Assembly: GCA_963729625.1 (NCBI GenBank)
Contig: CAVSOU010000010.1
Coordinates: 96,001-160,000 of the forward strand
Direction: 5' to 3'
DNA length: 64,000 nucleotides
Source: an uncultured bacterium
GTDB lineage: Bacteria; Chloroflexota; UBA5177; JANWHV01
In this document: piece by piece, positions 1 to 64,000 of the stretch
How positions within the stretch are numbered: the first letter of the stretch is position 1
Layout of the letters: every line of letters begins with the position of its first letter
Program-made: the position numbers and the translations under genes
The notes under the pieces: model-generated
The model's database searches: none
Seen by the model: only the letters and a program-made list of their open reading frames with translations
What the model was told of the DNA's origin: nothing

Positions 1-1
1 C

Positions 2-625
2 AAGCGCAACAAAGATGGAATTCCCGGCAAGATCGTTTCAATTGAATACGATCCGAATAGAACGGCGCGCATCGCTCTTGTCGTGTACGGCGACGGCGAG
101 AAGCGCTACATCCTGGCCCCTAACGGGATTCAAGTGGGACAGGCTATCATGTCGGGCGCCGAGGCCGAGATTCGCGTCGGCAACAGCTTGCCGCTGCGGA
201 ACATTCCTCTCGGCAGCACCCTGCACAACGTCGAGCTCCAGCCCGGCCGGGGCGGCCAGATGGTTCGCAGCGCCGGCGCCTCGGCTCAGCTGATGGCCAA
301 GGAAGGCAAGTTCGCACAGCTTAGGATGCCCAGCGGCGAAGTTCGCCTGGTTCCTCTCGCGGCGCGAGCCACTCTTGGTCAAGTTGGCAATCTCGACCAC
401 GAAAACGAGAGCATCGGCAAGGCCGGGAGAAGCCGGTGGATGGGCATTCGTCCCACCGTTCGCGGTTCGGTCATGAACCCGGTTGATCACCCCCATGGCG
501 GCGGCGAGGGCCGGGCTCCGATCGGCGGCCAGCCGCAAACCCCGTGGGGCCGGCCGGCAATGGGCCACCGGACGCGGCATAATCCAAAGACCGACCGCCT
601 GATTGTACGGCGACGTAAGAAGTAG
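2..625 (+). CDS. rplB: 50S ribosomal protein uL2 (5' truncated by window edge)
   Basis: Frame open from base 2: [13 protein letters not shown]...[22 protein letters not shown]. Confidence 0.99.
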
Positions 626-642
626 GGAAGGGAGGGAGCGCT

Positions 643-927
643 GTGTCACGATCAACAAAGAAAGGCTGGTTCGTCGACGCGAATCTGATGAAGAAGATCG
701 AAGCGATGAACAAGACCCGCGAACGGAAGATCCTGAAGACGTGGTCTCGCGCCTCGACGATCTTCCCGGAGTTCGTCAATCACACCATTGCCGTTCACGA
801 CGGAAGACGCCATGTTCCCATCTATATCAGCGAAAATATGGTCGGCCACCGGCTTGGAGAGTTTGCACCGACGCGTCACTTCCGTGGTCACGGCGGCAAG
901 TCCGAGCGCTCGACGGCGCTGAAGTAG
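643..927 (+). CDS. rpsS: 30S ribosomal protein uS19
   Basis: [21 protein letters not shown]; S10 operon order. Confidence 0.99.
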
Positions 928-940
928 CGGGAGGACGAGT

Positions 941-1279
941 ATGGCACAGGCACGAGCAGTCGCCCGCGACATCAAGGGCTCGGTTCGAAAGGTTCGTCTG
1001 GTCCTGGACTCTGTGCGCGGGCGAAAGGCCACCGAAGCGATGACGATCCTGCAGTTCATGCCGCAACATGCGGCGAAGGATGTCTACAAGGTGCTCAAGT
1101 CCGCGGTCGCCAACGCGGAGAACAATTATCAATTGGAGCCGGCTGAATTGTACATACATACAATCACGGCAGACGAAGGACGGACCTTTAAGCGCGCGTG
1201 GCGCGTCTCGAAGGGTCGCGCAATGCCAAAGCTCCGGCGCCACACCCACATCACTGTAGTGGTCGAGGATAGGGGGTAA
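941..1279 (+). CDS. rplV: 50S ribosomal protein uL22
   Basis: RKVRLVLDSVRG, SAVANAENN, HITVVV; operon position. Confidence 0.98.
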   Translation: MAQARAVARDIKGSVRKVRLVLDSVRGRKATEAMTILQFMPQHAAKDVYKVLKSAVANAENNYQLEPAELYIHTITADEGRTFKRAWRVSKGRAMPKLRRHTHITVVVEDRG

Positions 1280-1282
1280 AGC

Positions 1283-2023
1283 GTGGGGCACAAGGTACAT
1301 CCTGTCGGCTTCAGGCTTGGAATTAACCGCACGTGGCAGGCTCGATGGTATGCCGGGCGCGAGTACAAGACCCTGCTGCATGAAGATCTGATGCTGAGGG
1401 AAGAGATCTTCACTCGTCATCGGAACGCCGGAATCAGCATGATCGAGATCGAGCGTGCGGCCAATCGGGTCACGGTGATGATTCACACTGCCAAGCCGGG
1501 CATCATCATCGGCAAGAGCGGCGCGAACGTCGACGAGCTACGGAAGCTACTCGAACAGAAGACCGGGAAGCGTGTGGCCGTGAATATCCTCGAGCTGCGG
1601 TCTCCGGATCTTTCCGCGGTGCTGGTGGCACGCAATGTTGCCGAGCAGCTCGAGAAGCGCGTCGCGTTCAAGCGCGCCATGAAACTTACCGTGCAACGCG
1701 CGATGCAGGCCGGCGCCAAGGGGATCCGGATCAATGTGGCCGGCCGACTCGGGGGCGCCGAGATGGCTCGACGCGAGTGGGAACGCAAGGGCCGCGTGCC
1801 GTTGCATACGTTGCGAGCGGACATTGATTTCGGCACCACCATCGCCAAAACCACCTATGGTGTGATCGGAGTGAAAGTCTGGATTTACAGGGGCGACGTG
1901 CTTCCCGGTCAGCTTCGGCAGACCGACGCCGTGCCTTCTGGTGAGCGGCCTCCCGAGCGCCGCCGGACGCGTGCTCCACGTAGTACGTCGGGTGCAGCCG
2001 GTCATGCCGGGCCTGCGGTGTAG
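1283..2023 (+). CDS. rpsC: 30S ribosomal protein uS3
   Basis: [36 protein letters not shown]. Confidence 0.99.
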
Positions 2024-2035
2024 GAGTATGCGACC

Positions 2036-2497
2036 ATGTTAATGCCAAAGAGAGTCAAGCACCGCAAGGTGCATCGCGGTCGCCGCAAGGGGTCAGCCCA
2101 CCGCGGCACTGAGGTGTCGTTCGGTGAATACGGTTTGCAGGCCGGCGGAACGTGCTGGCTTGAAAGCAGGCAGATTGAAGCGGCCCGTCGCGTCATCACG
2201 CGCTATACGCGTCGAGGTGGCAAGATCTGGATCCGCGTGTTCCCGGCGAAGCCGGTCACAGCAAAGCCGGCGGAGACCCGTATGGGCAGCGGAAAAGGCG
2301 CACCCGATCACTGGGTGGCGGTTGTCAAGCCTGGGCGTGTTCTCTTCGAGATTGCCGGCGTGCGAGAAGATGACGCCCGCGAGGCAATGCGGCTCGCCGG
2401 ATTCAAGCTGCCAATACCAACGCGATTCGTCGTCCGTACGGAGACCGCGGCATCCGAGGCCGCGGATGAGGAGCCAGAGGACGAGACAGATGGATAG
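2036..2497 (+). CDS. rplP: 50S ribosomal protein uL16
   Basis: [23 protein letters not shown]; short acidic C-terminal tail. Confidence 0.99.
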
Positions 2498-2696
2498 ACA
2501 CACGAAAGAATTGCGAACGAATACGCCGACCCAGCTGCAGATCCTGCTTGGCCAGGCGCAGGACGAGTTGTCAACTCTCCGATTCCAGCTGGCCAACAGG
2601 CAGTCGAGCAACACGGCGCGGCTCAGCACGTTGCGCCACGAGATCGCCCGGGTCAAGACGTTGCTTCGCGAGGACCAGCTTCGGAGGACCAGCTAG
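2490..2696 (+). CDS. rpmC: 50S ribosomal protein uL29
   Basis: ATG 2490 inside listed ORF 2124-2696; KELR...LRFQLA...RHEIARVKT. Confidence 0.95.
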
Positions 2697-3035
2697 ATGG
2701 TAGACGAATCAGCTCAAGCGATCACCATTGCGTCGCCGGAGGGTCGCAGGAGGCAGAAGATCGGGCGCGTAGTCAGCGACAAGATGGATAAGACGATCAT
2801 CGTAGCAGTGGAGTCTCTTCGCAAGCATCGGCTGTACAAGCATACGGTACGCGTTACCAAGCGCTTCAAGGCACATGACGAGCAGAACAAGTGCCGAACG
2901 GGCGACACGGTGCGCATCGAAGAGACGCGTCCGCTCAGCAAGGAGAAGCGCTGGCGTGTCGTCGAGATCATCAGTCACGACGTTCGCGCCACCGAGGCGG
3001 TTATCCCTGCTTCGGTGCTGTCCGACCAGGGTTAG
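2697..3035 (+). CDS. rpsQ: 30S ribosomal protein uS17
   Basis: [23 protein letters not shown]. Confidence 0.99.
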
Positions 3036-3085
3036 GTGTCCCGACACGCCATCGTCGGTGGCTGCCAGGAAGGGGGAGCCTCGGA

Positions 3086-3454
3086 ATGATTCAAGTCCAA
3101 ACTAGATTGCGCGTGGCCGACAACTCAGGCGCGAAAGAGATCATGTGCATTCGGGTGCTGGGTGGCGGCGCCCGGAAGTACGCGCGAGTCGGCGACGTGA
3201 TTATCGCCTCAGTGAAAGTCGCTACTCCGGGTGCGGCGGTGAAGAAGGGCGAGGTTGTTCGTGCGGTCGTCGTGCGCACGGCAAAGGAATATGGGCGCGT
3301 TGATGGCTCGCACATTCGCTTCGACGACAACGCCGCGGTGATCATCAATGTTCAAAACAATCCGCGCGGCACACGAATCTTTGGCCCCGTCGCCCGCGAG
3401 CTTCGCGAGCGTGGCTTCACCAAGATTCTGTCGCAGGCGCCAGAGGTGCTCTAA
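3086..3454 (+). CDS. rplN: 50S ribosomal protein uL14
   Basis: [17 protein letters not shown]...[13 protein letters not shown]; SD GGGGAG before ATG 3086. Confidence 0.99.
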
Positions 3455-3456
3455 CG

Positions 3457-3801
3457 ATGGATCGCTATGCGCCAAAGCCCCATGTCAAGAAGGGCGACGA
3501 GGTGCTCGTGCTTGCAGGAAGAGACCGCGGCAAGCGCGGCACCATCAATCGAATGGTCATTAAACAGGACAACGTGCGTGCTGTTGTCAGTGGTGTGAAC
3601 TTTGTGAAGAAGAGCTCGAAGGGCCGCCCCGGCGTGCGCCAGGCAGGGATCATCGAGTTTGAGGCGCCGCTGCAACTATCGAACCTGATGCTCATTTGCA
3701 CGCAATGCGGCAAGCCGACGCGTACGGGCAGGACGCAGCTATCCGACGGCCGGCGCGCCCGAACCTGCCGGAAGTGCAATCAAGTGATCGACAGGGGGTA
3801 G
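3457..3801 (+). CDS. rplX: 50S ribosomal protein uL24
   Basis: [21 protein letters not shown] motif, EAPLQLSN; C-terminal CxxC...CxxC. Confidence 0.98.
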
Positions 3802-3803
3802 GT

Positions 3804-4349
3804 ATGCGCGCACGCTTGAAGGAGCGCTACGAGCAGGAAGTCGGCCCTGCGCTGCTGAAAGAATACGGTTACAGGAACCGGATGGAACTTCCTACCGTAA
3901 ACAAGATCGTGGTGAATATTGGCCTTGGCGAAGCGACGAGCAACGCAAAGGCGATCGACGCGGCGGTCAACGACCTGAAGATTATTGTCGGCCAGAAGCC
4001 GGTGGTAACCAAGGCCAAGAAATCCATTTCGCAGTTCAAGGTTCGCGCGGGCATGGAGATTGGCGCCATGGTTACGCTCCGCGGCGAGCGTATGTGGGAG
4101 TTTCTCGACCGGCTCGTGACAGTCGCGTTACCTCGCATCCGCGACTTCCAGGGCGTGTCGCCGAGGTCGTTCGATGGTCGAGGGAACTACACATTGGGCC
4201 TTCGCGAGCAGCTTGTGTTTCCGGAGATCGATTACGACAAGGTCGACAAACTTCGCGGTCTCGAGGTCAGTATTGTAACTACCGCGCGAACAGATGAGGA
4301 AGGCCGCCGCCTGCTCGCCCTGCTCGGCATGCCGTTTCGAGCGGCCTAG
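3804..4349 (+). CDS. rplE: 50S ribosomal protein uL5
   Basis: [32 protein letters not shown]. Confidence 0.99.
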
Positions 4350-4511
4350 CGCGAGGGAAGCTTGCTGATTTGTGCGGGTGTAGATTCAGTTTGCCAGGTA
4401 CATAGGGTTGCCCGATCGGTCGTCGGGACTGGGCGAAGGCCCAGGAACATCGTGTCTATTGCGTCGAGTGAGGACACGCTAACCATCCCGTAAGACGGGA
4501 CAGGAGGGTCC

Positions 4512-4697
4512 GTGGCTAAGAAGTCCATGATTGTCAAATCGCAGCGGGCGCCGAAATTCAAAGTGCAGCAACATAATCGCTGCCTTCGATGCGGACGTTC
4601 GCGCGCGTTCATTCGGAAATTCGCGCTGTGCCGCATCTGTTTCCGAGAGCTTGCTCTGCTCGGCGAGCTGCCGGGCGTGACAAAAGCGAGCTGGTGA
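4512..4697 (+). CDS. rpsN: 30S ribosomal protein uS14, short zinc-binding (C+) type
   Basis: 61 aa, RCLRCGR...[15 protein letters not shown]. Confidence 0.98.
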
Positions 4698-4709
4698 GGA
4701 GGAACACAG

Positions 4710-5108
4710 ATGCAGCTGAGTGATCCTATTGGTGACATGCTGACGCGCCTCCGCAACGGCGCAATGGCGCGGCACGCAAGTGTCGATATTCCACATTCAA
4801 ATCTGAAAGAACACATTGCCTCGATCCTGAGAGACGAGGGCTTCGTTCGCGACTTCGAGGTGGTCCGCGAGGGTGCAAAGGCGACGATTCGCATATCGCT
4901 GAAGTACACAGCGCAGCGGAAACCGGTAATCTCGCACTTGAAACGTATCAGCAAGCCCGGCCTGCGAATCTATGCAGGGAAAGACCGTATTCCGCGCGTG
5001 CTGGGCGGCATAGGTCTGGTAATAGTCTCCACGCCACGCGGCGTTATCACCGGCCAGCACGCCAAGCGTCTCGGTGTCGGCGGCGAGCTGCTGTGTGAAG
5101 TCTGGTAG
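4710..5108 (+). CDS. rpsH: 30S ribosomal protein uS8
   Basis: DPIGDMLTRLRN, RISKPGLRIY, GGELLCEVW. Confidence 0.99.
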   Translation: MQLSDPIGDMLTRLRNGAMARHASVDIPHSNLKEHIASILRDEGFVRDFEVVREGAKATIRISLKYTAQRKPVISHLKRISKPGLRIYAGKDRIPRVLGGIGLVIVSTPRGVITGQHAKRLGVGGELLCEVW

Positions 5109-5125
5109 GAGGGCGGGAGAGAACA

Positions 5126-5695
5126 ATGTCACGTATTGGACGGCGTCCCGTTCCCGTGCCCGCGGGTGTCACGGTGACAATTGACGGCAGCAATGTGCGC
5201 GTAACAGGTCCGAAGGGCGAGCTCGCGCACGACGTGCCAGATGGCGTAACTGTCGAGCGCAATGACGGTGTGCTGGTCATACAGCGGGCGTCAGACTCAC
5301 ATTCCCATCGTGCGCTGCACGGGCTGACTCGCACCCTGGTCGACAACATGGTTATTGGCGTTACGCAGGGCTTTAGCAAGACCCTGGAGATTACCGGGGT
5401 GGGCTACCGCGCTCAGCTGGCGGGTAGCGGGCTGACGCTTTCGCTCGGCTACTCTCATGCGGTCAACATCGTCGCACCTCCCGGTGTCAGCTTCTCGGTG
5501 AAAGAAGGTCGCGCCAGCGAGCCATACCGTGTCACGGTGATGGGTATCGACAAGCAGGTCGTCGGCGAGACCGCCGCCTCGATTCGACGCTGGCGCGAGC
5601 CTGAGCCGTATTTGGGCAAGGGCATCAAGTACGCTGGTGAGATTATTCGTCGCAAGGCTGGAAAGTCCGGCAAGGTTGGCGGTAAGAAGAAGTAG
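5126..5695 (+). CDS. rplF: 50S ribosomal protein uL6
   Basis: [26 protein letters not shown]. Confidence 0.99.
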
Positions 5696-5703
5696 GTGCG
5701 TCG

Positions 5704-6081
5704 ATGATTACAAAGCAGAGTGCACGGGCCGCTCGAGAGCGGCGAAGAAAGCGGGTTCGCGGCAAGATCTCCGGGACAGTCGAGCGGTTGAGGCTGTGCG
5801 TATTCCGGTCGAGCGCGCACATTTACGCGCAAATCATTGATGATGATGACGGCCACACGCTTGTCGCTGCATCGACCCTGGATCAAGAGCTACGATCGTC
5901 GGCGCCATCGGATGGCGGGCACGCAAAGGTGGCGCAGGCGACGGAAGTCGGGAAACTGCTTGCTCAGCGGGCCAAGGAGAAGGGTCTCAGCAAGGTCGTC
6001 TTCGATCGGGCCGGATATCTCTATCACGGCCGCGTCAAGGCTCTGGCCGATGGAGCGCGCGAGGGTGGCCTGGACTTCTAA
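5704..6081 (+). CDS. rplR: 50S ribosomal protein uL18
   Basis: [44 protein letters not shown]. Confidence 0.99.
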
Positions 6082-6221
6082 ATCATGCGGACCGGCCGCG
6101 GAGCCGGTTCGGGGCCGGCTCGCCGGTGCAACGATCGGTAATGACGCGTCGCCTATGCGACCGCCGCGGATCGTGGCTACGGTTCCGGGCTTCACCCGAT
6201 GTTGAGTGAGAGGTAGACAAG

Positions 6222-6737
6222 ATGGCGAAGATTGATCCAGCATCCCTGGGCAACCTTGAGGAGCGCGTGGTGCAGATAAACCGCGTTGCCAAGGTCGTTA
6301 AGGGTGGCCGCCGGTTCAGCTTCAGCGCTGTGGTCGTTGTCGGCGACGGGAACGGCGTTGTGGGCTACGGACTTGGGAAAGCCGGCGAAGTGCCCGAGGC
6401 GATTCGCAAGGGCGTTGAGGCTGCAAAGAAGAACCTTATCCGCATTCCCCTCGTTAAGGGCACTATTCCGCACCCGATCGAGGTTCGCTACAATGCGGCG
6501 CGTGTGCTCCTGCGCCCCGCGGCCCCCGGCACGGGCGTGATCGCCGGCGAGTCGGTTCGACCGGTTGTGGAGTCGGCCGGAATTCACGATATTCTTACAA
6601 AATCGTTGGGCAGCAACAACAAGATCAACGTCGTCACGGCTACGATGAAGGCCCTGGCGTCGCTTCGGCGAATCGAGGACGAAGCAAGGAACCGCGGGCT
6701 CAGCGTTGGTCGTATACTACGTGGCCCGGAGGCGTAG
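6222..6737 (+). CDS. rpsE: 30S ribosomal protein uS5
   Basis: [36 protein letters not shown]. Confidence 0.99.
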
Positions 6738-6741
6738 AGCC

Positions 6742-6951
6742 ATGGCACTGGTTCGCATCCGCTATAAGAAGAGTTCTATTGGCTATAACCGGCAGCAGCG
6801 CGACACAATTCGGTCGCTCGGCTTCACACGCTTGAACAGCGTGGTCGAGCGGGAGGACTCTCCCTCGCTGCGCGGGATGCTCCTCGCGGTCCGCCATCTC
6901 GTGGAAGTCGAGGAGTTGGCTGAAGCAGCAGCCGGTGAGGGACAGGCATGA
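6742..6951 (+). CDS. rpmD: 50S ribosomal protein uL30
   Basis: KKSSIG...TIRSLG...SLRGM...VRHLVEVE; ATG 6742. Confidence 0.96.
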   Translation: MALVRIRYKKSSIGYNRQQRDTIRSLGFTRLNSVVEREDSPSLRGMLLAVRHLVEVEELAEAAAGEGQA

Positions 6952-7439
6952 AACTACACGATCTGCAACCCAACCCTGGCACGCATCGCCAGAAACGCCG
7001 CGTCGGCCGCGGGCACGGCTCCGGTCGAGGCAAGACTGCCGGCCGTGGAACGAAGGGCCAATTGGCGCGCACCGGAGGGGGCTGGAATCCTCGCTTTGAA
7101 GGTGGCCAGACGCCGATCCACCTGCGGCTGCCGCACCGGCGCGGATTCAAGAATCCGTTCCGGACCGAGTACGAGATTATCAAGCTCGAGGACTTGAATC
7201 AATTCGAGGCTGGAGTAACCGTCGACCGTGCCTTGTTGGTGAGAGCTGGCTTGGTTCGCGAGAGCGAGCCTCGTCCTCTCAAGTTGCTCGCGAATGGTAC
7301 CATCGAAAAGGCACTGCAGATCGATGGTCTCAAGTACACGGAGGCCGCCCGCACAAAGGTGGAAGCTGCCGGCGGTACAATTGTTGGGGCTCCGGCTCGT
7401 GAGACTGGCGACGTAACACCAAGCGACGCGGACGCCTAA
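6948..7439 (+). CDS. rplO: 50S ribosomal protein uL15
   Basis: RVGRGHGSGRGKTAGRGTKGQ, FEGGQTP. Confidence 0.99.
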   Translation: MKLHDLQPNPGTHRQKRRVGRGHGSGRGKTAGRGTKGQLARTGGGWNPRFEGGQTPIHLRLPHRRGFKNPFRTEYEIIKLEDLNQFEAGVTVDRALLVRAGLVRESEPRPLKLLANGTIEKALQIDGLKYTEAARTKVEAAGGTIVGAPARETGDVTPSDADA

Positions 7440-7451
7440 GGAGGCCCCCCA

Positions 7452-8741
7452 ATGTTGCAAGCAGCGCTCAACGCGTTCAGGCTTCCTGACCTACGAAGGA
7501 AGCTACTGTTTACGCTGGGCATCCTCATCATATACCGGCTAGCGGCTTCGATTCCTGTACCGAACGTCGACCCGAATGCGTTGAAGCAACTGACGAGCCA
7601 GTATCAGATCTTCCAGCTGCTCAGTCTGTTCTCCGGCAACTCGGGTGGCTTCTCGATCGTGTCGCTGGGCGTATATCCGTACATTACTGCTCAGATTGCT
7701 ATCCAGATCCTGATGCCGGTCATTCCGCGACTCGAGGAGATCAGCCGCGAAGGCGAGGCGGGGCGCACGAAGCTCAACCAGATCACTCGTCTGTGCACGA
7801 TTCCTCTTGCCGCGCTGCAGGCCTACGGTCAGGGGGTCTTGCTGTCCAACACGACCAACCTCTTCCAGCACAATTTCGGTTTCTTCGGCGGCTACTTCTG
7901 GGACACGCTGAGCTTCATGACGATCTTGACGTGCGGCACGCTCTTCCTCATCTGGCTGGGCGAGCTGATTACCGAGGCTGGTATCGGAAATGGAGTGTCC
8001 CTGATCATCTTCGCCGGCATTATTGCGCGCCTGCCCGGGACGATAGGCACGCAGTGGAGTGCGGGGAACTACGGGGAGCTCATCATACTGGCTATTGCGG
8101 GCGTCTTCATCGTTGCGGCGATCGTGTTCGTGCAGGAAGCTCAGCGCCGGATTCCTGTTCAATACGCGCGGCGGGTTGTTAGGGGTCGCATGACGCAGGC
8201 TCAAAGCACGCACATCCCGCTGCGGGTTAACTCCGCGGGCATGATCCCGCTCATCTTCGCCTTTTCCATCGTGACGACGCCGGCGATCATCGCCAGCTAC
8301 TTCGTGCCGTCGCATACGACCTGGGTGCACAACTTCGCACAATGGATAACGGATCACTTTAGCCAGAACAATAACCTGTACTGGATGTTGACGTTCCTGT
8401 TCGTGTTTGCCTTTACCTACTTCTACACGACGGTTCAGTGGCAGCAGCAGAAGCTGTCTGAGAACCTGCAGAAGAACGGGGGGTTCATTCCTGGCTACCG
8501 GCCGGGCAAACATACCGAGGATTACTTGAACAAGGTGCTGTCGCGGATCACGCTTGCAGGAGCGCTGTTCCTCTCCACCGTTGCGATCTTGCCGCTGCTT
8601 GCCAAGCCATTTTATGGGAACACGTCGCAGCTGCCGATCACGAGCACGGCACTACTCATCGTCGTCGCCGTGGTGCTCGACACAATGAAGCAGCTTGAAG
8701 CGCAGCTGATGATGAGAAACTACCAGAGCTTCATCCGCTAG
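7452..8741 (+). CDS. secY: Preprotein translocase subunit SecY
   Basis: SLGVYPYITAQI, GIGNGVSLIIFAGI, NGGFIPGYRPG; multiple TM segments. Confidence 0.99.
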   Translation: MLQAALNAFRLPDLRRKLLFTLGILIIYRLAASIPVPNVDPNALKQLTSQYQIFQLLSLFSGNSGGFSIVSLGVYPYITAQIAIQILMPVIPRLEEISREGEAGRTKLNQITRLCTIPLAALQAYGQGVLLSNTTNLFQHNFGFFGGYFWDTLSFMTILTCGTLFLIWLGELITEAGIGNGVSLIIFAGIIARLPGTIGTQWSAGNYGELIILAIAGVFIVAAIVFVQEAQRRIPVQYARRVVRGRMTQAQSTHIPLRVNSAGMIPLIFAFSIVTTPAIIASYFVPSHTTWVHNFAQWITDHFSQNNNLYWMLTFLFVFAFTYFYTTVQWQQQKLSENLQKNGGFIPGYRPGKHTEDYLNKVLSRITLAGALFLSTVAILPLLAKPFYGNTSQLPITSTALLIVVAVVLDTMKQLEAQLMMRNYQSFIR

Positions 8742-8761
8742 CCTGGTCTGCTTCATGAGAT

Positions 8762-8786
8762 ACCCCGGTCCCCACGGGCCGGGGGT
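8762..8786 (+). terminator. GC-rich hairpin after secY (terminator or processing/stability element)
   Basis: CCCCGGTCC/GGGCCGGGG stem with CCAC loop; no U-tract. Confidence 0.45.
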
Positions 8787-8846
8787 CTACTCATGCGATG
8801 GCGCGGTGGCCTGAAGACCGTCCTCGCACTTGAAAGGCAGCTGGTC

Positions 8847-9497
8847 ATGAACATTATCATCATCGGCCCGCCCGGCGCCGGTAAGGGGACGCAGGCCGCA
8901 AGGTTGAGCGACGTGCTGGGGATAGCGCACGTCGCGTCGGGCGACTTCTTCCGCGCGGAGATGCGAACGGGATCGCCCCTCGGTCTGAAGGCGAAGGGGT
9001 ACGTGGATCAGGGCGGCCTCGTGCCCGACGACCTTACGACCAGCATGATACTCGAGCGCATCAGCCGCCCCGACTGCGCCAAGGGCGTGCTGCTGGACGG
9101 CTATCCGCGGACACTGCCTCAGGCGAAGTCGCTCGACGCAGCGTTGGCGGCAGAGGGCAGAAGGATCGATATGGTATTGAGACTGACCGTTCGCGAAGGC
9201 ACAGTCTTGCAGCGGATGCTCGACCGGGTTACTTGCCCTAACTGCAACGCTGTGTACAACCTGGTTTCGTTACCACCGAAAGTCGCCGGAGTGTGCGACA
9301 ACTGCGGACATACGCTGTTCGTTCGCGCCGACGACAATGTTGAGAAGATTCAGAATCGCATTCGGGTGTATCGTCGGGAGACGTGGCCGATCATTCAGTA
9401 CTACGAAGGTCGGAACTTGGTTCGCAACTTCAACGGCGAGCGCGAGATCGACGAGGTGTTCATGGCCCTTGAGGAGAGTATCGTCGCTCATGCCTAA
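8847..9497 (+). CDS. adk: Adenylate kinase (zinc-lid type)
   Basis: GPPGAGKGTQA P-loop, LDGYPRT, CPNC...CDNC lid. Confidence 0.98.
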   Translation: MNIIIIGPPGAGKGTQAARLSDVLGIAHVASGDFFRAEMRTGSPLGLKAKGYVDQGGLVPDDLTTSMILERISRPDCAKGVLLDGYPRTLPQAKSLDAALAAEGRRIDMVLRLTVREGTVLQRMLDRVTCPNCNAVYNLVSLPPKVAGVCDNCGHTLFVRADDNVEKIQNRIRVYRRETWPIIQYYEGRNLVRNFNGEREIDEVFMALEESIVAHA

Positions 9498-10287
9498 TGT
9501 GCGGGTGAAGTCGGCTCGAGAACTCGATGTTATGCGCAGGGCAGGGCAGATCGTTGCCGACACTCTTGTGATTCTACGCGGAGAACTTCGAGAGGGTATC
9601 ACCACGCGCCGGCTCAACGACCTGGCCGAAGAATACCTGAGAAGTCAGGGCGCCACGACCAGTTATACGGCGGTCGGGTTTGACGGCGTCGTCTGCGTCT
9701 CGGTCAATGAGGAGGTCGTTCACGGAATTCCGGGCCCGCGTGTTCTGCGCGCTGGCGACCTAGTGAGCCTCGATATTGCTGCGATTTTCGGTGGCTATCA
9801 CGGTGATGCCGCGATCACCGCTGGTGTTGGCCTGCTGTCACCACAGGCTAGTCACCTTGCCGAATCGACTGAGCAGGCACTGGCTCTCGGTATCAGCCTA
9901 GCCACGCCCGGACGGCATCTGTTCGACATATCGGCCGCGATCCACGACTTCGTCGAATCGAAGGGGCTGAGCGTCGTACGCAACCTAGTCGGGCACGGCA
10001 TCGGCAGGAGCATGTGGGAGGAGCCGCAGGTTCCCAACTACCGCCAGGACTCTCGTGGAATCGTCCTGCGACCAGGCATGGTGTTCACAATTGAACCAAT
10101 GGTGAACGCGGGGAGGCCTGAGACCGTATTACTTGACGACAAGTGGACTATCGTTACGAAGGACCGGAAGTTGTCCGCGCACTTCGAGCACACTATCGCA
10201 ATTTCCGAATGGGGTCCTCGTGTGTTGACGGAACCTAGCGACCATGCCGAGATGTGGGCGCGCGGTCCTGCTCTCGCGGCTGGTTAG
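9490..10287 (+). CDS. map: Methionine aminopeptidase type I
   Basis: SVNEEVVHGIP, GYHGDAA, GHGIG, FTIEPMVN, SAHFEHT. Confidence 0.98.
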   Translation: MPNVRVKSARELDVMRRAGQIVADTLVILRGELREGITTRRLNDLAEEYLRSQGATTSYTAVGFDGVVCVSVNEEVVHGIPGPRVLRAGDLVSLDIAAIFGGYHGDAAITAGVGLLSPQASHLAESTEQALALGISLATPGRHLFDISAAIHDFVESKGLSVVRNLVGHGIGRSMWEEPQVPNYRQDSRGIVLRPGMVFTIEPMVNAGRPETVLLDDKWTIVTKDRKLSAHFEHTIAISEWGPRVLTEPSDHAEMWARGPALAAG

Positions 10288-10308
10288 AACCGCTGTGCAC
10301 GGTGTATG

Positions 10309-10317
10309 TGTTATAAT
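10309..10317 (+). promoter_or_regulatory. Extended -10 promoter for rpmJ/alpha operon
   Basis: Perfect TGtTATAAT about 35 nt upstream of rpmJ ATG. Confidence 0.7.
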
Positions 10318-10351
10318 TCGTAGTCGCGCCTTCAAATAGGGAGAAGTCTCA

Positions 10352-10465
10352 ATGAAAGTTCGCCCTTCGGTGAAAAAGCGGTGCCCGAAGTGCAAGCTGA
10401 TCCGTCGCCACGGCGTGGTAATGGTCATTTGCTCTGAGTCGAAACACAAGCAACGCCAGGGATAG
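10352..10465 (+). CDS. rpmJ: 50S ribosomal protein bL36 (not in ORF track)
   Basis: Read from DNA: [37 protein letters not shown]. Confidence 0.98.
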
Positions 10466-10471
10466 TTTTGG

Positions 10472-10503
10472 GGAGTTCCGGAGCGCGGCTGCGCCGGAAC
10501 TCC
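10472..10503 (+). other. Strong hairpin between rpmJ and rpsM
   Basis: Perfect 10-bp stem GGAGTTCCGG/CCGGAACTCC plus inner CGC/GCG. Confidence 0.6.
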
Positions 10504-10574
10504 TAGCCACATACCGTCCGGTGGCAGTCTAGCAAGCGGTGGGTTATGCCCCGCCGATCGTAAGGAGAGTTCGA

Positions 10575-10952
10575 TTGGCTCGTATCGCCGGTGTCGATAT
10601 CCCGCGCGATAAGCGCGTGGTGATCTCTCTGACCTATATTTTCGGTATTGGCCTGACCACCAGCAAGAAGGTGCTTGCCACGGTCGGCGTGAACGAGGAT
10701 ACCCGGGTCAAGGATCTTACGGAAGAGGAAGTCAACAGGCTGCGCGAGTATATTGACCGCAATTATCGCGTGGAAGGCGATTTGCGACGCGAGGTCGCGC
10801 TCAATATCAAGCGGCTTCAAGAGATTGGCAGTTACCGTGGCCTTCGCCATCGACGGAAGTTGCCCAGCCGTGGTCAGCGGACGCGCACAAACGCGCGAAC
10901 CTTGCGCGGCGCCAAGAAGACGGTCGGCGCGCGGAAGAAGGCCAAGAAGTAG
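10575..10952 (+). CDS. rpsM: 30S ribosomal protein uS13
   Basis: TTG start after AAGGAG; [20 protein letters not shown]. Confidence 0.98.
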
Positions 10953-11030
10953 AAGTATGAGAGAAGCCGGCGGATGGAAGCAGTCGCCGGGATGTGATTG
11001 GCGCGCCCAGGTGCGCCAGGGGGGAACGCA

Positions 11031-11444
11031 ATGGCTGACGCCAAGGTTGCCACGAAACGGAGGAGCCCCGTTCGCGGTCGGCGCCGTGAACGAAAGAATG
11101 TGCCTATTGGTCAGGCGCACATTCACTCCACGTTCAACAATACCATCGTGACGATAACGGATACCACTGGGGCCGTTGTGTGTTGGGGAAGTGCAGGGGC
11201 TGCTGGGTTCAGCGGCAGCAGGAAGAGCACACCCTATGCCGCGCAGATGAGCGCGGACGTGGCTGCCCGCAAAGCGATCGAGCACGGTATGCGACAGGTC
11301 GATGTCTATGTGAAAGGCCCGGGATCGGGACGGGAGTCCGCCATTCGAGCCTTACAACAGGCTGGGTTGAGTGTCAGCTCGATCACTGATGTCACACCTA
11401 TTCCACACAATGGTTGCCGCCCACCGAAGCGACGGCGCGTCTAA
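11031..11444 (+). CDS. rpsK: 30S ribosomal protein uS11
   Basis: [37 protein letters not shown]. Confidence 0.99.
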
Positions 11445-11550
11445 TCAGACAAGAGAGGAGGTTGCGTACGGTACTGGGGCAGGCGAATGTCGCCCGGGCG
11501 AGATAGCTCGGTAGGAGCAGGCGCCGTGTTTGAGTACCATCTCGCGCAAT

Positions 11551-12183
11551 ATGGCACGATACACAGGGCCTGATTGCAAGCTGTGCCGCCGTGAGGGCAT
11601 CAAGCTGTTCCTCAAGGGTGAGCGGTGCATGACAAAGAAGTGCGCGATCGAGCGCCGGCCGAATCCCCCGGGTCCGCACCAGCAGCGCCGTCGCAAGCCG
11701 TCGGAATATGGTTTGCAGCTTCGTGAGAAGCAGAAGGCGCGCAGGATCTATGGCGTGCTCGAATCACAATTCAGGAAGACATTTGGCGAGGCTAGCAAGC
11801 GAGCAGGAATGACTGGCGAGACATTGCTGCGATTCCTCGAGCTTCGCCTCGACAATATCGTATTTCGTTTAGGACTTGCCGCAAATCGAGAACAGGCGCG
11901 GCAGCTCGTTAACCACGGCCACTTTGCGGTGAACGGACGCAAGGCCAGTATTCCGTCGTATCGGCTTCGCGTCGGCGACGTCGTCAGCGTGCGGCCGAAC
12001 AGCAAGAGTCTGACCTACTTCAAGGACGTGGCGGCGACGTTGCGCACCAAACCCGTTCCCCAGTGGCTAAGCGCGCAGGGGGATGGATTGACCTGTGAAG
12101 TTATCTCCCTTCCAGAACGGTCGGACTGCGATCAGAGCGTACACGAACAGCTTATCGTCGAGTACTACTCGCGTCGTGTCTAG
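11551..12183 (+). CDS. rpsD: 30S ribosomal protein uS4
   Basis: [36 protein letters not shown]; alternative TTG start 11530. Confidence 0.98.
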
Positions 12184-12258
12184 TCTAAGGTAGTGCCCTT
12201 GTTCATGTCAGACAGCCCGGCCGTTAAGGCCTTCAACGAGTCAGGGAGGGTACGTCCG

Positions 12259-13275
12259 TTGTTGGATGGCAATACCGCTCCGTCTCCATTCAATATCGAA
12301 GCTACCAAGCTATCGCCAACGCACGGCCGCTTTGAGATCTCGCCGCTGGAAGAGGGCTATGGGGTGACGCTCGGCAACGCGTTGCGTCGCATACTGCTGT
12401 CCTCCCTCTGGGGAGCGGCCGTAACATCGGTAAAGATTGACGGTGTTCTGCACGAGTTCACCGATATTCCGCACGTGCGTGAGGACGTGACGGAGTTTGT
12501 CCTCAACCTGAAGAAGGTGCGGCTGAAGTCGTTTAGCGAGCAGCCAATCTCCATCGAGCTGGACTACACGGGCCCGGGCGAAGTCTTGGCCAAGGACCTG
12601 TTGGTACCATCGGATGTCGAGGTGGTTAATCCCGAACAATATCTCGCCACGCTCGATGGCGAGGAAGCGTCACTGCACGCGGAAATGATCGTGGAACGAG
12701 GCAAGCGGTATCTGCCGACGGATCTTAACGAGAGCAATGAGATCGGCACAATTCCGATCGACGCCGTTTTCAGCCCGATTCGTCGCGTGAACTATGTCAT
12801 CGAGCGCAAGCGTGTCGGGCCGATGACGAACTTTGAGAGACTGGTGCTGGAGATATGGACTGACGGCACGACTGACCCGAGCACCGCACTGACACAGAGT
12901 GCAGAGATACTGCGACAGCACTTTGAGCAGGTGGCGGGGTTCGGCAAGGTCGACGCCGGCGCCGCCGCGAAGACTCCGGCCGGTGGCTCGGTACCCGCGC
13001 ATATCTACGACATGCCGATTGAGAAACTCGATCTCACTCCACGTGCGTACAACTCGCTCAAGCGTGCCAACATCTCCAAGGTCGGCGAAGTACTTGAGAT
13101 GTCGGAGGATGAGCTGCTCGCCGTTCGCAACTTCGGCAAGAAGTCGCTAGACGAGTTGAAGGACCGCCTGGCGGCGAACAATCTCTTGACCGAAGCGAGC
13201 AATAGTCCACTCTTGCAGTCCTCGGGGTCTACTGGCTTGCTCGGCGAACTGGAAGACGAGGAGGATGATCAGTGA
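12259..13275 (+). CDS. rpoA: RNA polymerase alpha subunit
   Basis: GYGVTLGNALRRILLSSL, PIDAVFSPI, VRNFGKKSL; TTG 12259 after GGAGG (start uncertain). Confidence 0.97.
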   Translation: MLDGNTAPSPFNIEATKLSPTHGRFEISPLEEGYGVTLGNALRRILLSSLWGAAVTSVKIDGVLHEFTDIPHVREDVTEFVLNLKKVRLKSFSEQPISIELDYTGPGEVLAKDLLVPSDVEVVNPEQYLATLDGEEASLHAEMIVERGKRYLPTDLNESNEIGTIPIDAVFSPIRRVNYVIERKRVGPMTNFERLVLEIWTDGTTDPSTALTQSAEILRQHFEQVAGFGKVDAGAAAKTPAGGSVPAHIYDMPIEKLDLTPRAYNSLKRANISKVGEVLEMSEDELLAVRNFGKKSLDELKDRLAANNLLTEASNSPLLQSSGSTGLLGELEDEEDDQ

Positions 13276-13625
13276 GGCACCTACGCTCGGGCCGTAAATT
13301 CGGGCGCCCGACAAATCAGCGCATCGCGCTCTATCGGGCGCTTGTCGCGGCGCTTTTCCTGAAGGGCCGCATCACGACGACTGAAGCCAAGGCGAAGGCA
13401 ATTCGCCCGACGGCCGAGAAACTCATCACGCTGGCGCGCGAGCCTACCGTGCACCATCGCAGGCTCGCGATGGCCGATCTTCCGCACAAGACGGCGGTCG
13501 AGCGACTGTTTGAGGAGATCGGTCCCAAGATGAAGGGTCGCCCGGGTGGCTATACGCGTGTCGTGAAGCTTGGGCCTCGTTTCGGTGACGCAGCGCCTAT
13601 GGCTATTATCGAATTGGTTGAATGA
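13272..13625 (+). CDS. rplQ: 50S ribosomal protein bL17
   Basis: ITTTEAKAK, RPGGYTRVVKLG, GDAAPMAIIELV. Confidence 0.99.
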   Translation: MRHLRSGRKFGRPTNQRIALYRALVAALFLKGRITTTEAKAKAIRPTAEKLITLAREPTVHHRRLAMADLPHKTAVERLFEEIGPKMKGRPGGYTRVVKLGPRFGDAAPMAIIELVE

Positions 13626-14398
13626 CGAGATTGTTGCGCTGCGCAGTGGAATACGACGGGAGCGCTTTCTCCGGGTTTCAACGACAGCCGGATAGGGTGA
13701 CCGTTCAAGGTGCGCTGGAATCGGCGATCAGGCTCGTGACCCGCGAGGAGCCTGTCGTCGTGGGAGCCGGTCGCACCGATGCAGGCGTTCATGCGCTTGG
13801 GCAAGTCATACACTTCAAGACCGCGTCCGAGCTCTCAACGTCGACCTTGCAGCGTGCCATAAACGCGAATCTGCCGCATGCAGTGCGGATTCGGGAACTG
13901 GAAGAAGCAGAGCCGGCGTTTCACGCGAGATTCAGTGCTCGGAGTCGTGAGTATCGCTACGTCGTCGAGAATACCAGCGTCCAGTCTCCGCTATTACGTA
14001 TGCGCGCGTTGCACGTCCCGGGCAGTCTTGACGAGCGCGCGATGGACGAAGCCGCATCCGTACTGCGCGGACGTCACGATTTTGTAGCCTTCGGCGCGCC
14101 GATGGTGCACACTGCACGCGGGGCGGACTTGCCCGACGGGACCTGGGTAAAAGGCGGAACTGTCCGCACCATCTTCGTGGCGATGTGCTGGAGACGCGCG
14201 CGGTTTGTTCACTTTCGCTTCGTGGCCGATGCATTTCTTCGCCACATGGTTCGCATGGTGATCGGCACTCTTCTTCGGATTGGAAGCGGGTCTCTCGCGA
14301 AGCAGGCCATGGCCTTGATCTTGCAGAGCGATCGAACTTTTTCCGCTGGCCCGGCTGTGCCAGCGCATGGTCTTTACCTTGTACGCGTCCGCTACTGA
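13622..14398 (+). CDS. truA: tRNA pseudouridine(38-40) synthase
   Basis: YDGSAFSGFQRQ, AGRTDAGVHA, FHARF, FLRHMVR. Confidence 0.97.
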   Translation: MTRLLRCAVEYDGSAFSGFQRQPDRVTVQGALESAIRLVTREEPVVVGAGRTDAGVHALGQVIHFKTASELSTSTLQRAINANLPHAVRIRELEEAEPAFHARFSARSREYRYVVENTSVQSPLLRMRALHVPGSLDERAMDEAASVLRGRHDFVAFGAPMVHTARGADLPDGTWVKGGTVRTIFVAMCWRRARFVHFRFVADAFLRHMVRMVIGTLLRIGSGSLAKQAMALILQSDRTFSAGPAVPAHGLYLVRVRY

Positions 14399-14449
14399 GC
14401 GGGTCTGGCCGGCGAGATGCTTCTCTCCGTGACACTGAAGGAGTCGGGG

Positions 14450-14914
14450 ATGTCAACACATGTTGTCAAATTAGATGATATCGAGCGGAAGTGGTACACG
14501 GTCGACGCTTCCGGTAAGGTGCTTGGCCGCCTTGCTTCCGATGTCGCGTATATCCTGCACGGCAAGCACAAGCCGATCTTCAGCCCACACCTGGATATCG
14601 GCGATCACGTTATCGTGATCAATGCCGACAAAGTCGCAGTGACCGGCGACCGCCTGGACCAGAAGATGTATTACACGCACTCGGGGTTTCCCGGCGGCCT
14701 CCGCACCACCAGCTTGCAGCGCATGTTGGACACGCATCCGGAGCGCGTGATCGAAAACGCAGTCCGCGGCATGCTCCCGAGGAACAAGCTCGGCGATGCC
14801 ATGATCAAGAAGCTACGGGTGTACGCGGGTCCCGGCCATCCACATGAGGGCCAGGTGCCTGAAGATATTGCGCAGGTGCTCGACGCCGGTCGCGCCTTGA
14901 ATCGTGCGCGGTAA
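14450..14914 (+). CDS. rplM: 50S ribosomal protein uL13
   Basis: [26 protein letters not shown]. Confidence 0.99.
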
Positions 14915-14935
14915 GAAGGGGGAAGCTAGGTAGGT

Positions 14936-15334
14936 ATGGCTGAAGCAATCCAGTACCATTATGGGCTAGGCCGCCGAAAATGTGCCGTCGCGCGCGTAAG
15001 GCTTGTGCCGGGTGACGGACGTGTGGTGGTCAACAACAAGCCCGTTGCCGAGTACTTTGGTCGTCCTGCTTTGGAGGCCGTCGTGCGCGCTCCTCTGACG
15101 GAAGCCGCTCTGCCGGTGGCGTACAACGTCATCGTCAAGGTTGTCGGCGGCGGGCATGCCGGGCAAGCCGGTGCGATACGGCACGGTGTGGCGCGCGCGC
15201 TGGTGCGAATGGACGAAGCTCTGCGCCCTTTGATGCGACGAAGCGGCTTCTTGACGCGAGATCCGCGCGTAAAGGAGCGGAAGAAGTACGGGCTCAAGCG
15301 GGCTCGGAAGGCGCCGCAATACACGAAGCGATAA
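14936..15334 (+). CDS. rpsI: 30S ribosomal protein uS9
   Basis: GRRKCAVARV, GQAGAIRHG, KERKKYGLKRARKAPQYTKR. Confidence 0.99.
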   Translation: MAEAIQYHYGLGRRKCAVARVRLVPGDGRVVVNNKPVAEYFGRPALEAVVRAPLTEAALPVAYNVIVKVVGGGHAGQAGAIRHGVARALVRMDEALRPLMRRSGFLTRDPRVKERKKYGLKRARKAPQYTKR

Positions 15335-15379
15335 TTGGTATGCTCGGCCGCGAGCCTGCAGCGTCGCTAGGCCCAGGAC

Positions 15380-15419
15380 AATCGACGCGCGGGGGCCCGG
15401 GCTCTATTGAGCGTCGATT
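15380..15419. terminator. Inverted repeat between convergent rpsI and scpB
   Basis: AATCGACGC...GCGTCGATT perfect 9-bp arms. Confidence 0.4.
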
Positions 15420-15490
15420 CCACGGCACACCAGCAACGGTATGCCATGGAATCGTCGGTCTGCATATCCCGTTTACCGTGAGAATCTTGT

Positions 15491-16015
15491 CTAGCCGGCG
15501 GAGCTCGCCATTTCGTCAAGCGCTGGAAGGCCTGCCAGCGACGTCAAGCCGGCCGCCTCGAGGAATGCAGGTGTAGTGCCATAGAGCACCGGCCTGCCGA
15601 GTGCGTCTGACCGCCCGACTTCCTCGATCAATCCGGCATTCATGAGAACAGCGAGCACGTGTTCGCTCCCTACCCCGCGGATACTCTCAATTACCGATCG
15701 CGCAACCGGCTGCCGATAGGCGACAATGGCAAGGGCGTCGAGTGCGGCTGCCGAAAGCCGGGGTTTTCGATCGAATCCCTGAAATCGGGCTACGGCCGTA
15801 CCGGCTTCCGGCGCGGTGACCAGTCGTACCCCCGACCTGCTGCGCTCCAGACGAAAGCCGCGGCCCTGCTCTACGTACTGTCGCTCGAGTATTGCCAGCG
15901 CGTCTGCCACCTGCACGTCCGCAAGGTCGGACGCCGCAGCCAGCGCCGCAATATCCACCGGCTCAGGCGATACCAGCAGAAGTGCCTCGACTGTGCGCGC
16001 CTCAGGATCAAGCAT
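15491..16015 (-). CDS. scpB: SMC-Scp complex subunit ScpB
   Basis: EALLL, LSAAALDALAIVAYRQPV, IRGV, GRPVLYGTT..FL. Confidence 0.96.
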   Translation of the reverse strand: MLDPEARTVEALLLVSPEPVDIAALAAASDLADVQVADALAILERQYVEQGRGFRLERSRSGVRLVTAPEAGTAVARFQGFDRKPRLSAAALDALAIVAYRQPVARSVIESIRGVGSEHVLAVLMNAGLIEEVGRSDALGRPVLYGTTPAFLEAAGLTSLAGLPALDEMASSAG

Positions 16016-16748
16016 AGACGAATGACGTACTCGCTAGCGAAACGGAAATCGGACCAAAGGCCTCCGGCTGGTTGAAGCACAGTTGCTGCGTTCTCACGGC
16101 ATCTAGAAGCGCGAGAAACATGGTGACGACGACCAGCGGATGCCACGCGGTGGAGCTCAACGCGGCAAAAGTGGTCTGGCCGAGCCGGCGCACCTCGGCC
16201 AGCAAACCAGCGCGCAGATCCCTGTATGCGATGTCAGGCCACGGGTCAGGCTCCAGCGTGCCGGACGGTGCGCGCTGGAGGAGGCGGACCCCGCTTCGAT
16301 GCAGTGCGTGTAGATTGAAGCGCGGGGGAGGAGCGCGAAACTCGTTCGATTCGACCGCCACCTGCCTGGGCCGCGTTATCGCCTCCGCCTCTAGCTTCAC
16401 TCCAATCGCACCTGCCACCTGCTTGAAGCGCGCGTACTCCGCAATCTGGCGAGCCAACGTTTCAGCATCGTCTTCGTCGCTGGAAGCGTCGATTCCCAGT
16501 TCGCGCCGATACAGGAGCGCGCGAGACTTGATGAGCAGCAACCTCGCCGCCGCGGAGAGGAACTCGCCGGTGGTCGTGAGATCCGTCGCGCCGAGACTGC
16601 CGACGAGGTCGAGAAACTGGTCGGCGACGGCAGCGACGGAGACGCGCGTCACCTCGAGCTCGTTCCTCTCGATAAGGTGGAGAAGGAGCGGAAGCGGTCC
16701 CTCAAAGTCGGTCAGGCGCAGATGAAGGGCGTCAAGGCCAGACGTCAT
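16008..16748 (-). CDS. scpA: Segregation/condensation protein ScpA (kleisin)
   Basis: FEGPLPLLLHLI, EFL.AA.LLLIKSRALL, FLALL; adjacent to scpB. Confidence 0.94.
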   Translation of the reverse strand: MTSGLDALHLRLTDFEGPLPLLLHLIERNELEVTRVSVAAVADQFLDLVGSLGATDLTTTGEFLSAAARLLLIKSRALLYRRELGIDASSDEDDAETLARQIAEYARFKQVAGAIGVKLEAEAITRPRQVAVESNEFRAPPPRFNLHALHRSGVRLLQRAPSGTLEPDPWPDIAYRDLRAGLLAEVRRLGQTTFAALSSTAWHPLVVVTMFLALLDAVRTQQLCFNQPEAFGPISVSLASTSFVYA

Positions 16749-17440
16749 AGCCGGAGAAGCTGGTTCTCTACCCAGTCCTGCATCGGGAAGATCGTGTTGT
16801 CAAGTATGTGGAGGTTGTTGTTGAAGATGAATACGAGAAGCAGGATAAGGGGTCCATACTTCACGAATGAGCGCAAATCATACAGTGTTTTGCGAGACAA
16901 GAACGCCGAGAAGATGGTCCACCCGTCAAGCGGCGGCAGCGGGATCATGTTGAACACGAACAGTAACACGTTCACCACGAAGAGCTCCAGCGTGAAGTTG
17001 AAGAACTCCGCATTCCCGAACAATGTCAACGCCGTGCCGTCGTATGAATTTATTGCGGTCTTTATGGGAATAGCCAGAACGGCTGCGGCAAGCAGGTTTG
17101 ATATCGGACCGGCCAGGGCCACGATCGCGGGGCCGAACCGCGTTCGTCGTCGCAGCTTGGACTCATTGACCGGGGTGAAGCCGTATGCAAAGCCGAACCC
17201 ACTGAGTGCGAGCAGTACAAGCAGTACGACACCGAACTGGTCCATGTGACGGAATGGATTGAGCGAGATGTGCCCGGACAGCCGAGGCGTGTCATCGCCG
17301 AGGTAATCGGCTACGAGCGCGTGGGCCAGCTCGTGCACATCGATCGCTATCAACAAGGCCAGAATAGTGTCGACGATCTGGGTAAGCGACTGGTCGCCGA
17401 AGGCGGCCCCTATCACAGCCAGTGAGGTTGCAAGGTGCAC
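16745..17440 (-). CDS. Site-2 protease family (M50) membrane metalloprotease
   Basis: HELAH, ALAGPISN, FNMIPLPPLDG; GTG 17440 after GAGGAAGG chosen as start. Confidence 0.93.
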   Translation of the reverse strand: MHLATSLAVIGAAFGDQSLTQIVDTILALLIAIDVHELAHALVADYLGDDTPRLSGHISLNPFRHMDQFGVVLLVLLALSGFGFAYGFTPVNESKLRRRTRFGPAIVALAGPISNLLAAAVLAIPIKTAINSYDGTALTLFGNAEFFNFTLELFVVNVLLFVFNMIPLPPLDGWTIFSAFLSRKTLYDLRSFVKYGPLILLLVFIFNNNLHILDNTIFPMQDWVENQLLRL

Positions 17441-17480
17441 GGTTAGAACCCTTCCTCTCGCCTTGCGATTGACCTGCCAA

Positions 17481-17489
17481 AGTATAGCA
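17481..17489 (-). promoter_or_regulatory. Extended -10 promoter for S2P-scpA-scpB
   Basis: TGcTATACT on minus strand about 40 nt upstream of the GTG. Confidence 0.55.
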
Positions 17490-17634
17490 TCCCGGTGAAT
17501 TGCGGGCACTTGAGGTGGTGGGCGGCGGCAGCGGCCGTGCCGTCGAGTTTCCCGGTACACTAATGATAGAGTACGATGCGCAGGCCGAGTGCGCTCGGAC
17601 TGCTCGCTTACCAAGATGATCCTGGAGAGTCCGT

Positions 17635-17982
17635 ATGCCGTTGTATGTTTACGCGTGTCAAACGTGCGGCCATGGGTTTGAAGTGCGGCAGCGCTTCGAC
17701 GACGACCCGCTCAGTGTGTGCCCAGAGTGTTCCGGACGAATACGGCGCGTGGTACAGCCTGTCGGAATCGTGTTCAAGGGCAGTGGCTTCTACAAGACCG
17801 ACAGCCGCAGCTCAAGCGGTGCCAGCGTTCCTTCCGGCGAGGCCAGCAATGGCTCGACCGCCGCGAAGCCTGAGAGCGAGTCCCCTGCTCCTGCGACCAC
17901 GCCCGGTAGCACAACTTCGAGCGATGCTACGTCGAACAGCAGCGCCGCTCCGTCCGCCGCGGCGCCCGCCAAGTCAGCATAA
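17635..17982 (+). CDS. FmdB-family zinc-ribbon protein with Ser/Ala-rich tail
   Basis: MPLYVYAC..CG...CPEC, IVFKGSGFYKTDSR. Confidence 0.93.
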   Translation: MPLYVYACQTCGHGFEVRQRFDDDPLSVCPECSGRIRRVVQPVGIVFKGSGFYKTDSRSSSGASVPSGEASNGSTAAKPESESPAPATTPGSTTSSDATSNSSAAPSAAAPAKSA

Positions 17983-18163
17983 CGTCACGATGCCGCTTCG
18001 GGCCCGGTAGCGCAGCTTCGAACCGGCGACCAGCGGTGTCGGCTGCCAAATGCCGGAGTTTCCAGCGCTGCCGATGGACATCCGATACGCTGGTCGCCTG
18101 ACAGGGTAACGACCCCACGGCGTGTCTCGGCTTGCTCCGTCCAGGAGTCGGTGAAGCGTCACG

Positions 18164-18520
18164 CTACGTGCGACGCTGCTTTTCCTTTTCTTTGAGCTTC
18201 TTGTAGAAAGTTCTTGTGTGCTGGGGACGGGAGTCCACGTCCGTGGTGGCGTCGGGCATGTCGTCCTCGCGCCGGGCCGGGCGTTGTTCGTCGAGATCGC
18301 CCGCAAGTGAGAGGATATCCATTTCGACGGCAGGATTGTTGAGTACGTCACGTTGTCGAAGAAGGTGGCGGTACATCATAGCCTGCGAGACGGACAGAGG
18401 GTTGTCTCGCTCGGGTTCGGCCTGTTCGATCAGCTTGTCCAGCACGCTGAGCGTGGCGGCGTTCGCTTCCCTGCGGAGAAGCTCGTCACGAATCTCGTGC
18501 AGTTGGTCATAAATGTTCAC
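18164..18520 (-). CDS. Hypothetical helical protein (118 aa)
   Basis: GTG start with GGAGGGAG upstream; protein-like composition; own candidate promoter. Confidence 0.75.
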   Translation of the reverse strand: MNIYDQLHEIRDELLRREANAATLSVLDKLIEQAEPERDNPLSVSQAMMYRHLLRQRDVLNNPAVEMDILSLAGDLDEQRPARREDDMPDATTDVDSRPQHTRTFYKKLKEKEKQRRT

Positions 18521-18599
18521 CCTGCTGCACTCCCTCCGCTCGGTTCAAGGCCGCGCCGGTTAGGACCTGTTCGCGGGGTCCGGAGGCTTTGGCGCCTCC

Positions 18600-18629
18600 A
18601 TTGTACCTAGCCTCGATCCGGTCGGGCAA
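18600..18629 (-). promoter_or_regulatory. Sigma70-type promoter for the 118-aa gene
   Basis: TTGCCC-18 nt-TACAAT on minus strand. Confidence 0.5.
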
Positions 18630-18745
18630 ACACGGCCCGGCAAAAAGCACTCATGTGGAGTGGGATGCGCCGGCCTCTGACCAGGCCCTGCGCTGCCGCC
18701 TGAACCCGCGCGAAGCGCGCGACCGTAAGGCTTGTCCATCGCATA

Positions 18746-19933
18746 TCACAGGCGGGCATACGGCAGCAACGGCGGCCCGATTAGCGGGCGAGCATACTCG
18801 ACGAACGCTTCGCTCACGCTAAAGGGGTTGCTGCCCAGATATTCATCGGGAAGCACGCGATGGCGATTGGCCACATCTTCCAGGGCAATCTCGATAATAT
18901 CGCAGTGATATTCCGGTCCGGGCGAACGACGAAAGCCAACCATCTTTCCGGTCGTGCCAGCGAGCGCCAATCGGACGGCGGCAACTCCAGCACTATACGC
19001 CTCCTCGATGTCCACTGGAGAGATCAACGTTCCTGCCACGCGCTGCAACGTTCCCGGCTTATCAAATCGCGCCTTGACACCAAGTCTCTGTCCCACCGAG
19101 GCTGCCAACGTCGCCGCAGTTCCCTGGATGACCGGATGGCCGAACGCGTCGGCGGCGGTTACGTCGTGGAGCCCACCAATCGGCCTTCCACGCGCATCAC
19201 GTACGGTTTCGGCGACGACCGCTACCGCATAGCCATACCGGCGAAAGGCGTTCTCGATCGCCATCGCGAACGCGTCGACGTCCATGTGTCTCTCGGGCAG
19301 CCAAAGCACCTGTGGCGCGTCGCGCTCATCCTGCCTGCCGAGCGCGGCCGATGCCACAAGCCACCCGGCGTCACGCCCCATGACCTCGATAATCTTGATC
19401 GGGTCTGACCGTCTCATGGCCTCCGTATCCAGTCCGGCGTCCTGTGTGGATTGCGCCAGGTAGCGTGCCGCACTGCCGTAACCGGGACAATGGTCGGTAC
19501 CAGGGAGATCGTTGTCGATTGTTTTTGGCACGGAGATCACTCGGAGGTCGTAGGAGCGCGCGCGAGCCGCGCGATCGAGGACCAATGCCGTGTCCGCAGA
19601 GTCGTTGCCGCCGATGTAGAGGAGGTAGTGAGCCTCGAGCTCCATGAGTGTCTCAAGGATCTGCTCATGTTCCCCGCCAACGAGCTTGCGGCGGCACGAT
19701 CCAAGGGCGGCGGAGGGCGTGAACCTGATGCGCTGCCAGACGTCTCTTGGCACCCGACCGAGGTCGACGACGTCGCGCCGCAGAAGTCCTTCGGCGCCAA
19801 AGCGTGCACCGAGCACTTGACCGATCCGGGAACTTGCTGTCGCCGCCTCAATTACACCCACCAGGCTGGCATTGATTGCCGCCGTAGGGCCGCCAGACTG
19901 CGCTACAACGAGCGCAGGCAGTTTTCCAGCCAT
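18746..19933 (-). CDS. Phosphofructokinase, probably PPi-dependent
   Basis: QSGGPTAAIN, GGNDS (Asp, PPi-type), PKTIDNDL, EVMGRDAGW. Confidence 0.92.
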   Translation of the reverse strand: MAGKLPALVVAQSGGPTAAINASLVGVIEAATASSRIGQVLGARFGAEGLLRRDVVDLGRVPRDVWQRIRFTPSAALGSCRRKLVGGEHEQILETLMELEAHYLLYIGGNDSADTALVLDRAARARSYDLRVISVPKTIDNDLPGTDHCPGYGSAARYLAQSTQDAGLDTEAMRRSDPIKIIEVMGRDAGWLVASAALGRQDERDAPQVLWLPERHMDVDAFAMAIENAFRRYGYAVAVVAETVRDARGRPIGGLHDVTAADAFGHPVIQGTAATLAASVGQRLGVKARFDKPGTLQRVAGTLISPVDIEEAYSAGVAAVRLALAGTTGKMVGFRRSPGPEYHCDIIEIALEDVANRHRVLPDEYLGSNPFSVSEAFVEYARPLIGPPLLPYARL

Positions 19934-20154
19934 GTTCTCCTCTTCGCATACGTGCCGCGACTGTTCGGGCCAGTCTTGGCGGTTCGGCTATGCACTCGCG
20001 GCGGCGCGGTCAGAAGACTTCGCCTTTCCGAAACCGCGGTATTGGCACGTCTCTACTCCTGCGCCCGCACAACCTGCGGGGCCTGCACCGATGTTACGCC
20101 GTCGTGCCTGCGCCGACAGGCGTGCCCTGTTCGGCCAGTGCAATCCGCCGGCTA

Positions 20155-20163
20155 TGCTATAAT
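20155..20163 (+). promoter_or_regulatory. Extended -10 promoter
   Basis: Perfect TGcTATAAT about 190 nt upstream of next ATG. Confidence 0.7.
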
Positions 20164-20169
20164 CGTAGC

Positions 20170-20350
20170 AGTTGCGATGCCCTCCATCGTCTTTCTCGAG
20201 CGCTCTTCAAGCGCTATAACCTGTCGAACCTGACGGGAGGTGCGGGCCAACGCTGTTGAACGGAAACCGCTACTCCATTACAGTTCAATCTGCACGGCCA
20301 ACACGCAAGGGGTGTTCCGTCGCATCGGCCAGTAACGTCGGAGGGCTTCG
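20170..20350 (+). ncRNA. Candidate structured RNA (cis leader or 6S-like RNA)
   Basis: Ends pair (CGATGCCCTCC 20175-85 with GGAGGGCTTCG 20340-50); internal stems; follows a perfect promoter. Confidence 0.35.
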
Positions 20351-21451
20351 ATGGGGGTCCATGCGGCTCGACTTTCAGACCTGTTTGTGATTCGACGCCT
20401 GATCCGTGACGACGCCTCGTTGGTGCTTGCCCCAATGCCCGGCGCTTGCCGTCCGTCAGCGGTCGGTTTAGCTATCCGATCCATCTGGCACGGGGCAGGG
20501 AAGCGTGCGCAAACGCTCGTGCTACACGACGGTGGACGTTGTCAGGGCTTCGTGCAGGCTCGGTCCCGGCCAGGGCGGGAGTCGTGGGATATCGTTCGCC
20601 TCGCCTGTCTGGCGCCTGATGAGGAGTCGTGGCTGCGCGTCTGTGCCACATTGCTCGACAACGTCGGCGGCATCGCGGCGCAGCGCGGAGCGTTGCGGAC
20701 ATTCGCTCGTGTGCCATCGGACAGTACCAATGTCGCACTTCTGGCGGATAGCGGGTTTCGGCCGTACGCAAGCGACTTGGTATTCCACGGTACTCTGCGT
20801 CAGTTAGCGACGTCGTCCGCCGAACCGTCGATAGACGTGCGCACTCGGCGGCCCCGGGATGCCTGGGACTTGTTCTCGCTCTACTGCGCTGTGACACCGG
20901 CACTCATTCGACACGCAGAGGGGAGAAGCCTCAAGGAATGGGCATCCGCGAATCGATTTGCCGACGCCACAGTTCGCCGCTGGAGCCGACCCCGTGAGGT
21001 CGTCCTCGGCGACTTGAGTGGGATGCATGCATGGATACGTTGGGCTCACTTCCGGCCGATGGGGATCCAATTGCTCGATGCGCTGGTACGTCCGGAAGCT
21101 TCGCGCCGGCTAGGAGAGCTCGTCAGGTTTGGGGTCGAGTACCTCGGGCTTGACCCAGACTGTAACACCATATGCAAAGTACGAGAATATGACGGAAGCG
21201 TCTCGGCTACACTGGTTGAAGCTGGATTTGATGCCAGCCTCAGGGAAACGCTTCTGGTTCGCCACACCGTGGCGCGGGTGACGGAGCGGCAGTTATTGGT
21301 TGCTGCGATTCGAGCGCAGGGCCTGGGAATCGACATCTCCCGCTACGGCACCAGAGCCGACGTCGTTCCACATCGATTGACGTCGAGTATGGAAGTTGAA
21401 TGCCAATACTATGACCAACTTGACCGTCCAGCCAGAGCGAGTGGTTACTGA
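20351..21451 (+). CDS. Hypothetical protein, probable tandem GNAT-like fold
   Basis: [28 protein letters not shown] repeated GNAT-like end motifs; SD GGAGGG. Confidence 0.65.
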
Positions 21452-23087
21452 TGATCTGGATGCGCTCATATCGGCCCTTCCTCCTACCATTGCAACGGCC
21501 GTCAACCAGATGGTCGAGGCAGGCGACCTGCTCGAGATTGTCATGGATCTCGGCCGCGTGCCCGCGGTTCGCTTTCGTCACGCCGAGTACTATCTTGACG
21601 GGCTCGTCGTTGAAGCGTCGGACATAGACTACGTAATCCAACGAATCGGCGATTTCGGCGATGACAATCGCGCCGGCATCGAACGGACTCTCCACCGCAT
21701 CTCGGCTATTCGCAATCGGAAGGGCCGTGTCGTAGGGCTAACGTGCCGGGTCGGTCGTGCCGTGACCGGCACGATTGCCATAATCCGCGACCTGGTGGAG
21801 TCCGGCCAGAGTCTGCTGCTGCTTGGCCGCCCTGGAGTGGGCAAGACCACCATGCTCCGCGAGGTAGCGCGCGTGCTGGCGGACGAAGCCAGGAAGCGCG
21901 TCGTGATCGTCGATACTTCCAATGAGATCGCCGGCGACGGAGATATCCCGCATCCCGGCATCGGCGGTGCGCGCAGAATGCAGGTAGCCACGCCGATAAG
22001 CCAGCATGCGGTGATGATCGAAGCGGTCGAGAATCACATGCCTCAGGTAATCGTCATCGATGAGATCGGCACCGAGCTCGAAGCCCAGGCCGCTCGAACA
22101 ATAGCGGAGCGCGGTGTGCAGCTGGTAGGCACCGCTCACGGCAACACGCTTGAAAACCTCATGCAGAATCCGACGTTGAGCGATCTTGTCGGAGGCATCC
22201 AGACCGTGACACTGGGCGACGAGGAAGCGCGCCGCCGCGGCACGCAGAAGTCGGTGCTCGAGCGAAAAGCGCCGCCCACCTTCCAGGTGATCGTCGAGAT
22301 CCAGGACTGGTATCACGTCACTGTGCACGGGGACGTCGCGGCAGTGGTGGATGCGGTGTTGCTTGGCAGACCCTTTGGCGCACAAGTTCGCACCCGCGCG
22401 GACGATGGTACGATCGTATCGCGCGAACAGAGCGCGGGCCGCGACGCCGCGGCTGTTAACGGACACACGAAGTATGGCGCGGGGTTGCCCAAAATCGGTG
22501 TACTGGTGACAGGCAACTACTCCTTGGTGTCGCGGAACGGTACGGCCGGGCCAGCCGAGCCATTGCAGAGCACCGTGGCGTCGTCGGGGCTGTTGCAGCC
22601 CATACGCGTGCTTCCATTCGGTGTGAGCAGACCAAAACTCGAGCAGGCTGCCCGTGAGCTGCACGTGCCGGTCGCCCTGGCAATCGACATTCGCGAGGCC
22701 GACCTCGTGCTCACACTCAAACCGTACTATCGCCGGAAGCCGCAGGTCTTGCGCGACGCCGAGTCGACCGGGAAGCCCATATGGGTGCTGAAGAACAACA
22801 CCGGGTCGCAGATGCAGACCGCCCTCGCCGGCATGTTCAACCTCGAGGTTCCATCTGCCCAGCCTGACCCGACGTCCGAGTCGCAGTCAGCGGCTTTGCA
22901 GGAGGCCGAGGATGCCATCAATGCTGTGCTGGAAGGCGGGCCCGCCGTGGATCTCAATCCTCAGAATCCGTATATCCGGAGGATGCAGCATCGTCTCGCC
23001 GAACGGTATAACGTCGGCTCGCGAAGCCATGGGAAAGAGCCGCTCAGGCGCGTGCGCATCCTGGCACCCGGCATGCATGCGCCCTGA
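21411..23087 (+). CDS. Ycf45/SpoIIIAA-like AAA ATPase with C-terminal R3H domain
   Basis: [45 protein letters not shown] (R3H). Confidence 0.93.
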
Positions 23088-23089
23088 TC

Positions 23090-23701
23090 ATGTTCATCAC
23101 GTTTGAGGGACCTGATGGAAGCGGCAAGACGACAGCCATGGCGAGTCTGGCGGCTTGGCTGTCCGAGAACAACGCCAGCGTTGTGACCACACGCGAGCCC
23201 GGTGGAACATCGTTGGGCGAGAGGATCCGTGCTCTCGTCTTGGACGGGGAGCAGCCAGAGCCGTACACAGCGCTACTGCTCTTCTTGGCTGCTCGATCTG
23301 AGTTGGTCTCCAAGGTTATTCGTCCGGCACTGCAACGTCATCAGGTCGTCCTATGTGATCGTTTCACGGATTCCACGCTAGCCTATCAGGGATTTGGCGA
23401 GGGAATTCCTGTGGACGACATCCGGCTACTCAATCGGCTTGCGACCGGCGGCCTGACCCCAGATATCACGGTGCTGCTCGATATTGAACCCGTTGATGGA
23501 CTACTGCGTCGTGAACGAGCGGGAGACCTCAATGCAATGGACCGGCGCGACCTTGAGTTCCACACGCGCGTGCGGGAGGGATTCCTCACCCTGGCGTCAG
23601 AAGAGCCAGCGCGATGGCTCGTCGTTGACGCCGCAAGTCCACCGGGCACAATTCACGCGCGGCTGGTGGAGAGAATCGCATCGTCGGTATTCCCGCTGTG
23701 A
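23090..23701 (+). CDS. tmk: Thymidylate kinase
   Basis: FITFEGPDGSGKTT, TREPGGT, CDRFTDSTLAYQG. Confidence 0.97.
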   Translation: MFITFEGPDGSGKTTAMASLAAWLSENNASVVTTREPGGTSLGERIRALVLDGEQPEPYTALLLFLAARSELVSKVIRPALQRHQVVLCDRFTDSTLAYQGFGEGIPVDDIRLLNRLATGGLTPDITVLLDIEPVDGLLRRERAGDLNAMDRRDLEFHTRVREGFLTLASEEPARWLVVDAASPPGTIHARLVERIASSVFPL

Positions 23702-23908
23702 GGTGGACGGGAGGAAGCGCTTTTTGTCGCGCGCTGCGGGTCAGGTCAAATTGTACGAGGATCCTTGCATCGTCTGAGCAACAAGCATACTCTATGACCA
23801 GCGTGTTAAGTGGACAGATCTGGATACATTCGTCGATGCGCCGGACGCGGCCGCAGGCTGCGCACATACGTCTGACATAATGCTCCGGCTTCCATGGAGG
23901 TAGTAGAG

Positions 23909-24238
23909 GTGAAGCTGATATTCTGCATCGTTCAGAACGAGGACGCGGGTGGCCTGATGACCGCGCTGACCAAGGAAGGCTTTCGCAGCACGCGCTACCA
24001 ATCCCACGGCGGATTTCTTCGCCAGGGTAATGCCACGATCCTTGTGGGAGTGCCCGATGACAAGGTGCACGATGTCATCGCCGTCGTTCGCAAGAACTGC
24101 AGGACGCGCACGCAATATATCAACCCGCTGCCGCCAATGATGGAACCCGGCGAGTTCTACATGCCGACGCCTGTGGACGTTCAGCTCGGTGGCGCAACGA
24201 TCTTCGTCATCGACGTCGTGCGCTTCGAACAGGTGTAG
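23909..24238 (+). CDS. darA: Cyclic-di-AMP receptor, PII-like (DarA/PstA/YaaQ)
   Basis: MKLIFCIVQNED, GGFLRQGNATILVGV, GGATIFV; follows tmk as in Firmicutes. Confidence 0.9.
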   Translation: MKLIFCIVQNEDAGGLMTALTKEGFRSTRYQSHGGFLRQGNATILVGVPDDKVHDVIAVVRKNCRTRTQYINPLPPMMEPGEFYMPTPVDVQLGGATIFVIDVVRFEQV

Positions 24239-24351
24239 GGCGCGCCGGAAGCCTCGACCGGAGATCCGGAGGCGAGTTCATACCGAGCGTCGCGACCACC
24301 TTGAAGTTTGCTTTGTGTCGTGCTCGCGAGGATCGGCGTACCGGATTGACG

Positions 24352-24816
24352 CTACTTGTAGCCCGGATCCTGAATGGCGAACTGCGTGTGCTGTCTGACC
24401 GCGCCGGCATCCAGCACGGATACGATGACAGCTTCGCGGCCCGAACGTGGGCGGTGCTTTATTGTGAACGCACGGCTGGAGAACCCGTGGCTATCTGCCC
24501 GCGCGCTCTGTGACTCCGTCGTGCCGTCCGCGTATTTGATCATATACTCCAACATGCGATTCGCGAGACCGGGCAGGCAGACCGAGAACGTCTCGCTGTG
24601 GCCAACGACGACCGTGCGCGGGTCGTTGAGTATCTTGCTGGTGGTGCAGGCGACGGGAGTCGCAATGTGCGACGACGCAGTGGTGTTGTTCGACGAGTTT
24701 CTGTTGCTGACGAACAGACCGGCTGCCAGAATGATTTCAAGAAGGATCAGGAACACCAGCACCAAGCGCAGATTCCTGCGAGATCGGTCCACGAACGGGT
24801 TTGAACGCATCGACAT
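24352..24816 (-). CDS. Hypothetical membrane-anchored protein
   Basis: Basic N-terminus, one TM helix, Ser/Thr linker, beta-rich C-terminal domain; SD GGAGG. Confidence 0.75.
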   Translation of the reverse strand: MSMRSNPFVDRSRRNLRLVLVFLILLEIILAAGLFVSNRNSSNNTTASSHIATPVACTTSKILNDPRTVVVGHSETFSVCLPGLANRMLEYMIKYADGTTESQSARADSHGFSSRAFTIKHRPRSGREAVIVSVLDAGAVRQHTQFAIQDPGYK

Positions 24817-24901
24817 CCTCCTGCAGCGGCCAAGGGCATGACATCCTGGCTGCTTTATCGCATGCCATCACTGTATGAGCCCAACGCTGCTCCGTCAATA
24901 G

Positions 24902-26455
<1,554 letters not shown>

Positions 26456-26586
26456 CGCTTTGCATGGGTCACCTGCGCGTCCCGTGCGGCCGGCATCGCG
26501 GCCAGCAATAGATTGGGCCGCGGAGTACGTCGGTTGCGAGGCTGAAGTTTTAACCGCGGTGCGCGGCGCGTAGCAGCGATGGAGAC

Positions 26587-27834
26587 ATGAACGATCCGTT
26601 CGCGAAGTCCGTGCAGTCGTTGACCGACGCGCTGCTCCAGCTTGACCATGCGATCTCGCTGGCCGAGAGCAACGTCGCCGCGGCGCTGCAGATTGGCTTG
26701 CCTGAAGCACAAGATCTTGCATATCGACTGCCGACGCTGACACTCCGCGCGCGTGAGTTTCTTGCCGCGGTGCCAGGTACAGGGCAGCAATCACGCTGGG
26801 GAGAGAATCGGCGACTGCTAGACCAAGCGCAGAGCTTCCAGCCTTTGTTCGCGCCATACGTGCAGCTTGGACTTCGCGTTACGGCAGCTCGACAAGCTAT
26901 CGCCGATCGAGCTGCGCGCGAGAAGGCGGCAGCCGAGCAAGTGCAGCGTGCCCAGCAGACCTTCGAGTGCAATGCCATGCTGGAAACCGCTCGTCGCCGC
27001 TACTCGGCCTTGCGCCAGATGCTGGCGGACATGCAGCTGCAGCGAGGCCCAGGTTTCGACGACACTACGTGGCTCAGCGCGCTCAGGTCACTGGGCTCAA
27101 TAGTTACAACACAGGATGTTCGGCTGTCCTCCGCGGCTGCCAGCATCCGAGACCGGGCATTCGACGATGCGCGTGCGTCGCTCGACCAATCACTGGGCGA
27201 GCTGCAGGGCGCTCTCGATATGGCGCAGCGCGTCCGGGCCACCGCTAACGCCCGCTCGCAGGCCGCGTCGGGCGCTCGGAGTGACAATCCTGGACCGGCG
27301 CCCACGGTGGCGCCGTCGTCGTTCACTACACAACCGATCGGACTGCCTCCTGCCCTGCAAGCCAAGCCCGAGAGCACTCATGATGTATCGCCTGAGGTTG
27401 CGGCACCGCTGCAAGGCGAAGTGCAGCCGGGTCCTGTCGTAGCTGAGCGCAGTGTGCAGGCGCTACCTGCCGTGCGCATGCTTGCACTGATCGAAGTGCG
27501 CACAGGCACGGTCTTCCGCTCTGACGGCACGCCGACCCTGATAGGGCGGGGATTGGACTCGTCGATGCCCGCAGGTCAACCGTATATCAATCTCTCGCTG
27601 GCGTGCGATCCTGGAGAGGCAGACGACCTGGGGATTTCTCGCAGGCACGCCGAGATTGCCCGGCAAGGCGACCGATTTGCCGTCAGAGACCTGGCTAGTA
27701 CCAATGGAACCAGAATGAGGCGAGCGGGCCAGCCAGGATGGACGACGCTGCCGGTGCAGCAGTGGGTTCAGCTTCAAGAGGGCGATACGCTTCAGTTCGG
27801 TCTTCTGGCGTGCTCCGTCTCGTTCCCACGCTGA
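26587..27834 (+). CDS. FHA-domain protein with helical N-terminus
   Basis: C-terminal IGR...ISRRHA...DLASTNGT...LQEGD.LQFG. Confidence 0.88.
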   Translation: MNDPFAKSVQSLTDALLQLDHAISLAESNVAAALQIGLPEAQDLAYRLPTLTLRAREFLAAVPGTGQQSRWGENRRLLDQAQSFQPLFAPYVQLGLRVTAARQAIADRAAREKAAAEQVQRAQQTFECNAMLETARRRYSALRQMLADMQLQRGPGFDDTTWLSALRSLGSIVTTQDVRLSSAAASIRDRAFDDARASLDQSLGELQGALDMAQRVRATANARSQAASGARSDNPGPAPTVAPSSFTTQPIGLPPALQAKPESTHDVSPEVAAPLQGEVQPGPVVAERSVQALPAVRMLALIEVRTGTVFRSDGTPTLIGRGLDSSMPAGQPYINLSLACDPGEADDLGISRRHAEIARQGDRFAVRDLASTNGTRMRRAGQPGWTTLPVQQWVQLQEGDTLQFGLLACSVSFPR

Positions 27835-27844
27835 CTAGGCATCG

Positions 27845-28843
27845 TCATTCGGCGACGCCAAGATCGTCCTCGATCGCCGGCGCGTAGGCCGGATTCGGCA
27901 CGCCCGGCTCCTCGTCTCCCAGCATTTGCCGCAGCACGACTGCGACGGCGTCTTCGTCATTCGACACGGTTGTGCGCCGAGCGTAGGGCACCACCCCAGG
28001 TTCAGAATTGGCCACGGCGATGCCGCATCCTGCCATTGCGAGCATTTCCACGTCGTTCCAGTTGTCGCCGATACAAACGACGTGTTCGAGGCTCAACCCA
28101 AAATACGCGGCAAGCCACTCGACAGCGCGGCCTTTCGAGCAATCGCCGTGAAACACCTCGAGAAAGCAGCTGTCCAGGTTCGCGCTATAGGAGATCAGGG
28201 TGCGACAGTCTGCCAGCTCGAGTCGAGGCAACACTGGCTCGACCCTGGCGAACGTGTCCACGACCACGATGTGGACTGGCTCGACAGCCGTGGTAAGTCT
28301 CGAATAGGGCACGCGGACCACAAGATCGGGGTTGCGACTGAGGAATTCGCGAGCCGATGGCGAGTCGTACTCTACAGGCCCGGTAAACAGGCGCTGGCCG
28401 ATCACCCGGTCTTCATACGCGATCGGCTGCAGGCCGGCTTCGACGAGAATACGAAGCGCCTGTTTGCCAGCCGCGAGAGGCAACGGATCTCGATAGAGCA
28501 CATCGCGGCCATCTGCACTTGACACGATTGCGCCGGTTTCGAGAATGACAGGCGGGCTCTCAATGGCAGCTTCCAAGGGCGCAGTGCGTATCGGCTTCGG
28601 GCCCAGCGGGCCGAACAAGTCGAGGTCGCGCAAAAGCCCCTCAGTCGTGGCAAAGCGTCTTCCGGTTGCAATGGTGACGATGATTCCAGCCTGGCGCGCG
28701 CGCCTAACTGCCGCCTGAACCGAAGGTGAGAGATCGGGCTTTGACGTGAGCAGAGTGCCGTCGATATCCGACACAAGCATTCGATACGGGGACCGCGGGC
28801 GGAATGGGGTGCTGGGGGCGTGTCGTCGTCTTGACGTCTTCAC
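27845..28843 (-). CDS. Cof-type HAD-IIB hydrolase
   Basis: DIDGTLL, ATGR, SKG, IGDNWNDVEML, SNDEDAVA. Confidence 0.93.
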   Translation of the reverse strand: MKTSRRRHAPSTPFRPRSPYRMLVSDIDGTLLTSKPDLSPSVQAAVRRARQAGIIVTIATGRRFATTEGLLRDLDLFGPLGPKPIRTAPLEAAIESPPVILETGAIVSSADGRDVLYRDPLPLAAGKQALRILVEAGLQPIAYEDRVIGQRLFTGPVEYDSPSAREFLSRNPDLVVRVPYSRLTTAVEPVHIVVVDTFARVEPVLPRLELADCRTLISYSANLDSCFLEVFHGDCSKGRAVEWLAAYFGLSLEHVVCIGDNWNDVEMLAMAGCGIAVANSEPGVVPYARRTTVSNDEDAVAVVLRQMLGDEEPGVPNPAYAPAIEDDLGVAE

Positions 28844-29061
28844 TGGACTCCTAGGCGGGCATGTTCAGCGTGCGACGACCGATCTCGCCTGCGGCAGGGC
28901 CATTTCGACGCGAAACGTAGCTCAAACGGCAGGAGCGCGGCGAAAGCGGCGACCATCCAGTAACCAGTACATATCGTCGCTCGGACAGTCGTCATCGGTT
29001 GTCTGATGTCTTCAATTTCAATGTAGCATCTCATTGGAGGGCAGGGACAAGCCGTTTCGTT

Positions 29062-29145
29062 CGCGCAGGTCGCGAGGACGTATCCTGTCAGCGACACCTT
29101 TGCATCCGCGCAGGTCGCGAGGCCTGTATCCTGTCAGAGACACCT
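29062..29145 (+). repeat. Tandem imperfect 38/39-nt direct repeat upstream of pdp
   Basis: CGCGCAGGTCGCGAGG(ac/cct)GTATCCTGTCAG(c/a)GACACCT at 29062-29099 and 29107-29145. Confidence 0.85.
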
Positions 29146-29205
29146 ATTCCTGGCTACGACCGATCGTCTACGGCTGCACAAAGTCACTGGATCCGGAGGC
29201 GGGCC

Positions 29206-30534
29206 ATGTACAGTCTGATCCACAAGAAGCGCGATGGCGCAGAACTCACATCAGAAGAAATTCGCGAGGTGGTTCAGGGTTACGTCGCGGGTTCGATCCC
29301 CGACTACCAGGTCGCGGCGCTGCTCATGGCCGTGTTCTTCAGGGGAATGAGCGCTCGCGAAACCGTCGACCTCACATCTGCCATGGTTGCCTCTGGGCAC
29401 ACGGTCGATCTCAGCCACGTCCCTGGGATAGCGGTGGACAAGCATTCCACCGGCGGTGTAGGTGACAAGACAACGCTTGTGCTGGGACCGCTGGTCGCGG
29501 CAGCCGGTCTTACGATGGCCAAAATGTCGGGCCGGGGTCTCGGACACACCGGCGGCACTGTCGACAAACTCGAGTCGATCCCTGGATTCAAGGCAAGCCT
29601 TTCACTCACAGCAATGATCGAGCAAGTCCAGAGAATCGGCATCGCCGTCGTCGCGCAGTCGGCCAGCCTGGTTCCTGCCGATGGATTGCTCTACGCGCTG
29701 AGGGATGTAACCGCCACGGTCGATAGCGTCCCGCTGATCGCGAGCAGTATCATGAGCAAGAAGATAGCGGCTGGAGCGCGTGCAATCATCTTGGATGTCA
29801 AGACCGGCTCCGGCGCCTTCATGTCGACGCCAGACCAGGCTTTTGCTCTTGCCCACGCGCTTGTCGGTATCGGTACGGCGGCGGGTCGCGCCGTCAAGGC
29901 ACTGATCACGAGCATGGATCAACCACTTGGACTCGCGATCGGCAACGCCCTCGAAGTGCGCGAGGCAGTCGACACCTTGCAGGGCAATGGTCCTGCAGAT
30001 CTGAGGGACCTATGCCTGCTGCTGGCGACTCATCTGACGGCCCTCGCGCGGGGATCCAGCGACATCGATGCTATTCGGCAGGAGCTCGAGCAGCTGCTGG
30101 ACGGCGGGCAGGCCTTGGAACGTTTCCGATTGATGGTCGCTGCTCAGGGCGGTGACCCGCGTGTCGCCGTCGACCCCGGGGCAGTTCTCCGGACTGCACG
30201 TGCGTCACACGATGTCTTAACGCCGTCTAGGGGCTTTGTGCGCTTTATCGACGCGAAGGTCGTCGGTGAAGCAGCGAGGGCGCTCGGAGCTGGACGCCAA
30301 CGCAAAGACGAGACGATTGACCACGCCGCGGGAATAGTCTTGCGCGCAAAAGTCGGCGCGCATGTTGAGGCCGGAGCGCCGTGGGCGAGGGCCTATGCAG
30401 CAGACGACGAGCACCTCGAAGCCGGAGTGCGACTGCTCGAGCGCGCCCTCGTCACGAGCGCCGACATGCCCAGCGAGATTCCGCTTGTACATGGCATCGT
30501 AGACCGCGATCTGGGCGAAACCCGTTACCATTGA
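29206..30534 (+). CDS. pdp: Pyrimidine-nucleoside/thymidine phosphorylase
   Basis: KKRDG, DKHSTGGVGDK, KMSGRGLGHTGGTVDKLESIPG, LRDVTATV; ATG after GGAGG. Confidence 0.96.
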   Translation: MYSLIHKKRDGAELTSEEIREVVQGYVAGSIPDYQVAALLMAVFFRGMSARETVDLTSAMVASGHTVDLSHVPGIAVDKHSTGGVGDKTTLVLGPLVAAAGLTMAKMSGRGLGHTGGTVDKLESIPGFKASLSLTAMIEQVQRIGIAVVAQSASLVPADGLLYALRDVTATVDSVPLIASSIMSKKIAAGARAIILDVKTGSGAFMSTPDQAFALAHALVGIGTAAGRAVKALITSMDQPLGLAIGNALEVREAVDTLQGNGPADLRDLCLLLATHLTALARGSSDIDAIRQELEQLLDGGQALERFRLMVAAQGGDPRVAVDPGAVLRTARASHDVLTPSRGFVRFIDAKVVGEAARALGAGRQRKDETIDHAAGIVLRAKVGAHVEAGAPWARAYAADDEHLEAGVRLLERALVTSADMPSEIPLVHGIVDRDLGETRYH

Positions 30535-30564
30535 CGTGCAAACCGCCACAATAGTGGAGATGCC

Positions 30565-31251
30565 ATGCAGGTACCAGCAGACTTGCAGGCCCTTGTCCTC
30601 GACCTCGACGGACTCCTGATCGACAGCGAGACCTGGAGCTGGAAGGCGCACGATGAGGTGCTCGCGTCCTACGGGCTCGATCCGTTATCGCCACATGAGA
30701 TCGGTCGAATGGTTGGCTTGATAGGGCTTGATGAGTGGAACGAGCTGTGTTCCATGCGTGCGCTGCCGGACGTTCGTATCCAGTACAACACCGCACACAC
30801 CGGCGCGTACATTCGCATCAGCGAAGAATGCCATGGCCCCATGCCAGGAATTGACGATTTGCTTCGCGCAGCGTCGCACGTGGGTCTCAGAGTAGCCCTG
30901 GCATCAAATTCGCCGCTCTCAGTAGTGCGCGACGTGCTGAGGAAGCTGAGCATACTCGACGTCTTCGCGGCGACGGCCACCGGCGATCAAGTAGCCCGAA
31001 GCAAGCCTGCCCCAGATGTCTACAGGTTAGCGCTGCGACTCCTTTGCTTGCCCGCGACCTCCGTCCTGGCAATCGAAGACTCGCGCGTCGGGTTGCAAGC
31101 CGCACGCGCGGCGGGAATCAAGTGCCTCGTGGTGCCGAACGACGTTACCGCCACCCAGGATTTCTCCGGCGCCTACCGTCGATTCGCCGGGCTCGCAGAC
31201 GTTGCAGTCTGGCTTGTCGGCGGCAGGGCGACGCGGGAGCGGCCAGCCTAG
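30565..31251 (+). CDS. HAD-IA phosphatase
   Basis: DLDGLLIDSE, ASNS, KPAPDVY, EDSRVG.AA.AAG. Confidence 0.92.
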   Translation: MQVPADLQALVLDLDGLLIDSETWSWKAHDEVLASYGLDPLSPHEIGRMVGLIGLDEWNELCSMRALPDVRIQYNTAHTGAYIRISEECHGPMPGIDDLLRAASHVGLRVALASNSPLSVVRDVLRKLSILDVFAATATGDQVARSKPAPDVYRLALRLLCLPATSVLAIEDSRVGLQAARAAGIKCLVVPNDVTATQDFSGAYRRFAGLADVAVWLVGGRATRERPA

Positions 31252-31336
31252 CCAAACTGATAGTCCGACTCTACTCGCGACTTCCGCCGTGGGTCGCGTC
31301 CCGGTTCGTGCCTTCAACCCGAGGGCCGCTTGGGCT

Positions 31337-32185
31337 TCAGAAGAGCAGCGACGATAGCCGCGGCCTGAACTCCAAGGTGGTCGGGTCGCCTGGACCAAGG
31401 ATGTCGAACACTGCCAGGACCAGACGCCTTCCACCATCGTCACGATAGCGCCGATCGTTCTCGACCAGCCACAAGAAATGATCGAGCGCCTCCCTGAAAT
31501 CTCCCGCTGCCGCGGCAGCATTTCCGGCAGCCCAGTGCGCGTCAGCCGGAGTCTCGTCACTTTGTCGCGCGTCGACGGCCCCGAGGTTTGCGGCTTCGCG
31601 TCGGAAGAGCAAGCGCGACAACAGTGTACGCGCCTTGGCTCCTTCATCGGTCATGAACGGGATCTGCTCCAGCACAGCGGCGGCTTCGTCCAAACGGCCA
31701 TAGTCGAACAGCAACGAGCCCAGCGCAAGCAGACCTCGTCCATGGGCCGGCTCCATTGATAGCGCCTCACGCAGCTTTCCCTCCGCGAGCGCGAGATTTC
31801 CTGACCGCAGCACATCCTCCGCGTCTGAGACGAGGCGATCGGCCTCGGAGGGGACCAGCCGCGTCAAGAACGCGCGAATCGCCGATTCAGGTTGCGCGCC
31901 AAGCATTTCTGCCACCACCTGACCATCGCGGAATCCCTTGAGCGCGGGGATGCTCGTAATCCGGTATCGATTGGCCAGCACCGGCTCACGGTCAATATCA
32001 ACTTTGACAAGCTCCCACGCTCCGTCTGCCGATTGCTCGAGGCGATCAAGTGTGGGAGATAGGATGCGACACGGCTGGCACCAGGCTGCCCAGAAGTCCA
32101 CGACAATCGGCACGACCGACGATCGGGCTATCACGCGATCTTCGAACTCTGCCTGAGAAACATCCCGTTCGGCGACCGGTCCCAT
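31337..32185 (-). CDS. cnoX: Thioredoxin-TPR chaperedoxin (CnoX/YbbN-like)
   Basis: VDFWAAWCQPC, GAQPE, TPR-like helices, C-terminal R.RLSSLLF. Confidence 0.9.
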   Translation of the reverse strand: MGPVAERDVSQAEFEDRVIARSSVVPIVVDFWAAWCQPCRILSPTLDRLEQSADGAWELVKVDIDREPVLANRYRITSIPALKGFRDGQVVAEMLGAQPESAIRAFLTRLVPSEADRLVSDAEDVLRSGNLALAEGKLREALSMEPAHGRGLLALGSLLFDYGRLDEAAAVLEQIPFMTDEGAKARTLLSRLLFRREAANLGAVDARQSDETPADAHWAAGNAAAAAGDFREALDHFLWLVENDRRYRDDGGRRLVLAVFDILGPGDPTTLEFRPRLSSLLF

Positions 32186-32533
32186 GGTTCGGCTCTCCCC
32201 TATTCTAGTCATACAACGTCGAGACGGGCGCCCGCGCGCGGCGCCCAGGTTATCTGCTGATTACAGGGTACAGGGTGTTCAAAATGCGGATGCGCGCCGG
32301 CCACGAATGGAAGCGCGTACCGGTTGCAGGCTGCCCGACACTCATCGGCCTATGCGCCGCGATCCGCAGGGCGTAGACGCGCGATTTGCTACGATTATGA
32401 GTGTGACAGACTGCTGTGTTGGATGGTAGATTCCAGGGACGCCACCGCCTGGCGCCGGCGGATTCGGCGGCGGCTTCGGAACTGCTGGTGGTTCTCCGCC
32501 GGCGGAAGACCGCCCCATAAGGGAGACAGTGTC

Positions 32534-32776
32534 ATGGCCATGTCGGGGCACGCGCGCCGAAGGCGCGGTGAGCGACCTCGGAAACCCTTGAGTGTCCCGC
32601 TGGTGATCGCTCTTCTTGGAGTGGCACTATTCTTCCTGGGCATCGCGGTGGCCAGCGTCGACGTCTCCGCCCTTGGCGCGTTGCTCGCACTATGGGGCCT
32701 CGCATCGTCCAGCATTCTGCTGCTCACTCGGTGGCGGCAGGCCCGCAAACGGGCGGCGCGCGCGTCGAGGCGCTAG
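32534..32776 (+). CDS. Small two-TM membrane protein (80 aa)
   Basis: ATG after AAGGGAG; two hydrophobic helices flanked by Arg-rich ends. Confidence 0.65.
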   Translation: MAMSGHARRRRGERPRKPLSVPLVIALLGVALFFLGIAVASVDVSALGALLALWGLASSSILLLTRWRQARKRAARASRR

Positions 32777-33071
32777 GTCGCTCGCCTATCCGATGCGCTG
32801 ACATGTCTGTCGGCGCCTGCACTGCGAGCGCGTTGCGTCCGTGAAGCCAAGCTGGTGGCGCCTGCAACTGCGGTCCCGCGCGGGCGATCCGCTGTCATGC
32901 CGCTCCTGCCAACGCACCCGCGTTGCGTCGGGTGTGAACGTGCATAACTGCAGGTTACGCGGTAGCTCGTCGCCTATACTGGATGGGATCTCGCTTGGGA
33001 GCCGGCGGGGGGGAGTTCGGCGGTCACGTCGCGAAGATGGCTGGGCCGTGGCTTGGCATGAGAGAGTGTAG

Positions 33072-33977
33072 GTGCTGAGAATGATTGAACGACGGATCGT
33101 CATTCCATGGAGTGGTCGGTCGCTCGGTGAGCATTTGGACCTGGCGCGCACGTCGCTTCCAGTTCGGCAATCCCTGCTGTGCGATGCCAGCGAGGCAGAC
33201 TCCGCCGAGCCAGCGCCGTGGGGCTACCGGGACCTCGGGATGGTAGCTCTCTGGACGGCCAGCATAGCCACAGCCACGATTCTCGGTATGATCGTAGTCC
33301 GTTTGCTTGTGTCACTGGTGTTTCTCGTCGGGGAAATGGTCTGGCTGGTTCCGGACGGGGCCTATAACCAGCTCACGGCCGCGGCCGGGCCGTACAGCAA
33401 TGTGCTGACAGACCTCATTGTGGGTGCGGGCCTCTATGGAGGCCTTGTCTTCGGTGTCTACCGGCAGACAGTCGTTAAGTACGGCCTGTCGCTGAGGGCG
33501 TTGGGATTCGAACGTGTCTCTCGGCGAACCATCGGCCGTGTGGCGGTCGTGTTCGTGCCTGTTACGCTTGCGGGGGTCGCGATTAACCTGGCGTCACAAC
33601 GAGTTCTGGGCTCGGACACGCACGTGTCGCAGATATCCGTTCTCACGCGGGACATGAGCGCTTCGGCTGGCAATTTTGCCATCCTGTCACTTCTGCTTGT
33701 CGTACTTGCTCCGGTGGCAGAGGAAGTGTTCTTTCGGGGCTTCTTGTTCAGGATGCTTCGTTCGCGATATTCATCCTGGGTCACGATCGGCGCTACGTCA
33801 GTTGCCTTCGCGGCCCTGCACGGTTCGCCCACCGTACTACCGTGGCTTGTGTTCATGGGAGCTGTGTTCGGGACGCTTGTGGAAAAGACCCATTCGCTGT
33901 ATTCGAGCATCATCCTTCACGCCATGGTGAACGGATTGACGTTGCTGGGCGTCGTACTTGCCATGTCGTGGTCATAG
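33072..33977 (+). CDS. CPBP (CAAX/Abi) intramembrane protease
   Basis: APVAEEVFFRG, FAALH, HAMVN. Confidence 0.92.
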   Translation: MLRMIERRIVIPWSGRSLGEHLDLARTSLPVRQSLLCDASEADSAEPAPWGYRDLGMVALWTASIATATILGMIVVRLLVSLVFLVGEMVWLVPDGAYNQLTAAAGPYSNVLTDLIVGAGLYGGLVFGVYRQTVVKYGLSLRALGFERVSRRTIGRVAVVFVPVTLAGVAINLASQRVLGSDTHVSQISVLTRDMSASAGNFAILSLLLVVLAPVAEEVFFRGFLFRMLRSRYSSWVTIGATSVAFAALHGSPTVLPWLVFMGAVFGTLVEKTHSLYSSIILHAMVNGLTLLGVVLAMSWS

Positions 33978-33981
33978 GGAA

Positions 33982-36885
33982 TTACCGCCGTTGCTTCTGG
34001 GTTCGTCGCTTCGCACTCAGCAGTCTGCTGGCGGAGGAGGCTGGCGATCGTTCCGCGGATTCCACGGCAGCATCCGTTGCCGGGCCCTCATGTCGCCCCT
34101 GCGACGAGGCCACGCTGTCGGCGGCAGGAGTACTCCCCTGCCCGGGGTTGAGCGCGCCTGATGCCGTAGTGCGCATCGCCGCACGCGTCGCAGCAATCTG
34201 GCTCAAGTGCGACTGCGTGGCCGGAGATGCGGCCGCGGCCGGCTTATTGCGCACGCGGCTCGACCACGCTAGTCGCCGTTCGCGGACCGCGGCAAGCGGA
34301 GGCAGAATGTCTTGTGCGACGGAGGCCCTCCGGCGTAATGTCGCAGCCTGAAGGAGCACTATCCAATCCTTGCGCTCGAGCACGAGCCGGCGCGTGGCTA
34401 CGTCCACCGGGAGGAGCAGGAGTGCGAGCACGAGCAACAGGTCCTGCAAGTGCGTGGCAACAGTCACGACAGGCAGATTTGGCGCGAACGCGTCCTGCGG
34501 CTGGCTGAGAACTGATCCTCCACCCGCACTGGCGATAGCGCGCAGAGCGGTCTCATCGACACCGACGTCGCGGTAGTCCGGGGCGTACGGTACCGCAAGT
34601 CCGCCGCTGACGGTTTGAATCAGGTCGCCATTGCCCGCTGCTGCCGGCTGCGCTCGCACATTCGCGAAGTAAACTCCTGCCGTAGTGGCCGTCCCCTGAC
34701 CCTGGAAATGGTCAGGCGCCGACGGCTCCAGGGCAATCGATTGTGTTCCGTGCGGCCCGACAATATGCGCGGTGAGGGAGCGATAAGGCTGGCCGGTGCT
34801 ACTTTCCACGTCGACAGACAGCGTGCCTCCCGACACTGAAAGCGAGAGGGCCAAACTGGAGCTCTGCGGCGGAGGCAAGGTCCAATTCACCATCGACGCC
34901 CAAAGGGCTCTGGTCCGCGAGCTGGCGAGCCACGATGACGTCCACATGCCAGTCGCGTCGCTGGTCCACGCCACCGATCTCCCCAGTCCATACTGCCATT
35001 GAGCCAACACGGGGTCACTCTTGGCACTCGCGAGCACGATTGTTGCGAGAGGCTTCGGCGTAGTAATGACGTATCCGCTTAGCTGCGGTACACTGGCCAG
35101 CCCATCGATGATAGGGCTCGGCGCAACCGCTTGAGGAAAGAACCGCCCTTCCATGATTCCGCTGTGGGCGACCGTTCTCGCTACCTTGAGAAAGACCTGG
35201 GGTATAGTGCTCACGTTATCAGCCGGGTAGTATTTGCCGCCGCCGTATCGGGCGATGTCTTGCATGTTCTGGAAGTCCGACGCAGCCGCGGCATTTGTCT
35301 CGATTGTAGAGACCCGGATTCCAGCCTTGTATATCTTCTGGAGCACCCCGGCGGTGTCACTGGCGGCATCTCCATCGCCGAGAAGAATGATGTGTTTCGT
35401 CTGAGCCTGAGCGTCCTTCAGGATGTCAAAGGCCTGAGCCAAAAACGGCGCGTAACTCGGCGGGTCGCCGGGCTGCATCTGTTCGATTGCCCGCACTATG
35501 GCCGCCTTGTCGCTGACGTGGCTCAGTGGCCAGACCAGCCCAGGTTGCGCGTCGCTCACCGCAACCTGATCCTGAGGGTTGAGCAGCCCAACCACGCCTT
35601 CACCGGCGCTCTTCGATATGTTGACCTCCGACTGCGACTCCAAATCCTCGATGATCAACACTACTGCGGCAGTAGGAAGATCCTTGCGTTTCGGCAGGTC
35701 CATGCTTACGGGCATCGCTTCTTCCAGCGGCGTCGAACCGTAGTTGCCTAGGGCGTAGCTGTTCGTTCCTCCTATGACTACCAGCCCATGGCCCAAGTCG
35801 CCCACAAACGAGCGAAGGGCCTCTAGTGTGTCAGCGCCAAGACTATCTGAAGACACATCCACGAGGACGATGGACGCGTAAAGTTGCAAGACGGACAGGT
35901 CCGGCGTGAGCGCGTCGGCGCCAGTGACCTCTACTGCGAGGTGTGCCGCGCGAAGCGACGCCACGACGTTCGTACCGTTGCCGCTCGCGCCCTCGACTAC
36001 CAGGACTCGTGCCGGGCCGGAGACAGTTGTGAACGCGCTTGCCTGATTGTTCTGAGTGAGCGTGTCCTGCTGCGGTTGCACCACGATCGAGTACGTGTGA
36101 ACCCCCGCGGACCCGGCGCGAAACGAGCTGCTGATCGTCGTTTCACCCACCTGCAGCCGCGCTGTGCCGGAGCCGGCAAGCTGCCCATCCTGAAATACCT
36201 GGTAGCTTGTCGTGGTCCGCACCGAGCTGTGGATATCGGCATCCGCCGTGAAGCGCTCTGCCTCGTGCACGATGGCGGGAATCGAGAGTGAATCGACGCG
36301 AACTTCCGGCCCCGACTGAGCCGCTACCGGCGCCGCGTCGACCCGGATGCCTTCGCTGCGCAGCAGCTGAGCCTCGCCAACTGCGTCTCCCAGGTTCTCC
36401 CGTCCGTCGCTCAGTAGCACCACTCTCCGCCTGTAGCTCGACGGAAGCAGCGCGCCGCCTAGCGCGAGGCCGGACTCGATGTTGGTGAAGTCCGGGTCGA
36501 CGACGGACTCAAATCGCCGGAACCCAGTAAGCGCAGCTGGCGGCTGCTCGACCAGGGAAGATTGGCCTGTCGCGACGATAGACGTTACGTCATTTGAGCC
36601 GCGCGACTGCAATGCAGTGTCGATATAATGCACTTCGCCAGGCTGACCGCCGATCGTGCTTGCAGACAAATCGCCGACGAAAGCGACGGCCTGCGCGCCG
36701 GTAGGCCGCTCCACCGTCATTCCGGCCGCGGCCAGGACGAGCGCGGTAAAGATAATGAGTCGCAGGACGAGAGCAGTTATCCACCGTGGGGTAGCCCGCC
36801 GGTGGACGCGTCGCAGCCGCGCCCAGCACGCGCCTCCAAGCACGACTGGCAATAGCAGAAGCATGCCGGGTGTATCAAAGCTCAT
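33982..36885 (-). CDS. Membrane-anchored vWA protein with Ig-like and glutamine-amidotransferase-like domains
   Basis: N-terminal TMs, DLSAST...LLSDGREN vWA, GLVVIGG, WQYGLGRSVAWTSD, C-terminal TM; ATGA overlap with upstream gene. Confidence 0.85.
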   Translation of the reverse strand: MSFDTPGMLLLLPVVLGGACWARLRRVHRRATPRWITALVLRLIIFTALVLAAAGMTVERPTGAQAVAFVGDLSASTIGGQPGEVHYIDTALQSRGSNDVTSIVATGQSSLVEQPPAALTGFRRFESVVDPDFTNIESGLALGGALLPSSYRRRVVLLSDGRENLGDAVGEAQLLRSEGIRVDAAPVAAQSGPEVRVDSLSIPAIVHEAERFTADADIHSSVRTTTSYQVFQDGQLAGSGTARLQVGETTISSSFRAGSAGVHTYSIVVQPQQDTLTQNNQASAFTTVSGPARVLVVEGASGNGTNVVASLRAAHLAVEVTGADALTPDLSVLQLYASIVLVDVSSDSLGADTLEALRSFVGDLGHGLVVIGGTNSYALGNYGSTPLEEAMPVSMDLPKRKDLPTAAVVLIIEDLESQSEVNISKSAGEGVVGLLNPQDQVAVSDAQPGLVWPLSHVSDKAAIVRAIEQMQPGDPPSYAPFLAQAFDILKDAQAQTKHIILLGDGDAASDTAGVLQKIYKAGIRVSTIETNAAAASDFQNMQDIARYGGGKYYPADNVSTIPQVFLKVARTVAHSGIMEGRFFPQAVAPSPIIDGLASVPQLSGYVITTPKPLATIVLASAKSDPVLAQWQYGLGRSVAWTSDATGMWTSSWLASSRTRALWASMVNWTLPPPQSSSLALSLSVSGGTLSVDVESSTGQPYRSLTAHIVGPHGTQSIALEPSAPDHFQGQGTATTAGVYFANVRAQPAAAGNGDLIQTVSGGLAVPYAPDYRDVGVDETALRAIASAGGGSVLSQPQDAFAPNLPVVTVATHLQDLLLVLALLLLPVDVATRRLVLERKDWIVLLQAATLRRRASVAQDILPPLAAVRERRLAWSSRVRNKPAAAASPATQSHLSQIAATRAAMRTTASGALNPGQGSTPAADSVASSQGRHEGPATDAAVESAERSPASSASRLLSAKRRTQKQRR

Positions 36886-38750
36886 TGCAGACGCATGGCC
36901 ACGAGCCACTCAGCCGCGAGGGCACCAACCGCCAGAAGGGCGACAACGCGCGTCAACTCCACCGGAATTTTCGCGTTGCCCGAGCTGCCGGGCGCGGCGC
37001 GCGGCGGAACGCCAACCGCAGCCACGCTGACCCCGCCGATCGGTTCGAGCACTGGATCGACGACGAAATGGGCGACATGTGCAACCGGGCCGCTTGAGAC
37101 CCTCATCTTGTATGGGCCGGGAAGGTCGGTGGCGCTGAACACGGCCTGCTCGCCGCCCTGGTCGGTCGTGATGGGCAGCAAGTCGTGCTCGGAGCCATCG
37201 GGACCGGTCACTGTCACGCGCGCCTGATCTGAAGGCAGAGTCACAGTCAGCAAAGCACCCGGGTGGATGACCGACATGTCGGCGGAGCGTATCGGAGCGA
37301 GCCAATTGATGAGGTTACTGATGAGCACGGGGAAGTCGAAACTTAACGGCAAGTCCGACTGCCCCAGATCGAACAGGGTTACAACCGCACGCCGACCGTT
37401 CGCGCCACCAACCGAGCCTTCAAGTAGAAGCGCCCCTCGCCCATCGCGCAACGCGGCATGCGCCCACGCCGGCATCGACGTGGATCGGGCCTTGAATACG
37501 TGCACGTCGGACGTCGAGAAATACGTTAGAAGCCCGTTCGGATCATCGTCGACGTGCATCGGTCCGGCGGTCCGGATGCTGCCGACGTGCAGCCCTAACG
37601 TGTCGTGCGGCGGACCAATGAACATAAGGTTTGTCGCCGGGAGCGATGGAGGAACATATCCATCAAACACAACGAGATCCTGGTCCCGAACGAGAGCGGA
37701 GTCGTATGCCTTCGGGGTCGTCGTGGCGACGACTGTGTCAGTGGCTGTGCCAAGGGCGGCCACCAAGAACATGTCACCTGACGTCACGAGGAGCACATGG
37801 CGAGCGCTCTGCGCCTGAAGCAGCGTCCACGTGGCATTATCGGCAGGCAGCGCGTCCTTCAACGTGAGGCGCGCCTCAAGGACGGAGACCGGTTTCGACA
37901 AGAACATCGTCGACATGACGGTCGACTTCTGTGCAGGAACGGCAACGGGCTCGACGGCTTCGACTCGGCCGTCTGCGACGAGCTCTACGTCGCTTTCGAG
38001 TGCAGTGCGGCCCGTGTTCGCCACGCGAAAGCTCGCCGCAACCTTGCCGCTCGCCGTCTGCGAGGCGACGAGGGAGTCGACTCCCAGGTTCGGCGAATCC
38101 TGGCTGCCGAAACGTAAGTCACGAAATGCGATCGACTGTGGTAGCGCCGGAACGGACGTAGCGGAGGAGCGCAACAAGTCTACGGCCACCTGACCGGTGC
38201 CTGCCCGCATAGCAAGTGCGAAGGCGAGATCCATGGCCGACGCTACGTCCGGCTGCTCAAATCCGGGTCGCTCGCCGGACAAAACGGCCTGTACCGCTCC
38301 CCGGTCGGTGCTGGACGCGACCAGCACTCGAGGCCGTCCGTCCAGGCGTACGAGGCTGACTGATTTGTCCTGTGGCAGGTTGTTGACCAGCGCACGAGCT
38401 GCGCTGACCTCTCTTGCAAAACGGGTCTGACCTCCATCGACAGTCTGAGTGCTCAGGGAGGCATCGAGCACAATGACCACGTCGGAGCCGAGCGCGCCTG
38501 CGCGCAATACGTACGGCTTCATCAGGGCAAGCGTGATCGCAAGCAACACCACAAGTTGCAGGATCAGCAGCGGCTCGGCACGAAGTCGCTGCCAGGGTGC
38601 GTTGGCGCGTGTATCGATCGCCGCCCGGTTCCACAGCAGCGTGCTCGGTACGGTCTTGCGGGCCCGCCGGAGCTTGAGGAAGTACTGCGCAACGATCAGG
38701 AGTGCCACTGCAGCGAACGCGGCTGCGACCGGAGCCGCGAAGCCAATCAC
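36882..38750 (-). CDS. BatA-domain plus vWA membrane protein
   Basis: YFLKLRR..VPSTLLW, LLILQL..LAL.KP (BatA), VLDASLS MIDAS, C-terminal AEW TM. Confidence 0.87.
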   Translation of the reverse strand: MIGFAAPVAAAFAAVALLIVAQYFLKLRRARKTVPSTLLWNRAAIDTRANAPWQRLRAEPLLILQLVVLLAITLALMKPYVLRAGALGSDVVIVLDASLSTQTVDGGQTRFAREVSAARALVNNLPQDKSVSLVRLDGRPRVLVASSTDRGAVQAVLSGERPGFEQPDVASAMDLAFALAMRAGTGQVAVDLLRSSATSVPALPQSIAFRDLRFGSQDSPNLGVDSLVASQTASGKVAASFRVANTGRTALESDVELVADGRVEAVEPVAVPAQKSTVMSTMFLSKPVSVLEARLTLKDALPADNATWTLLQAQSARHVLLVTSGDMFLVAALGTATDTVVATTTPKAYDSALVRDQDLVVFDGYVPPSLPATNLMFIGPPHDTLGLHVGSIRTAGPMHVDDDPNGLLTYFSTSDVHVFKARSTSMPAWAHAALRDGRGALLLEGSVGGANGRRAVVTLFDLGQSDLPLSFDFPVLISNLINWLAPIRSADMSVIHPGALLTVTLPSDQARVTVTGPDGSEHDLLPITTDQGGEQAVFSATDLPGPYKMRVSSGPVAHVAHFVVDPVLEPIGGVSVAAVGVPPRAAPGSSGNAKIPVELTRVVALLAVGALAAEWLVAMRLQ

Positions 38751-39589
38751 GCTCTGCCTCCCACGGCTCCGAGCTTGACCAGGTCCCTCAGCACCACATG
38801 TTCGAGGCTTGCATCACTCGCGACCTGTCCGAACGGTATTCGGTGCTGGGCGCACCAACTGCTGAGGTCGGCTGTGTGCGCGGCGAGCGCTTGGTGGTAG
38901 CGGGCAAGCATTGCAGGATTGGCACTCACCTCGGTTTCGACGCCTGACTCGCAGTCCACTAGCGTCCATTCGCCGTCCAGGACGGGCCGCAACTCGTCCG
39001 GAGCCAGCACTTGAATGACGGTCACATCGTGTTTGCATGCGCCCTGCAACGCACGAAGCCCTCCCCGCCAATCACTGTCGGTAAGCATGTCACTGAGCAC
39101 GACGGCGATGCCCGGTGCGGGGTGATAGCCTCGAAACCCATGCAGCCGGCCCAGATTGGTTGTGCCCGACGCCGGGAGGTCGGCGATGAACTTCCAGATC
39201 TCTGGTGCGCGATCGCTTCCGGATCGAGCCGGCAGGTAGGGTCCCAAGCGTTCCCCAATGCCGGCCACGGCAACCCTGTCATAATTCACCAGAGCGACAT
39301 AAGCAAGCGCCGCGGCGATCTGTCGCGTCAGTGTGTTCTTGGGCGGAGTGCCTCCGGCCATAGATGCGGAGCAGTCGAGGAATAAGGTCAGCGTGGTGTT
39401 CTCCTCGGCCTCGAATATGCGGAGAAAGAGTCGGTTGACCCGCGCAAAGACATTCCAGTCGATGCGCCGGAAGTCGTCTCCGCGCGCGTATGTGCGATAG
39501 TCGGCGAATTCGACTGAGCTGCCTGCCGCGGGCGACCTTCTCGGACCGGCGCCCGAGCCAAGGCGGCGTTGTCGCGCCAGAATAGCCAT
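38747..39589 (-). CDS. DUF58 protein (true start uncertain, see findings)
   Basis: GSSVEFADYR.Y..GDDFRRIDWN, LDCSASM, VLSD. Confidence 0.9.
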   Translation of the reverse strand: MAILARQRRLGSGAGPRRSPAAGSSVEFADYRTYARGDDFRRIDWNVFARVNRLFLRIFEAEENTTLTLFLDCSASMAGGTPPKNTLTRQIAAALAYVALVNYDRVAVAGIGERLGPYLPARSGSDRAPEIWKFIADLPASGTTNLGRLHGFRGYHPAPGIAVVLSDMLTDSDWRGGLRALQGACKHDVTVIQVLAPDELRPVLDGEWTLVDCESGVETEVSANPAMLARYHQALAAHTADLSSWCAQHRIPFGQVASDASLEHVVLRDLVKLGAVGGRA

Positions 39590-39645
39590 CCTGTTCAGAC
39601 GCTCAACGAGGCTTGGATCTAGGCCGCAGATGCAGCGACGACATG

Positions 39646-40644
39646 CTACTCCTTCAGATCGTTCAGCAACTCCGCAATCACGGCGTCAGTCGTCACTCCC
39701 TCCGCGACAGCTTCGAAGTTCAGCAGAATACGGTGCCGGAGCACTGGCAGCGCCAGCTCACGGATGTCGTCGATCGCAGCGTTGAACCGGCCATCCAGCA
39801 ACGCGAGAACTTGAGCGCCGGTGACCAGCGCCTGTAATCCCCGGGGGCTCGCTCCGGCGCGAACGTAGCGCCCGACATTTGCGCTTCCCGCTGCTTTGCC
39901 TGGATGGGTGGCCAGCACGAGCGCTATTGCATAGTCCGCCACGATCGTAGCTACGGGCACCGCCCGCGCGATCGTACGCAGCGCAAGCAGACGCGGCCCA
40001 TCGACCACCACCGGCAACGAATCGGGAGGCTGGATAGTGCGAAGGACAATCCCCCGCAATACATCCGCATTTGGAAATGGCACCAAGATCTTGAAGAAGA
40101 AGCGGTCGAGCTGCGCTTCCGGCAGCGGGTAGGTCCCTTCCATCTCCAGAGGGTTCTGCGTCGCAAGTACGAAGAACGGTTCAGGCAGCTTGTGCGTGGA
40201 GTCTCCCACGGTAATCGTGTGCTCCTGCATGGCTTCCAGCAATGCGGACTGGGTCTTTGGCGTGGCGCGGTTGATTTCATCGGCAAGGACGAGGTTGGCG
40301 AAGAGCGGGCCGGGCTGGAAGCGAAACGCCCTCCGCCCGCTTTCGTCCTCGCCGATAATATTCGTCCCGGTGCAGTCAGCGGGCATCAGGTCCGGAGTGA
40401 ACTGAATTCGGCTGAAGTGCATTCGAAGCGTCTGCGCCAGCGAGCGAACCAAGAGTGTCTTTCCCAGGCCGGGCACTCCTTCGAGCAGGACATGGCCCCC
40501 TGCGAAGAGAGCAACCAAGGTCTGTCGCACGACGGCTTGCTGACCGACGACGGCCCGAGCAATGCCAGCTTCCAGTTCACGCCCGATCCGCCGGATCTCT
40601 TCGGGTTGGATTTCAGTGGTAGGTGCCCCGACTTCGACGCTCAT
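39646..40644 (-). CDS. moxR: MoxR-family AAA+ ATPase
   Basis: LEGVPGLGKT, RIQFTPDLMPAD, DEINRATPKTQSALLEAMQE, GTYPLPEAQLDRF. Confidence 0.96.
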   Translation of the reverse strand: MSVEVGAPTTEIQPEEIRRIGRELEAGIARAVVGQQAVVRQTLVALFAGGHVLLEGVPGLGKTLLVRSLAQTLRMHFSRIQFTPDLMPADCTGTNIIGEDESGRRAFRFQPGPLFANLVLADEINRATPKTQSALLEAMQEHTITVGDSTHKLPEPFFVLATQNPLEMEGTYPLPEAQLDRFFFKILVPFPNADVLRGIVLRTIQPPDSLPVVVDGPRLLALRTIARAVPVATIVADYAIALVLATHPGKAAGSANVGRYVRAGASPRGLQALVTGAQVLALLDGRFNAAIDDIRELALPVLRHRILLNFEAVAEGVTTDAVIAELLNDLKE

Positions 40645-40738
40645 CACTTCGAACCTCACACTTGCGCAGGCGCGATGCTCCGAAAGGTCGGCCGCATCGG
40701 CTGCAGATGGGAGCTCGCCTCAGCCTCACTCAACTACC

Positions 40739-42673
40739 CTACCTGGCGCCCTGCAGGGTGCTGAAGTACCGCTTAATTGCGTCCTGGATTCCCGGTGGCA
40801 CGGCCTCTCGACCAAGCGCCGCGTTGGCCGATGTTGCGTACTTCTCGACCATTTGCTCGTAGCTAGGCGAGCCTACTTCCACGGTCGAGCCCAGCGGGCC
40901 TGCTTCCGTGACACCCGGACCCTTCAGCTGCGCGCCTGGCACATAGACCGTCGTGGCACGGCCCGGAGAACCGCTGCCGGCAGTTCCTTTCGAGCCCGAG
41001 CCGCTTCCCGATCCGCTTTGCCCGGATGTACTTGCCGAAGTCGACGCGCTTCCGACCGTGCTGGGCGATTGCAAGTTCACAGTCGCGCCTGCAGCCTGGC
41101 CGGCGCGCGACGCGGTACCTGCGAGGGCCGATTGGCCTGAATGAGTAGTGGCGGATCCGGACGATGCGGACGCGGCACCCGTACTTCCGCGCTGGCTCGC
41201 TCCCGATCCTGGCGATGAACTCTTTCTGCTGCGTCGGCCTGTGCCTGCGCCGGTAGCCGTCTTCGACACGGGGCTACCACTGCTAGCTGGAGGCGATGAG
41301 GCCGATTGACCGGAGCCCCGCGCTTGAGGCGATGCTGCAGCGCCCACGACGGGCGTTTCCTCACAGGCTGCCGCGATACTACCGGAGTTTCCGGCAGATG
41401 CCGTCGGGCAATTGATCGCGGAGTTGTCAGTCGCGCCGTTGGCAGCGTCGCTCTGAATCTTCTGGACTCCCACGGCGGCCTGCTGCGCCGAGCGGTCTGC
41501 GTTTGCCTGCTGCTGAAGTTGGGCAGCCTGGCTTGCAGCGGACTTCAGCGCGACACTGGCGCCGGCAGGATTATTATCAGTAAGGCTAAACGCAGCCTGG
41601 CGCAGGGTCTGCTTGAGTGCCGCTGGCGCTACGTTTGCGGCCCGTTCTAGCGCCCGTGCCGCCGCTAAGCGCTGCGCTGGCGACATGGAGGCAAGCTGCC
41701 GTGAGAGGGACTGCAGGGACTGTTTGACTGCGCCTGGGTCGCCTGCTTGCAAAGCATGAGCGACCTGCTGCGTTGGTCCTTGGCGCAGTGCGCTGGCCAA
41801 CGATTGGGTTGCGCCTCTTGCCTGCGCGGCGCCGGTCGCTATCTTCTGCAAGTTATCCTGAGCAGTCGAGAGTGCCCTGAGCGCCGCGTGTTGCGACTGC
41901 GCCGAAGCAAGCTGCTTTTGCAGGTTTTGCAACACGTTCTTGATCTGCAGGCTCGTCAGTGATTGCGCCGGCGCGGTCGACCGGGTCGAGGCCGCTGAGT
42001 TTCCAAGGTGATCCAGAAGTTTACCGGCGGCCGTTGCCGCGTGGCGCGTTATGGCAAGCACGTCTGAGTTCTGACTGTGGGCTGACCCCCGAGACGATGG
42101 CGAAGCCAGTGCCAGGCCCAGCAGCATCAGGCCCAGCGCAAACAACCCAAGCAGGCGACGCGGCAGACGGATCGTAACAGCCTCGACGAGCCGGGTCGTC
42201 ACGAGCAAACGTTGCAGCTCAGCTCGCTGAAGTGCAGCCATCCTGTCCGCGCGATTACGGTGTTCATACGCCGTCGAGAGGCGGTTCTTGAGACCCAGCT
42301 CGCGATCTACATGCTGAATCGTGGCCGGAATTGTGGGCCAATCCATGGCAATGCGAATGCCTGTGCCAATCAGGATGGCGAGGGCATAGGCCATGGCCGC
42401 AATCGCAATACGCGCCGAGCCTGTGGTTCCAGGCCAGGGCAAAACGCGGTCCAAGAAAAAGATAGTGGCGATGCCGATGAGTATCGCTGCCGCAGCGGCT
42501 ATCACGCGATGAGCCACGAGTGTAGTGGCCATCCTGCGCCGAAGCGGGCGTATCAGGATGCGAACATCCAGCGGTTCACCGTGCGGATGGTCAAGTGCCG
42601 CGATCATTGGCTGCGGTGCTCCGCGATGCTGCTGCCGGGATCCAATCACGTTGCGAACGACCGATAGGGACAA
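40739..42673 (-). CDS. Membrane protein with coiled-coil and Ser/Gly-rich region, MoxR-operon associated
   Basis: N-terminal TMs, DRELGLKNRLSTA, C-terminal VPP...IKRYF; alternative start 42607. Confidence 0.8.
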   Translation of the reverse strand: MSLSVVRNVIGSRQQHRGAPQPMIAALDHPHGEPLDVRILIRPLRRRMATTLVAHRVIAAAAAILIGIATIFFLDRVLPWPGTTGSARIAIAAMAYALAILIGTGIRIAMDWPTIPATIQHVDRELGLKNRLSTAYEHRNRADRMAALQRAELQRLLVTTRLVEAVTIRLPRRLLGLFALGLMLLGLALASPSSRGSAHSQNSDVLAITRHAATAAGKLLDHLGNSAASTRSTAPAQSLTSLQIKNVLQNLQKQLASAQSQHAALRALSTAQDNLQKIATGAAQARGATQSLASALRQGPTQQVAHALQAGDPGAVKQSLQSLSRQLASMSPAQRLAAARALERAANVAPAALKQTLRQAAFSLTDNNPAGASVALKSAASQAAQLQQQANADRSAQQAAVGVQKIQSDAANGATDNSAINCPTASAGNSGSIAAACEETPVVGAAASPQARGSGQSASSPPASSGSPVSKTATGAGTGRRSRKSSSPGSGASQRGSTGAASASSGSATTHSGQSALAGTASRAGQAAGATVNLQSPSTVGSASTSASTSGQSGSGSGSGSKGTAGSGSPGRATTVYVPGAQLKGPGVTEAGPLGSTVEVGSPSYEQMVEKYATSANAALGREAVPPGIQDAIKRYFSTLQGAR

Positions 42674-42743
42674 TGTACCTGGCTGTGCGTCTACGAGCCT
42701 GACGGCATACGACTCTTCACATCATGCCGAGAACGCGACTTAC

Positions 42744-43547
42744 TCACGACTTTCGATGTCGAAGCGCGAGCGTGCTGATTGATACACAAACGCAGACGAT
42801 GACGGCTTCGGTGATCAGCGAAGTCTGCCAGACCGCAAAGGGCAGCTGGGGGCTAAATGACGGGTCCTGGTGGTAGAGCAAAGCAGCGAGACCAAAGCCC
42901 GGATCGAGGTACGCTGCAAAGGGTGCAGTGGAATCGCTGATGTTGTCCACATAGCCCGCCTCATACAGGTAGATCGTAAGTAGTGCTAACCCGGCTACGA
43001 GCGCCAGGACGGCAAGGTAGGTGATGACGGTCGCCGCGCTCGATCTCCGAGTGAGCGTGCTGATCGCCAACCCGATGCTGCCGAAGCAGACAATTGACAC
43101 GATGTAGAGCAGCATCAGCTCCAATACCGTGTCCAGGCCAACTCCGCCAAACAGGAAGACAAGCGAGAAGACAGGCATAGCGCAGAGGATAAGCAGAAGG
43201 TCGAAGGCTATCGCCGCCAGGAGTTTTCCTGAGGCAATGCCGAGCGACGACAGCTTCGTCACGAGCAGCAGATCGAGCGTCTGCCGCTGCCGCTCGCCGC
43301 TGATCGCTCCAGCCGTGGCCGCTGGAGTTATGAACATGATGAGAGCACCCTGAAGAATGGCCAGGGTGTTGAAGAGGTTCAGACCCAGGGACCGTGCCTG
43401 GTTCGCACTGAATGTCTGCGCGTTCAAGCCGTTCGAGAGAACGGCGTAGCTCACCAGTGACAGCATGCAGAGGTAGAGCATCATGATGGCAGGGGATCGC
43501 CACCCACGCATACGGACGCGCAGTTCCTTGCGCAGAATAGGGATCAT
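42744..43547 (-). CDS. ABC-2 type permease
   Basis: PILRKELRVRMR, AGAISGERQRQTLDLLL, GKL; multiple TMs. Confidence 0.92.
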   Translation of the reverse strand: MIPILRKELRVRMRGWRSPAIMMLYLCMLSLVSYAVLSNGLNAQTFSANQARSLGLNLFNTLAILQGALIMFITPAATAGAISGERQRQTLDLLLVTKLSSLGIASGKLLAAIAFDLLLILCAMPVFSLVFLFGGVGLDTVLELMLLYIVSIVCFGSIGLAISTLTRRSSAATVITYLAVLALVAGLALLTIYLYEAGYVDNISDSTAPFAAYLDPGFGLAALLYHQDPSFSPQLPFAVWQTSLITEAVIVCVCVSISTLALRHRKS

Positions 43548-44569
43548 AACGCCGATGTCTCCGCGTCTGCGCTGGTGAGCTGCATGAAGACTTCCTCAAG
43601 GTTGTCGCGAATCGGGGCGAAGAACACCACCCCTAGCCCGTTCTCGACGAGCGCACGTAGCAGATCTCGGAGCGCCAAGTCGTCGGCCAGAGTGTGGAAC
43701 GCAACGGCACATATGTCCCCGGATAACGCTCCGTCGCTGTCAACCGTGTCCTCGCGTTTCTCGACAGCAGTGACTTCGGCACGGTCTTCGAGGAAGGATT
43801 CGACCGACGTGCGCTCGGCAATAGCCCGCAGCTCAATCCGCCGCCCGGCGCTCATGCCGCTGAGCACATCGCCAACCGGACCTTCGCGAATCAGCTTGCC
43901 TTGCTCCACGATGCCGATATGCGTGCAGATCTCGGCCAGCTCGAGCAGGATATGCGAGCTCAGAAGGACGGTCTTGCCCATCCGTCGCAGCTCCTTCACT
44001 ATCTCTCGCATTTCATAACGGGCGCGCGGATCCATGCCGGATGCTGGTTCGTCGAGGAGCAAGACCTGCGGATCGTGGACAAGGCAACGGGCCAGTCCCA
44101 GGCGCTGTTTCATGCCGCGCGAAAGCGACTCAACATAGGCAGTGCGCTTCTCGACCAGGTCGACGAGGTCAAGAAGGTCGCCAATGGTCGTCGTCCGCAC
44201 GCGGGACGGCACCGCGTACGCATCGGCGTAGAATTCGAGATACTCCTGGACCGTAAGGTCGTCGTACACTCCGAAGAAGTCCGGCATGTAGCCTAGCAGG
44301 CCCCGCACCTGAGCCGGGTGCTCCCACACGTCCAGTCCGCCGATCGCGCAAGAGCCCTTATCGGCTTCCAACAGCGTGGATAGGATGCGCATCGTCGTCG
44401 TCTTTCCGGCGCCATTTGGCCCGACGAAACCATAGATGCTCCCTCGCTTGACCGACATGGTGAGGCCGTCGACGGCCCGGACCTGACCGAACTGCTTCAC
44501 GAGGCCACGCACCGCGATCGCCTCGTCGGTTGGCGCCGGCAGCCGGTCGCTCGCATCACGTCCGATCAT
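43544..44569 (-). CDS. ABC transporter ATP-binding protein
   Basis: GPNGAGKTT, LSRGMKQR, LLDEPASGMDP, SSHIL. Confidence 0.96.
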   Translation of the reverse strand: MIGRDASDRLPAPTDEAIAVRGLVKQFGQVRAVDGLTMSVKRGSIYGFVGPNGAGKTTTMRILSTLLEADKGSCAIGGLDVWEHPAQVRGLLGYMPDFFGVYDDLTVQEYLEFYADAYAVPSRVRTTTIGDLLDLVDLVEKRTAYVESLSRGMKQRLGLARCLVHDPQVLLLDEPASGMDPRARYEMREIVKELRRMGKTVLLSSHILLELAEICTHIGIVEQGKLIREGPVGDVLSGMSAGRRIELRAIAERTSVESFLEDRAEVTAVEKREDTVDSDGALSGDICAVAFHTLADDLALRDLLRALVENGLGVVFFAPIRDNLEEVFMQLTSADAETSAL

Positions 44570-47148
44570 GGGCCTACGCGTCCAGTGACGCCGATGGCTA
44601 CACCATAGTTGGGATCACCGATGGTGAGCCCCGCCGTTTGAGCACTCATCCTGATCCGGATCACGCCGGCGCCGTCGACGTAGCGGGCAGGTCTGCTCAC
44701 ACGGACCTGTCCGCTTGTGATGTCCACGGGCATCCACCGAGCGGCAGTCCAGTCCCAGACGGCACAGGATTGTGAGCTGAGGGGGATGCCCGCTCCCGGC
44801 GACGACGCGACGATCGAAAGCGACGTCAACGGGACCCGATAGCCCGCGCTGGAAGCCTCCGGAAGTTGCGCGACGAACACCGCACTGCTGTTTGGAGCCA
44901 GGCTGATCCCGCTGTCACCGGCACTGGTCTGCAGGTCCTGGTCCGCGCCTGCCAGGCGGGCCGGCAGGGTGCCCGCGCCGAGCGCGAGAGTGCCGGCCGA
45001 CAGATGTAGCGGCAGGCTCTGCACGATCATGTTCGTGTCGCTCCGTTGCGGCACGGCCCCATTGACGCGCAGCGCTTCAAGCTGATCGGATGTCCACCCG
45101 ATCGCAAGTACGTTGTTGAACGCCGCCGCGTTTGTGCTCCCGAGCACCGCCTGAGAGATGCGCTGGAAGCGCTCACCGGTTGATTCTCCGGGGTTCAATG
45201 GAATTGCCGGTCCGGCGGCCAGCAGGTGTGCGCTCCCATCGAGCAACAGCGAGACCGGTGCCCGCACCAACGCGAGGCCGGCACCGCCCAACTGTGTCGT
45301 CATGGGCGGCCGTGGCACGACGGCGCCAAGGCTGCCGTATTGAGTTGAAATGTCCCCCTGGCTCTGACCGCCCAATCCCATACTCAGTGAGACTGCACGT
45401 ACTGCGCCCGGCGCCACATCCCCCAAGGACTGAATCGATCCGTCAGGTGCCTGGACGAGCACACCGTGGATGCTCGTCGGTCCGGCATTCACAATGGTTC
45501 CGACAATTACTCCAGCGCGGGAGAGCGTGAGATTCGAACCGAGCGAAGGCCGCCTGGGGATAGTCAGAGCAAATGAAACACTCCTGGACGACCAGCTGGA
45601 TATGCCGGGCAGCGTACTCTGAGTGCTATCTTCGGCAATAAGCACTTGACTTGCTGCATTGCCGATGTCCGGTGGAGCCCCGTTCTGCACGTTGTAGAAC
45701 AGGGGGGCGGCAAGGCTGCTTGGGCTGTCCAAGGAGAGTGTGTAGTCTCCCGACGTCGGCGCTATCAGGCCAACATACATTTGGCCCAAATCGGTGCTCG
45801 AGTCCGGCGCCTCATATTCGACACTGACCATGCTTGCCCGCAACTCCCGGCCCCTGACGATATACGAGCCGACGATAAGCGTCGCGACGAGAATCACGGC
45901 CAGTCCCGGCAGCGTCGCCCAGCTCAGACTTCTGCGCCTCAGCCTTTGAAGAACGACGAAGTTGACCGGGAGCAAGGCGAAGACGTATACGCCCAGAAGA
46001 ACGACGAAGAGCGAGATTGACGGGGGCTCTATGCTGCTTATCTCACTATTGAGGCTGCTCTGCGTGTTGGTGATGCCAGTCCCGGCGAAGGATGTGGCCA
46101 GCGTTGATCCACCGGCTCGCACCGTGGCTGTAAGCAGTATCCAAAAATTCTGAAGGCCCGGCCACGAGGCGATCGGCGCGAGTGTAGGATCGATGGCACT
46201 GTACACGACCGATCCCCAGCCCAGGTCGCGCCCCGTCACAAGAGGTCTGCCTCGAGCCCGATCTCCGATTCCAACGACAGTCGCGGACTGGTCGTCGAGC
46301 AAGACACGCGCATTCGCGGGTTGTGCGATGGCGGCCACGATTCCGCCGCCCGGGAGTACGACGCGGCTGAAGGCGCTCAACGCGGGAACCCCGGATAGCA
46401 CAATCGGTGAGCGTATTCCCGCCACGCGGAGTTCCGGTGGAAGCCCGCTCATGACCGCCGGGGCTGTCGGGCCGCCAATGGCGACGAGCACGCCGCCGAG
46501 ATGAACCCACGTAGCCAGCGCGTCTGCTTGATCCTGGCCGAGCGATGTCGTGTCAAAGTTCTCGACGATTATCGCGTCGAGGCTAGCCAGAGCAAACGGT
46601 GACGGATCCATTGACGCAGCAGTGAGCGGCACAACGCGAAGCTGTATGCCGCCCAGCGATCCACCAAAGCTCTTCAGCTGCACATACGCCGCCGGAGTCC
46701 TCGACAGCACGCCGATGAACTCGGTCGCCGTCGAGATCTGACCCACGTTTGCCGTTTGGCGCTCAATCAGACGACCCTGAGCAGACAGATCAACCGTGAC
46801 AGCGGGCCCCAGGTCGACACCAGGCACATACAGCACGATGTCTTTGACGCTGCCGTCGGGTAGCACGACGGTACGCGTATAGGTCACACGATTATACGGC
46901 AGCACGGTTGGAAACTGCTGCGCCGCATCGTCGATACGAACTGTGCCGACGAATCCGCCACCACGGTTCGCAATTCGAATGTGGACAGGGAGAAACGATG
47001 ATGGCCGATAGTAGCCGCCGTAGCCGGCCCAGATCTGCATTTGGACGGAAGAAGTGGCCGCATGAGTCGACGGCGCATCCGCGGCGAGCGCAAACACCGG
47101 CGCGCATACAACCAGTATGAGTAGGAGTTGACGACAGGCGGCCATCAT
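44566..47148 (-). CDS. Large exported/membrane protein, first gene of the ABC-MoxR operon
   Basis: Signal-like N-terminus, WVHLGGVLVAIGG GATase-like segment, two central TMs (PVNFVVL..LRR..W.TLP). Confidence 0.8.
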   Translation of the reverse strand: MMAACRQLLLILVVCAPVFALAADAPSTHAATSSVQMQIWAGYGGYYRPSSFLPVHIRIANRGGGFVGTVRIDDAAQQFPTVLPYNRVTYTRTVVLPDGSVKDIVLYVPGVDLGPAVTVDLSAQGRLIERQTANVGQISTATEFIGVLSRTPAAYVQLKSFGGSLGGIQLRVVPLTAASMDPSPFALASLDAIIVENFDTTSLGQDQADALATWVHLGGVLVAIGGPTAPAVMSGLPPELRVAGIRSPIVLSGVPALSAFSRVVLPGGGIVAAIAQPANARVLLDDQSATVVGIGDRARGRPLVTGRDLGWGSVVYSAIDPTLAPIASWPGLQNFWILLTATVRAGGSTLATSFAGTGITNTQSSLNSEISSIEPPSISLFVVLLGVYVFALLPVNFVVLQRLRRRSLSWATLPGLAVILVATLIVGSYIVRGRELRASMVSVEYEAPDSSTDLGQMYVGLIAPTSGDYTLSLDSPSSLAAPLFYNVQNGAPPDIGNAASQVLIAEDSTQSTLPGISSWSSRSVSFALTIPRRPSLGSNLTLSRAGVIVGTIVNAGPTSIHGVLVQAPDGSIQSLGDVAPGAVRAVSLSMGLGGQSQGDISTQYGSLGAVVPRPPMTTQLGGAGLALVRAPVSLLLDGSAHLLAAGPAIPLNPGESTGERFQRISQAVLGSTNAAAFNNVLAIGWTSDQLEALRVNGAVPQRSDTNMIVQSLPLHLSAGTLALGAGTLPARLAGADQDLQTSAGDSGISLAPNSSAVFVAQLPEASSAGYRVPLTSLSIVASSPGAGIPLSSQSCAVWDWTAARWMPVDITSGQVRVSRPARYVDGAGVIRIRMSAQTAGLTIGDPNYGVAIGVTGRVGP

Positions 47149-47289
47149 GACGCGGTGTTCCCCTGAATTGGCCCAAGCCGAAGCACCCCAGGGTAGAGAT
47201 ACCCTGGAACAGTTTGGCGGCAGCCACCGGACATAGAACAACGCCCAGCTCCGGGCATCCGTTGCGCCGTGTCGCGCACGCTAAAGGGT

Positions 47290-47314
47290 ATTACACTGTC
47301 TGATCTAGTGTAAT
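47290..47314. promoter_or_regulatory. AT-rich palindrome, candidate operator
   Basis: ATTACACT-N9-AGTGTAAT perfect inverted repeat upstream of the operon. Confidence 0.5.
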
Positions 47315-47385
47315 CCGGCCGCGGCTAAGTAGCGCGGGACGGCGACAGTCGGGCGCACACATGGTATGAATGCGTGCGGACGGCT

Positions 47386-49233
47386 CTAGCTCCCGATTTT
47401 GGCGATTAGCTGTGCCGCCGTTTTGCGAGCGAGATTCGACGGAATCGCGAAGAAGATGCCCTGCGTCTCCTTCTGGCTGAGCGTGTTGACGCCGACCACA
47501 TTGAACTTCTCATCCAGAAGCGGTCCGCCACTGTTTCCGTGATTGATGAAGCTCTGATGCTGTATCCAGACCGGACCGTAGCCGTCCTGGAGATCTCGGC
47601 CGAGAGCGGAGATCGCACCCTCCGTTGCCGTAGGAGGACCGGGCAGGTCGAAGGCGTCACCGTAGCCGATGCTGACCACCTTCTGGAGCACGTGCAGCTT
47701 GTCGGAGTCGGCCCAAGGCAGTGGCTTGAGGCCGGTCGGCTGAAGCTTGACGACTGCCAGGTCACCCGCGGTACCGGCCTCGGCAGTGTTCTCGACCACA
47801 GCAAGGGCCTGGTACGTGGTATTGCCGTCCGGACTCATGGCGGTGGTTCCCTTGACGGTTCCCCCGTCGACGACATGCTTGTTCGTGATCAGGTACGTTC
47901 CAGTCGAATCCGATCTGATGACAAAGCCTGTGCCTTCGGCTTCCATGTTATTCGGCAGCGAGACGTGCAGGCGGAGAATACTCGGCTCGATGCACGTCGC
48001 GATCACGTCGGATTGGCGACACACCGGCACTTTGACCGTCCGGCTTCCAACGCCAAAGAATGTGCTGGCCAGCACCTGGCCTCCGACAACGAGATCGGCG
48101 CGGTATGCGCCGTCGGGCCATGCGCCGACCGGAGCCTGCACGGGCGATATCTGCAGGCCATCTTTATAGGACGTGACGTACGGGCCATGCGTCACTACGA
48201 CCTGACCGCCGTGATTCCTGACCACCACGGTGTACTCCGTGACCTTGGGCACGGCATTCAGGTATTCGAAGTAGAACGCCACCACCTTTGTTCCCGAAAG
48301 AAACGTCGTGGTCTTCGTTGGGCGGGTCGCGGTAGAGCTCTTTGCCCATGCCTGTCCGGCAGCCTCAGTGGCAGGGTAGAGGATCCCGATGCTCACGGTC
48401 TGCCCGCCGACGACGAACGTCGTATGATGCTGCACCTTGCCGTCGAGGAAGAGGCTGGCGGAGTACGGTCCCGCGGGATACGCTTTGGCGTCGGGCGCGA
48501 GGACGTACCGCATGACCAGGCCATTCTTGTAGGACACTGCAAAAGGGCCTCGGCTCGTGTACAAGGAGCCAGTCGGGCCATAGATAGCGATCTTGTACTG
48601 CGTGACTTTTGGCGTCGCGTTCGTGTATTCGAAGTAGAACGCTACGATCGATGTCCCGGCAGAGAACTTCGCCGTCGGCGGCGGAGGCGCGGCGCTCGTG
48701 CTGGCGTTCCACGCATCGTACGCGCCTTTTGTGGCGGTGTAGAAGACCGACGCCGCCACCTTCGAAGTGCTGCCGACGGTGAACGATGTGCTCTCGACCT
48801 TGGCCCTGTTCACGAGCAGGTCGGCAGTGAACGCGCCATTGGAGAAGGCCGTCGTGGGGGCGTCAATTGCCTCCATGTGGAGCGCAGCGTTGTGATCGGT
48901 GGTGAACGGCCCGTCGGTGACCACGCTGGTGCCGGCGCTGTTCTTGATGACGATCGTAAACGTCGTGGAGTGCGCGGTCGCGCCATCGTACTCAAAATAG
49001 AATCCGACGGTGGCCGTGCCCGAAGCGAAGACGGTCGTCTTCGGCGGACGCGCGTCAGACTTACTGGAGTTCCAGGCGTCGTACGCGGCCTTCGTCGTCG
49101 GATAGAAGATGGAGACAGATGCACTCGAAGCCGGGCGCGCCGCCGCGGGCAACGTTGGCGTCGCCGCGAAGAGCAGAAGAATCATCGAGATCAATCGGCA
49201 TGTTCGCGGCCATGGGATGCGGATATTCCTCAC
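47386..49233 (-). CDS. Secreted trypsin-like (S1C/HtrA-like) serine protease with three N-terminal repeats, no PDZ
   Basis: Signal peptide; TNKHVV, DLAVVKL, GNSGGPL triad; GTG 49233 after GGAG. Confidence 0.9.
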   Translation of the reverse strand: MRNIRIPWPRTCRLISMILLLFAATPTLPAAARPASSASVSIFYPTTKAAYDAWNSSKSDARPPKTTVFASGTATVGFYFEYDGATAHSTTFTIVIKNSAGTSVVTDGPFTTDHNAALHMEAIDAPTTAFSNGAFTADLLVNRAKVESTSFTVGSTSKVAASVFYTATKGAYDAWNASTSAAPPPPTAKFSAGTSIVAFYFEYTNATPKVTQYKIAIYGPTGSLYTSRGPFAVSYKNGLVMRYVLAPDAKAYPAGPYSASLFLDGKVQHHTTFVVGGQTVSIGILYPATEAAGQAWAKSSTATRPTKTTTFLSGTKVVAFYFEYLNAVPKVTEYTVVVRNHGGQVVVTHGPYVTSYKDGLQISPVQAPVGAWPDGAYRADLVVGGQVLASTFFGVGSRTVKVPVCRQSDVIATCIEPSILRLHVSLPNNMEAEGTGFVIRSDSTGTYLITNKHVVDGGTVKGTTAMSPDGNTTYQALAVVENTAEAGTAGDLAVVKLQPTGLKPLPWADSDKLHVLQKVVSIGYGDAFDLPGPPTATEGAISALGRDLQDGYGPVWIQHQSFINHGNSGGPLLDEKFNVVGVNTLSQKETQGIFFAIPSNLARKTAAQLIAKIGS

Positions 49234-49305
49234 GTTGCGTCTCCATGTTCCTGTCGCCCATTTGGGCTGCGTCCAATACTCGAAAGTAGTCAGGCATTGC
49301 CTGCT

Positions 49306-49314
49306 ACTGTACCA
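49306..49314 (-). promoter_or_regulatory. Extended -10 promoter for the protease gene
   Basis: TGgTACAGT on minus strand. Confidence 0.45.
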
Positions 49315-49515
49315 CGAGTTTCCGAAGGGAGCAGCCCTCCCATCAGTCCTGCAGTCGGCGCCAGGCACACGCGAGCCCCCTCGCGCACAGTCTGGATGGT
49401 GCACGATCACGTTCCATGGTCCGCCATGCCACACTCGGGGAACCGGCAGCGCGCAGCGCTGTTGTCTGAAGACGTCGTCGTATCGATCTTGGTCCGAGCG
49501 CTCGGTTTGCCCGGG

Positions 49516-50541
49516 TTACGCGACTGCCGTGGTATCCGACAGCTCAGCCCTGTAGCCATATGCCTGGAACAGGGTAGTAAGCAGCATCCTCGCCTCTCGC
49601 AGATTCGCCTGGCCCGTGGTGTTGCTGTCGTCGCTCAGGATCTGATTGAACAGAGCGACAAACCACTCCGGGTGATAGGACGAGTCGGAAAGGCGTTCAG
49701 CATACGGTCGAACCTCCTCACCGTCGTCAGTGCGAATAACGAGCCTGTCATCCTCGATTGCTATGCTACCCCTGGTCCCCTTTATCTCTCCATCATTGGT
49801 CCGCGCCGGCGCTGCCCAGGACAGCTCGATGCGTCCAGTCGCCCCAGGAAAGTCAAAATCGAGCGTAGCGACATCCTCAACGGGCAGGTGAACCGGCGCT
49901 ACCGTATCCAGTTTCGCTCGTACCTTGTCGGGGTTCGTGCCAATCCAGTTTGCCATCAGGTACAGCTGATGCCACCCGTGATCAAGGACAATCCCGCCCC
50001 CCGCGTACTTGGGATCGGTTCGCCAGCGAGGCTGCCAGCTCGAGACACCCAACGCACAGTCGGGACGCAGCGTCCGAAGCTGTACGTGGGTCACCGGCCC
50101 GATCGTGCCATCGCGCAGCACGGCGCTCACCAAGCGATGCAGATCACTGTGAAACCAGCTGTTGACCGTATAGACCTGCGAACTGGAAAGCGCGCGCGCG
50201 GACGCGATCGTTCGGTACTCGCAGGGAGCAGCGGTGAGCGGTTTCTCGCACACGATGCGACGGATCCCTGCCGAGCAGCCCGCAACGATACTTGGAGCAT
50301 GATCGTTAGGCGGCGTACAGACATCAAGGACATCAAGCGTCTCTTTTCGGAGCATGTCGGCGCAGGTTCCGTAGACATGCGCGTGAGGGAATGCCTCAAG
50401 GGCAGTTGCGCGCCGGACAGGGCACGTATCGGCGACGGCCACTATATCGGCAGATGGCAGAGCCATCCACGCAGGTGCATGCGCCGACTCGGCGATCTTC
50501 CCAAACCCCACGATGCCTACCCGATGTATCCTGCTTTTCAT
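49516..50541 (-). CDS. Gfo/Idh/MocA oxidoreductase
   Basis: GIVGFGKIA, CTPP..H, CEKPL, GGGIVLDHGWH. Confidence 0.93.
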   Translation of the reverse strand: MKSRIHRVGIVGFGKIAESAHAPAWMALPSADIVAVADTCPVRRATALEAFPHAHVYGTCADMLRKETLDVLDVCTPPNDHAPSIVAGCSAGIRRIVCEKPLTAAPCEYRTIASARALSSSQVYTVNSWFHSDLHRLVSAVLRDGTIGPVTHVQLRTLRPDCALGVSSWQPRWRTDPKYAGGGIVLDHGWHQLYLMANWIGTNPDKVRAKLDTVAPVHLPVEDVATLDFDFPGATGRIELSWAAPARTNDGEIKGTRGSIAIEDDRLVIRTDDGEEVRPYAERLSDSSYHPEWFVALFNQILSDDSNTTGQANLREARMLLTTLFQAYGYRAELSDTTAVA

Positions 50542-50561
50542 ACTCTCCGACGGACTCCCAG

Positions 50562-51890
50562 CTACACTGTGGTGCCTGACAGCACTGCCTCAATAACATC
50601 CAGACCAGCCGATGCATCTTCTTTCGAAATGACCAGTGGCGGATTGATGCGCAGCGCCGTACCGCTCGGCATGACGAGCACACCCTTGCCAAGAATATTA
50701 GAGAACACCGCTCGCATCTGATCGCGAGTCAAACCTGCCTTTGACCTCGAGTTGCGCACCAGTTCGACGCCCAACAGGAGACCCTTGCCCCGAACATCCC
50801 CAATGATCGGCGATCGCTGAGCGATTTCGCGAAGGCGATTGAGCATGAAGTCGCCGACCCCGCTTGCACGATCTCCCAACGATTCCTGGCGGAGTACGCG
50901 GAGCGTGGCCAACGCCGCAGCACAGGCGAGCGCATTACCACCGTAGCTGGAGCTGTTTCCACTGGGCTTGGCCCAGGGCTGCGCGCTGGCAATATCTTCA
51001 CGCGCTGCCACCCCGCTGATCGGATACCCGTTGCCAAACCCTTTTCCCATAACCAGGATGTCGGGCTCCACGCCTTCGTCATGCATGAAGGCGAAAGCTT
51101 TCCCTGTGCGATAGAAGCCGGTAATCATCTCGTCAACAATGAGCAGGGCACCGATCTCGCGCGCAACCTTCTGAACTTCGGCGAGAAAGCCCGCGGGAGG
51201 CACGACATTACCACCGCGGCCCTGAACAGGTTCGACAATGATCGCGGCAATCTCACGATTCGTTCCATGCTCAATCGATTCTCGCAGGAATCGAACACTC
51301 TCGACCGCGCAGTCGGTCCCAGGTCCGAAAACGTTCCGGTAGGGATTTGCATATGGCACCGCGTGCGTGCCGGGCGCAGGCAAGCCATACCCCGACTGCT
51401 CGCCCTCGGAGAGCGGCCGCGTGCCGTCGGTCTTGCCGTGATAGCCGCCCCAGAACCCGACGATGGTAGACTTCTTCGTGGCGCACCGCGCAAGCCGAAG
51501 CGCGGCCTCGACAGCTTCGGCCCCGCCACTGTAGAACTGCATGCGATTCAGGTGGGTGGGAAGGATCGCGCGCAGCTCTTCCAGTAGCTCGACACGCGCC
51601 TCGGAGGTGAAGGATCCGGCAGCGAGTTTCGCCGCCTGCCGCGCTATCGCCTCCGCATGCGCCGGATGGCCGTGCCCGATGCTGCACACTCCGATTCCTG
51701 CCATGAAGTCGATAATGCCGTTTCCGTCGACATCCCAGAGCACAGCGCCCCGACCATGGCTGAAGGACACGCGGGCCCACTGCGTAACACTCTGCAAACC
51801 CGGAGCGACTATCGACTCTTCGCGCCTCCACAGAGCGAGCGACCGAGGACCAGGGATCGTCGTGCGCACGAGAGGGAGAGACGCCTGCAT
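50562..51890 (-). CDS. Class III PLP aminotransferase
   Basis: DVDGN..IDF, SGGAEAVEAA, YHG, EPVQG.GG, DEMITGFYRTG, GKGFGNG. Confidence 0.94.
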   Translation of the reverse strand: MQASLPLVRTTIPGPRSLALWRREESIVAPGLQSVTQWARVSFSHGRGAVLWDVDGNGIIDFMAGIGVCSIGHGHPAHAEAIARQAAKLAAGSFTSEARVELLEELRAILPTHLNRMQFYSGGAEAVEAALRLARCATKKSTIVGFWGGYHGKTDGTRPLSEGEQSGYGLPAPGTHAVPYANPYRNVFGPGTDCAVESVRFLRESIEHGTNREIAAIIVEPVQGRGGNVVPPAGFLAEVQKVAREIGALLIVDEMITGFYRTGKAFAFMHDEGVEPDILVMGKGFGNGYPISGVAAREDIASAQPWAKPSGNSSSYGGNALACAAALATLRVLRQESLGDRASGVGDFMLNRLREIAQRSPIIGDVRGKGLLLGVELVRNSRSKAGLTRDQMRAVFSNILGKGVLVMPSGTALRINPPLVISKEDASAGLDVIEAVLSGTTV

Positions 51891-51928
51891 CAACACTCCT
51901 CGGTTCAAAGGTCGTAGCGTGCGGTCGG

Positions 51929-51957
51929 AACATAGCATGTCGCTTACGGACGGTCAA
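51929..51957 (-). promoter_or_regulatory. Sigma70 promoter for aminotransferase-oxidoreductase operon
   Basis: TTGACC-17 nt-TATGTT with TG extension. Confidence 0.6.
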
Positions 51958-51971
51958 TGCAAAATGGGCCG

Positions 51972-51983
51972 GGAAACATTTCC
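51972..51983. promoter_or_regulatory. LacI-family-like operator
   Basis: GGAAACATTTCC near-perfect palindrome just upstream of the -35. Confidence 0.45.
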
Positions 51984-52187
51984 ATTTTTTGCCGATGAGC
52001 GAGCACGTACTACCGCAGCCGGTCGAAGCCGCCGCCAGAGTGTGCGCTCGAGCCGACCGCTGCCATTTTGTACGCGGCGCAGGGCTGCGGGCATCCGGCG
52101 GCAATTCACGCCGTCGGGCCGGTCGGACAGCCGCCGTCCGATTCGGATTTCCTCTTGCGCCTTGCAGTCGCCGCGGAGTGCTTCGGG

Positions 52188-52619
52188 CTAGGCCTGAATA
52201 GTCACTTGTGCCCGATGCTGGGCCGGTCCGGTCTTCCGAACTGCCGTGCCGGTCGCGGTGACCTCCATCCACTCATTGTTATGGAGATACTCAATCTTTA
52301 TCTCAACTCCGACGACAGAATCGGCGCCGAGTGAATCGGCCTCCGCCTGCATGCGTTGCAGCGCAAGCTCGCGCGCATCATACATCAGTTGGGTGACTTC
52401 CTTGATCTCGCCTTTGAAGTTGGCCTTGAAGCCCGCGAGCCAGTTACGCATGGCGCCCATTGAGTAGACACAGTTCCCGAGCACGAGCCCGAGCACCTGG
52501 AAACCCGCGTCATTAACCAGCCAGAACTCCTGGCCCGAAAGGTCTGAAGTGGCGGCATGCGGTCCCGCTGCAGGCACTGCTACCTGGCCGGCTTCTTGGT
52601 CGCGTCCATGACCGAACAT
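52188..52619 (-). CDS. YbjQ/UPF0145 heavy-metal-binding-domain protein
   Basis: GEI..TQLMYDARELALQRMQAEA..LGADSVVGV, TATGTAV. Confidence 0.88.
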   Translation of the reverse strand: MFGHGRDQEAGQVAVPAAGPHAATSDLSGQEFWLVNDAGFQVLGLVLGNCVYSMGAMRNWLAGFKANFKGEIKEVTQLMYDARELALQRMQAEADSLGADSVVGVEIKIEYLHNNEWMEVTATGTAVRKTGPAQHRAQVTIQA

Positions 52620-52717
52620 CGTGATCCCTCCTGCGCGTCAGCCTCACTCGGCAGTCTTTGCTCAGTGCGTTCATGGCGCTCAGAAGGCCTGAGTGCCGGC
52701 CTGCCGTTTCAGGCCCG

Positions 52718-52759
52718 AGTATAGCACGTGCGGTCTGGGCAAATGCCACCTGCTACACT
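52718..52759. promoter_or_regulatory. Divergent extended -10 promoters (YbjQ-like gene / rplI-dnaB)
   Basis: TGcTATACT on minus (52718-26); TGcTACACT on plus (52751-59). Confidence 0.5.
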
Positions 52760-52851
52760 GTAGGGTTGTAGCTGATCGAAGGCATGCCGTGGGTAACGTT
52801 GTTTACCGGCGCCCTTGCATTGCAGACAATGTCGGTTAGGAGTTGGCAGGC

Positions 52852-53310
52852 ATGGTAAAGGTCGTATTGAACAAGGACGTGGCAAATCTGGGCAAGGCGG
52901 GAGAAGTCAAGGATGTCTCTCCTGGCTACATGCGCAACTTTCTCATTCCGCAGGGCCTCGCGGTGCTTGCCACGTCCGGCGCGCTGAAGTCGCTGGAAAC
53001 GCGGCGGTCGCAAATTATCAAGGCGCACGAAAAGGCGCGTTCCGATGCGCAATCGCTGGCCTCACGTCTCGCTGACGTCTCGCTCGTGTTCCAGGTACGA
53101 GTAGGCGAGCAGAACCGTCTCTACGGATCGATCACGAGCAAAGATATCGCGGATGAGTTGGCGCGCGCTGCCGAGATCACCGTTGATCGACGTGATATCG
53201 AGCTACCGGAGGCACTCAAGACCCTGGGCAACTACAGCGTACCGGTGCGATTGGGCCACGACGTTAAGGCTTCCATCAACGTTACGCTGCAGGAGGCGGC
53301 CTCCGCTTGA
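52852..53310 (+). CDS. rplI: 50S ribosomal protein bL9
   Basis: DVANLGKAGEVKDVSPGYMRNFLIP, RLYGSIT..DIA. Confidence 0.98.
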   Translation: MVKVVLNKDVANLGKAGEVKDVSPGYMRNFLIPQGLAVLATSGALKSLETRRSQIIKAHEKARSDAQSLASRLADVSLVFQVRVGEQNRLYGSITSKDIADELARAAEITVDRRDIELPEALKTLGNYSVPVRLGHDVKASINVTLQEAASA

Positions 53311-54656
53311 TCATGGAGACACTCGCGGCTGGAGGCGAAGAGCATCTACCGCGCAGTCTAGAAGCTGAACAGGCCGTCTTGGGCAGTCTGCTTCTTGATC
53401 CCGATGCCATCATCGAAGTTACCGCGATTTTGCGACCGGATGACTTCGCGCATGATGCCCATGCAGTTACCTACCGCGTCATGGTCGACCTGTACGAGCA
53501 GCGCCGACCGGTAGACGTTATTACCGTCCTGGAGGAGGTCGAACGCCGCGACCTCCTTCAGCGCGCCGGCGGTAGGGGTTACGTGCTTTCGCTGGTCGAC
53601 GTCGTACCCACTGCCGTCCACGTCGAGCACTACGCGCGGATCGTGGAGCGACTTGCGGTTCTTCGCCGGCTGATACGTGCCGGTGGCCAAATTGTCAGCA
53701 TCGCTCAACGCGACGGCGTCGAGGTCGAGGAGGCGCTGAACGATGCCGAAGAAGTACTGTTTGCCGTGGCCCAGGGCAGGAGCAGCGCCGGCTTTGTGCC
53801 GATTCGCGAGGTGCTTACAACGATCCTCGAGCAGGCCGACTACGTACACGAACACCGCGGAGCCATCCTCGGCACCCCCACCGGTTTCGTCGATCTTGAC
53901 AAGATTCTGGGCGGGTTGCAGCGTTCGGACTTGATCATCGTCGGCGCCCGGCCTGCGCATGGCAAGACCGCTCTGGCCCTTGGCATGTGCCATAATGCTG
54001 CTGTGCGGTTCAAACAGCGGGTTGCCCTTTTTAGCCTGGAAATGTCAAAGGAGCAGCTCGTGCAGCGCTTGTTGTGTATGCAGGGCAGACTCGACAGCGG
54101 GCGCCTGCGGTCCGGCTATATTGACGAGGCAGAGTGGGGCAGGTTGATCGAGGCTGCGGGCGTCCTGTCTGAAACACGCATCTTCATCGACGATTCAGCC
54201 GGGATTACTCCCGCTGAGATGCGCAATCGTGCGCGCAGGTTGCAGGCCGAGCAAGGACTGGACCTCATCGTGGTCGACTACCTGCAGCTGATGTCGGGCC
54301 GAGCGTCCGAGAATCGTGTGCAGGAGATCAGTGGGATCTCTCGCGCTCTCAAGATTCTTGCCCGCGAGCTGAACGTGCCGGTGGTCGCTCTCTCGCAGGT
54401 GTCCCGCGGTGTGGACTCGCGTACTTCGCACGTTCCGCTGCTCTCGGATCTGCGCGAGAGCGGCAGTATCGAGCAGGACGCCGACGTCGTACTATTCCTT
54501 TGCCGTGAAGAAATGTACGATCCCGAGACCGAAAAGCAACACATCGCCGATCTCTATGTGGCCAAACACCGTAACGGGCCGACCGGGCAGCTTTCGCTGT
54601 ACTTTGACAAAGTTCAGACTCGATTCCGGGACCTTGAGGCCCGCGCGCCGCTATGA
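53307..54656 (+). CDS. dnaB: Replicative DNA helicase
   Basis: EAEQAVLG, ARPAHGKT, FSLEM, VDYLQLM, SDLRESGSIEQDAD, KHRNGPTG; no intein. Confidence 0.98.
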   Translation: MIMETLAAGGEEHLPRSLEAEQAVLGSLLLDPDAIIEVTAILRPDDFAHDAHAVTYRVMVDLYEQRRPVDVITVLEEVERRDLLQRAGGRGYVLSLVDVVPTAVHVEHYARIVERLAVLRRLIRAGGQIVSIAQRDGVEVEEALNDAEEVLFAVAQGRSSAGFVPIREVLTTILEQADYVHEHRGAILGTPTGFVDLDKILGGLQRSDLIIVGARPAHGKTALALGMCHNAAVRFKQRVALFSLEMSKEQLVQRLLCMQGRLDSGRLRSGYIDEAEWGRLIEAAGVLSETRIFIDDSAGITPAEMRNRARRLQAEQGLDLIVVDYLQLMSGRASENRVQEISGISRALKILARELNVPVVALSQVSRGVDSRTSHVPLLSDLRESGSIEQDADVVLFLCREEMYDPETEKQHIADLYVAKHRNGPTGQLSLYFDKVQTRFRDLEARAPL

Positions 54657-55387
54657 GCGGCTTTGCCGGATTTTACCCAAGCAAAGCGGCGAACACGCCG
54701 GTACCGGATGCGTTCTTCAGCATACTGCTTCCCGAGATCGATTCCCTGGTCGAGCTGAAGGTGACTCTGCATCTGTTTTGGCTGCTCGCCCGTCGAACCG
54801 GCCTGCCAAAGGCCGTGGCGCTCGATGACTTGCAGGCCGATCGCTTACTCCTGAGGTCGCTCAAGCCCTCGCGTGGACCGCGAACTGCCGAGGATTGCCT
54901 TCGTGAGGGTCTCGAGCTTTCGGTGACGCGTGGCACAGTGTTGATGGTGTCGCTCGGCCAAACCGAGAAGGATCTGCGCCGGTGGTATCTCATCAACACA
55001 CCGGCCAGCCGCGATGCCCTCGAGGCGCTACGGCGCGAGGAGATCGACCCTTCCGCTGCCCTCGGCGAGCAGGTGGGGGCCGTCGAGATCGTTCGCATCT
55101 ATCGCCCAAATATCTTTACATTATATGAGCGGAACATCGGCGTGCTGACGCCGCTTATCGCGGACCGACTTCGCGACGCGGAGTTGACCTATCCGCACGA
55201 GTGGATAAGCGACGCCATGAGGCGCGCGGTCGAACAGAACAAGCGCAATTGGGCGTACGTTGCCGCAATTCTCAAGCGGTGGGAGGCTGAGGGGAAGGCC
55301 AGTGGAATCGATCGGCGACATTCTGAAACGCCTGGAGATTCGGAGAAATACACCGGAGGGCGATACGGCCACGTCGTCGAATCGTGA
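54653..55387 (+). CDS. DnaD-domain replication protein
   Basis: NIFTLYERNIG.LTP, AVEQNKRNWAYVAAILKRW (DnaD YxxxILxxW motif). Confidence 0.88.
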   Translation: MSGFAGFYPSKAANTPVPDAFFSILLPEIDSLVELKVTLHLFWLLARRTGLPKAVALDDLQADRLLLRSLKPSRGPRTAEDCLREGLELSVTRGTVLMVSLGQTEKDLRRWYLINTPASRDALEALRREEIDPSAALGEQVGAVEIVRIYRPNIFTLYERNIGVLTPLIADRLRDAELTYPHEWISDAMRRAVEQNKRNWAYVAAILKRWEAEGKASGIDRRHSETPGDSEKYTGGRYGHVVES

Positions 55388-56141
55388 GTCCGCGCCGGTC
55401 TGCGATCGATGTGGAGGCGCTGGCTACCTGCGCCTTGACGTGCCGGTGGACGATCCCGGCTTTGGTACGATCGTGCCGTGCGGCTGCAAGGAGCGCGAGA
55501 TTACCGAGCGTCGGATGCAGCGCCTGCTCGAGAAGTCGAACCTGCGCGCTCTCTCAAGCATGACCTTCGAGTCGTTCCTCGTGGACGCGCCGCAGCGCAA
55601 CGCCTTCAAGCGCGCGCAGCAATATGCAGCCAATCCCGATGGCTGGCTCGTGATCATGGGCGGCTATGGTACAGGCAAGACCCATCTTGCCGCGGCTATC
55701 GGCAACTATCGGCTGGCAATGGGCGCGCCCGCCCTGTTTATGGTCGTTCCGGACCTGCTTGACCACCTGCGCTCGGCGTACGCACCTGGTAGTGAGCTGG
55801 GATATGACGACTTCTTCGAAGGAGTTCGCGAAGCCCCTCTTCTTATCTTGGACGATCTCGGGACCCAGATCAGTACCCAGTGGGCGACGGAGAAGCTCTA
55901 CCAGCTCTTTAATCACCGCTATATCCACCGCCTGCCAACGGTGATCACGACGAACAGCTCGCTCGACGAGATTGGCGGCCGGCTTGCCTCGCGGATGTCG
56001 GACCCCGTGATAAGCACCTGCGTGACGATCGATTCGCGCGACTTCCGAGGCGGTGTTGGCGATTCGGACGAGCCTGGCTCGTCGGCTTCACGGCAAACCC
56101 GGCGCCGGCCACGCGGCATCGAATATACCGACCGCCCCTGA
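55302..56141 (+). CDS. DnaC/DnaI (IstB-like) helicase-loader ATPase
   Basis: CxxC..CxC zinc motif, GYGTGKTHLA, LILDDLG, TVITTN, RLASRM; GTG 55302 after GAGGGG. Confidence 0.9.
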   Translation: MESIGDILKRLEIRRNTPEGDTATSSNRESAPVCDRCGGAGYLRLDVPVDDPGFGTIVPCGCKEREITERRMQRLLEKSNLRALSSMTFESFLVDAPQRNAFKRAQQYAANPDGWLVIMGGYGTGKTHLAAAIGNYRLAMGAPALFMVVPDLLDHLRSAYAPGSELGYDDFFEGVREAPLLILDDLGTQISTQWATEKLYQLFNHRYIHRLPTVITTNSSLDEIGGRLASRMSDPVISTCVTIDSRDFRGGVGDSDEPGSSASRQTRRRPRGIEYTDRP

Positions 56142-56162
56142 CAGTACCGGCTGCGAACGGGT

Positions 56163-56192
56163 TTGACACAGTGGCTTCCCGACCAAGATACT
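56163..56192 (+). promoter_or_regulatory. Sigma70 promoter for uORF-secD-secF
   Basis: TTGACA-18 nt-GATACT. Confidence 0.6.
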
Positions 56193-56257
56193 AGTGAGGA
56201 CTGGATGAGCAGCCTGCGGCGGCAGCAATCCGCGCGGTTCGAGGTAACTGAAACCTG

Positions 56258-56701
56258 ATGGGTGTGCGTTCCGTACCGTCGATATTGCGCACACTTGCTA
56301 TCTTCGTCGCTTCGCTCCATGCGACTGGCGGTGGCCTTGGCAGTGTGGTCGAAGCCCATGACCTCAGGCACGCGCCGGCGCAGCCCGTCGTACGAACCGA
56401 TGTGGCAGAACCAAGCTCGAGAACCGGCGCAGACGAGATCGCCGGCCAGACGTTACTGTTTGCCACCGCCGAACTGTCCTCACCGTCTCTACCAGGCTCT
56501 GTCGTTCGCCCTTTCGATTCGTCGCCGGTGCTGGCGCCTGGGCGGCGACCGATGGCCAGAGACCCGCGCTCGGCTCATTCCGCACAACAGGAGCCGCTAG
56601 CGCGCCAGGTCCGTGCGACCCAGCCGACTGTCGTTGAGTGGCTGGACATTGTCCTGACTTCAAGTCCAGCGAACGACCCACAGCGTATTCGCGCTCCGTA
56701 G
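56258..56701 (+). CDS. Putative secretion-monitor/translation-arrest leader peptide
   Basis: Signal-peptide-like N-terminus, low-complexity middle, C-terminus QRIRAP-stop; directly upstream of secD. Confidence 0.7.
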   Translation: MGVRSVPSILRTLAIFVASLHATGGGLGSVVEAHDLRHAPAQPVVRTDVAEPSSRTGADEIAGQTLLFATAELSSPSLPGSVVRPFDSSPVLAPGRRPMARDPRSAHSAQQEPLARQVRATQPTVVEWLDIVLTSSPANDPQRIRAP

Positions 56702-56703
56702 TC

Positions 56704-56811
56704 CGTCTCCTCCCAGTACGCGATGGCGTCCGGCAGCGTGGCCAGGCTCAATTGCGCCCAAGCTGCTCGGCCGAGTCCATACTCTTCACGTAGCACACTG
56801 AGAGGTAGACG
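56704..56811 (+). promoter_or_regulatory. Stem-loop sequestering the secD Shine-Dalgarno sequence
   Basis: CGTCTCCTCCCAGT (56704-17) pairs with ACTGAGAGGTAGACG (56797-811). Confidence 0.75.
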
Positions 56812-56812
56812 C

Positions 56813-58213
56813 ATGCGTCAGCGAGCCCAACTATTCTTGATAGGGATTATCGTCCTGACATTCGCCGCCGTCCTGGTAGACCTTGCCGGCACGGTAGGCA
56901 ACTTTAAGGTTTTCGGTCACGGCACGGCGATCCATCAAGGTCTGGACCTCACAGGCGGCCTGAGCATGGAACTGAAGGCGACCGACCATAAGGCCGCCAC
57001 GAGCGATGCCATGGCAGCCGCGATTGACATCATCACCAAGCGCGTCAACGCCTTTGGCGTGTCCGAGCCGATCGTAACGCAGCTTGGAAGTGACGCGATC
57101 GATGTCGAGATGCCTGGCGTCAGGGATCCGGAGGTCGTGCGCCAGACGATCGGCAGCACTGGCCAGCTCGTTCTCTACGGGATGGGCAGCCTGACCCCAC
57201 TGCAGGACGGCGCCACGTTTCCTTACTCAAACACGACCACGCTCTGTGATGCCAAGAACGCGCCGACTCCGTGCGTGGTCATGAAAGGAAGCGAGCTCGA
57301 TTCGAGCCAGATCGCGAATCAGTTCGATCAGTACGGCCAGCCAATAGTAACATTTGGCGCGAAGGGCGGCGCCGTCGGCCGCCTTGGGACTTACACGACC
57401 GACCACGTCGGGGAATACATGGCGTTTGTCCTCGACGGGAAAGTGGTGACCGATCCCAAGATCCAGTCGGCTATCACCGGCGGGAACGGTGAGATCAACA
57501 ACATCGGCAGCAGTGACACCGCCAAGGCCATTGCCATTCGTCTCAAGTACGGCGCGCTGCCCATCGCCTTCACACCGGAAGCCAGCAGCCAGATCAGCGC
57601 CACGCTGGGATCGCAGTATGTCCATGACAGCATAACCGCCGCCATCGTCGGCATTATCGTGGTTATGTTCTTCATGGTCGCGAATTACAGGCTGCCGGGA
57701 CTCGTTGCCGACATTGCACTGTTGATCTACACGTCATTAGCATTCGCAGTGTTCAAGCTCTGGCCGTTCAGCGGCAGCGGCGCCAGCGGCATCACGCTCA
57801 CGCTGGCCGGAATCGCCGGGTTCATCCTCTCGATTGGTATGGCGGTTGACGCAAACGTGCTCATCTTCGAGCGGCTAAAAGAGGAACTGCGTACGAACAA
57901 GACACTCGGAGCTTCTATCGAAGCCGGGTTCAATCGCGCGTGGACGAGTATTCGGGACTCGAATGTGAGCACGATCATCACCTGCTGCGTGCTGTATTGG
58001 TTTGGCCAGAATTACGGCGCGACCGTGATCGCGGGTTTCGCCACTACGCTCGGCATCGGCGTAGGAGTATCGATGTTCACGGCGATCGTGATCACGCGCA
58101 CGTTCCTGCGCGCACTCGTGCGAAGCAACAGCAGCTATCACCCGAAGTGGTTTGGCGCCGGTCTGGAGAACGTCAGTCCACAGACGCGGCCGACCAAGGG
58201 AGGGCAGGGCTAA
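56813..58213 (+). CDS. secD: Protein translocase subunit SecD
   Basis: GLDLTGG, RVNAFGVSEP, GALP, IGMAVDANVLIFERLKEE, DSNVST. Confidence 0.97.
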   Translation: MRQRAQLFLIGIIVLTFAAVLVDLAGTVGNFKVFGHGTAIHQGLDLTGGLSMELKATDHKAATSDAMAAAIDIITKRVNAFGVSEPIVTQLGSDAIDVEMPGVRDPEVVRQTIGSTGQLVLYGMGSLTPLQDGATFPYSNTTTLCDAKNAPTPCVVMKGSELDSSQIANQFDQYGQPIVTFGAKGGAVGRLGTYTTDHVGEYMAFVLDGKVVTDPKIQSAITGGNGEINNIGSSDTAKAIAIRLKYGALPIAFTPEASSQISATLGSQYVHDSITAAIVGIIVVMFFMVANYRLPGLVADIALLIYTSLAFAVFKLWPFSGSGASGITLTLAGIAGFILSIGMAVDANVLIFERLKEELRTNKTLGASIEAGFNRAWTSIRDSNVSTIITCCVLYWFGQNYGATVIAGFATTLGIGVGVSMFTAIVITRTFLRALVRSNSSYHPKWFGAGLENVSPQTRPTKGGQG

Positions 58214-58259
58214 TGTTTGTGCAGGCTGCCGGACGCTTCACGGCTGGGGGATCACGCTC

Positions 58260-59306
58260 ATGATTAACATCATCAGGTATCGCTACTGGTATTTCCTGTT
58301 CTCGCTGTTGATCATCGTTCCTGGTTTCGCGTTCTTCCTAGCGGGAGGGCTGAAGCTCGGAATCGACTTTACGGGCGGCACAGAGCTCACGCTGCGGTTC
58401 AGCACGGTCCAGGCCAGCGCACACCTGGAGGATCAGATTCGTAGCGCGGTGATCAGCGGCGCCAAGCTAAGCGAAGCGGAGGTGATTTCGTCGACGCCTC
58501 TCGGCGGCGCAGCAAACAACGGCGCCCACTATCTCGTGCGCATTCCATTCATTGGCGACTCGCCGCAGAAGCTGGCGGCCGTCCTGGCGCCGCTCTATCG
58601 CGAATACGGTTGCGGCTCGCTCGTGAAGACCACGGCTCCCGGGCTTTACAAGGTGCCATTGCCCACCTGCAAGAACTTGGCGCTCGAGCAGGAAACCGAC
58701 GTCGGCGGCGCAATTGGCTCGCAGATTCGTTCGCGCGCCGCGACAGCGGTGGTCATCGCCGCCGCGTTCATCCTGCTGTATATATCCTTTGCCTTCCGCA
58801 AGGTGGCTCACCCGTTCCGCTACGGAACGTGCGCCATCATCGCATTGCTGCACGACGTTCTGGTGGTCATGGGGCTTTTCGCAATCTTTGGCAGGGCGCT
58901 CGGCGTGACCGTGGACTCGTTGTTTGTCACGGCCGTGCTCACCGTTATCGGTTTCTCGGTGCACGATACAATCGTTATCTTCGACCGAATTCGTGAGAAT
59001 ATGGCGCGCCGTATCGGCGAGCCCTTCGAGCTTGTCGTCAACAACGCCATCCTTCAGTCGATGGCACGCTCGTTGAACACGTCGCTGACCGTGCTGATGA
59101 CACTGACCGCGCTCTTGCTGTTCAGTGGGGCCAGTATCCGGATTTTCGTCGTGACGCTTCTTATAGGAATTACAAGTGGGACATATAGCTCGATCTTCAA
59201 TGCGAGCCCACTCTTAGTAGTGTGGGAGAACGACGAGCTAGGGATAGGCAAGTTTCTTCAGCGGTTCAGGAGGAGCAAGACCGGGCGGCCGGCTACCGCG
59301 CGTTAA
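58260..59306 (+). CDS. secF: Protein translocase subunit SecF
   Basis: GIDFTGGT, ALLHD, GFSVHDTIVIFDRIREN, GTYSSIFNASP. Confidence 0.97.
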   Translation: MINIIRYRYWYFLFSLLIIVPGFAFFLAGGLKLGIDFTGGTELTLRFSTVQASAHLEDQIRSAVISGAKLSEAEVISSTPLGGAANNGAHYLVRIPFIGDSPQKLAAVLAPLYREYGCGSLVKTTAPGLYKVPLPTCKNLALEQETDVGGAIGSQIRSRAATAVVIAAAFILLYISFAFRKVAHPFRYGTCAIIALLHDVLVVMGLFAIFGRALGVTVDSLFVTAVLTVIGFSVHDTIVIFDRIRENMARRIGEPFELVVNNAILQSMARSLNTSLTVLMTLTALLLFSGASIRIFVVTLLIGITSGTYSSIFNASPLLVVWENDELGIGKFLQRFRRSKTGRPATAR

Positions 59307-59332
59307 CCGACAATTCGGTATTGGCGAGGATG

Positions 59333-59365
59333 GGGAGTGCTGCCGACGCTCCTGTCGGCACTCCC
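59333..59365. terminator. Hairpin between convergent secF and xseB
   Basis: GGGAG..TGCCGAC/GTCGGCA-CTCCC stem. Confidence 0.55.
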
Positions 59366-59405
59366 TGTTAGCTCTGGAGATCTGCGCCTCAGGCAGGCAG
59401 GTGGC

Positions 59406-59651
59406 TCATTGACTGTTGCCGCCGTTCTCCGGCTGCTGAGGGCTCGGCGGTGAGCCGTTCGGCGCAGAGATGCTGATGCGCAACTCAGCCTTCGTCAACA
59501 GTGCGTCGCAGTGGCCTGCCAGGGCAATGCCCCGCTCGTACAGTGCAAGAGCTTGGTCGAGACTGAGGTCGTCTCCGCGCAGCTTCTCAACCGTGCTCTG
59601 GAGCTCTCCGAGCGCCTGTTCGAACGTGAGCTGGGCCGTATCGTCGTTCAT
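59406..59651 (-). CDS. xseB: Exodeoxyribonuclease VII small subunit
   Basis: FEQALGELQ..VEKL, LSLDQALALYERG..L...C..LL..AE. Confidence 0.95.
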   Translation of the reverse strand: MNDDTAQLTFEQALGELQSTVEKLRGDDLSLDQALALYERGIALAGHCDALLTKAELRISISAPNGSPPSPQQPENGGNSQ

Positions 59652-59666
59652 TGGCCGTTCAACCTC

Positions 59667-60935
59667 TCATCCTGCAGACCTGGTTTCACCTGAGCGCCAC
59701 ACGTCGTCAACGGTCGCCGCAACCGTGCCGTCCCGCAGACGGATGCGTATCTGGTCTCCGATGTCGAGCCCCGCGGCGTGGCGCACGATAGCGCCAGTCG
59801 AATCGGTGATCAGCGCATAGCCACGCTCGAGGGCGACGGTCGGATGAAGAAGGGCCAGCTCACCTTGCCGGCTCAGCAGGCGTTCCCGCTTGATCTGCAC
59901 GTGTCGAGTGGCCCGTTCGGTGAGGGCACGGACAAGGTCGTCGAGGTGCTGGTGCCACTGCACGATGCTTCGCCACGGACTGCGCTGCAGCAGCTCACGG
60001 TGCAGTGTATCCACCGAGCGGCGCGCTCTGGTCAACCGGTCGCCGAGCGCAGACAACATTTCCACGCCGTACGCCTCGACCTGCGAAAGTAGAATCTCTC
60101 GATCAGGGACGACTGCCACGGCCGCTGCCGTTGGCGTAGGCGCGCGCAGATCGGCTACGAAGTCCGCCACTGTGAAGTCGGTTTCGTGGCCAATCCCGGT
60201 AACCACGGGTACGGACGCACCGGCGATCGCGCGAGCTACCGCTTCGTCGTTAAATGCCCAAAGGTCCTCCACGGACCCCCCGCCCCTAGCGACGATGATC
60301 ACATCGATATCGCCGCGGTGCGACAGATGCTCGATCGCCGCAACTATCTGTTGGGGTGCTTCGACCCCCTGAACGAGCGACGGCGACAGGATTATCTCAA
60401 CTGCAGGGAAACGCTCGCCGATGACGCGGCAGATGTCCTGAAACGCAGCAGCTTGAACTGACGTGACCACGCCAATCCGGCGCGGAACTACAGGAATCGG
60501 CCGTTTCCGCGCGTCCTCAAACAACCCCTCTGCCCGGAGTTTCGCGCAGAGCTCCTCGAACCGCTGCTGAAGAATACCGAGCCCGGCGGATTGCAGGTGA
60601 TCGACGTAGAGTTGCACCGATCCCTGGACCTCGTAGATTCCGATTCGACCGTGGGTCAGAACTTGGTCACCGTTCTTGAGCGCTCTCAGAACAGCCTTTT
60701 GCACGCCGCTGTTGCGAAACGCGACCGCCCTGAGCTGGCATTCCTCGTCTTTCAGCGTGAAGTACGTGTGGCCTGCCGTTGAATGGCTGAGATTCGAGAC
60801 TTCGCCCTGCACCCAGAGACCGCTGAGAACCACGTCGTCGGCGAGCACGTCCCCCATGTAACGCACAACCTCGCCGACCGTGAAGACGCCGTCCACTTCG
60901 GCTCCTCGAACGAACCCGGCTGCGGATCCCTGCAT
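59667..60935 (-). CDS. xseA: Exodeoxyribonuclease VII large subunit
   Basis: GHTYFTLKD, ARGGGSVEDLWAFNDE, GHETDFT, RAPTPTAA. Confidence 0.97.
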   Translation of the reverse strand: MQGSAAGFVRGAEVDGVFTVGEVVRYMGDVLADDVVLSGLWVQGEVSNLSHSTAGHTYFTLKDEECQLRAVAFRNSGVQKAVLRALKNGDQVLTHGRIGIYEVQGSVQLYVDHLQSAGLGILQQRFEELCAKLRAEGLFEDARKRPIPVVPRRIGVVTSVQAAAFQDICRVIGERFPAVEIILSPSLVQGVEAPQQIVAAIEHLSHRGDIDVIIVARGGGSVEDLWAFNDEAVARAIAGASVPVVTGIGHETDFTVADFVADLRAPTPTAAAVAVVPDREILLSQVEAYGVEMLSALGDRLTRARRSVDTLHRELLQRSPWRSIVQWHQHLDDLVRALTERATRHVQIKRERLLSRQGELALLHPTVALERGYALITDSTGAIVRHAAGLDIGDQIRIRLRDGTVAATVDDVWRSGETRSAG

Positions 60936-61014
60936 CAGATGACCTCGCTCCGCACGTACGCGACCTTCGCGGCAACCAGAACACTGCGAATGGCTAACAG
61001 TGCGTCAGAGTAAC

Positions 61015-61458
61015 TCACCCTATCTCGACGAGCGGCTGGCCGAACTCCACGGCCGTACGATCTTGCACGAGGAATCGAAGCAGCATTCCTACCCGGTCGG
61101 ACCGGACTTCGTGTTGCAGCTGCATGGCCGCAATGACGCCGAGGAGGGTGCCTTCTTCGACCGGCTGCCCCTCCTCAACGTAGGACGGCGCTCCTGACTC
61201 CCCGGCGCGATGGAACACGCCTACCCACTGCGAGAGCAAGGCATAGGGGCCGCTCACCTCATCCGGCGTGGCTTCGGCTGCTCTCCGCCGCACCGCCCCG
61301 TCTGTCGCCAGGTCGAGCTTCAGTCGCACTGACCAGGATCCGTCTGCGACCTCGATCTCTTCCACGCCTGCCTGAAAGCACAGATCTGCCAATGCACGAA
61401 TGCCGGCCGCCGACGGAGTGGTCTCGTCGCTCTTCGCGGTATGCACACGATCCGCCAT
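61015..61458 (-). CDS. Biotin-carboxyl-carrier (AccB)-like protein lacking the biotinyl-lysine
   Basis: VGVFHRA, YVEEGQPV..G..LGVIAAMQL, VEFGQPLVEI; follows efp. Confidence 0.8.
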   Translation of the reverse strand: MADRVHTAKSDETTPSAAGIRALADLCFQAGVEEIEVADGSWSVRLKLDLATDGAVRRRAAEATPDEVSGPYALLSQWVGVFHRAGESGAPSYVEEGQPVEEGTLLGVIAAMQLQHEVRSDRVGMLLRFLVQDRTAVEFGQPLVEIG

Positions 61459-61467
61459 CGTAACCAC

Positions 61468-62034
61468 TTACGCCTTTGATACCCGCTCGATGTATTGCCC
61501 GGTCCGAGTGTCCACCCTGATCACCTCATCCTGGTTGATGAACAGCGGTACGAGCACGCTGGCGCCGGTCTCGACCGTTGCCGGCTTCGTAGTGCCGGAC
61601 GCGGTATCGCCGCGAACACCCGGCTCTGTATAGGTAATGCGAAGTTCCACGTTCGGCGGCAGCTCGATGGCAATCGGCTCCTCGCCGTAGCTCAACAGCT
61701 CGACTTCCATGTTCTCTTTCAGGAACTTCACATCGTCGCCGATCAGCGTTTGCGGTATCGCAATTTGATCGAACGTTTCGGTGTTCATGAAGTTGTACGA
61801 ATCTCCATCGGCGTACAGGAATTGGACGGCATGCGATTCCAGCCGAGCGCGCGGGAAGCGCTCCCCGGCCTGCACGGTCTTCTCTGTAATTGCCCCAGTA
61901 CGGAGATTGCGGAGCTTCATGCGCACCTGTGCGCTTCCGCGTCCCATCTTGATGTGATTGAAATCCAGCACACGGAACAAATCACCATCGATTTCGAACG
62001 AGATCCCACGCTTCAAGTCACCGGTCGAGATCAC
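61468..62034 (-). CDS. efp: Elongation factor P
   Basis: QFLY.DG...FM..ETFDQ, TEPGVRGDTA, KPATVETG, VPLFI, DTRTGQY. Confidence 0.97.
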   Translation of the reverse strand: MISTGDLKRGISFEIDGDLFRVLDFNHIKMGRGSAQVRMKLRNLRTGAITEKTVQAGERFPRARLESHAVQFLYADGDSYNFMNTETFDQIAIPQTLIGDDVKFLKENMEVELLSYGEEPIAIELPPNVELRITYTEPGVRGDTASGTTKPATVETGASVLVPLFINQDEVIRVDTRTGQYIERVSKA

Positions 62035-62058
62035 GCATTAACTCCTTGTTGATAAGTG

Positions 62059-63282
62059 CTATTGCACGGCAACGCCGGCTTGGCTTGTCTGACACTCGAG
62101 CGTCTCGCAGAAGTAGGTGTGCGAGTGTTTGCCATCCTTCGTCAATACCTCGAAGAATAACCACTTGGATTTCGTCGGGTAGAGTGCGGCATTCAGCGCA
62201 TTGAGACCAGGGTTGCTGATGGGACCAGGCGGGAGATTCGGGTGGAGATAGGTGTTGTAGAGGCTCAATACGCTGTTGTAATAATCCTGGCTTGGGATCT
62301 TGGGCCACCAGGTCTTCTCGGTCGCGCTGTAACCCATGCCATATTGGACCGTAGGATCGGCCTGCAGCAGTCGGCTGACGATCGAGTCGTTCTTGGGATC
62401 AAGCCTGTTCCAGTAGACTCCGGCGATCGCTTTCTGAACCTTGGGCAGGGAGCTTTCGCGCTGAATGATCGAAGCCATCGTCACGACCTGGAAAACGGTG
62501 TGATGCTCTCGATTTGCCTGCGCCACCATCGCGGCCGTGACCTCCTGCCCAAATCGCCTCAACATGAGAGCGATCACCGCGTGCGGATCCATGTGTGGGA
62601 GCAGTGTGTATTCCCCAGGAGCCAGAAATCCTTCGAGCGACGCTCCGGCCGGCAGCCCTTTGAGGAAGGCATAGTTGTACTTCGGTGTGGGGTCTTGAAT
62701 CTGCTTCATCACATCGGCGTACGGGGCGATGTGGTACTTGTCGAGAATCGTGGCGATCTCCTCTGCCCGCTTGCCGGCGAGAATGTTGTATTGGTTTTGC
62801 GGAGGCACGAATACGACATGGGTGGGAGGTGACTGGAGATTCTTGGCAATGTCATCCATTGACATATCGGTGTTAAGGGTGTGCGTGCCGGCCATCAAAC
62901 TACCTGATCCCCCGAAGAATCGGTAGTAGATGCCGAACAGCCAGCTACTCGACACAAGTCCGTCGCTCTGCAAATCATTGGCAATGGCGGATACGCCCTC
63001 TCCCTGCGTCACCAGGAAGCTCACCTGCTTGCGCGGGCCGCCTACCGAGGAATGGATCTGCTTGACCACATAGCCAATTCCGCCGAGAACGACAACTGCC
63101 ACCACGACCACTATCAGCAGGCCGAACAGGGTGCCGCCGCGCCCACCAGTGCGCCCCTGCCGGGTGTGAAATGCGGCAGGCAACTCTCCGTTCTGGCCGA
63201 TTCGTCCAGGCTCCAGACGTGTTGCCGATTCGCCTCTCGCCGCACGCAGCCTCTGCAGCCGATCTAGCTGGTCCTGTGACAT
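62059..63282 (-). CDS. mltG: Endolytic transglycosylase MltG (YceG)
   Basis: TM anchor, LEGFL.P..Y, MASIIQRE, NRL, LQADPTVQY, YNTY...LPPGPISNPG. Confidence 0.94.
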   Translation of the reverse strand: MSQDQLDRLQRLRAARGESATRLEPGRIGQNGELPAAFHTRQGRTGGRGGTLFGLLIVVVVAVVVLGGIGYVVKQIHSSVGGPRKQVSFLVTQGEGVSAIANDLQSDGLVSSSWLFGIYYRFFGGSGSLMAGTHTLNTDMSMDDIAKNLQSPPTHVVFVPPQNQYNILAGKRAEEIATILDKYHIAPYADVMKQIQDPTPKYNYAFLKGLPAGASLEGFLAPGEYTLLPHMDPHAVIALMLRRFGQEVTAAMVAQANREHHTVFQVVTMASIIQRESSLPKVQKAIAGVYWNRLDPKNDSIVSRLLQADPTVQYGMGYSATEKTWWPKIPSQDYYNSVLSLYNTYLHPNLPPGPISNPGLNALNAALYPTKSKWLFFEVLTKDGKHSHTYFCETLECQTSQAGVAVQ

Positions 63283-63426
63283 TCCTCAACATATCCCATC
63301 GCTTCTGTACTTGGAGTGCGCACGCGTCTTTTGGCTCTGCTCGAGCAGCCGGCCCAAACTACTCACGCTGACCACAGTATCGCAACCCGAGACTACGCTC
63401 ACCCTTCATCCACATCGTGGCAGCCC

Positions 63427-63861
63427 CTAACCGGCAGCGTCTTCCGCCAGCCCCTTCTGTCGCGATGCTGCATCGAGGAAATCCTGGAGCATGATCGCCG
63501 CGGCGATAGCATCAAGACGCTCGCGACGCCGGGGATCGCGGAATTTCACCTGCCGTATCACCTGTTCGGCTTCCCATGATGACAGGCGCTCATCCCAAAA
63601 TCGTACCGGTACAGGAAGAGGGCCAAGTTCTTCGATATAGGCGTAGGTCTCTTCAACCTGAGCTCCGCTGCTCCCGTCCATGTTCAGCGGAAGACCGACG
63701 ACTACCGCCCCAACACCGTGTTCTTCGATCAGCTCTCGGACGTAGACGCCATGAGCATCCGCCCGTTTCAGCGTTCGAAAGGGCGTAGCCAGGAACCCGG
63801 TTGGATCGCTGAGGGCGATCCCAATCCATCGGTTACCGACATCCAGGCTCAGATAGCGCAC
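63427..63861 (-). CDS. ruvX: YqgF/RuvX nuclease (pre-16S rRNA processing / Holliday-junction-resolvase-like)
   Basis: LDVGNRWIGIALSD, VVGLPLNMDG, WDERLSS, DAIAAAIMLQ; GTG 63861 preferred over ATG 63870. Confidence 0.94.
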   Translation of the reverse strand: MRYLSLDVGNRWIGIALSDPTGFLATPFRTLKRADAHGVYVRELIEEHGVGAVVVGLPLNMDGSSGAQVEETYAYIEELGPLPVPVRFWDERLSSWEAEQVIRQVKFRDPRRRERLDAIAAAIMLQDFLDAASRQKGLAEDAAG

Positions 63862-63868
63862 GAGCGAC

Positions 63869-63877
63869 ATGATACCA
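63869..63877 (-). promoter_or_regulatory. Extended -10 positioned for a leaderless ruvX transcript
   Basis: TGgTATCAT ends 7 nt before GTG 63861; no SD. Confidence 0.5.
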
Positions 63878-64000
63878 CAGCAACCTTATGTTCCGCGCGT
63901 GACGGTTCGGCGTCATCGCGGTTCCAGCCCAGGCTCTTCATTGGACCATATGGATCGAGATGAGCCTGGAGGTTATCGGCAGCCGGTTGGCCCAACTGGG

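Follow-up and report, generated by a model that had tools for sequence, protein, structure and literature searches.

The window analyzed here is a stretch of 64,000 nucleotides (contig C10, 96001-160000) from the genome of an uncultured bacterium (G000; 5.4 Mb, 87% complete, 63% G+C). Upstream of secD, it contains an open reading frame (hereafter uORF) that a preliminary description of this DNA had put forward as a candidate gene for an arrest peptide, placed between a promoter and secD and ending in RAP-stop. All three elements were located, on the same strand:

56163 to 56192, + strand: promoter-like site, TTGACA - 18 nt - GATACT (10/12 matches)
56241 to 56244, + strand: GAGG, possibly the uORF's Shine-Dalgarno (SD) sequence, 13 nt before its ATG (a long spacing)
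56258 to 56701, + strand: uORF, 147 codons plus TAG, ATG start; candidate monitoring substrate (arrest peptide)
56813 to 58213, + strand: secD, the proposed regulated gene (Pfam SecD_1st, SecDF_P1_head, and SecD_SecF_C)
58260 to 59306, + strand: secF (Pfam SecD_SecF_C, 6.3e-50, and Sec_GG), with a presumed start at the ATG of MINIIRYRY

The identity of secD was confirmed by its Pfam matches, and secF comes next. We set the secD start by comparison with G001, one of four other genomes of the genus (G001 to G004), in which the ATG of MRQ... is the earliest start codon to follow the in-frame stop located upstream. The secF ORF as listed begins earlier, at 58152. Upstream of the uORF, Pfam identified dnaB, a DnaD-like gene (DnaB_2 domain), and a gene for a DnaC/IstB-like ATPase. 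The uORF sits within a 671-nt gap between the end of the latter (56141) and the secD ATG (56813). The order DnaC-like gene-uORF-secD was found in 5/5 loci with downstream DNA (G000, G001, G003, G004, and the metagenome locus L053), the uORF lying on the secD strand and separated from secD by 112 nt in G000, 117 nt in G001, 98 nt in G003, and 100 nt in G004. The promoter-like site is the sole one of its kind in 55900-57000, where shuffled sequences predict 0.2. In the DNA alignment, G001 retains the two hexamers unchanged and G004 has TTGACA/CATACT; the G003 contig ends before the site. The GAGG at 56241-56244 is invariant in position across four of four genomes (DNA alignment A2).

A scan of 55500-57500 against Rfam gave no match at E ≤ 1, hence no known riboswitch or leader, and no intrinsic terminator-like site was detected in 55900-57000. 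The uORF product had no Pfam match at E ≤ 0.01, and we rejected its identification as YajC (PF02699) on this basis. The best YajC candidate genome-wide reached 19.5 bits, below the cutoff of 28.2, and lies elsewhere in the genome; because G000 is 87% complete, we consider YajC not found rather than absent. G000 has a single match for secD, one secA (elsewhere on the contig), and one yidC, and we found no comparable uORF upstream of secA or yidC. Just 18 of the 23,623 six-frame ORFs of at least 80 aa in G000 end in RAP-stop.

Comparison with related genomes revealed that the uORF is a genuine, conserved coding gene. A family profile matched all five genomes of the genus, G000 included (the G002 ORF is cut by a contig end), and 0/16 other genomes of the class (G018 included). 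G001 carries a syntenic ORF of 147 codons, 46% identical, that ends in ...SPPRIRAP-TAG; the ORFs of G003 and G004 have 142 codons and end in ...R(R/W)ARAP(D/N)AV(T/S)TGN-stop. Substitutions at the first, second, and third codon positions numbered 57, 41, and 94 between G000 and G001 and 22, 13, and 34 between G003 and G004, with a pN/pS of ∼0.5 in the coding frame. Columns with stops were missing from the uORF frame and numbered 3 to 7 in each of the other five frames. The antisense frame that shares the wobble positions has a similar substitution ratio, but it is broken by stops. Between G000 and G001, the spacer of the uORF product is 38% identical in amino acids versus 88% for secD, showing that the uORF evolves far faster than its neighbor, yet stays open. 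For this pair, pS in the spacer was saturated at 0.75 and the dN/dS ratio was left unused.

These data bear on a first alternative, namely, that there is no gene here and that the frame is open by chance in the G+C-rich leader of secD, its conserved ends being RNA or promoter elements. Long spurious ORFs are indeed numerous in this G+C-rich genome, several of them overlapping the uORF, and the uORF has no Pfam match and a GC3 of 0.635, below the 0.70 to 0.76 of the neighboring genes. Against a chance origin, in addition to the excess of third-position substitutions and the stops in all other frames, the frame is open in 28/28 relatives at 142 to 166 aa despite very low identity, synonymous changes occur within the conserved motif, and no Rfam family was found. 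We thus regard this alternative as highly improbable and close to refuted.

Outside the genus, neither the related genomes nor the secD loci surveyed gave evidence for related uORFs. Searching 61 related genomes with the single G000 protein retrieved G001 (3e-29), G002 (5e-6), and G003 (0.09, confirmed by synteny). Matches in 37 other genomes, at E values of 0.002 to 10, were dismissed as noise: they are short, mostly contain internal stops, and lie away from secD. Examination of ORFs upstream of secD in 30 loci (2 with too little upstream DNA) disclosed none resembling the family outside the genus. In one class-level family, we also discarded ends that read RFRARPE, as they are part of a large upstream enzyme gene and not of a uORF. 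Contig collections yielded one related locus in genome contigs (the G003 contig) and two in metagenome contigs; with so few loci for covariation analysis, we claim no compensatory base changes.

We extended the family with a profile built from four genomes, searched against 5.8 billion proteins, which gave at least 18 matches at E ≤ 0.01 (the 8000 candidates sharing most words being scored), and with an exhaustive hidden Markov model (HMM) search of 1.84 billion representatives, which gave 16 at E ≤ 0.001, 9 of them new. With the G001 ORF added, the family comprises 28 distinct sequences of 142 to 166 residues (alignment A4); the G003 and L053 copies, which differ from P0003 by a few residues, were left out. 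The preliminary description had judged the genome probably chloroflexotal, in line with the source names of the relatives, which, where given, read Chloroflexota, hypothetical protein. Mean column identity in A4 is 32%, and the invariant positions are R11, F16, A18, S19, G26, and the C-terminal R-A-P. The signal-like start, variable middle, and C-terminal RAP that had been proposed as a signature to look for in relatives were indeed found across the 28 sequences, RAP in 27 of them. In G000, the product is divided as follows:

56258 to 56356, + strand: signal-peptide-like N-terminus (aa 1 to 33), with a basic n-region, a core from TLAIFVASL, and ...VEA before HD
56357 to 56683, + strand: fast-evolving Ala/Pro/Ser-rich spacer, no predicted fold
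56684 to 56698, + strand: R-I-R-A-P codons (CGT ATT CGC GCT CCG), R-A-P being the invariant core
[quoted passage not shown]

By rules of thumb, the N-terminus was judged a putative Sec-type signal, and five of its residues are invariant in the 28 sequences. Every member has 2 to 5 basic and 0 to 1 acidic residues before the hydrophobic core, which reads TALVFLASL or TLAIFVASL. For the majority of members, this core spans 12 uncharged residues bordered by Arg; in the G000 subclade, it is longer. By rule of thumb, a 12-residue core would be too short to span the membrane and typical of the h-region of a signal peptide. It is followed by ...G-S-V-E-A before the variable part. An AlphaFold2 model based on 19 sequences, which is weak (mean pLDDT of 55.8) and was taken solely as a lack of evidence for a fold, showed one helix at residues 8 to 23. 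For the spacer, earlier described as disordered and Pro/Ala-rich, this weak model has no secondary structure after residue 23 and a mean pLDDT of 44 to 64 over 10-residue blocks of residues 31 to 140.

At the other end of the protein, R-A-P lies within the last 4 to 12 residues in 27/28 members. The exception, P0015, has no RAP and its last ∼20 residues are divergent, which may reflect a frameshift. The G000 product ends in ...DPQRIRAP, encoded up to the TAG as previously described. The RAP codons vary among genomes (CGC GCT CCG, CGC GCT CCC, and CGC GCG CCC), with synonymous changes for Ala and Pro. We also identified a contig from an RNA library (which may derive from DNA and is no proof of transcription) that is 91% identical over 56626-56827 and differs at six positions in the last eight codons, the TAG being kept. 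Five of these differences are synonymous (56668, 56680, 56683, 56686, and 56695), and the sixth changes Asp to Glu. Such matches are Logan contigs representing small shares, and about 56400-56620 of the uORF was left uncovered. Synonymous changes in the motif point to selection on its peptide sequence rather than on its RNA sequence. Against the arrest reading, Arg, Ala, and Pro are common residues in a genome of 63% G+C.

We examined the position that follows RAP in the 27 members that have the motif. It is a stop in 6 (P0001, G001, P0004, P0005, P0006, and P0020), Cys in 14, Asn in 3, Asp in 3, and Ser in 1. At the sequence level, what the family has in common is thus RAP with either a small polar residue or a stop after it. 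The sense-codon forms have 4 to 8 further codons after RAP, many with a loose x-V-x-x-G-N end, and DNA alignment showed that homology continues past the TAG of G000 and G001 into G003 and G004. The stop codon that the preliminary description had placed in the A site is therefore real in the G000 sequence, but it is a feature of one subclade (6/27), most members having a sense codon there. It follows that a mechanism common to the family would be elongation arrest at RAP, of which termination arrest would be a derived or alternative form.

Sakiyama et al. [quoted passage not shown] By analogy, the Pro codon at 56696-56698 is proposed as the P-site codon of the stalled ribosome. According to that report, arrest by ApcA is compatible with Cys, Asn, Thr, Ser, Asp, or Ala as the A-site residue and is enhanced by Cys, whereas ApdA and ApdP require Pro there. 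All four residues found after RAP in the family (Cys, Asn, Asp, and Ser) belong to the set that is permissive for ApcA. We rate this agreement as suggestive and attach no statistic to it, since the residues are mutational neighbors (AAC, GAC, and TAG in the available DNA) and do not amount to four independent events. If all forms stall, then RAP in the P site would disable both peptidyl transfer and release factor-catalyzed hydrolysis, an idea toward which we remain somewhat skeptical and which we put forward tentatively.

A second alternative holds that the uORF encodes an ordinary small exported protein of the genus, either cleaved and released or associated with the cell surface, in which RAP would serve the mature protein as a processing, sorting, or binding motif and the location before secD would be devoid of regulatory meaning. 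The gene is coding and its product starts like a signal peptide, as this alternative requires; the codons after RAP and the loose x-V-x-x-G-N end would be needless for a pure stall site; the RNA switch described below was unseen in G003 and G004; and the relatives are named "hypothetical protein" in NCBI records. The body of the protein, however, evolves fast and has no predicted fold, which leaves little to carry a function, and conservation is confined to the parts that a monitoring substrate would require. The amino acids that follow RAP moreover match the arrest-permissive set reported for ApcA (PMC7897499), the synteny with secD extends to 5/5 loci, and the modeled G000 leader behaves as a position-specific switch. 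On balance, we consider it unlikely that the uORF product is simply an exported protein.

We looked into the RNA between the end of the uORF and secD, where two further elements were recognized:

56704 to 56717, + strand: anti-SD strand (CGUCUCCUCCCAGU), 3 to 16 nt after the stop; pairs with 56797-56811
56800 to 56805, + strand: secD SD sequence GAGAGG, 7 nt before the ATG at 56813; sequestered in the model of the free mRNA

Both the minimum free energy and the centroid folds of 56660-56830 in G000 pair 56704-56717 with 56797-56811, and the fold also pairs the last codons of the uORF with the start region of secD. We calculated the cost of opening the SD (10-nt window) while a ribosome footprint of 28 nt, running from −12 to +15 relative to the first base in the P site, was kept unpaired, at 52 codon positions. 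Controls were obtained by shuffling the upstream 300 nt 90 times with dinucleotides preserved. In the free G000 mRNA, opening the SD costs 12.24 kcal/mol, a sequestration reached by 1/90 shuffles. The cost stays at 11.0 to 12.2 kcal/mol until three codons before the end and reaches its minimum over the 52 positions, 3.89 kcal/mol, exactly when the Pro codon of RAP is in the P site. This drop of 8.35 kcal/mol was matched by 0/90 shuffles, the shuffle maximum being 3.19. The footprint at RAP covers 56684-56711 and hence 8/9 bases of the 5′ block of the anti-SD strand (56704-56712). The modeled mRNA of G000 thus behaves as a switch of the SecM type, a conclusion that is well supported within the model.

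The relatives gave a different picture. In G001, the opening energy decreases from 9.48 to 7.96 kcal/mol at the RAP codon (∼1.5 kcal/mol), and it reaches 6.9 with the ribosome a few codons upstream. Sequestration of the SD is weak in G003 and G004 (3.9 to 4.6 kcal/mol), where the footprint had no effect. The z-scores of the leader folds are modest (−1.4, −2.0, −4.3, and −1.0). The models consequently do not support an RNA switch as a trait of the whole family, since one relative shows it weakly and two lack it.

This limited distribution fits a third alternative, namely, that the uORF encodes an arrest peptide with another output, the stalled ribosome blocking the loading of Rho (as with TnaC) or protecting the mRNA and thereby raising secDF transcription or stability. 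The helix of G000 would then be a lineage-specific addition. Indeed, unmasking of the SD is strong in G000 alone, weak in G001, and missing from G003 and G004, while the features of the peptide are kept in all of them; a C-rich stretch follows the stop, and the region 55900-57000 is free of intrinsic terminator-like sites. On the other hand, the drop in G000 is strong and exactly positioned (0/90 shuffles), and uDF_RQH, SecM, and VemP are reported to operate by SD unmasking (PMC10987492, PMC7897499). An output of this other type strikes us as quite improbable.

We compared the family with known monitoring substrates. Fujiwara et al. (2024) screened >30,000 genomes, looking in front of secA, secDF, and yidC for uORFs that combine a localization signal with a conserved C-terminus (PMC10987492). 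Their RQH family groups RAPP-like arrest peptides from nine phyla, and one of its members was shown to regulate secDF2 via an SD-sequestering stem. RAP-stop, RAPC, RAPD, and RAPS are motifs of uORFs that cluster with ApcA and were used as queries (PMC10987492). RAPN is missing from the query list, and Asn is reported as permissive for ApcA (PMC7897499). The present family resembles RQH members in being a short uORF that directly precedes secDF in the same orientation, has a putative localization signal at its N-terminus, and has a conserved C-terminal R-A-P-x; the RQH groups likewise have no overall similarity to each other. It differs in constituting a separate homology group, in a phylum without an entry in the candidate table, and in having Cys rather than Pro as the commonest fourth residue. 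The sequence-level rule given for RQH (a listed motif in more than two uORFs of one order; PMC10987492) describes the family as well, the motif occurring in the four genomes of the genus that have a complete ORF. For "Chloroflex," the main text of that study and 11 of 12 supplementary files, the candidate table included, have 0 occurrences, and its genome list has at least 512 (PMC10987492). Within the text searched, the arrest-peptide literature names Chloroflexota or Chloroflexi in one figure legend, about a proteome-wide motif bias (PMC12992588). "RAP-stop," "NAP-stop," and "RQH family" were found in Fujiwara et al. alone, among main texts and the supplements of that one study.

ApcA, ApdA, and ApdP were compared by their published description; the family profile search returned the present family alone. 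ApcA (Actinobacteria, RAPG) shares RAP with the family, but it contains transmembrane segments and its gene lies before yidC. A signal peptide, as proposed for the family, is present in ApdA and ApdP (RAPP), which also share the position before secDF; membership was rejected, as Pro follows RAP in no member. The Bacteroidota uDF_NAP-stop and uA_NSP-stop peptides are reported to stall with a stop codon in the A site (PMC10987492), as we propose for the RIRAP-TAG subclade; they are exported, are encoded upstream of secDF or secA, and end in x-A/S-Pro-stop. The Asn at −3 is important for their arrest, in contrast to the invariant Arg of the RAP-bearing members here; they belong to another phylum and homology group; and the present family mixes stop and sense forms. 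We accordingly rejected membership in uDF_NAP-stop (Arg at −3; 6/27 ending at proline; Chloroflexota, not Bacteroidota).

SecM of Escherichia coli is similar in having a signal peptide (a putative one in the family), about 150 to 170 residues, and an I-R-A core (RIRAP versus GIRAGP), and its stalled ribosome unmasks an SD as reported (PMC7897499), which the model reproduces for G000. [quoted passage not shown] Membership in SecM (FxxxxWIxxxxGIRAGP, secA) was thus rejected for a uORF ending in RIRAP-stop before secD. LudP and uDF_DGMK-stop (Clostridia/Bacillota), two related arrest peptides encoded upstream of secDF, are reported to stall with a sense codon and a stop codon, respectively, in the A site (bioRxiv 10.64898/2026.10.26.761930), a parallel with the two forms of the present family, but their motif is unrelated (DGEKE and DGMK-stop) and has no proline at the stall site. 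Finally, Morici et al. (2024) described RAPP arrest as depending on a hydrogen bond that the A-site proline makes through its nitrogen (PMC10951233), and the portion of that text searched contains neither "release factor" nor "termination." This model is tied to an A-site proline, so a block with a stop or Cys in the A site would need more than it provides. The candidate RAP-type monitor described here would add a homology group and a phylum to a kind that, RAP-stop and NAP-stop ends included, had already been described.

Taken together, these results make it probable, in our view, that the uORF encodes a RAPP-like (RQH-type) arrest peptide that monitors Sec activity and controls secDF. The earlier proposal of a SecDF monitor is partly supported, by the conservation pattern, the synteny, and the RNA model of G000; beyond G000, the modeled RNA switch is weak or absent. 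We propose that the promoter at 56163-56192 would start a uORF-secD-secF transcript. The nascent chain would begin with a signal peptide of the Sec type, continue with ∼110 unstructured spacer residues, and finish with the C-terminal R-x-R-A-P. Once RAP is at the peptidyl-transferase center and the P site holds Pro-tRNA, the ensuing step would be blocked, this step being release at the TAG in the G000 subclade and transfer to Cys, Asn, Asp, or Ser in most relatives. In G000, the ribosome stalled over 56684-56711 would free the secD SD from the anti-SD strand and allow initiation at secD. When export is efficient, the Sec machinery would pull on the nascent chain and the stall would be quickly released, so that the helix re-forms and translation of secDF falls.

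If correct, this interpretation extends Sec-monitoring arrest peptides to the Chloroflexota, a phylum absent from the candidate table of the 2024 survey (PMC10987492), and supports a repeated origin of RAP-type stalling modules. It would also improve annotation, since the 670-nt gap in front of secD, with its "hypothetical protein," would become a regulatory unit. The natural A-site variants behind RAP (stop, Cys, Asn, Asp, and Ser) match the mutational series reported by Sakiyama et al. (PMC7897499) and could serve to test the reach of the RAPP mechanism, termination included. A dual block by RAP, if true, would lie beyond the reach of the proline-specific "short-circuit" described for RAPP, and the family would constitute a natural allelic series on how a P-site tripeptide silences the peptidyl-transferase center. 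In that case, a single codon change would swap elongation arrest for termination arrest, and the former tail codons would have been reused as the anti-SD strand.

Two RNA libraries, each from a different study (runs X13 and X8, labelled peat metagenome), contain contigs on which the 3' end of the 147-codon ORF upstream of secD (uORF), the leader, and the start of secD (56626-56832) are joined in a single piece. These contigs derive from relatives (4 and 18 differences). They are compatible with co-transcription of the uORF and secD, but RNA libraries can contain DNA.

Three genes lie directly upstream of the uORF:

53307-56141, plus strand: dnaB helicase gene, DnaD-like gene (DnaB_2 domain), and DnaC/IstB-like loader ATPase gene

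The DnaD-like and DnaC-like ORFs, as listed, share 128 nt (55260-55387), an overlap that probably arises from placing the start at the earliest possible codon. Three genomes from a second family of the class (loci L025, L031, and L047) likewise have, on inspection by eye, a DnaC-like ORF immediately before secD; the other genomes of the class mostly carry a different, larger gene at this place. The minus-strand ORFs after secF (59406-63870) may correspond to xseB, xseA, a gene for a small biotin-carrier-like protein, efp, mltG, and ruvX. That an EF-P gene would lie near a candidate stall site that depends on proline is probably a coincidence. No YajC (PF02699) scored above the curated cut-off in the whole genome harboring the window (87% complete), where the best match reached 19.5 bits (C10:9468-9557).

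Among the family members, RAP is missing from P0015 alone, whose ∼20 C-terminal residues are divergent (…ERVLRALLCRWTDPAR), a pattern that may reflect a frameshift close to the end of the gene. Another genome of the genus, G004, contains a second, weak match to the family profile (C135:10268-10477, minus strand, locus L058; E = 3.9e-4, positions 20 to 91), located in an open frame of 211 aa.

Many members with a sense codon after RAP (P0002, P0003, P0007 to P0011, P0013, P0016, P0019, and the G004 copy) carry 6 to 7 residues past the putative stall site that close with a loosely conserved x-V-x-x-G-N-stop:

L024:2980-3003, minus strand: x-V-x-x-G-N tail of the G004 uORF

Translation would reach this tail only once the stall is released, leaving its conservation without an obvious reason. 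In the genome of the window, the leader segment modeled to pair with the secD Shine-Dalgarno sequence is the DNA homologous to the relatives' tail, there no longer translated.

Follow-up and report, generated by a model that had tools for sequence, protein, structure and literature searches.

Arrest peptides that control SecDF by feedback are known from Proteobacteria, Firmicutes, Bacteroidota and Actinobacteria, and the SecM peptide of Escherichia coli stalls the ribosome five codons before its stop codon. As described in Fujiwara 2024 (PMC10987492) and Sakiyama 2021 (PMC7897499), SecM is an exported leader whose arrest motif includes I-R-A-(G)-P, and the downstream gene's Shine-Dalgarno (SD) sequence is sequestered in a stem-loop that the stalled ribosome disrupts. 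According to the same two papers, the RQH/RAPP-like peptides (the uDF_RQH groups, ApdA and ApdP) are encoded by small upstream open reading frames (uORFs) of unassigned family directly upstream of secDF, with an export signal at the N-terminus, a variable spacer longer than 30 residues, R-A-P-x at the C-terminus and an intergenic stem-loop over the secDF SD; the role of the latter was demonstrated by mutation in uDF_RQH_Enterobacterales, stem mutations showing that such a stem-loop represses secDF2 (PMC10987492). Similarly, ApcA (RAPG, upstream of yidC in Actinobacteria) combines R-A-P in its P-site peptide with a non-proline A-site residue; Cys, Asn, Ser and Asp are reported among the residues at that site supporting arrest of ApcA/ApdP after R-A-P (Sakiyama 2021, PMC7897499). 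[quoted passage not shown] Additionally, RAP* is among the motifs listed in that paper, and RAP*, RAPC, RAPD and RAPS are given there among the uORFs clustered with ApcA.

The locus analysed here lies in the window (the whole 64,000-nt stretch of DNA studied), which derives from an uncultured bacterium of the Chloroflexota, and consists of a uORF ending in R-A-P and a stop codon, followed by secD and secF. It resembles the RQH/RAPP-like systems in the features given above, with a candidate export signal judged by hydropathy, but the Chloroflexota family never carries Pro after RAP (a stop codon in the window, Cys, Asn, Asp or Ser in relatives), the secDF that would be regulated is the only copy found, with no second paralog, and the host is a Chloroflexota genus. 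The NAP-stop and NSP-stop peptides differ in having Asn at -3, where the window uORF has Arg (R-A-P, as in RAPP peptides), and belong to another phylum, with no established sequence similarity to the window uORF. ApcA precedes yidC rather than secDF, has a TM-type signal and is likened to the window uORF by motif, without detected homology. Unlike SecM, which targets secA and in whose stall Gly occupies the P site and Pro-tRNA the A site, the window uORF, with secDF as its target, is proposed to pause at the stop codon itself. The term 'Chloroflex' is absent from the main text of PMC10987492, and among its readable supplements occurs in the genome list only (MOESM6, presumed to be the secDF candidate table, fell outside this scope).

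Organisation of the uORF-secDF locus

The following features, all on the forward strand, define the locus.

56163–56192, forward strand: promoter-like site TTGACA-18-GATACT, with the uORF starting about 65 nt downstream
56258–56701, forward strand: uORF of 147 codons from the list of open reading frames, with a signal-like N-terminus, a variable middle rich in P, A, S and R, and a C-terminal PQRIRAP followed by TAG
56258–56335, forward strand: signal-peptide-like N-terminus of the uORF, MGVRSVPSILRTLAIFVASLHATGGG, from Kyte-Doolittle hydropathy and conservation
56690–56701, forward strand: proposed arrest or termination-pause site, R-A-P codons CGC GCT CCG and stop codon TAG (56699–56701)
56813–58213, forward strand: secD (Pfam SecDF_P1_head, SecD_1st and SecD_SecF_C)
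58257–59306, forward strand: secF (Pfam SecD_SecF_C, 5e-50, and Sec_GG)

The promoter-like site is the sole sigma-70-like site in 55900–57000. The same hexamers occur at the same distance in G001, the second genome with a RAP-stop uORF and a full spacer, and two loci of the RAP-N/D subclade (clade B; L009 and L028) carry TTGACA-18-CATACT, which was found by eye and was not flagged by the script pattern. The uORF ends 111 nt before the secD start at 56813, a start that agrees with the M-R... starts of SecD orthologs, and secD has one match in the genome at E≤1e-20. An internal promoter and an intrinsic terminator were both considered for the spacer, and neither a promoter-like nor a terminator-like site was found there; a transcription start for secD inside the spacer had been named by the first-pass annotation as an outcome that would count against its model.

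Two RNA-library contigs span the end of the uORF, the spacer and the beginning of secD (X6, 56687–56832; X12, 56626–56827), which is a weak hint of a transcript through the spacer because such libraries may contain DNA; these contigs cannot show a single transcript or its 5′ end. The X6/X12 variants at 56739, 56743 and 56744 fall in the inner hairpins of the spacer described below, where those at 56743 and 56744 would disrupt predicted pairing. X12 has 18 differences, of which seven have no listed position and may be located towards the ends of the contig, the region of the 3′ arm of the masking helix. The DNA contigs X1 and X4 stop short of covering the spacer.

The uORF product and its family

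As in the search of Fujiwara 2024, the uORF is small, of unassigned family and directly upstream of secDF. It matched no Pfam family at E≤0.01, and no Pfam YajC match was found anywhere in the 87%-complete genome; on these two grounds an identity as YajC was rejected. Its best 11-residue Kyte-Doolittle window scores 1.93 (residues 9–19, with Arg ahead of the window), and all 28 sequences of the uORF family have, by hydropathy only, such a hydrophobic 11-residue window (1.67–2.19) after one to five Arg/Lys residues. Conservation is confined to two blocks, the N-terminus and the C-terminal block, on either side of a hypervariable middle, as indicated by majority fractions of 0.71 (N-terminus), 0.34 (middle) and 0.88 (last five residues).

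R145, A146 and P147 are invariant alignment columns and RAP is contiguous in 27/28 sequences, giving the family a conserved C-terminus. RAP is followed by Cys in 14 sequences, by the stop codon in six, by Asn and Asp in three each and by Ser in one, and the tails after RAP in non-stop members are variable and five to eight residues long. The published R/Q/H-A/G-P-x query motif is matched by RIRAP-stop in the window and by RAPC, RAPD and RAPS in relatives; RAPN, present in three members, is outside the query list as given in the text of that paper. The 111–135 residues counted within the 27 RAP-bearing sequences agree with what is expected of a Sec/YidC monitoring substrate. Furthermore, codon changes in this region are synonymous, both between the window genome and G001 in RIRAP (3/3) and in the X12 contig in PQRIRAP (4/4). 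By sequence and by analogy, the uORF thus bears the hallmarks of a putative RAPP-like Sec-monitoring arrest peptide, in one Chloroflexota genus.

A predicted helix masks the secD ribosome binding site

The elements of the predicted spacer structure are listed below.

56704–56717, forward strand: core of the 5′ arm, CGTCTCCTCCCAGT
56797–56811, forward strand: core of the 3′ arm, ACTGAGAGGTAGACG
56699–56717, forward strand: full 5′ arm, including the anti-SD CCUC (56709–56712) and the stop-codon U and A that pair with the start codon
56797–56815, forward strand: full 3′ arm, with SD GAGAGG (56800–56805), linker and secD ATG (56813–56815)
56718–56784, forward strand: inner spacer hairpins at 56718–56729, 56730–56770 (with GCAGC/GCUGC) and 56773–56784, from the minimum free energy (MFE) structure

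The first-pass annotation had claimed a stem of 13 bp with one bulge and one mismatch between the two core arms, burying the GAGAGG SD just before the ATG at 56813. Both claims hold: direct reading gives 13 pairs, a bulge at U56806 and a C56713/A56801 mismatch, the stem is present in the MFE structure, and GAGG (56802–56805) of the SD is paired with CCUC (56709–56712). The helix was contained in the MFE structure of 56690–56830, the fold that had been proposed as a check (-53.1 kcal/mol, z -1.75; 7/200 shuffles equally good), as well as in that of 56702–56815 (-43.9 kcal/mol, z -2.53; 1/200 shuffles equally good), and it was still present when 60 or 150 nt of upstream context was added. It dominates the ensemble, with pair probabilities of 0.87–1.00 for 12/13 pairs and 0.75 for C56704-G56811, and reaches further, to pairs of the stop-codon U56699 and A56700 with the start-codon G56815 and U56814 (p about 0.7); the arm duplex energy is -18.5 kcal/mol. 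Regarding the inner stems of the first-pass annotation, GCAGC/GCUGC (56733–56737/56762–56766) is part of the MFE structure, but UACGCGA/UCACGUA is absent and a local ACGC/GCGU hairpin is found instead at 56718–56729 in the fold of 56702–56815. As in SecM-type systems, most SD nucleotides of the window genome and of G001 are predicted to be paired (p 0.9–1.0). At the level of modelled folding, the helix masking the secD ribosome binding site (RBS) is confirmed as real.

In the MFE structure the whole 111-nt spacer is a closed multibranch structure, and relatives without the uORF also have GC-rich hairpins in the secD leader, features that would suit an element of mRNA processing or stability (e.g. 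a site for a double-strand RNase, or a structure protecting the 5′ end of secDF mRNA after processing). Such a role is nevertheless very improbable, given that the helix ends exactly at the SD and AUG and at the stop codon, that the spacer lacks a terminator-like site, that 56000–57000 contains no Rfam family (0 matches at E≤1), and that the X6 and X12 contigs run through the spacer and give no sign of cleavage.

Comparison with chance expectation

The energy needed to open the RBS, and its decrease when a ribosome is modelled at the end of the uORF (see below), were compared with those of shuffled and natural sequences. When the spacer interior was shuffled, the stall-dependent drop was matched in 0/120 and the free opening energy in 3/120 sequences. 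For the natural control, 306 co-directional pairs of ORFs with spacers of 70–160 nt were taken from the same genome; here a drop of at least 8.4 kcal/mol was seen in 1/306 pairs (median 0.1, sd 1.6), a free opening energy of at least 17.6 in 5/306 and an arm duplex of -18.0 or lower in 11/306. In a cruder control within the window, the free opening energy of secD was the 5th highest of 35 starts; the free opening energy is thus high yet not extreme for a GC-rich genome. The modelled helix as a whole is beyond chance.

These same controls bear on the explanation that the helix arises incidentally from GC-rich, CU/GA-rich sequence, the secD RBS being structured like many others in the genome and having no regulatory role. 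The rank of fifth among 35 starts, the 11 natural pairs with an equal or stronger arm duplex and a drop of 8.6 in one unrelated pair (C14:47522) are what such an explanation would lead one to expect; the rarity of the stall-dependent drop among shuffles and natural pairs speaks against it. The relatives of the locus contribute to both sides, as described below.

A modelled ribosome at the end of the uORF lowers the predicted cost of opening the RBS

The footprint was modelled with the Pro codon (56696–56698) in the P site, TAG in the A site and a reach of +12 to +15, and thus covers 56699 to about 56711, where the AUG, the SD-AUG linker and GG(A) of the SD have their pairing partners. In the models, the energy required to open secD -16 to +4 fell from 15.2 to 8.0 or from 17.6 to 9.2 kcal/mol (two computations) with the ribosome on the last codon, the stall-dependent drop being 7.2–8.4 kcal/mol in the window genome and 4.2–8.2 kcal/mol in G001. 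The decrease was stepwise across the last four codons, from a P site 12 nt before the stop codon to the last codon, which gave the lowest cost among the seven P-site positions tried. The footprint overlaps the helix arm in both genomes, the RBS partners lying at +3 to +21 (window genome) and -10 to +7 (G001) from the P-site codon. In these models, the helix looks built for opening by a ribosome that pauses where the uORF ends.

One further structure arose in the constrained folds.

56782–56804, forward strand: alternative weak local hairpin, CUCU (56782–56785) with AGAG (56801–56804)

The 33-nt piece 56780–56812, which spans this hairpin, folds at -4.2 kcal/mol. Because the SD is re-paired in it, the SD is not freed in the equilibrium model: its probability of being unpaired went from 0.17 to 0.15–0.22 with the footprint imposed, about 80% still being paired. 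Since this probability barely moves, the opening energy was taken as the read-out, and the insensitivity counts as a weakness of the model, not as confirmation. The expectation of the first-pass annotation that a parked ribosome would cover the 5′ arm and free the SD was accordingly met in part by the models: the footprint does cover the 5′ arm and the opening cost is down by 7–8 kcal/mol, but the SD re-pairs locally; likewise, the fold with the 5′ arm blocked made opening cheaper, but the SD stayed unpaired at a probability of about 0.2.

The helix and the footprint geometry would suit any terminating ribosome, which invites an explanation by plain translational coupling, whereby ribosomes finishing the uORF melt the helix briefly and the product is an ordinary exported protein whose terminal Pro slows termination slightly. 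In Fujiwara 2024 (PMC10987492), an arrest-defective mutant is indeed described as still disrupting the stem transiently. However, an ordinary protein would not be expected to join a hypervariable middle (0.34) to an invariant R-A-P with a variable tail or a stop codon, the uORF belongs to no Pfam family, and the residues after RAP (Cys, Asn, Asp and Ser) fit the arrest-permissive set of ApcA/ApdP reported in PMC7897499; coupling alone is therefore considered unlikely.

Predicted RBS masking among relatives

Two full spacers of the RAP-stop subclade were compared, those of the window genome and of G001, in which SecD is 88% and the uORF 46% identical. In the same alignment columns, G001 keeps 8/13 pairs and breaks 5, with no compensatory changes; between these two spacers, none of the covariation that the first-pass annotation had proposed to look for is seen. 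G001 is predicted to mask its RBS with a different helix, shifted in register by 13 nt, in which 14/20 nt of the RBS (-17 to +2) are paired at p 0.9–1.0 with -10 to +7 around the same Pro and stop codons. Its opening cost is 18.9 kcal/mol free and 10.7 kcal/mol stalled; among its shuffles, the free value was reached in 0/120 and the drop in 3/120, and its spacer, taken by itself, is no more stably folded than shuffled versions (z -0.5).

RBS occlusion was compared across 16 secD loci of the class (five of the 20 loci, L013, L019, L022, L024 and L026, being left out; one of the loci without a uORF is from the unpublished G018). The window genome (16.0 kcal/mol) and G001 (18.7 kcal/mol) were highest, three clade B loci scored 10.2–11.9 and the 11 loci without a uORF scored 5.2–12.6. 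In clade B, the stall cuts the opening cost in G004 (11.4 to 5.9 kcal/mol) and gives no decrease in G003 and L028 (7.9 to 9.3 kcal/mol). When folded from the Pro codon onward, CCC/GCCGU pairs with GGG/GCGGU in 3/3 clade B sequences, every pair being invariant, and 0/38 consensus pairs are compensatory; with upstream context the SD prefers GCCCU[UA] 29–33 nt upstream. The modelled energetics of clade B are thus inconsistent, and the subclade is without a consistent mask. Additional sequences were sought in a metagenome scan with the uORF alignment, which returned two loci, L027 (cut inside the uORF) and L028 (nearly identical to G003), in a scan with alignment A3, which returned G003's contig only, and in a scan of genome contigs with SecD, which returned nothing; the G002 contig ends within the uORF.

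The structural conservation and covariation of a SecM-type switch was not found in the spacers compared; what recurs in the models is a function-level feature only, the pairing of the RBS with the neighbourhood of the stall site. For the incidental explanation, the 5/13 uncompensated broken pairs in G001 and the inconsistency of clade B are favourable points; against it, the drop recurs in G001 via different nucleotides and, among the 16 loci, occlusion of the secD RBS is greatest in the two RAP-stop genomes. On balance, an incidental helix is held to be improbable.

Discussion

The reading that we favour, and hold to be somewhat probable, is that an arrest-peptide uORF and an RBS-masking helix together regulate secD in a feedback switch. 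To the in silico observations, namely the helix, how far it dominates the ensemble, how unusual it is statistically, the geometry of the footprint and the pattern of conservation in the family, this reading adds arrest, release by Sec and an effect on secD translation, which we infer to proceed as follows. One transcript from the promoter-like site at 56163–56192 would carry the 147-codon uORF, the 111-nt spacer and secD-secF. At rest, 56699–56717 would pair with the secD SD, linker and AUG (56797–56815) at about -18 kcal/mol, keeping secDF initiation low. The uORF product would act as a Sec-targeted monitoring peptide, its invariant R-A-P holding the ribosome while Pro-tRNA occupies the P site and UAG the A site. 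In the paused ribosome, 56699 to about 56711 would occupy the mRNA channel and the helix would be blocked, leaving the SD under the weak local hairpin alone (about -4 kcal/mol), such that 30S subunits could start secD. Under efficient export, pulling on the nascent chain would end the pause quickly and the helix would re-form; under slow export, the pause would persist and SecDF would be made.

The first-pass annotation had regarded the stem as independent support for the arrest model. The stem is consistent with arrest but is not independent proof of it, because the SD re-pairs, the helix is not conserved in G001, where it is shifted, and the RAP-N/D subclade is inconsistent; that interpretation is therefore partly supported.

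A more tentative idea, which we consider rather doubtful, is that, in one Chloroflexota lineage of genus rank, one family has moved its stall from elongation arrest (RAP-C/N/D/S followed by a tail) to termination arrest (RAP-UAG), the masking arm having tracked the stall site by way of different nucleotides in each case, so that selection keeps a pairing rule. In such a history the masking arm would be at +3 to +21 in the window genome, at -10 to +7 in G001 and possibly at the Pro codon in clade B. If this is true, the rule that is kept would be that the secD RBS pairs with mRNA inside the paused ribosome, with no fixed helix, and R-A-P would block release-factor-mediated hydrolysis as well as peptidyl transfer.

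If the favoured feedback switch is true, arrest-peptide control of SecDF would extend to the Chloroflexota, a little-studied phylum, with R-A-P placed directly on the stop codon. For annotation, a conserved 'hypothetical protein' becomes a candidate regulatory leader, and both the RBS and the start of secD are supplied. Furthermore, the family constitutes a natural series, its members sharing a signal-like N-terminus and an RAP that precedes either a stop codon or Cys, Asn, Asp or Ser, which lets one ask how a RAP nascent chain disables the peptidyl-transferase centre towards A-site ligands including release factor, and it can serve for examining how a helix that masks an SD is rebuilt once the stall site has shifted.

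Organisation of the uORF-secD locus

The secD gene is preceded by a 147-codon ORF (uORF), which is a candidate arrest peptide, and the locus is arranged as follows.

53307-56141, + strand: dnaB-like, DnaD-like and DnaC/IstB-like genes
56163-56192, + strand: promoter-like site TTGACA-18-GATACT
56258-56701, + strand: uORF, 147 codons
Between the uORF end and ATG 56813, + strand: uORF-secD spacer, 111 nt
56813 (ATG)-58213, + strand: secD
~58257-59306, + strand: secF

The site at 56163-56192 is the sole promoter-like site within 55900-57000, an interval in which no terminator-like site was found, and no Rfam family matched across 56000-57000. Identical hexamers lie ~65 nt 5' of the uORF in G001, an ortholog genome in whose subclade, as here, the C-terminal Arg-Ala-Pro (RAP) is followed directly by the stop codon; in L009 and L028, secD loci of the subclade with Asn or Asp after RAP (clade B), TTGACA-18-CATACT was seen by eye at the same place, the script pattern having missed both. 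The secD start at 56813 is common to SecD orthologs (M-R-x...), and in G001 the secD frame is closed six codons 5' of the corresponding start. Two contigs from RNA libraries, which prove neither one continuous transcript nor an origin from RNA, bridge the end of the uORF, the whole spacer and the beginning of secD: X6 (spanning 56687-56832) with four differences, none in either arm of the helix described below, and X12 (spanning 56626-56827), in which 18 differences leave the 5' arm intact, the positions of seven of the 18 being unlisted, such that these could fall in the 3' arm. No Pfam match to YajC was obtained in the genome of the window (G000, 87% complete).

The dnaB-like helicase, DnaD/DnaB_2-domain and DnaC/IstB-like loader genes stand in tandem with overlapping ends and adjoin the uORF promoter on its 5' side. 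In genus g1 and family f2, the uORF or secD likewise follows this DnaC-like gene, while family f3 carries a different gene, with a GHTHGGQ motif, in that position. The uORF has its own SD-like GAGG 13 nt 5' of its ATG (56241-56260), an unusually long spacing that G001 shares, with a similar arrangement (GAGAGGA) in clade B; its initiation may be deliberately weak, or the start may be set by other means. The uORF-less relatives of families f2 and f3 (L011-L025) carry a promoter-like site, TTGAC...TA[TG]ACT, ~100 nt 5' of secD, followed on its 3' side by a conserved GC-rich hairpin (in f2, GCCAGGCG...CGCCUGGC; in f3, GGCGCCCC...GGGGCGCC plus a U-rich tail) that may be a leader element.

A predicted helix masks the secD ribosome-binding site

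The first-pass annotation had proposed that a stretch beginning 3 nt after the uORF stop pairs with the secD ribosome-binding site, and folding reproduced this helix as described: CGUCUCCUCCCAGU (56704-17) pairs with ACUGAGAGGUAGACG (56797-811) through 13 pairs, with a U56806 bulge and a C56713/A56801 mismatch, and buries the SD by placing CCUC 56709-12 opposite GAGG 56802-05. The helix is in the minimum free energy (MFE) structure of both test windows (-53.1 kcal/mol, z -1.75; -43.9 kcal/mol, z -2.53, equalled by one of 200 shuffles) and is kept with 60 or 150 nt of extra upstream context. Twelve of the 13 pairs have probabilities of 0.87-1.00 and the outermost, C56704-G56811, one of 0.75; the arm duplex has an energy of -18.5 kcal/mol. 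The helix is in fact longer than first seen, as stop-codon residues U56699 and A56700 pair with start-codon residues G56815 and U56814 (p ~0.7). Of the two inner stems proposed for the spacer, GCAGC/GCUGC is present in the MFE structure while UACGCGA/UCACGUA is absent from it.

Modelled effect of a ribosome at the uORF stop

The energy needed to open secD positions -16 to +4 was calculated for the free mRNA and for a stalled state in which -12 to +15 around the Pro codon at 56696 was kept single-stranded. This cost fell from 15.2 to 8.0 kcal/mol (from 17.6 to 9.2 with shorter context), dropping stepwise over the last four P-site codons, from 12 nt 5' of the stop, to a minimum at the last codon. 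When the spacer interior alone was randomised, the ORF end and ribosome-binding site being retained, the free value was reached in three of 120 shuffles and the 8.4 kcal/mol drop in none. As a natural control, all 306 co-directional ORF pairs of G000 with 70-160 nt spacers were treated likewise (from crude gene calls, the uORF-secD pair being absent): the drop had a median of 0.1 (sd 1.6) and was at least 8.4 in one pair, free opening was at least 17.6 in five, and an arm duplex of -18.0 or stronger occurred in 11.

The sole matching pair (contig C14:47522-47636 of G000, outside the window) has a drop of 8.6 kcal/mol and likewise a 111-nt spacer. Its upstream ORF, unrelated to the uORF, has 424 residues, resembles a secreted glycoside hydrolase and ends ...SPRSPIPS-stop, and its downstream ORF is glycosyltransferase-like; the drop may reflect chance or translational coupling.

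The proposal that a ribosome at the stop covers the 5' arm and frees the SD is partly supported: the modelled opening cost is lowered, but the probability of the SD being unpaired stays at ~0.2. With the 5' arm blocked, the equilibrium model lets CUCU 56782-85 take up the SD, forming a local hairpin of ~-4 kcal/mol, so the switch, if real, would exchange a -18 kcal/mol lock for a -4 kcal/mol one and yield no naked SD. This re-pairing, together with a cruder in-window control in which the free opening energy of secD ranked just 5th of 35, weakens the picture of a stall-dependent switch.

The uORF family

The uORF has no Pfam family match; sequence searches defined a family of 28 distinct proteins (142-166 residues), present in all five genomes of one genus and in none of 396 other Chloroflexota genomes sampled. 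All 28 share an Arg-rich, hydrophobic N-terminus (consensus MRxRSxPRWLRTALVFLASLQAARAG), followed by a hypervariable middle region, the majority fraction being 0.71 over residues 1-30, 0.34 over residues 31-140 and 0.88 over the last five. Contiguous R-A-P occurs in 27 members, the exception being P0015, whose last ~25 residues show no evident kinship with the other members, a pattern that an assembly frameshift would produce. The position after RAP is a stop codon in six (all R-I-R-A-P), Cys in 14, Asn in three, Asp in three and Ser in one, and non-stop members continue with a partly variable tail of 5-8 residues, many judged by eye to end in G-N. Nucleotide differences within the motif are all synonymous, both between G000 and G001 (3/3, RIRAP codons) and in X12 (4/4, PQRIRAP codons).

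The helix in related genomes

Among RAP-stop members, comparison rests on one further full spacer, that of G001 (SecD 88% and uORF 46% identical), and covariation, named in the first-pass annotation as a check on the helix, did not emerge: column by column, eight of 13 pairs are kept and five broken, with no compensatory change. On its own, the G001 spacer is predicted to be no more stable than shuffled sequence; once the ORF end is added, the G001 ribosome-binding site (-17 to +2) pairs mostly with -10 to +7 around the corresponding Pro and stop codons (p 0.9-1.0, 14 of 20 nt), in a helix shifted by 13 nt and wholly within the span of a paused ribosome. Its free opening cost is 18.9 kcal/mol (reached by none of 120 shuffles) and its stalled cost 10.7 (drop reached by three of 120). 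Of 16 loci of the class, those of G000 (16.0) and G001 (18.7) show the strongest occlusion of the secD ribosome-binding site (left out of 20 secD loci were three missed by a frame filter and two without the secD 5' end), the 11 uORF-less loci, which include L018 from the unpublished genome G018, ranging from 5.2 to 12.6. All of this is observed in silico: the helix and its dominance of the ensemble, the accompanying statistics, the geometry of the footprint and the pattern of conservation.

In clade B (G003, G004 and L028), RAP is placed eight codons ahead of the stop, and other hairpins occur in the spacers. A ribosome at RAP cuts the opening cost from 11.4 to 5.9 kcal/mol in G004, with the minimum exactly at the RAP codon, and gives no reduction in G003 and L028 (7.9 to 9.3 kcal/mol). 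Folded from the Pro codon onward, CCC and GCCGU pair with the SD GGG and its flank in all three sequences, but with no variation at any pair. Two strong GC hairpins are seen in the clade B spacers (L009, L010 and L028; alignment A5), the first pairing CCCUU (anti-SD-like) with UGGGG (an SD look-alike), as is a long-range helix between the codons right after RAP and spacer UGCCUGG(A/G)C. Such modelled folds suggest a possible multi-part switch, but none of their pairs varies among the three sequences.

Relation to known arrest peptides and proposed mechanism

The arrangement follows the logic of SecM, VemP and MifM and, more precisely, resembles the RAPP-like arrest peptides (RQH, ApdA/ApdP/ApcA) described in Sakiyama 2021 and Fujiwara 2024. 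The C-terminal motif of the uORF is in the published query list, which includes RAP* (Fujiwara 2024, PMC10987492), and the uORF agrees with three of that study's criteria for Sec/YidC-monitoring arrest peptides, (i) uORF location, (iii) and (iv); judging from its sequence, it likely also has (ii), an N-terminal export signal. After R-A-P, arrest is supported by an A-site Cys, Asn, Ser or Asp (Sakiyama 2021, PMC7897499), NAP-stop and NSP-stop peptides stall with a stop codon in the A site, and a stem-loop masking the secDF2 SD was proven by mutation (both Fujiwara 2024, PMC10987492). The main text of Fujiwara 2024 nowhere contains 'Chloroflex' (among the supplements covered, it occurs in the genome list only; the secDF candidate table, presumably MOESM6, may list it), and in the literature searched, PMC10951233, PMC12992588 and the LudP preprint among it, the one link between arrest peptides and Chloroflexota was a proteome-statistics figure legend.

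We propose that the promoter would yield a single transcript spanning uORF, spacer and secDF, on which the helix 56699-56717/56797-56815 would lock the secD SD and AUG at rest. The exported uORF peptide would stall its own ribosome, the P site being occupied by ...RIRAP-tRNA and the A site by UAG; since the paused ribosome would occupy 56699 to ~56711, the helix would be blocked and secD initiation made possible, until the Sec machinery, by pulling on the peptide, ended the pause. Stalling itself, its relief through export and the consequence for SecDF production are what we infer. At the level of the family, it is a tentative and rather doubtful suggestion that one lineage of peptides has shifted from elongation arrest to termination arrest, with the masking arm tracking the stall site.
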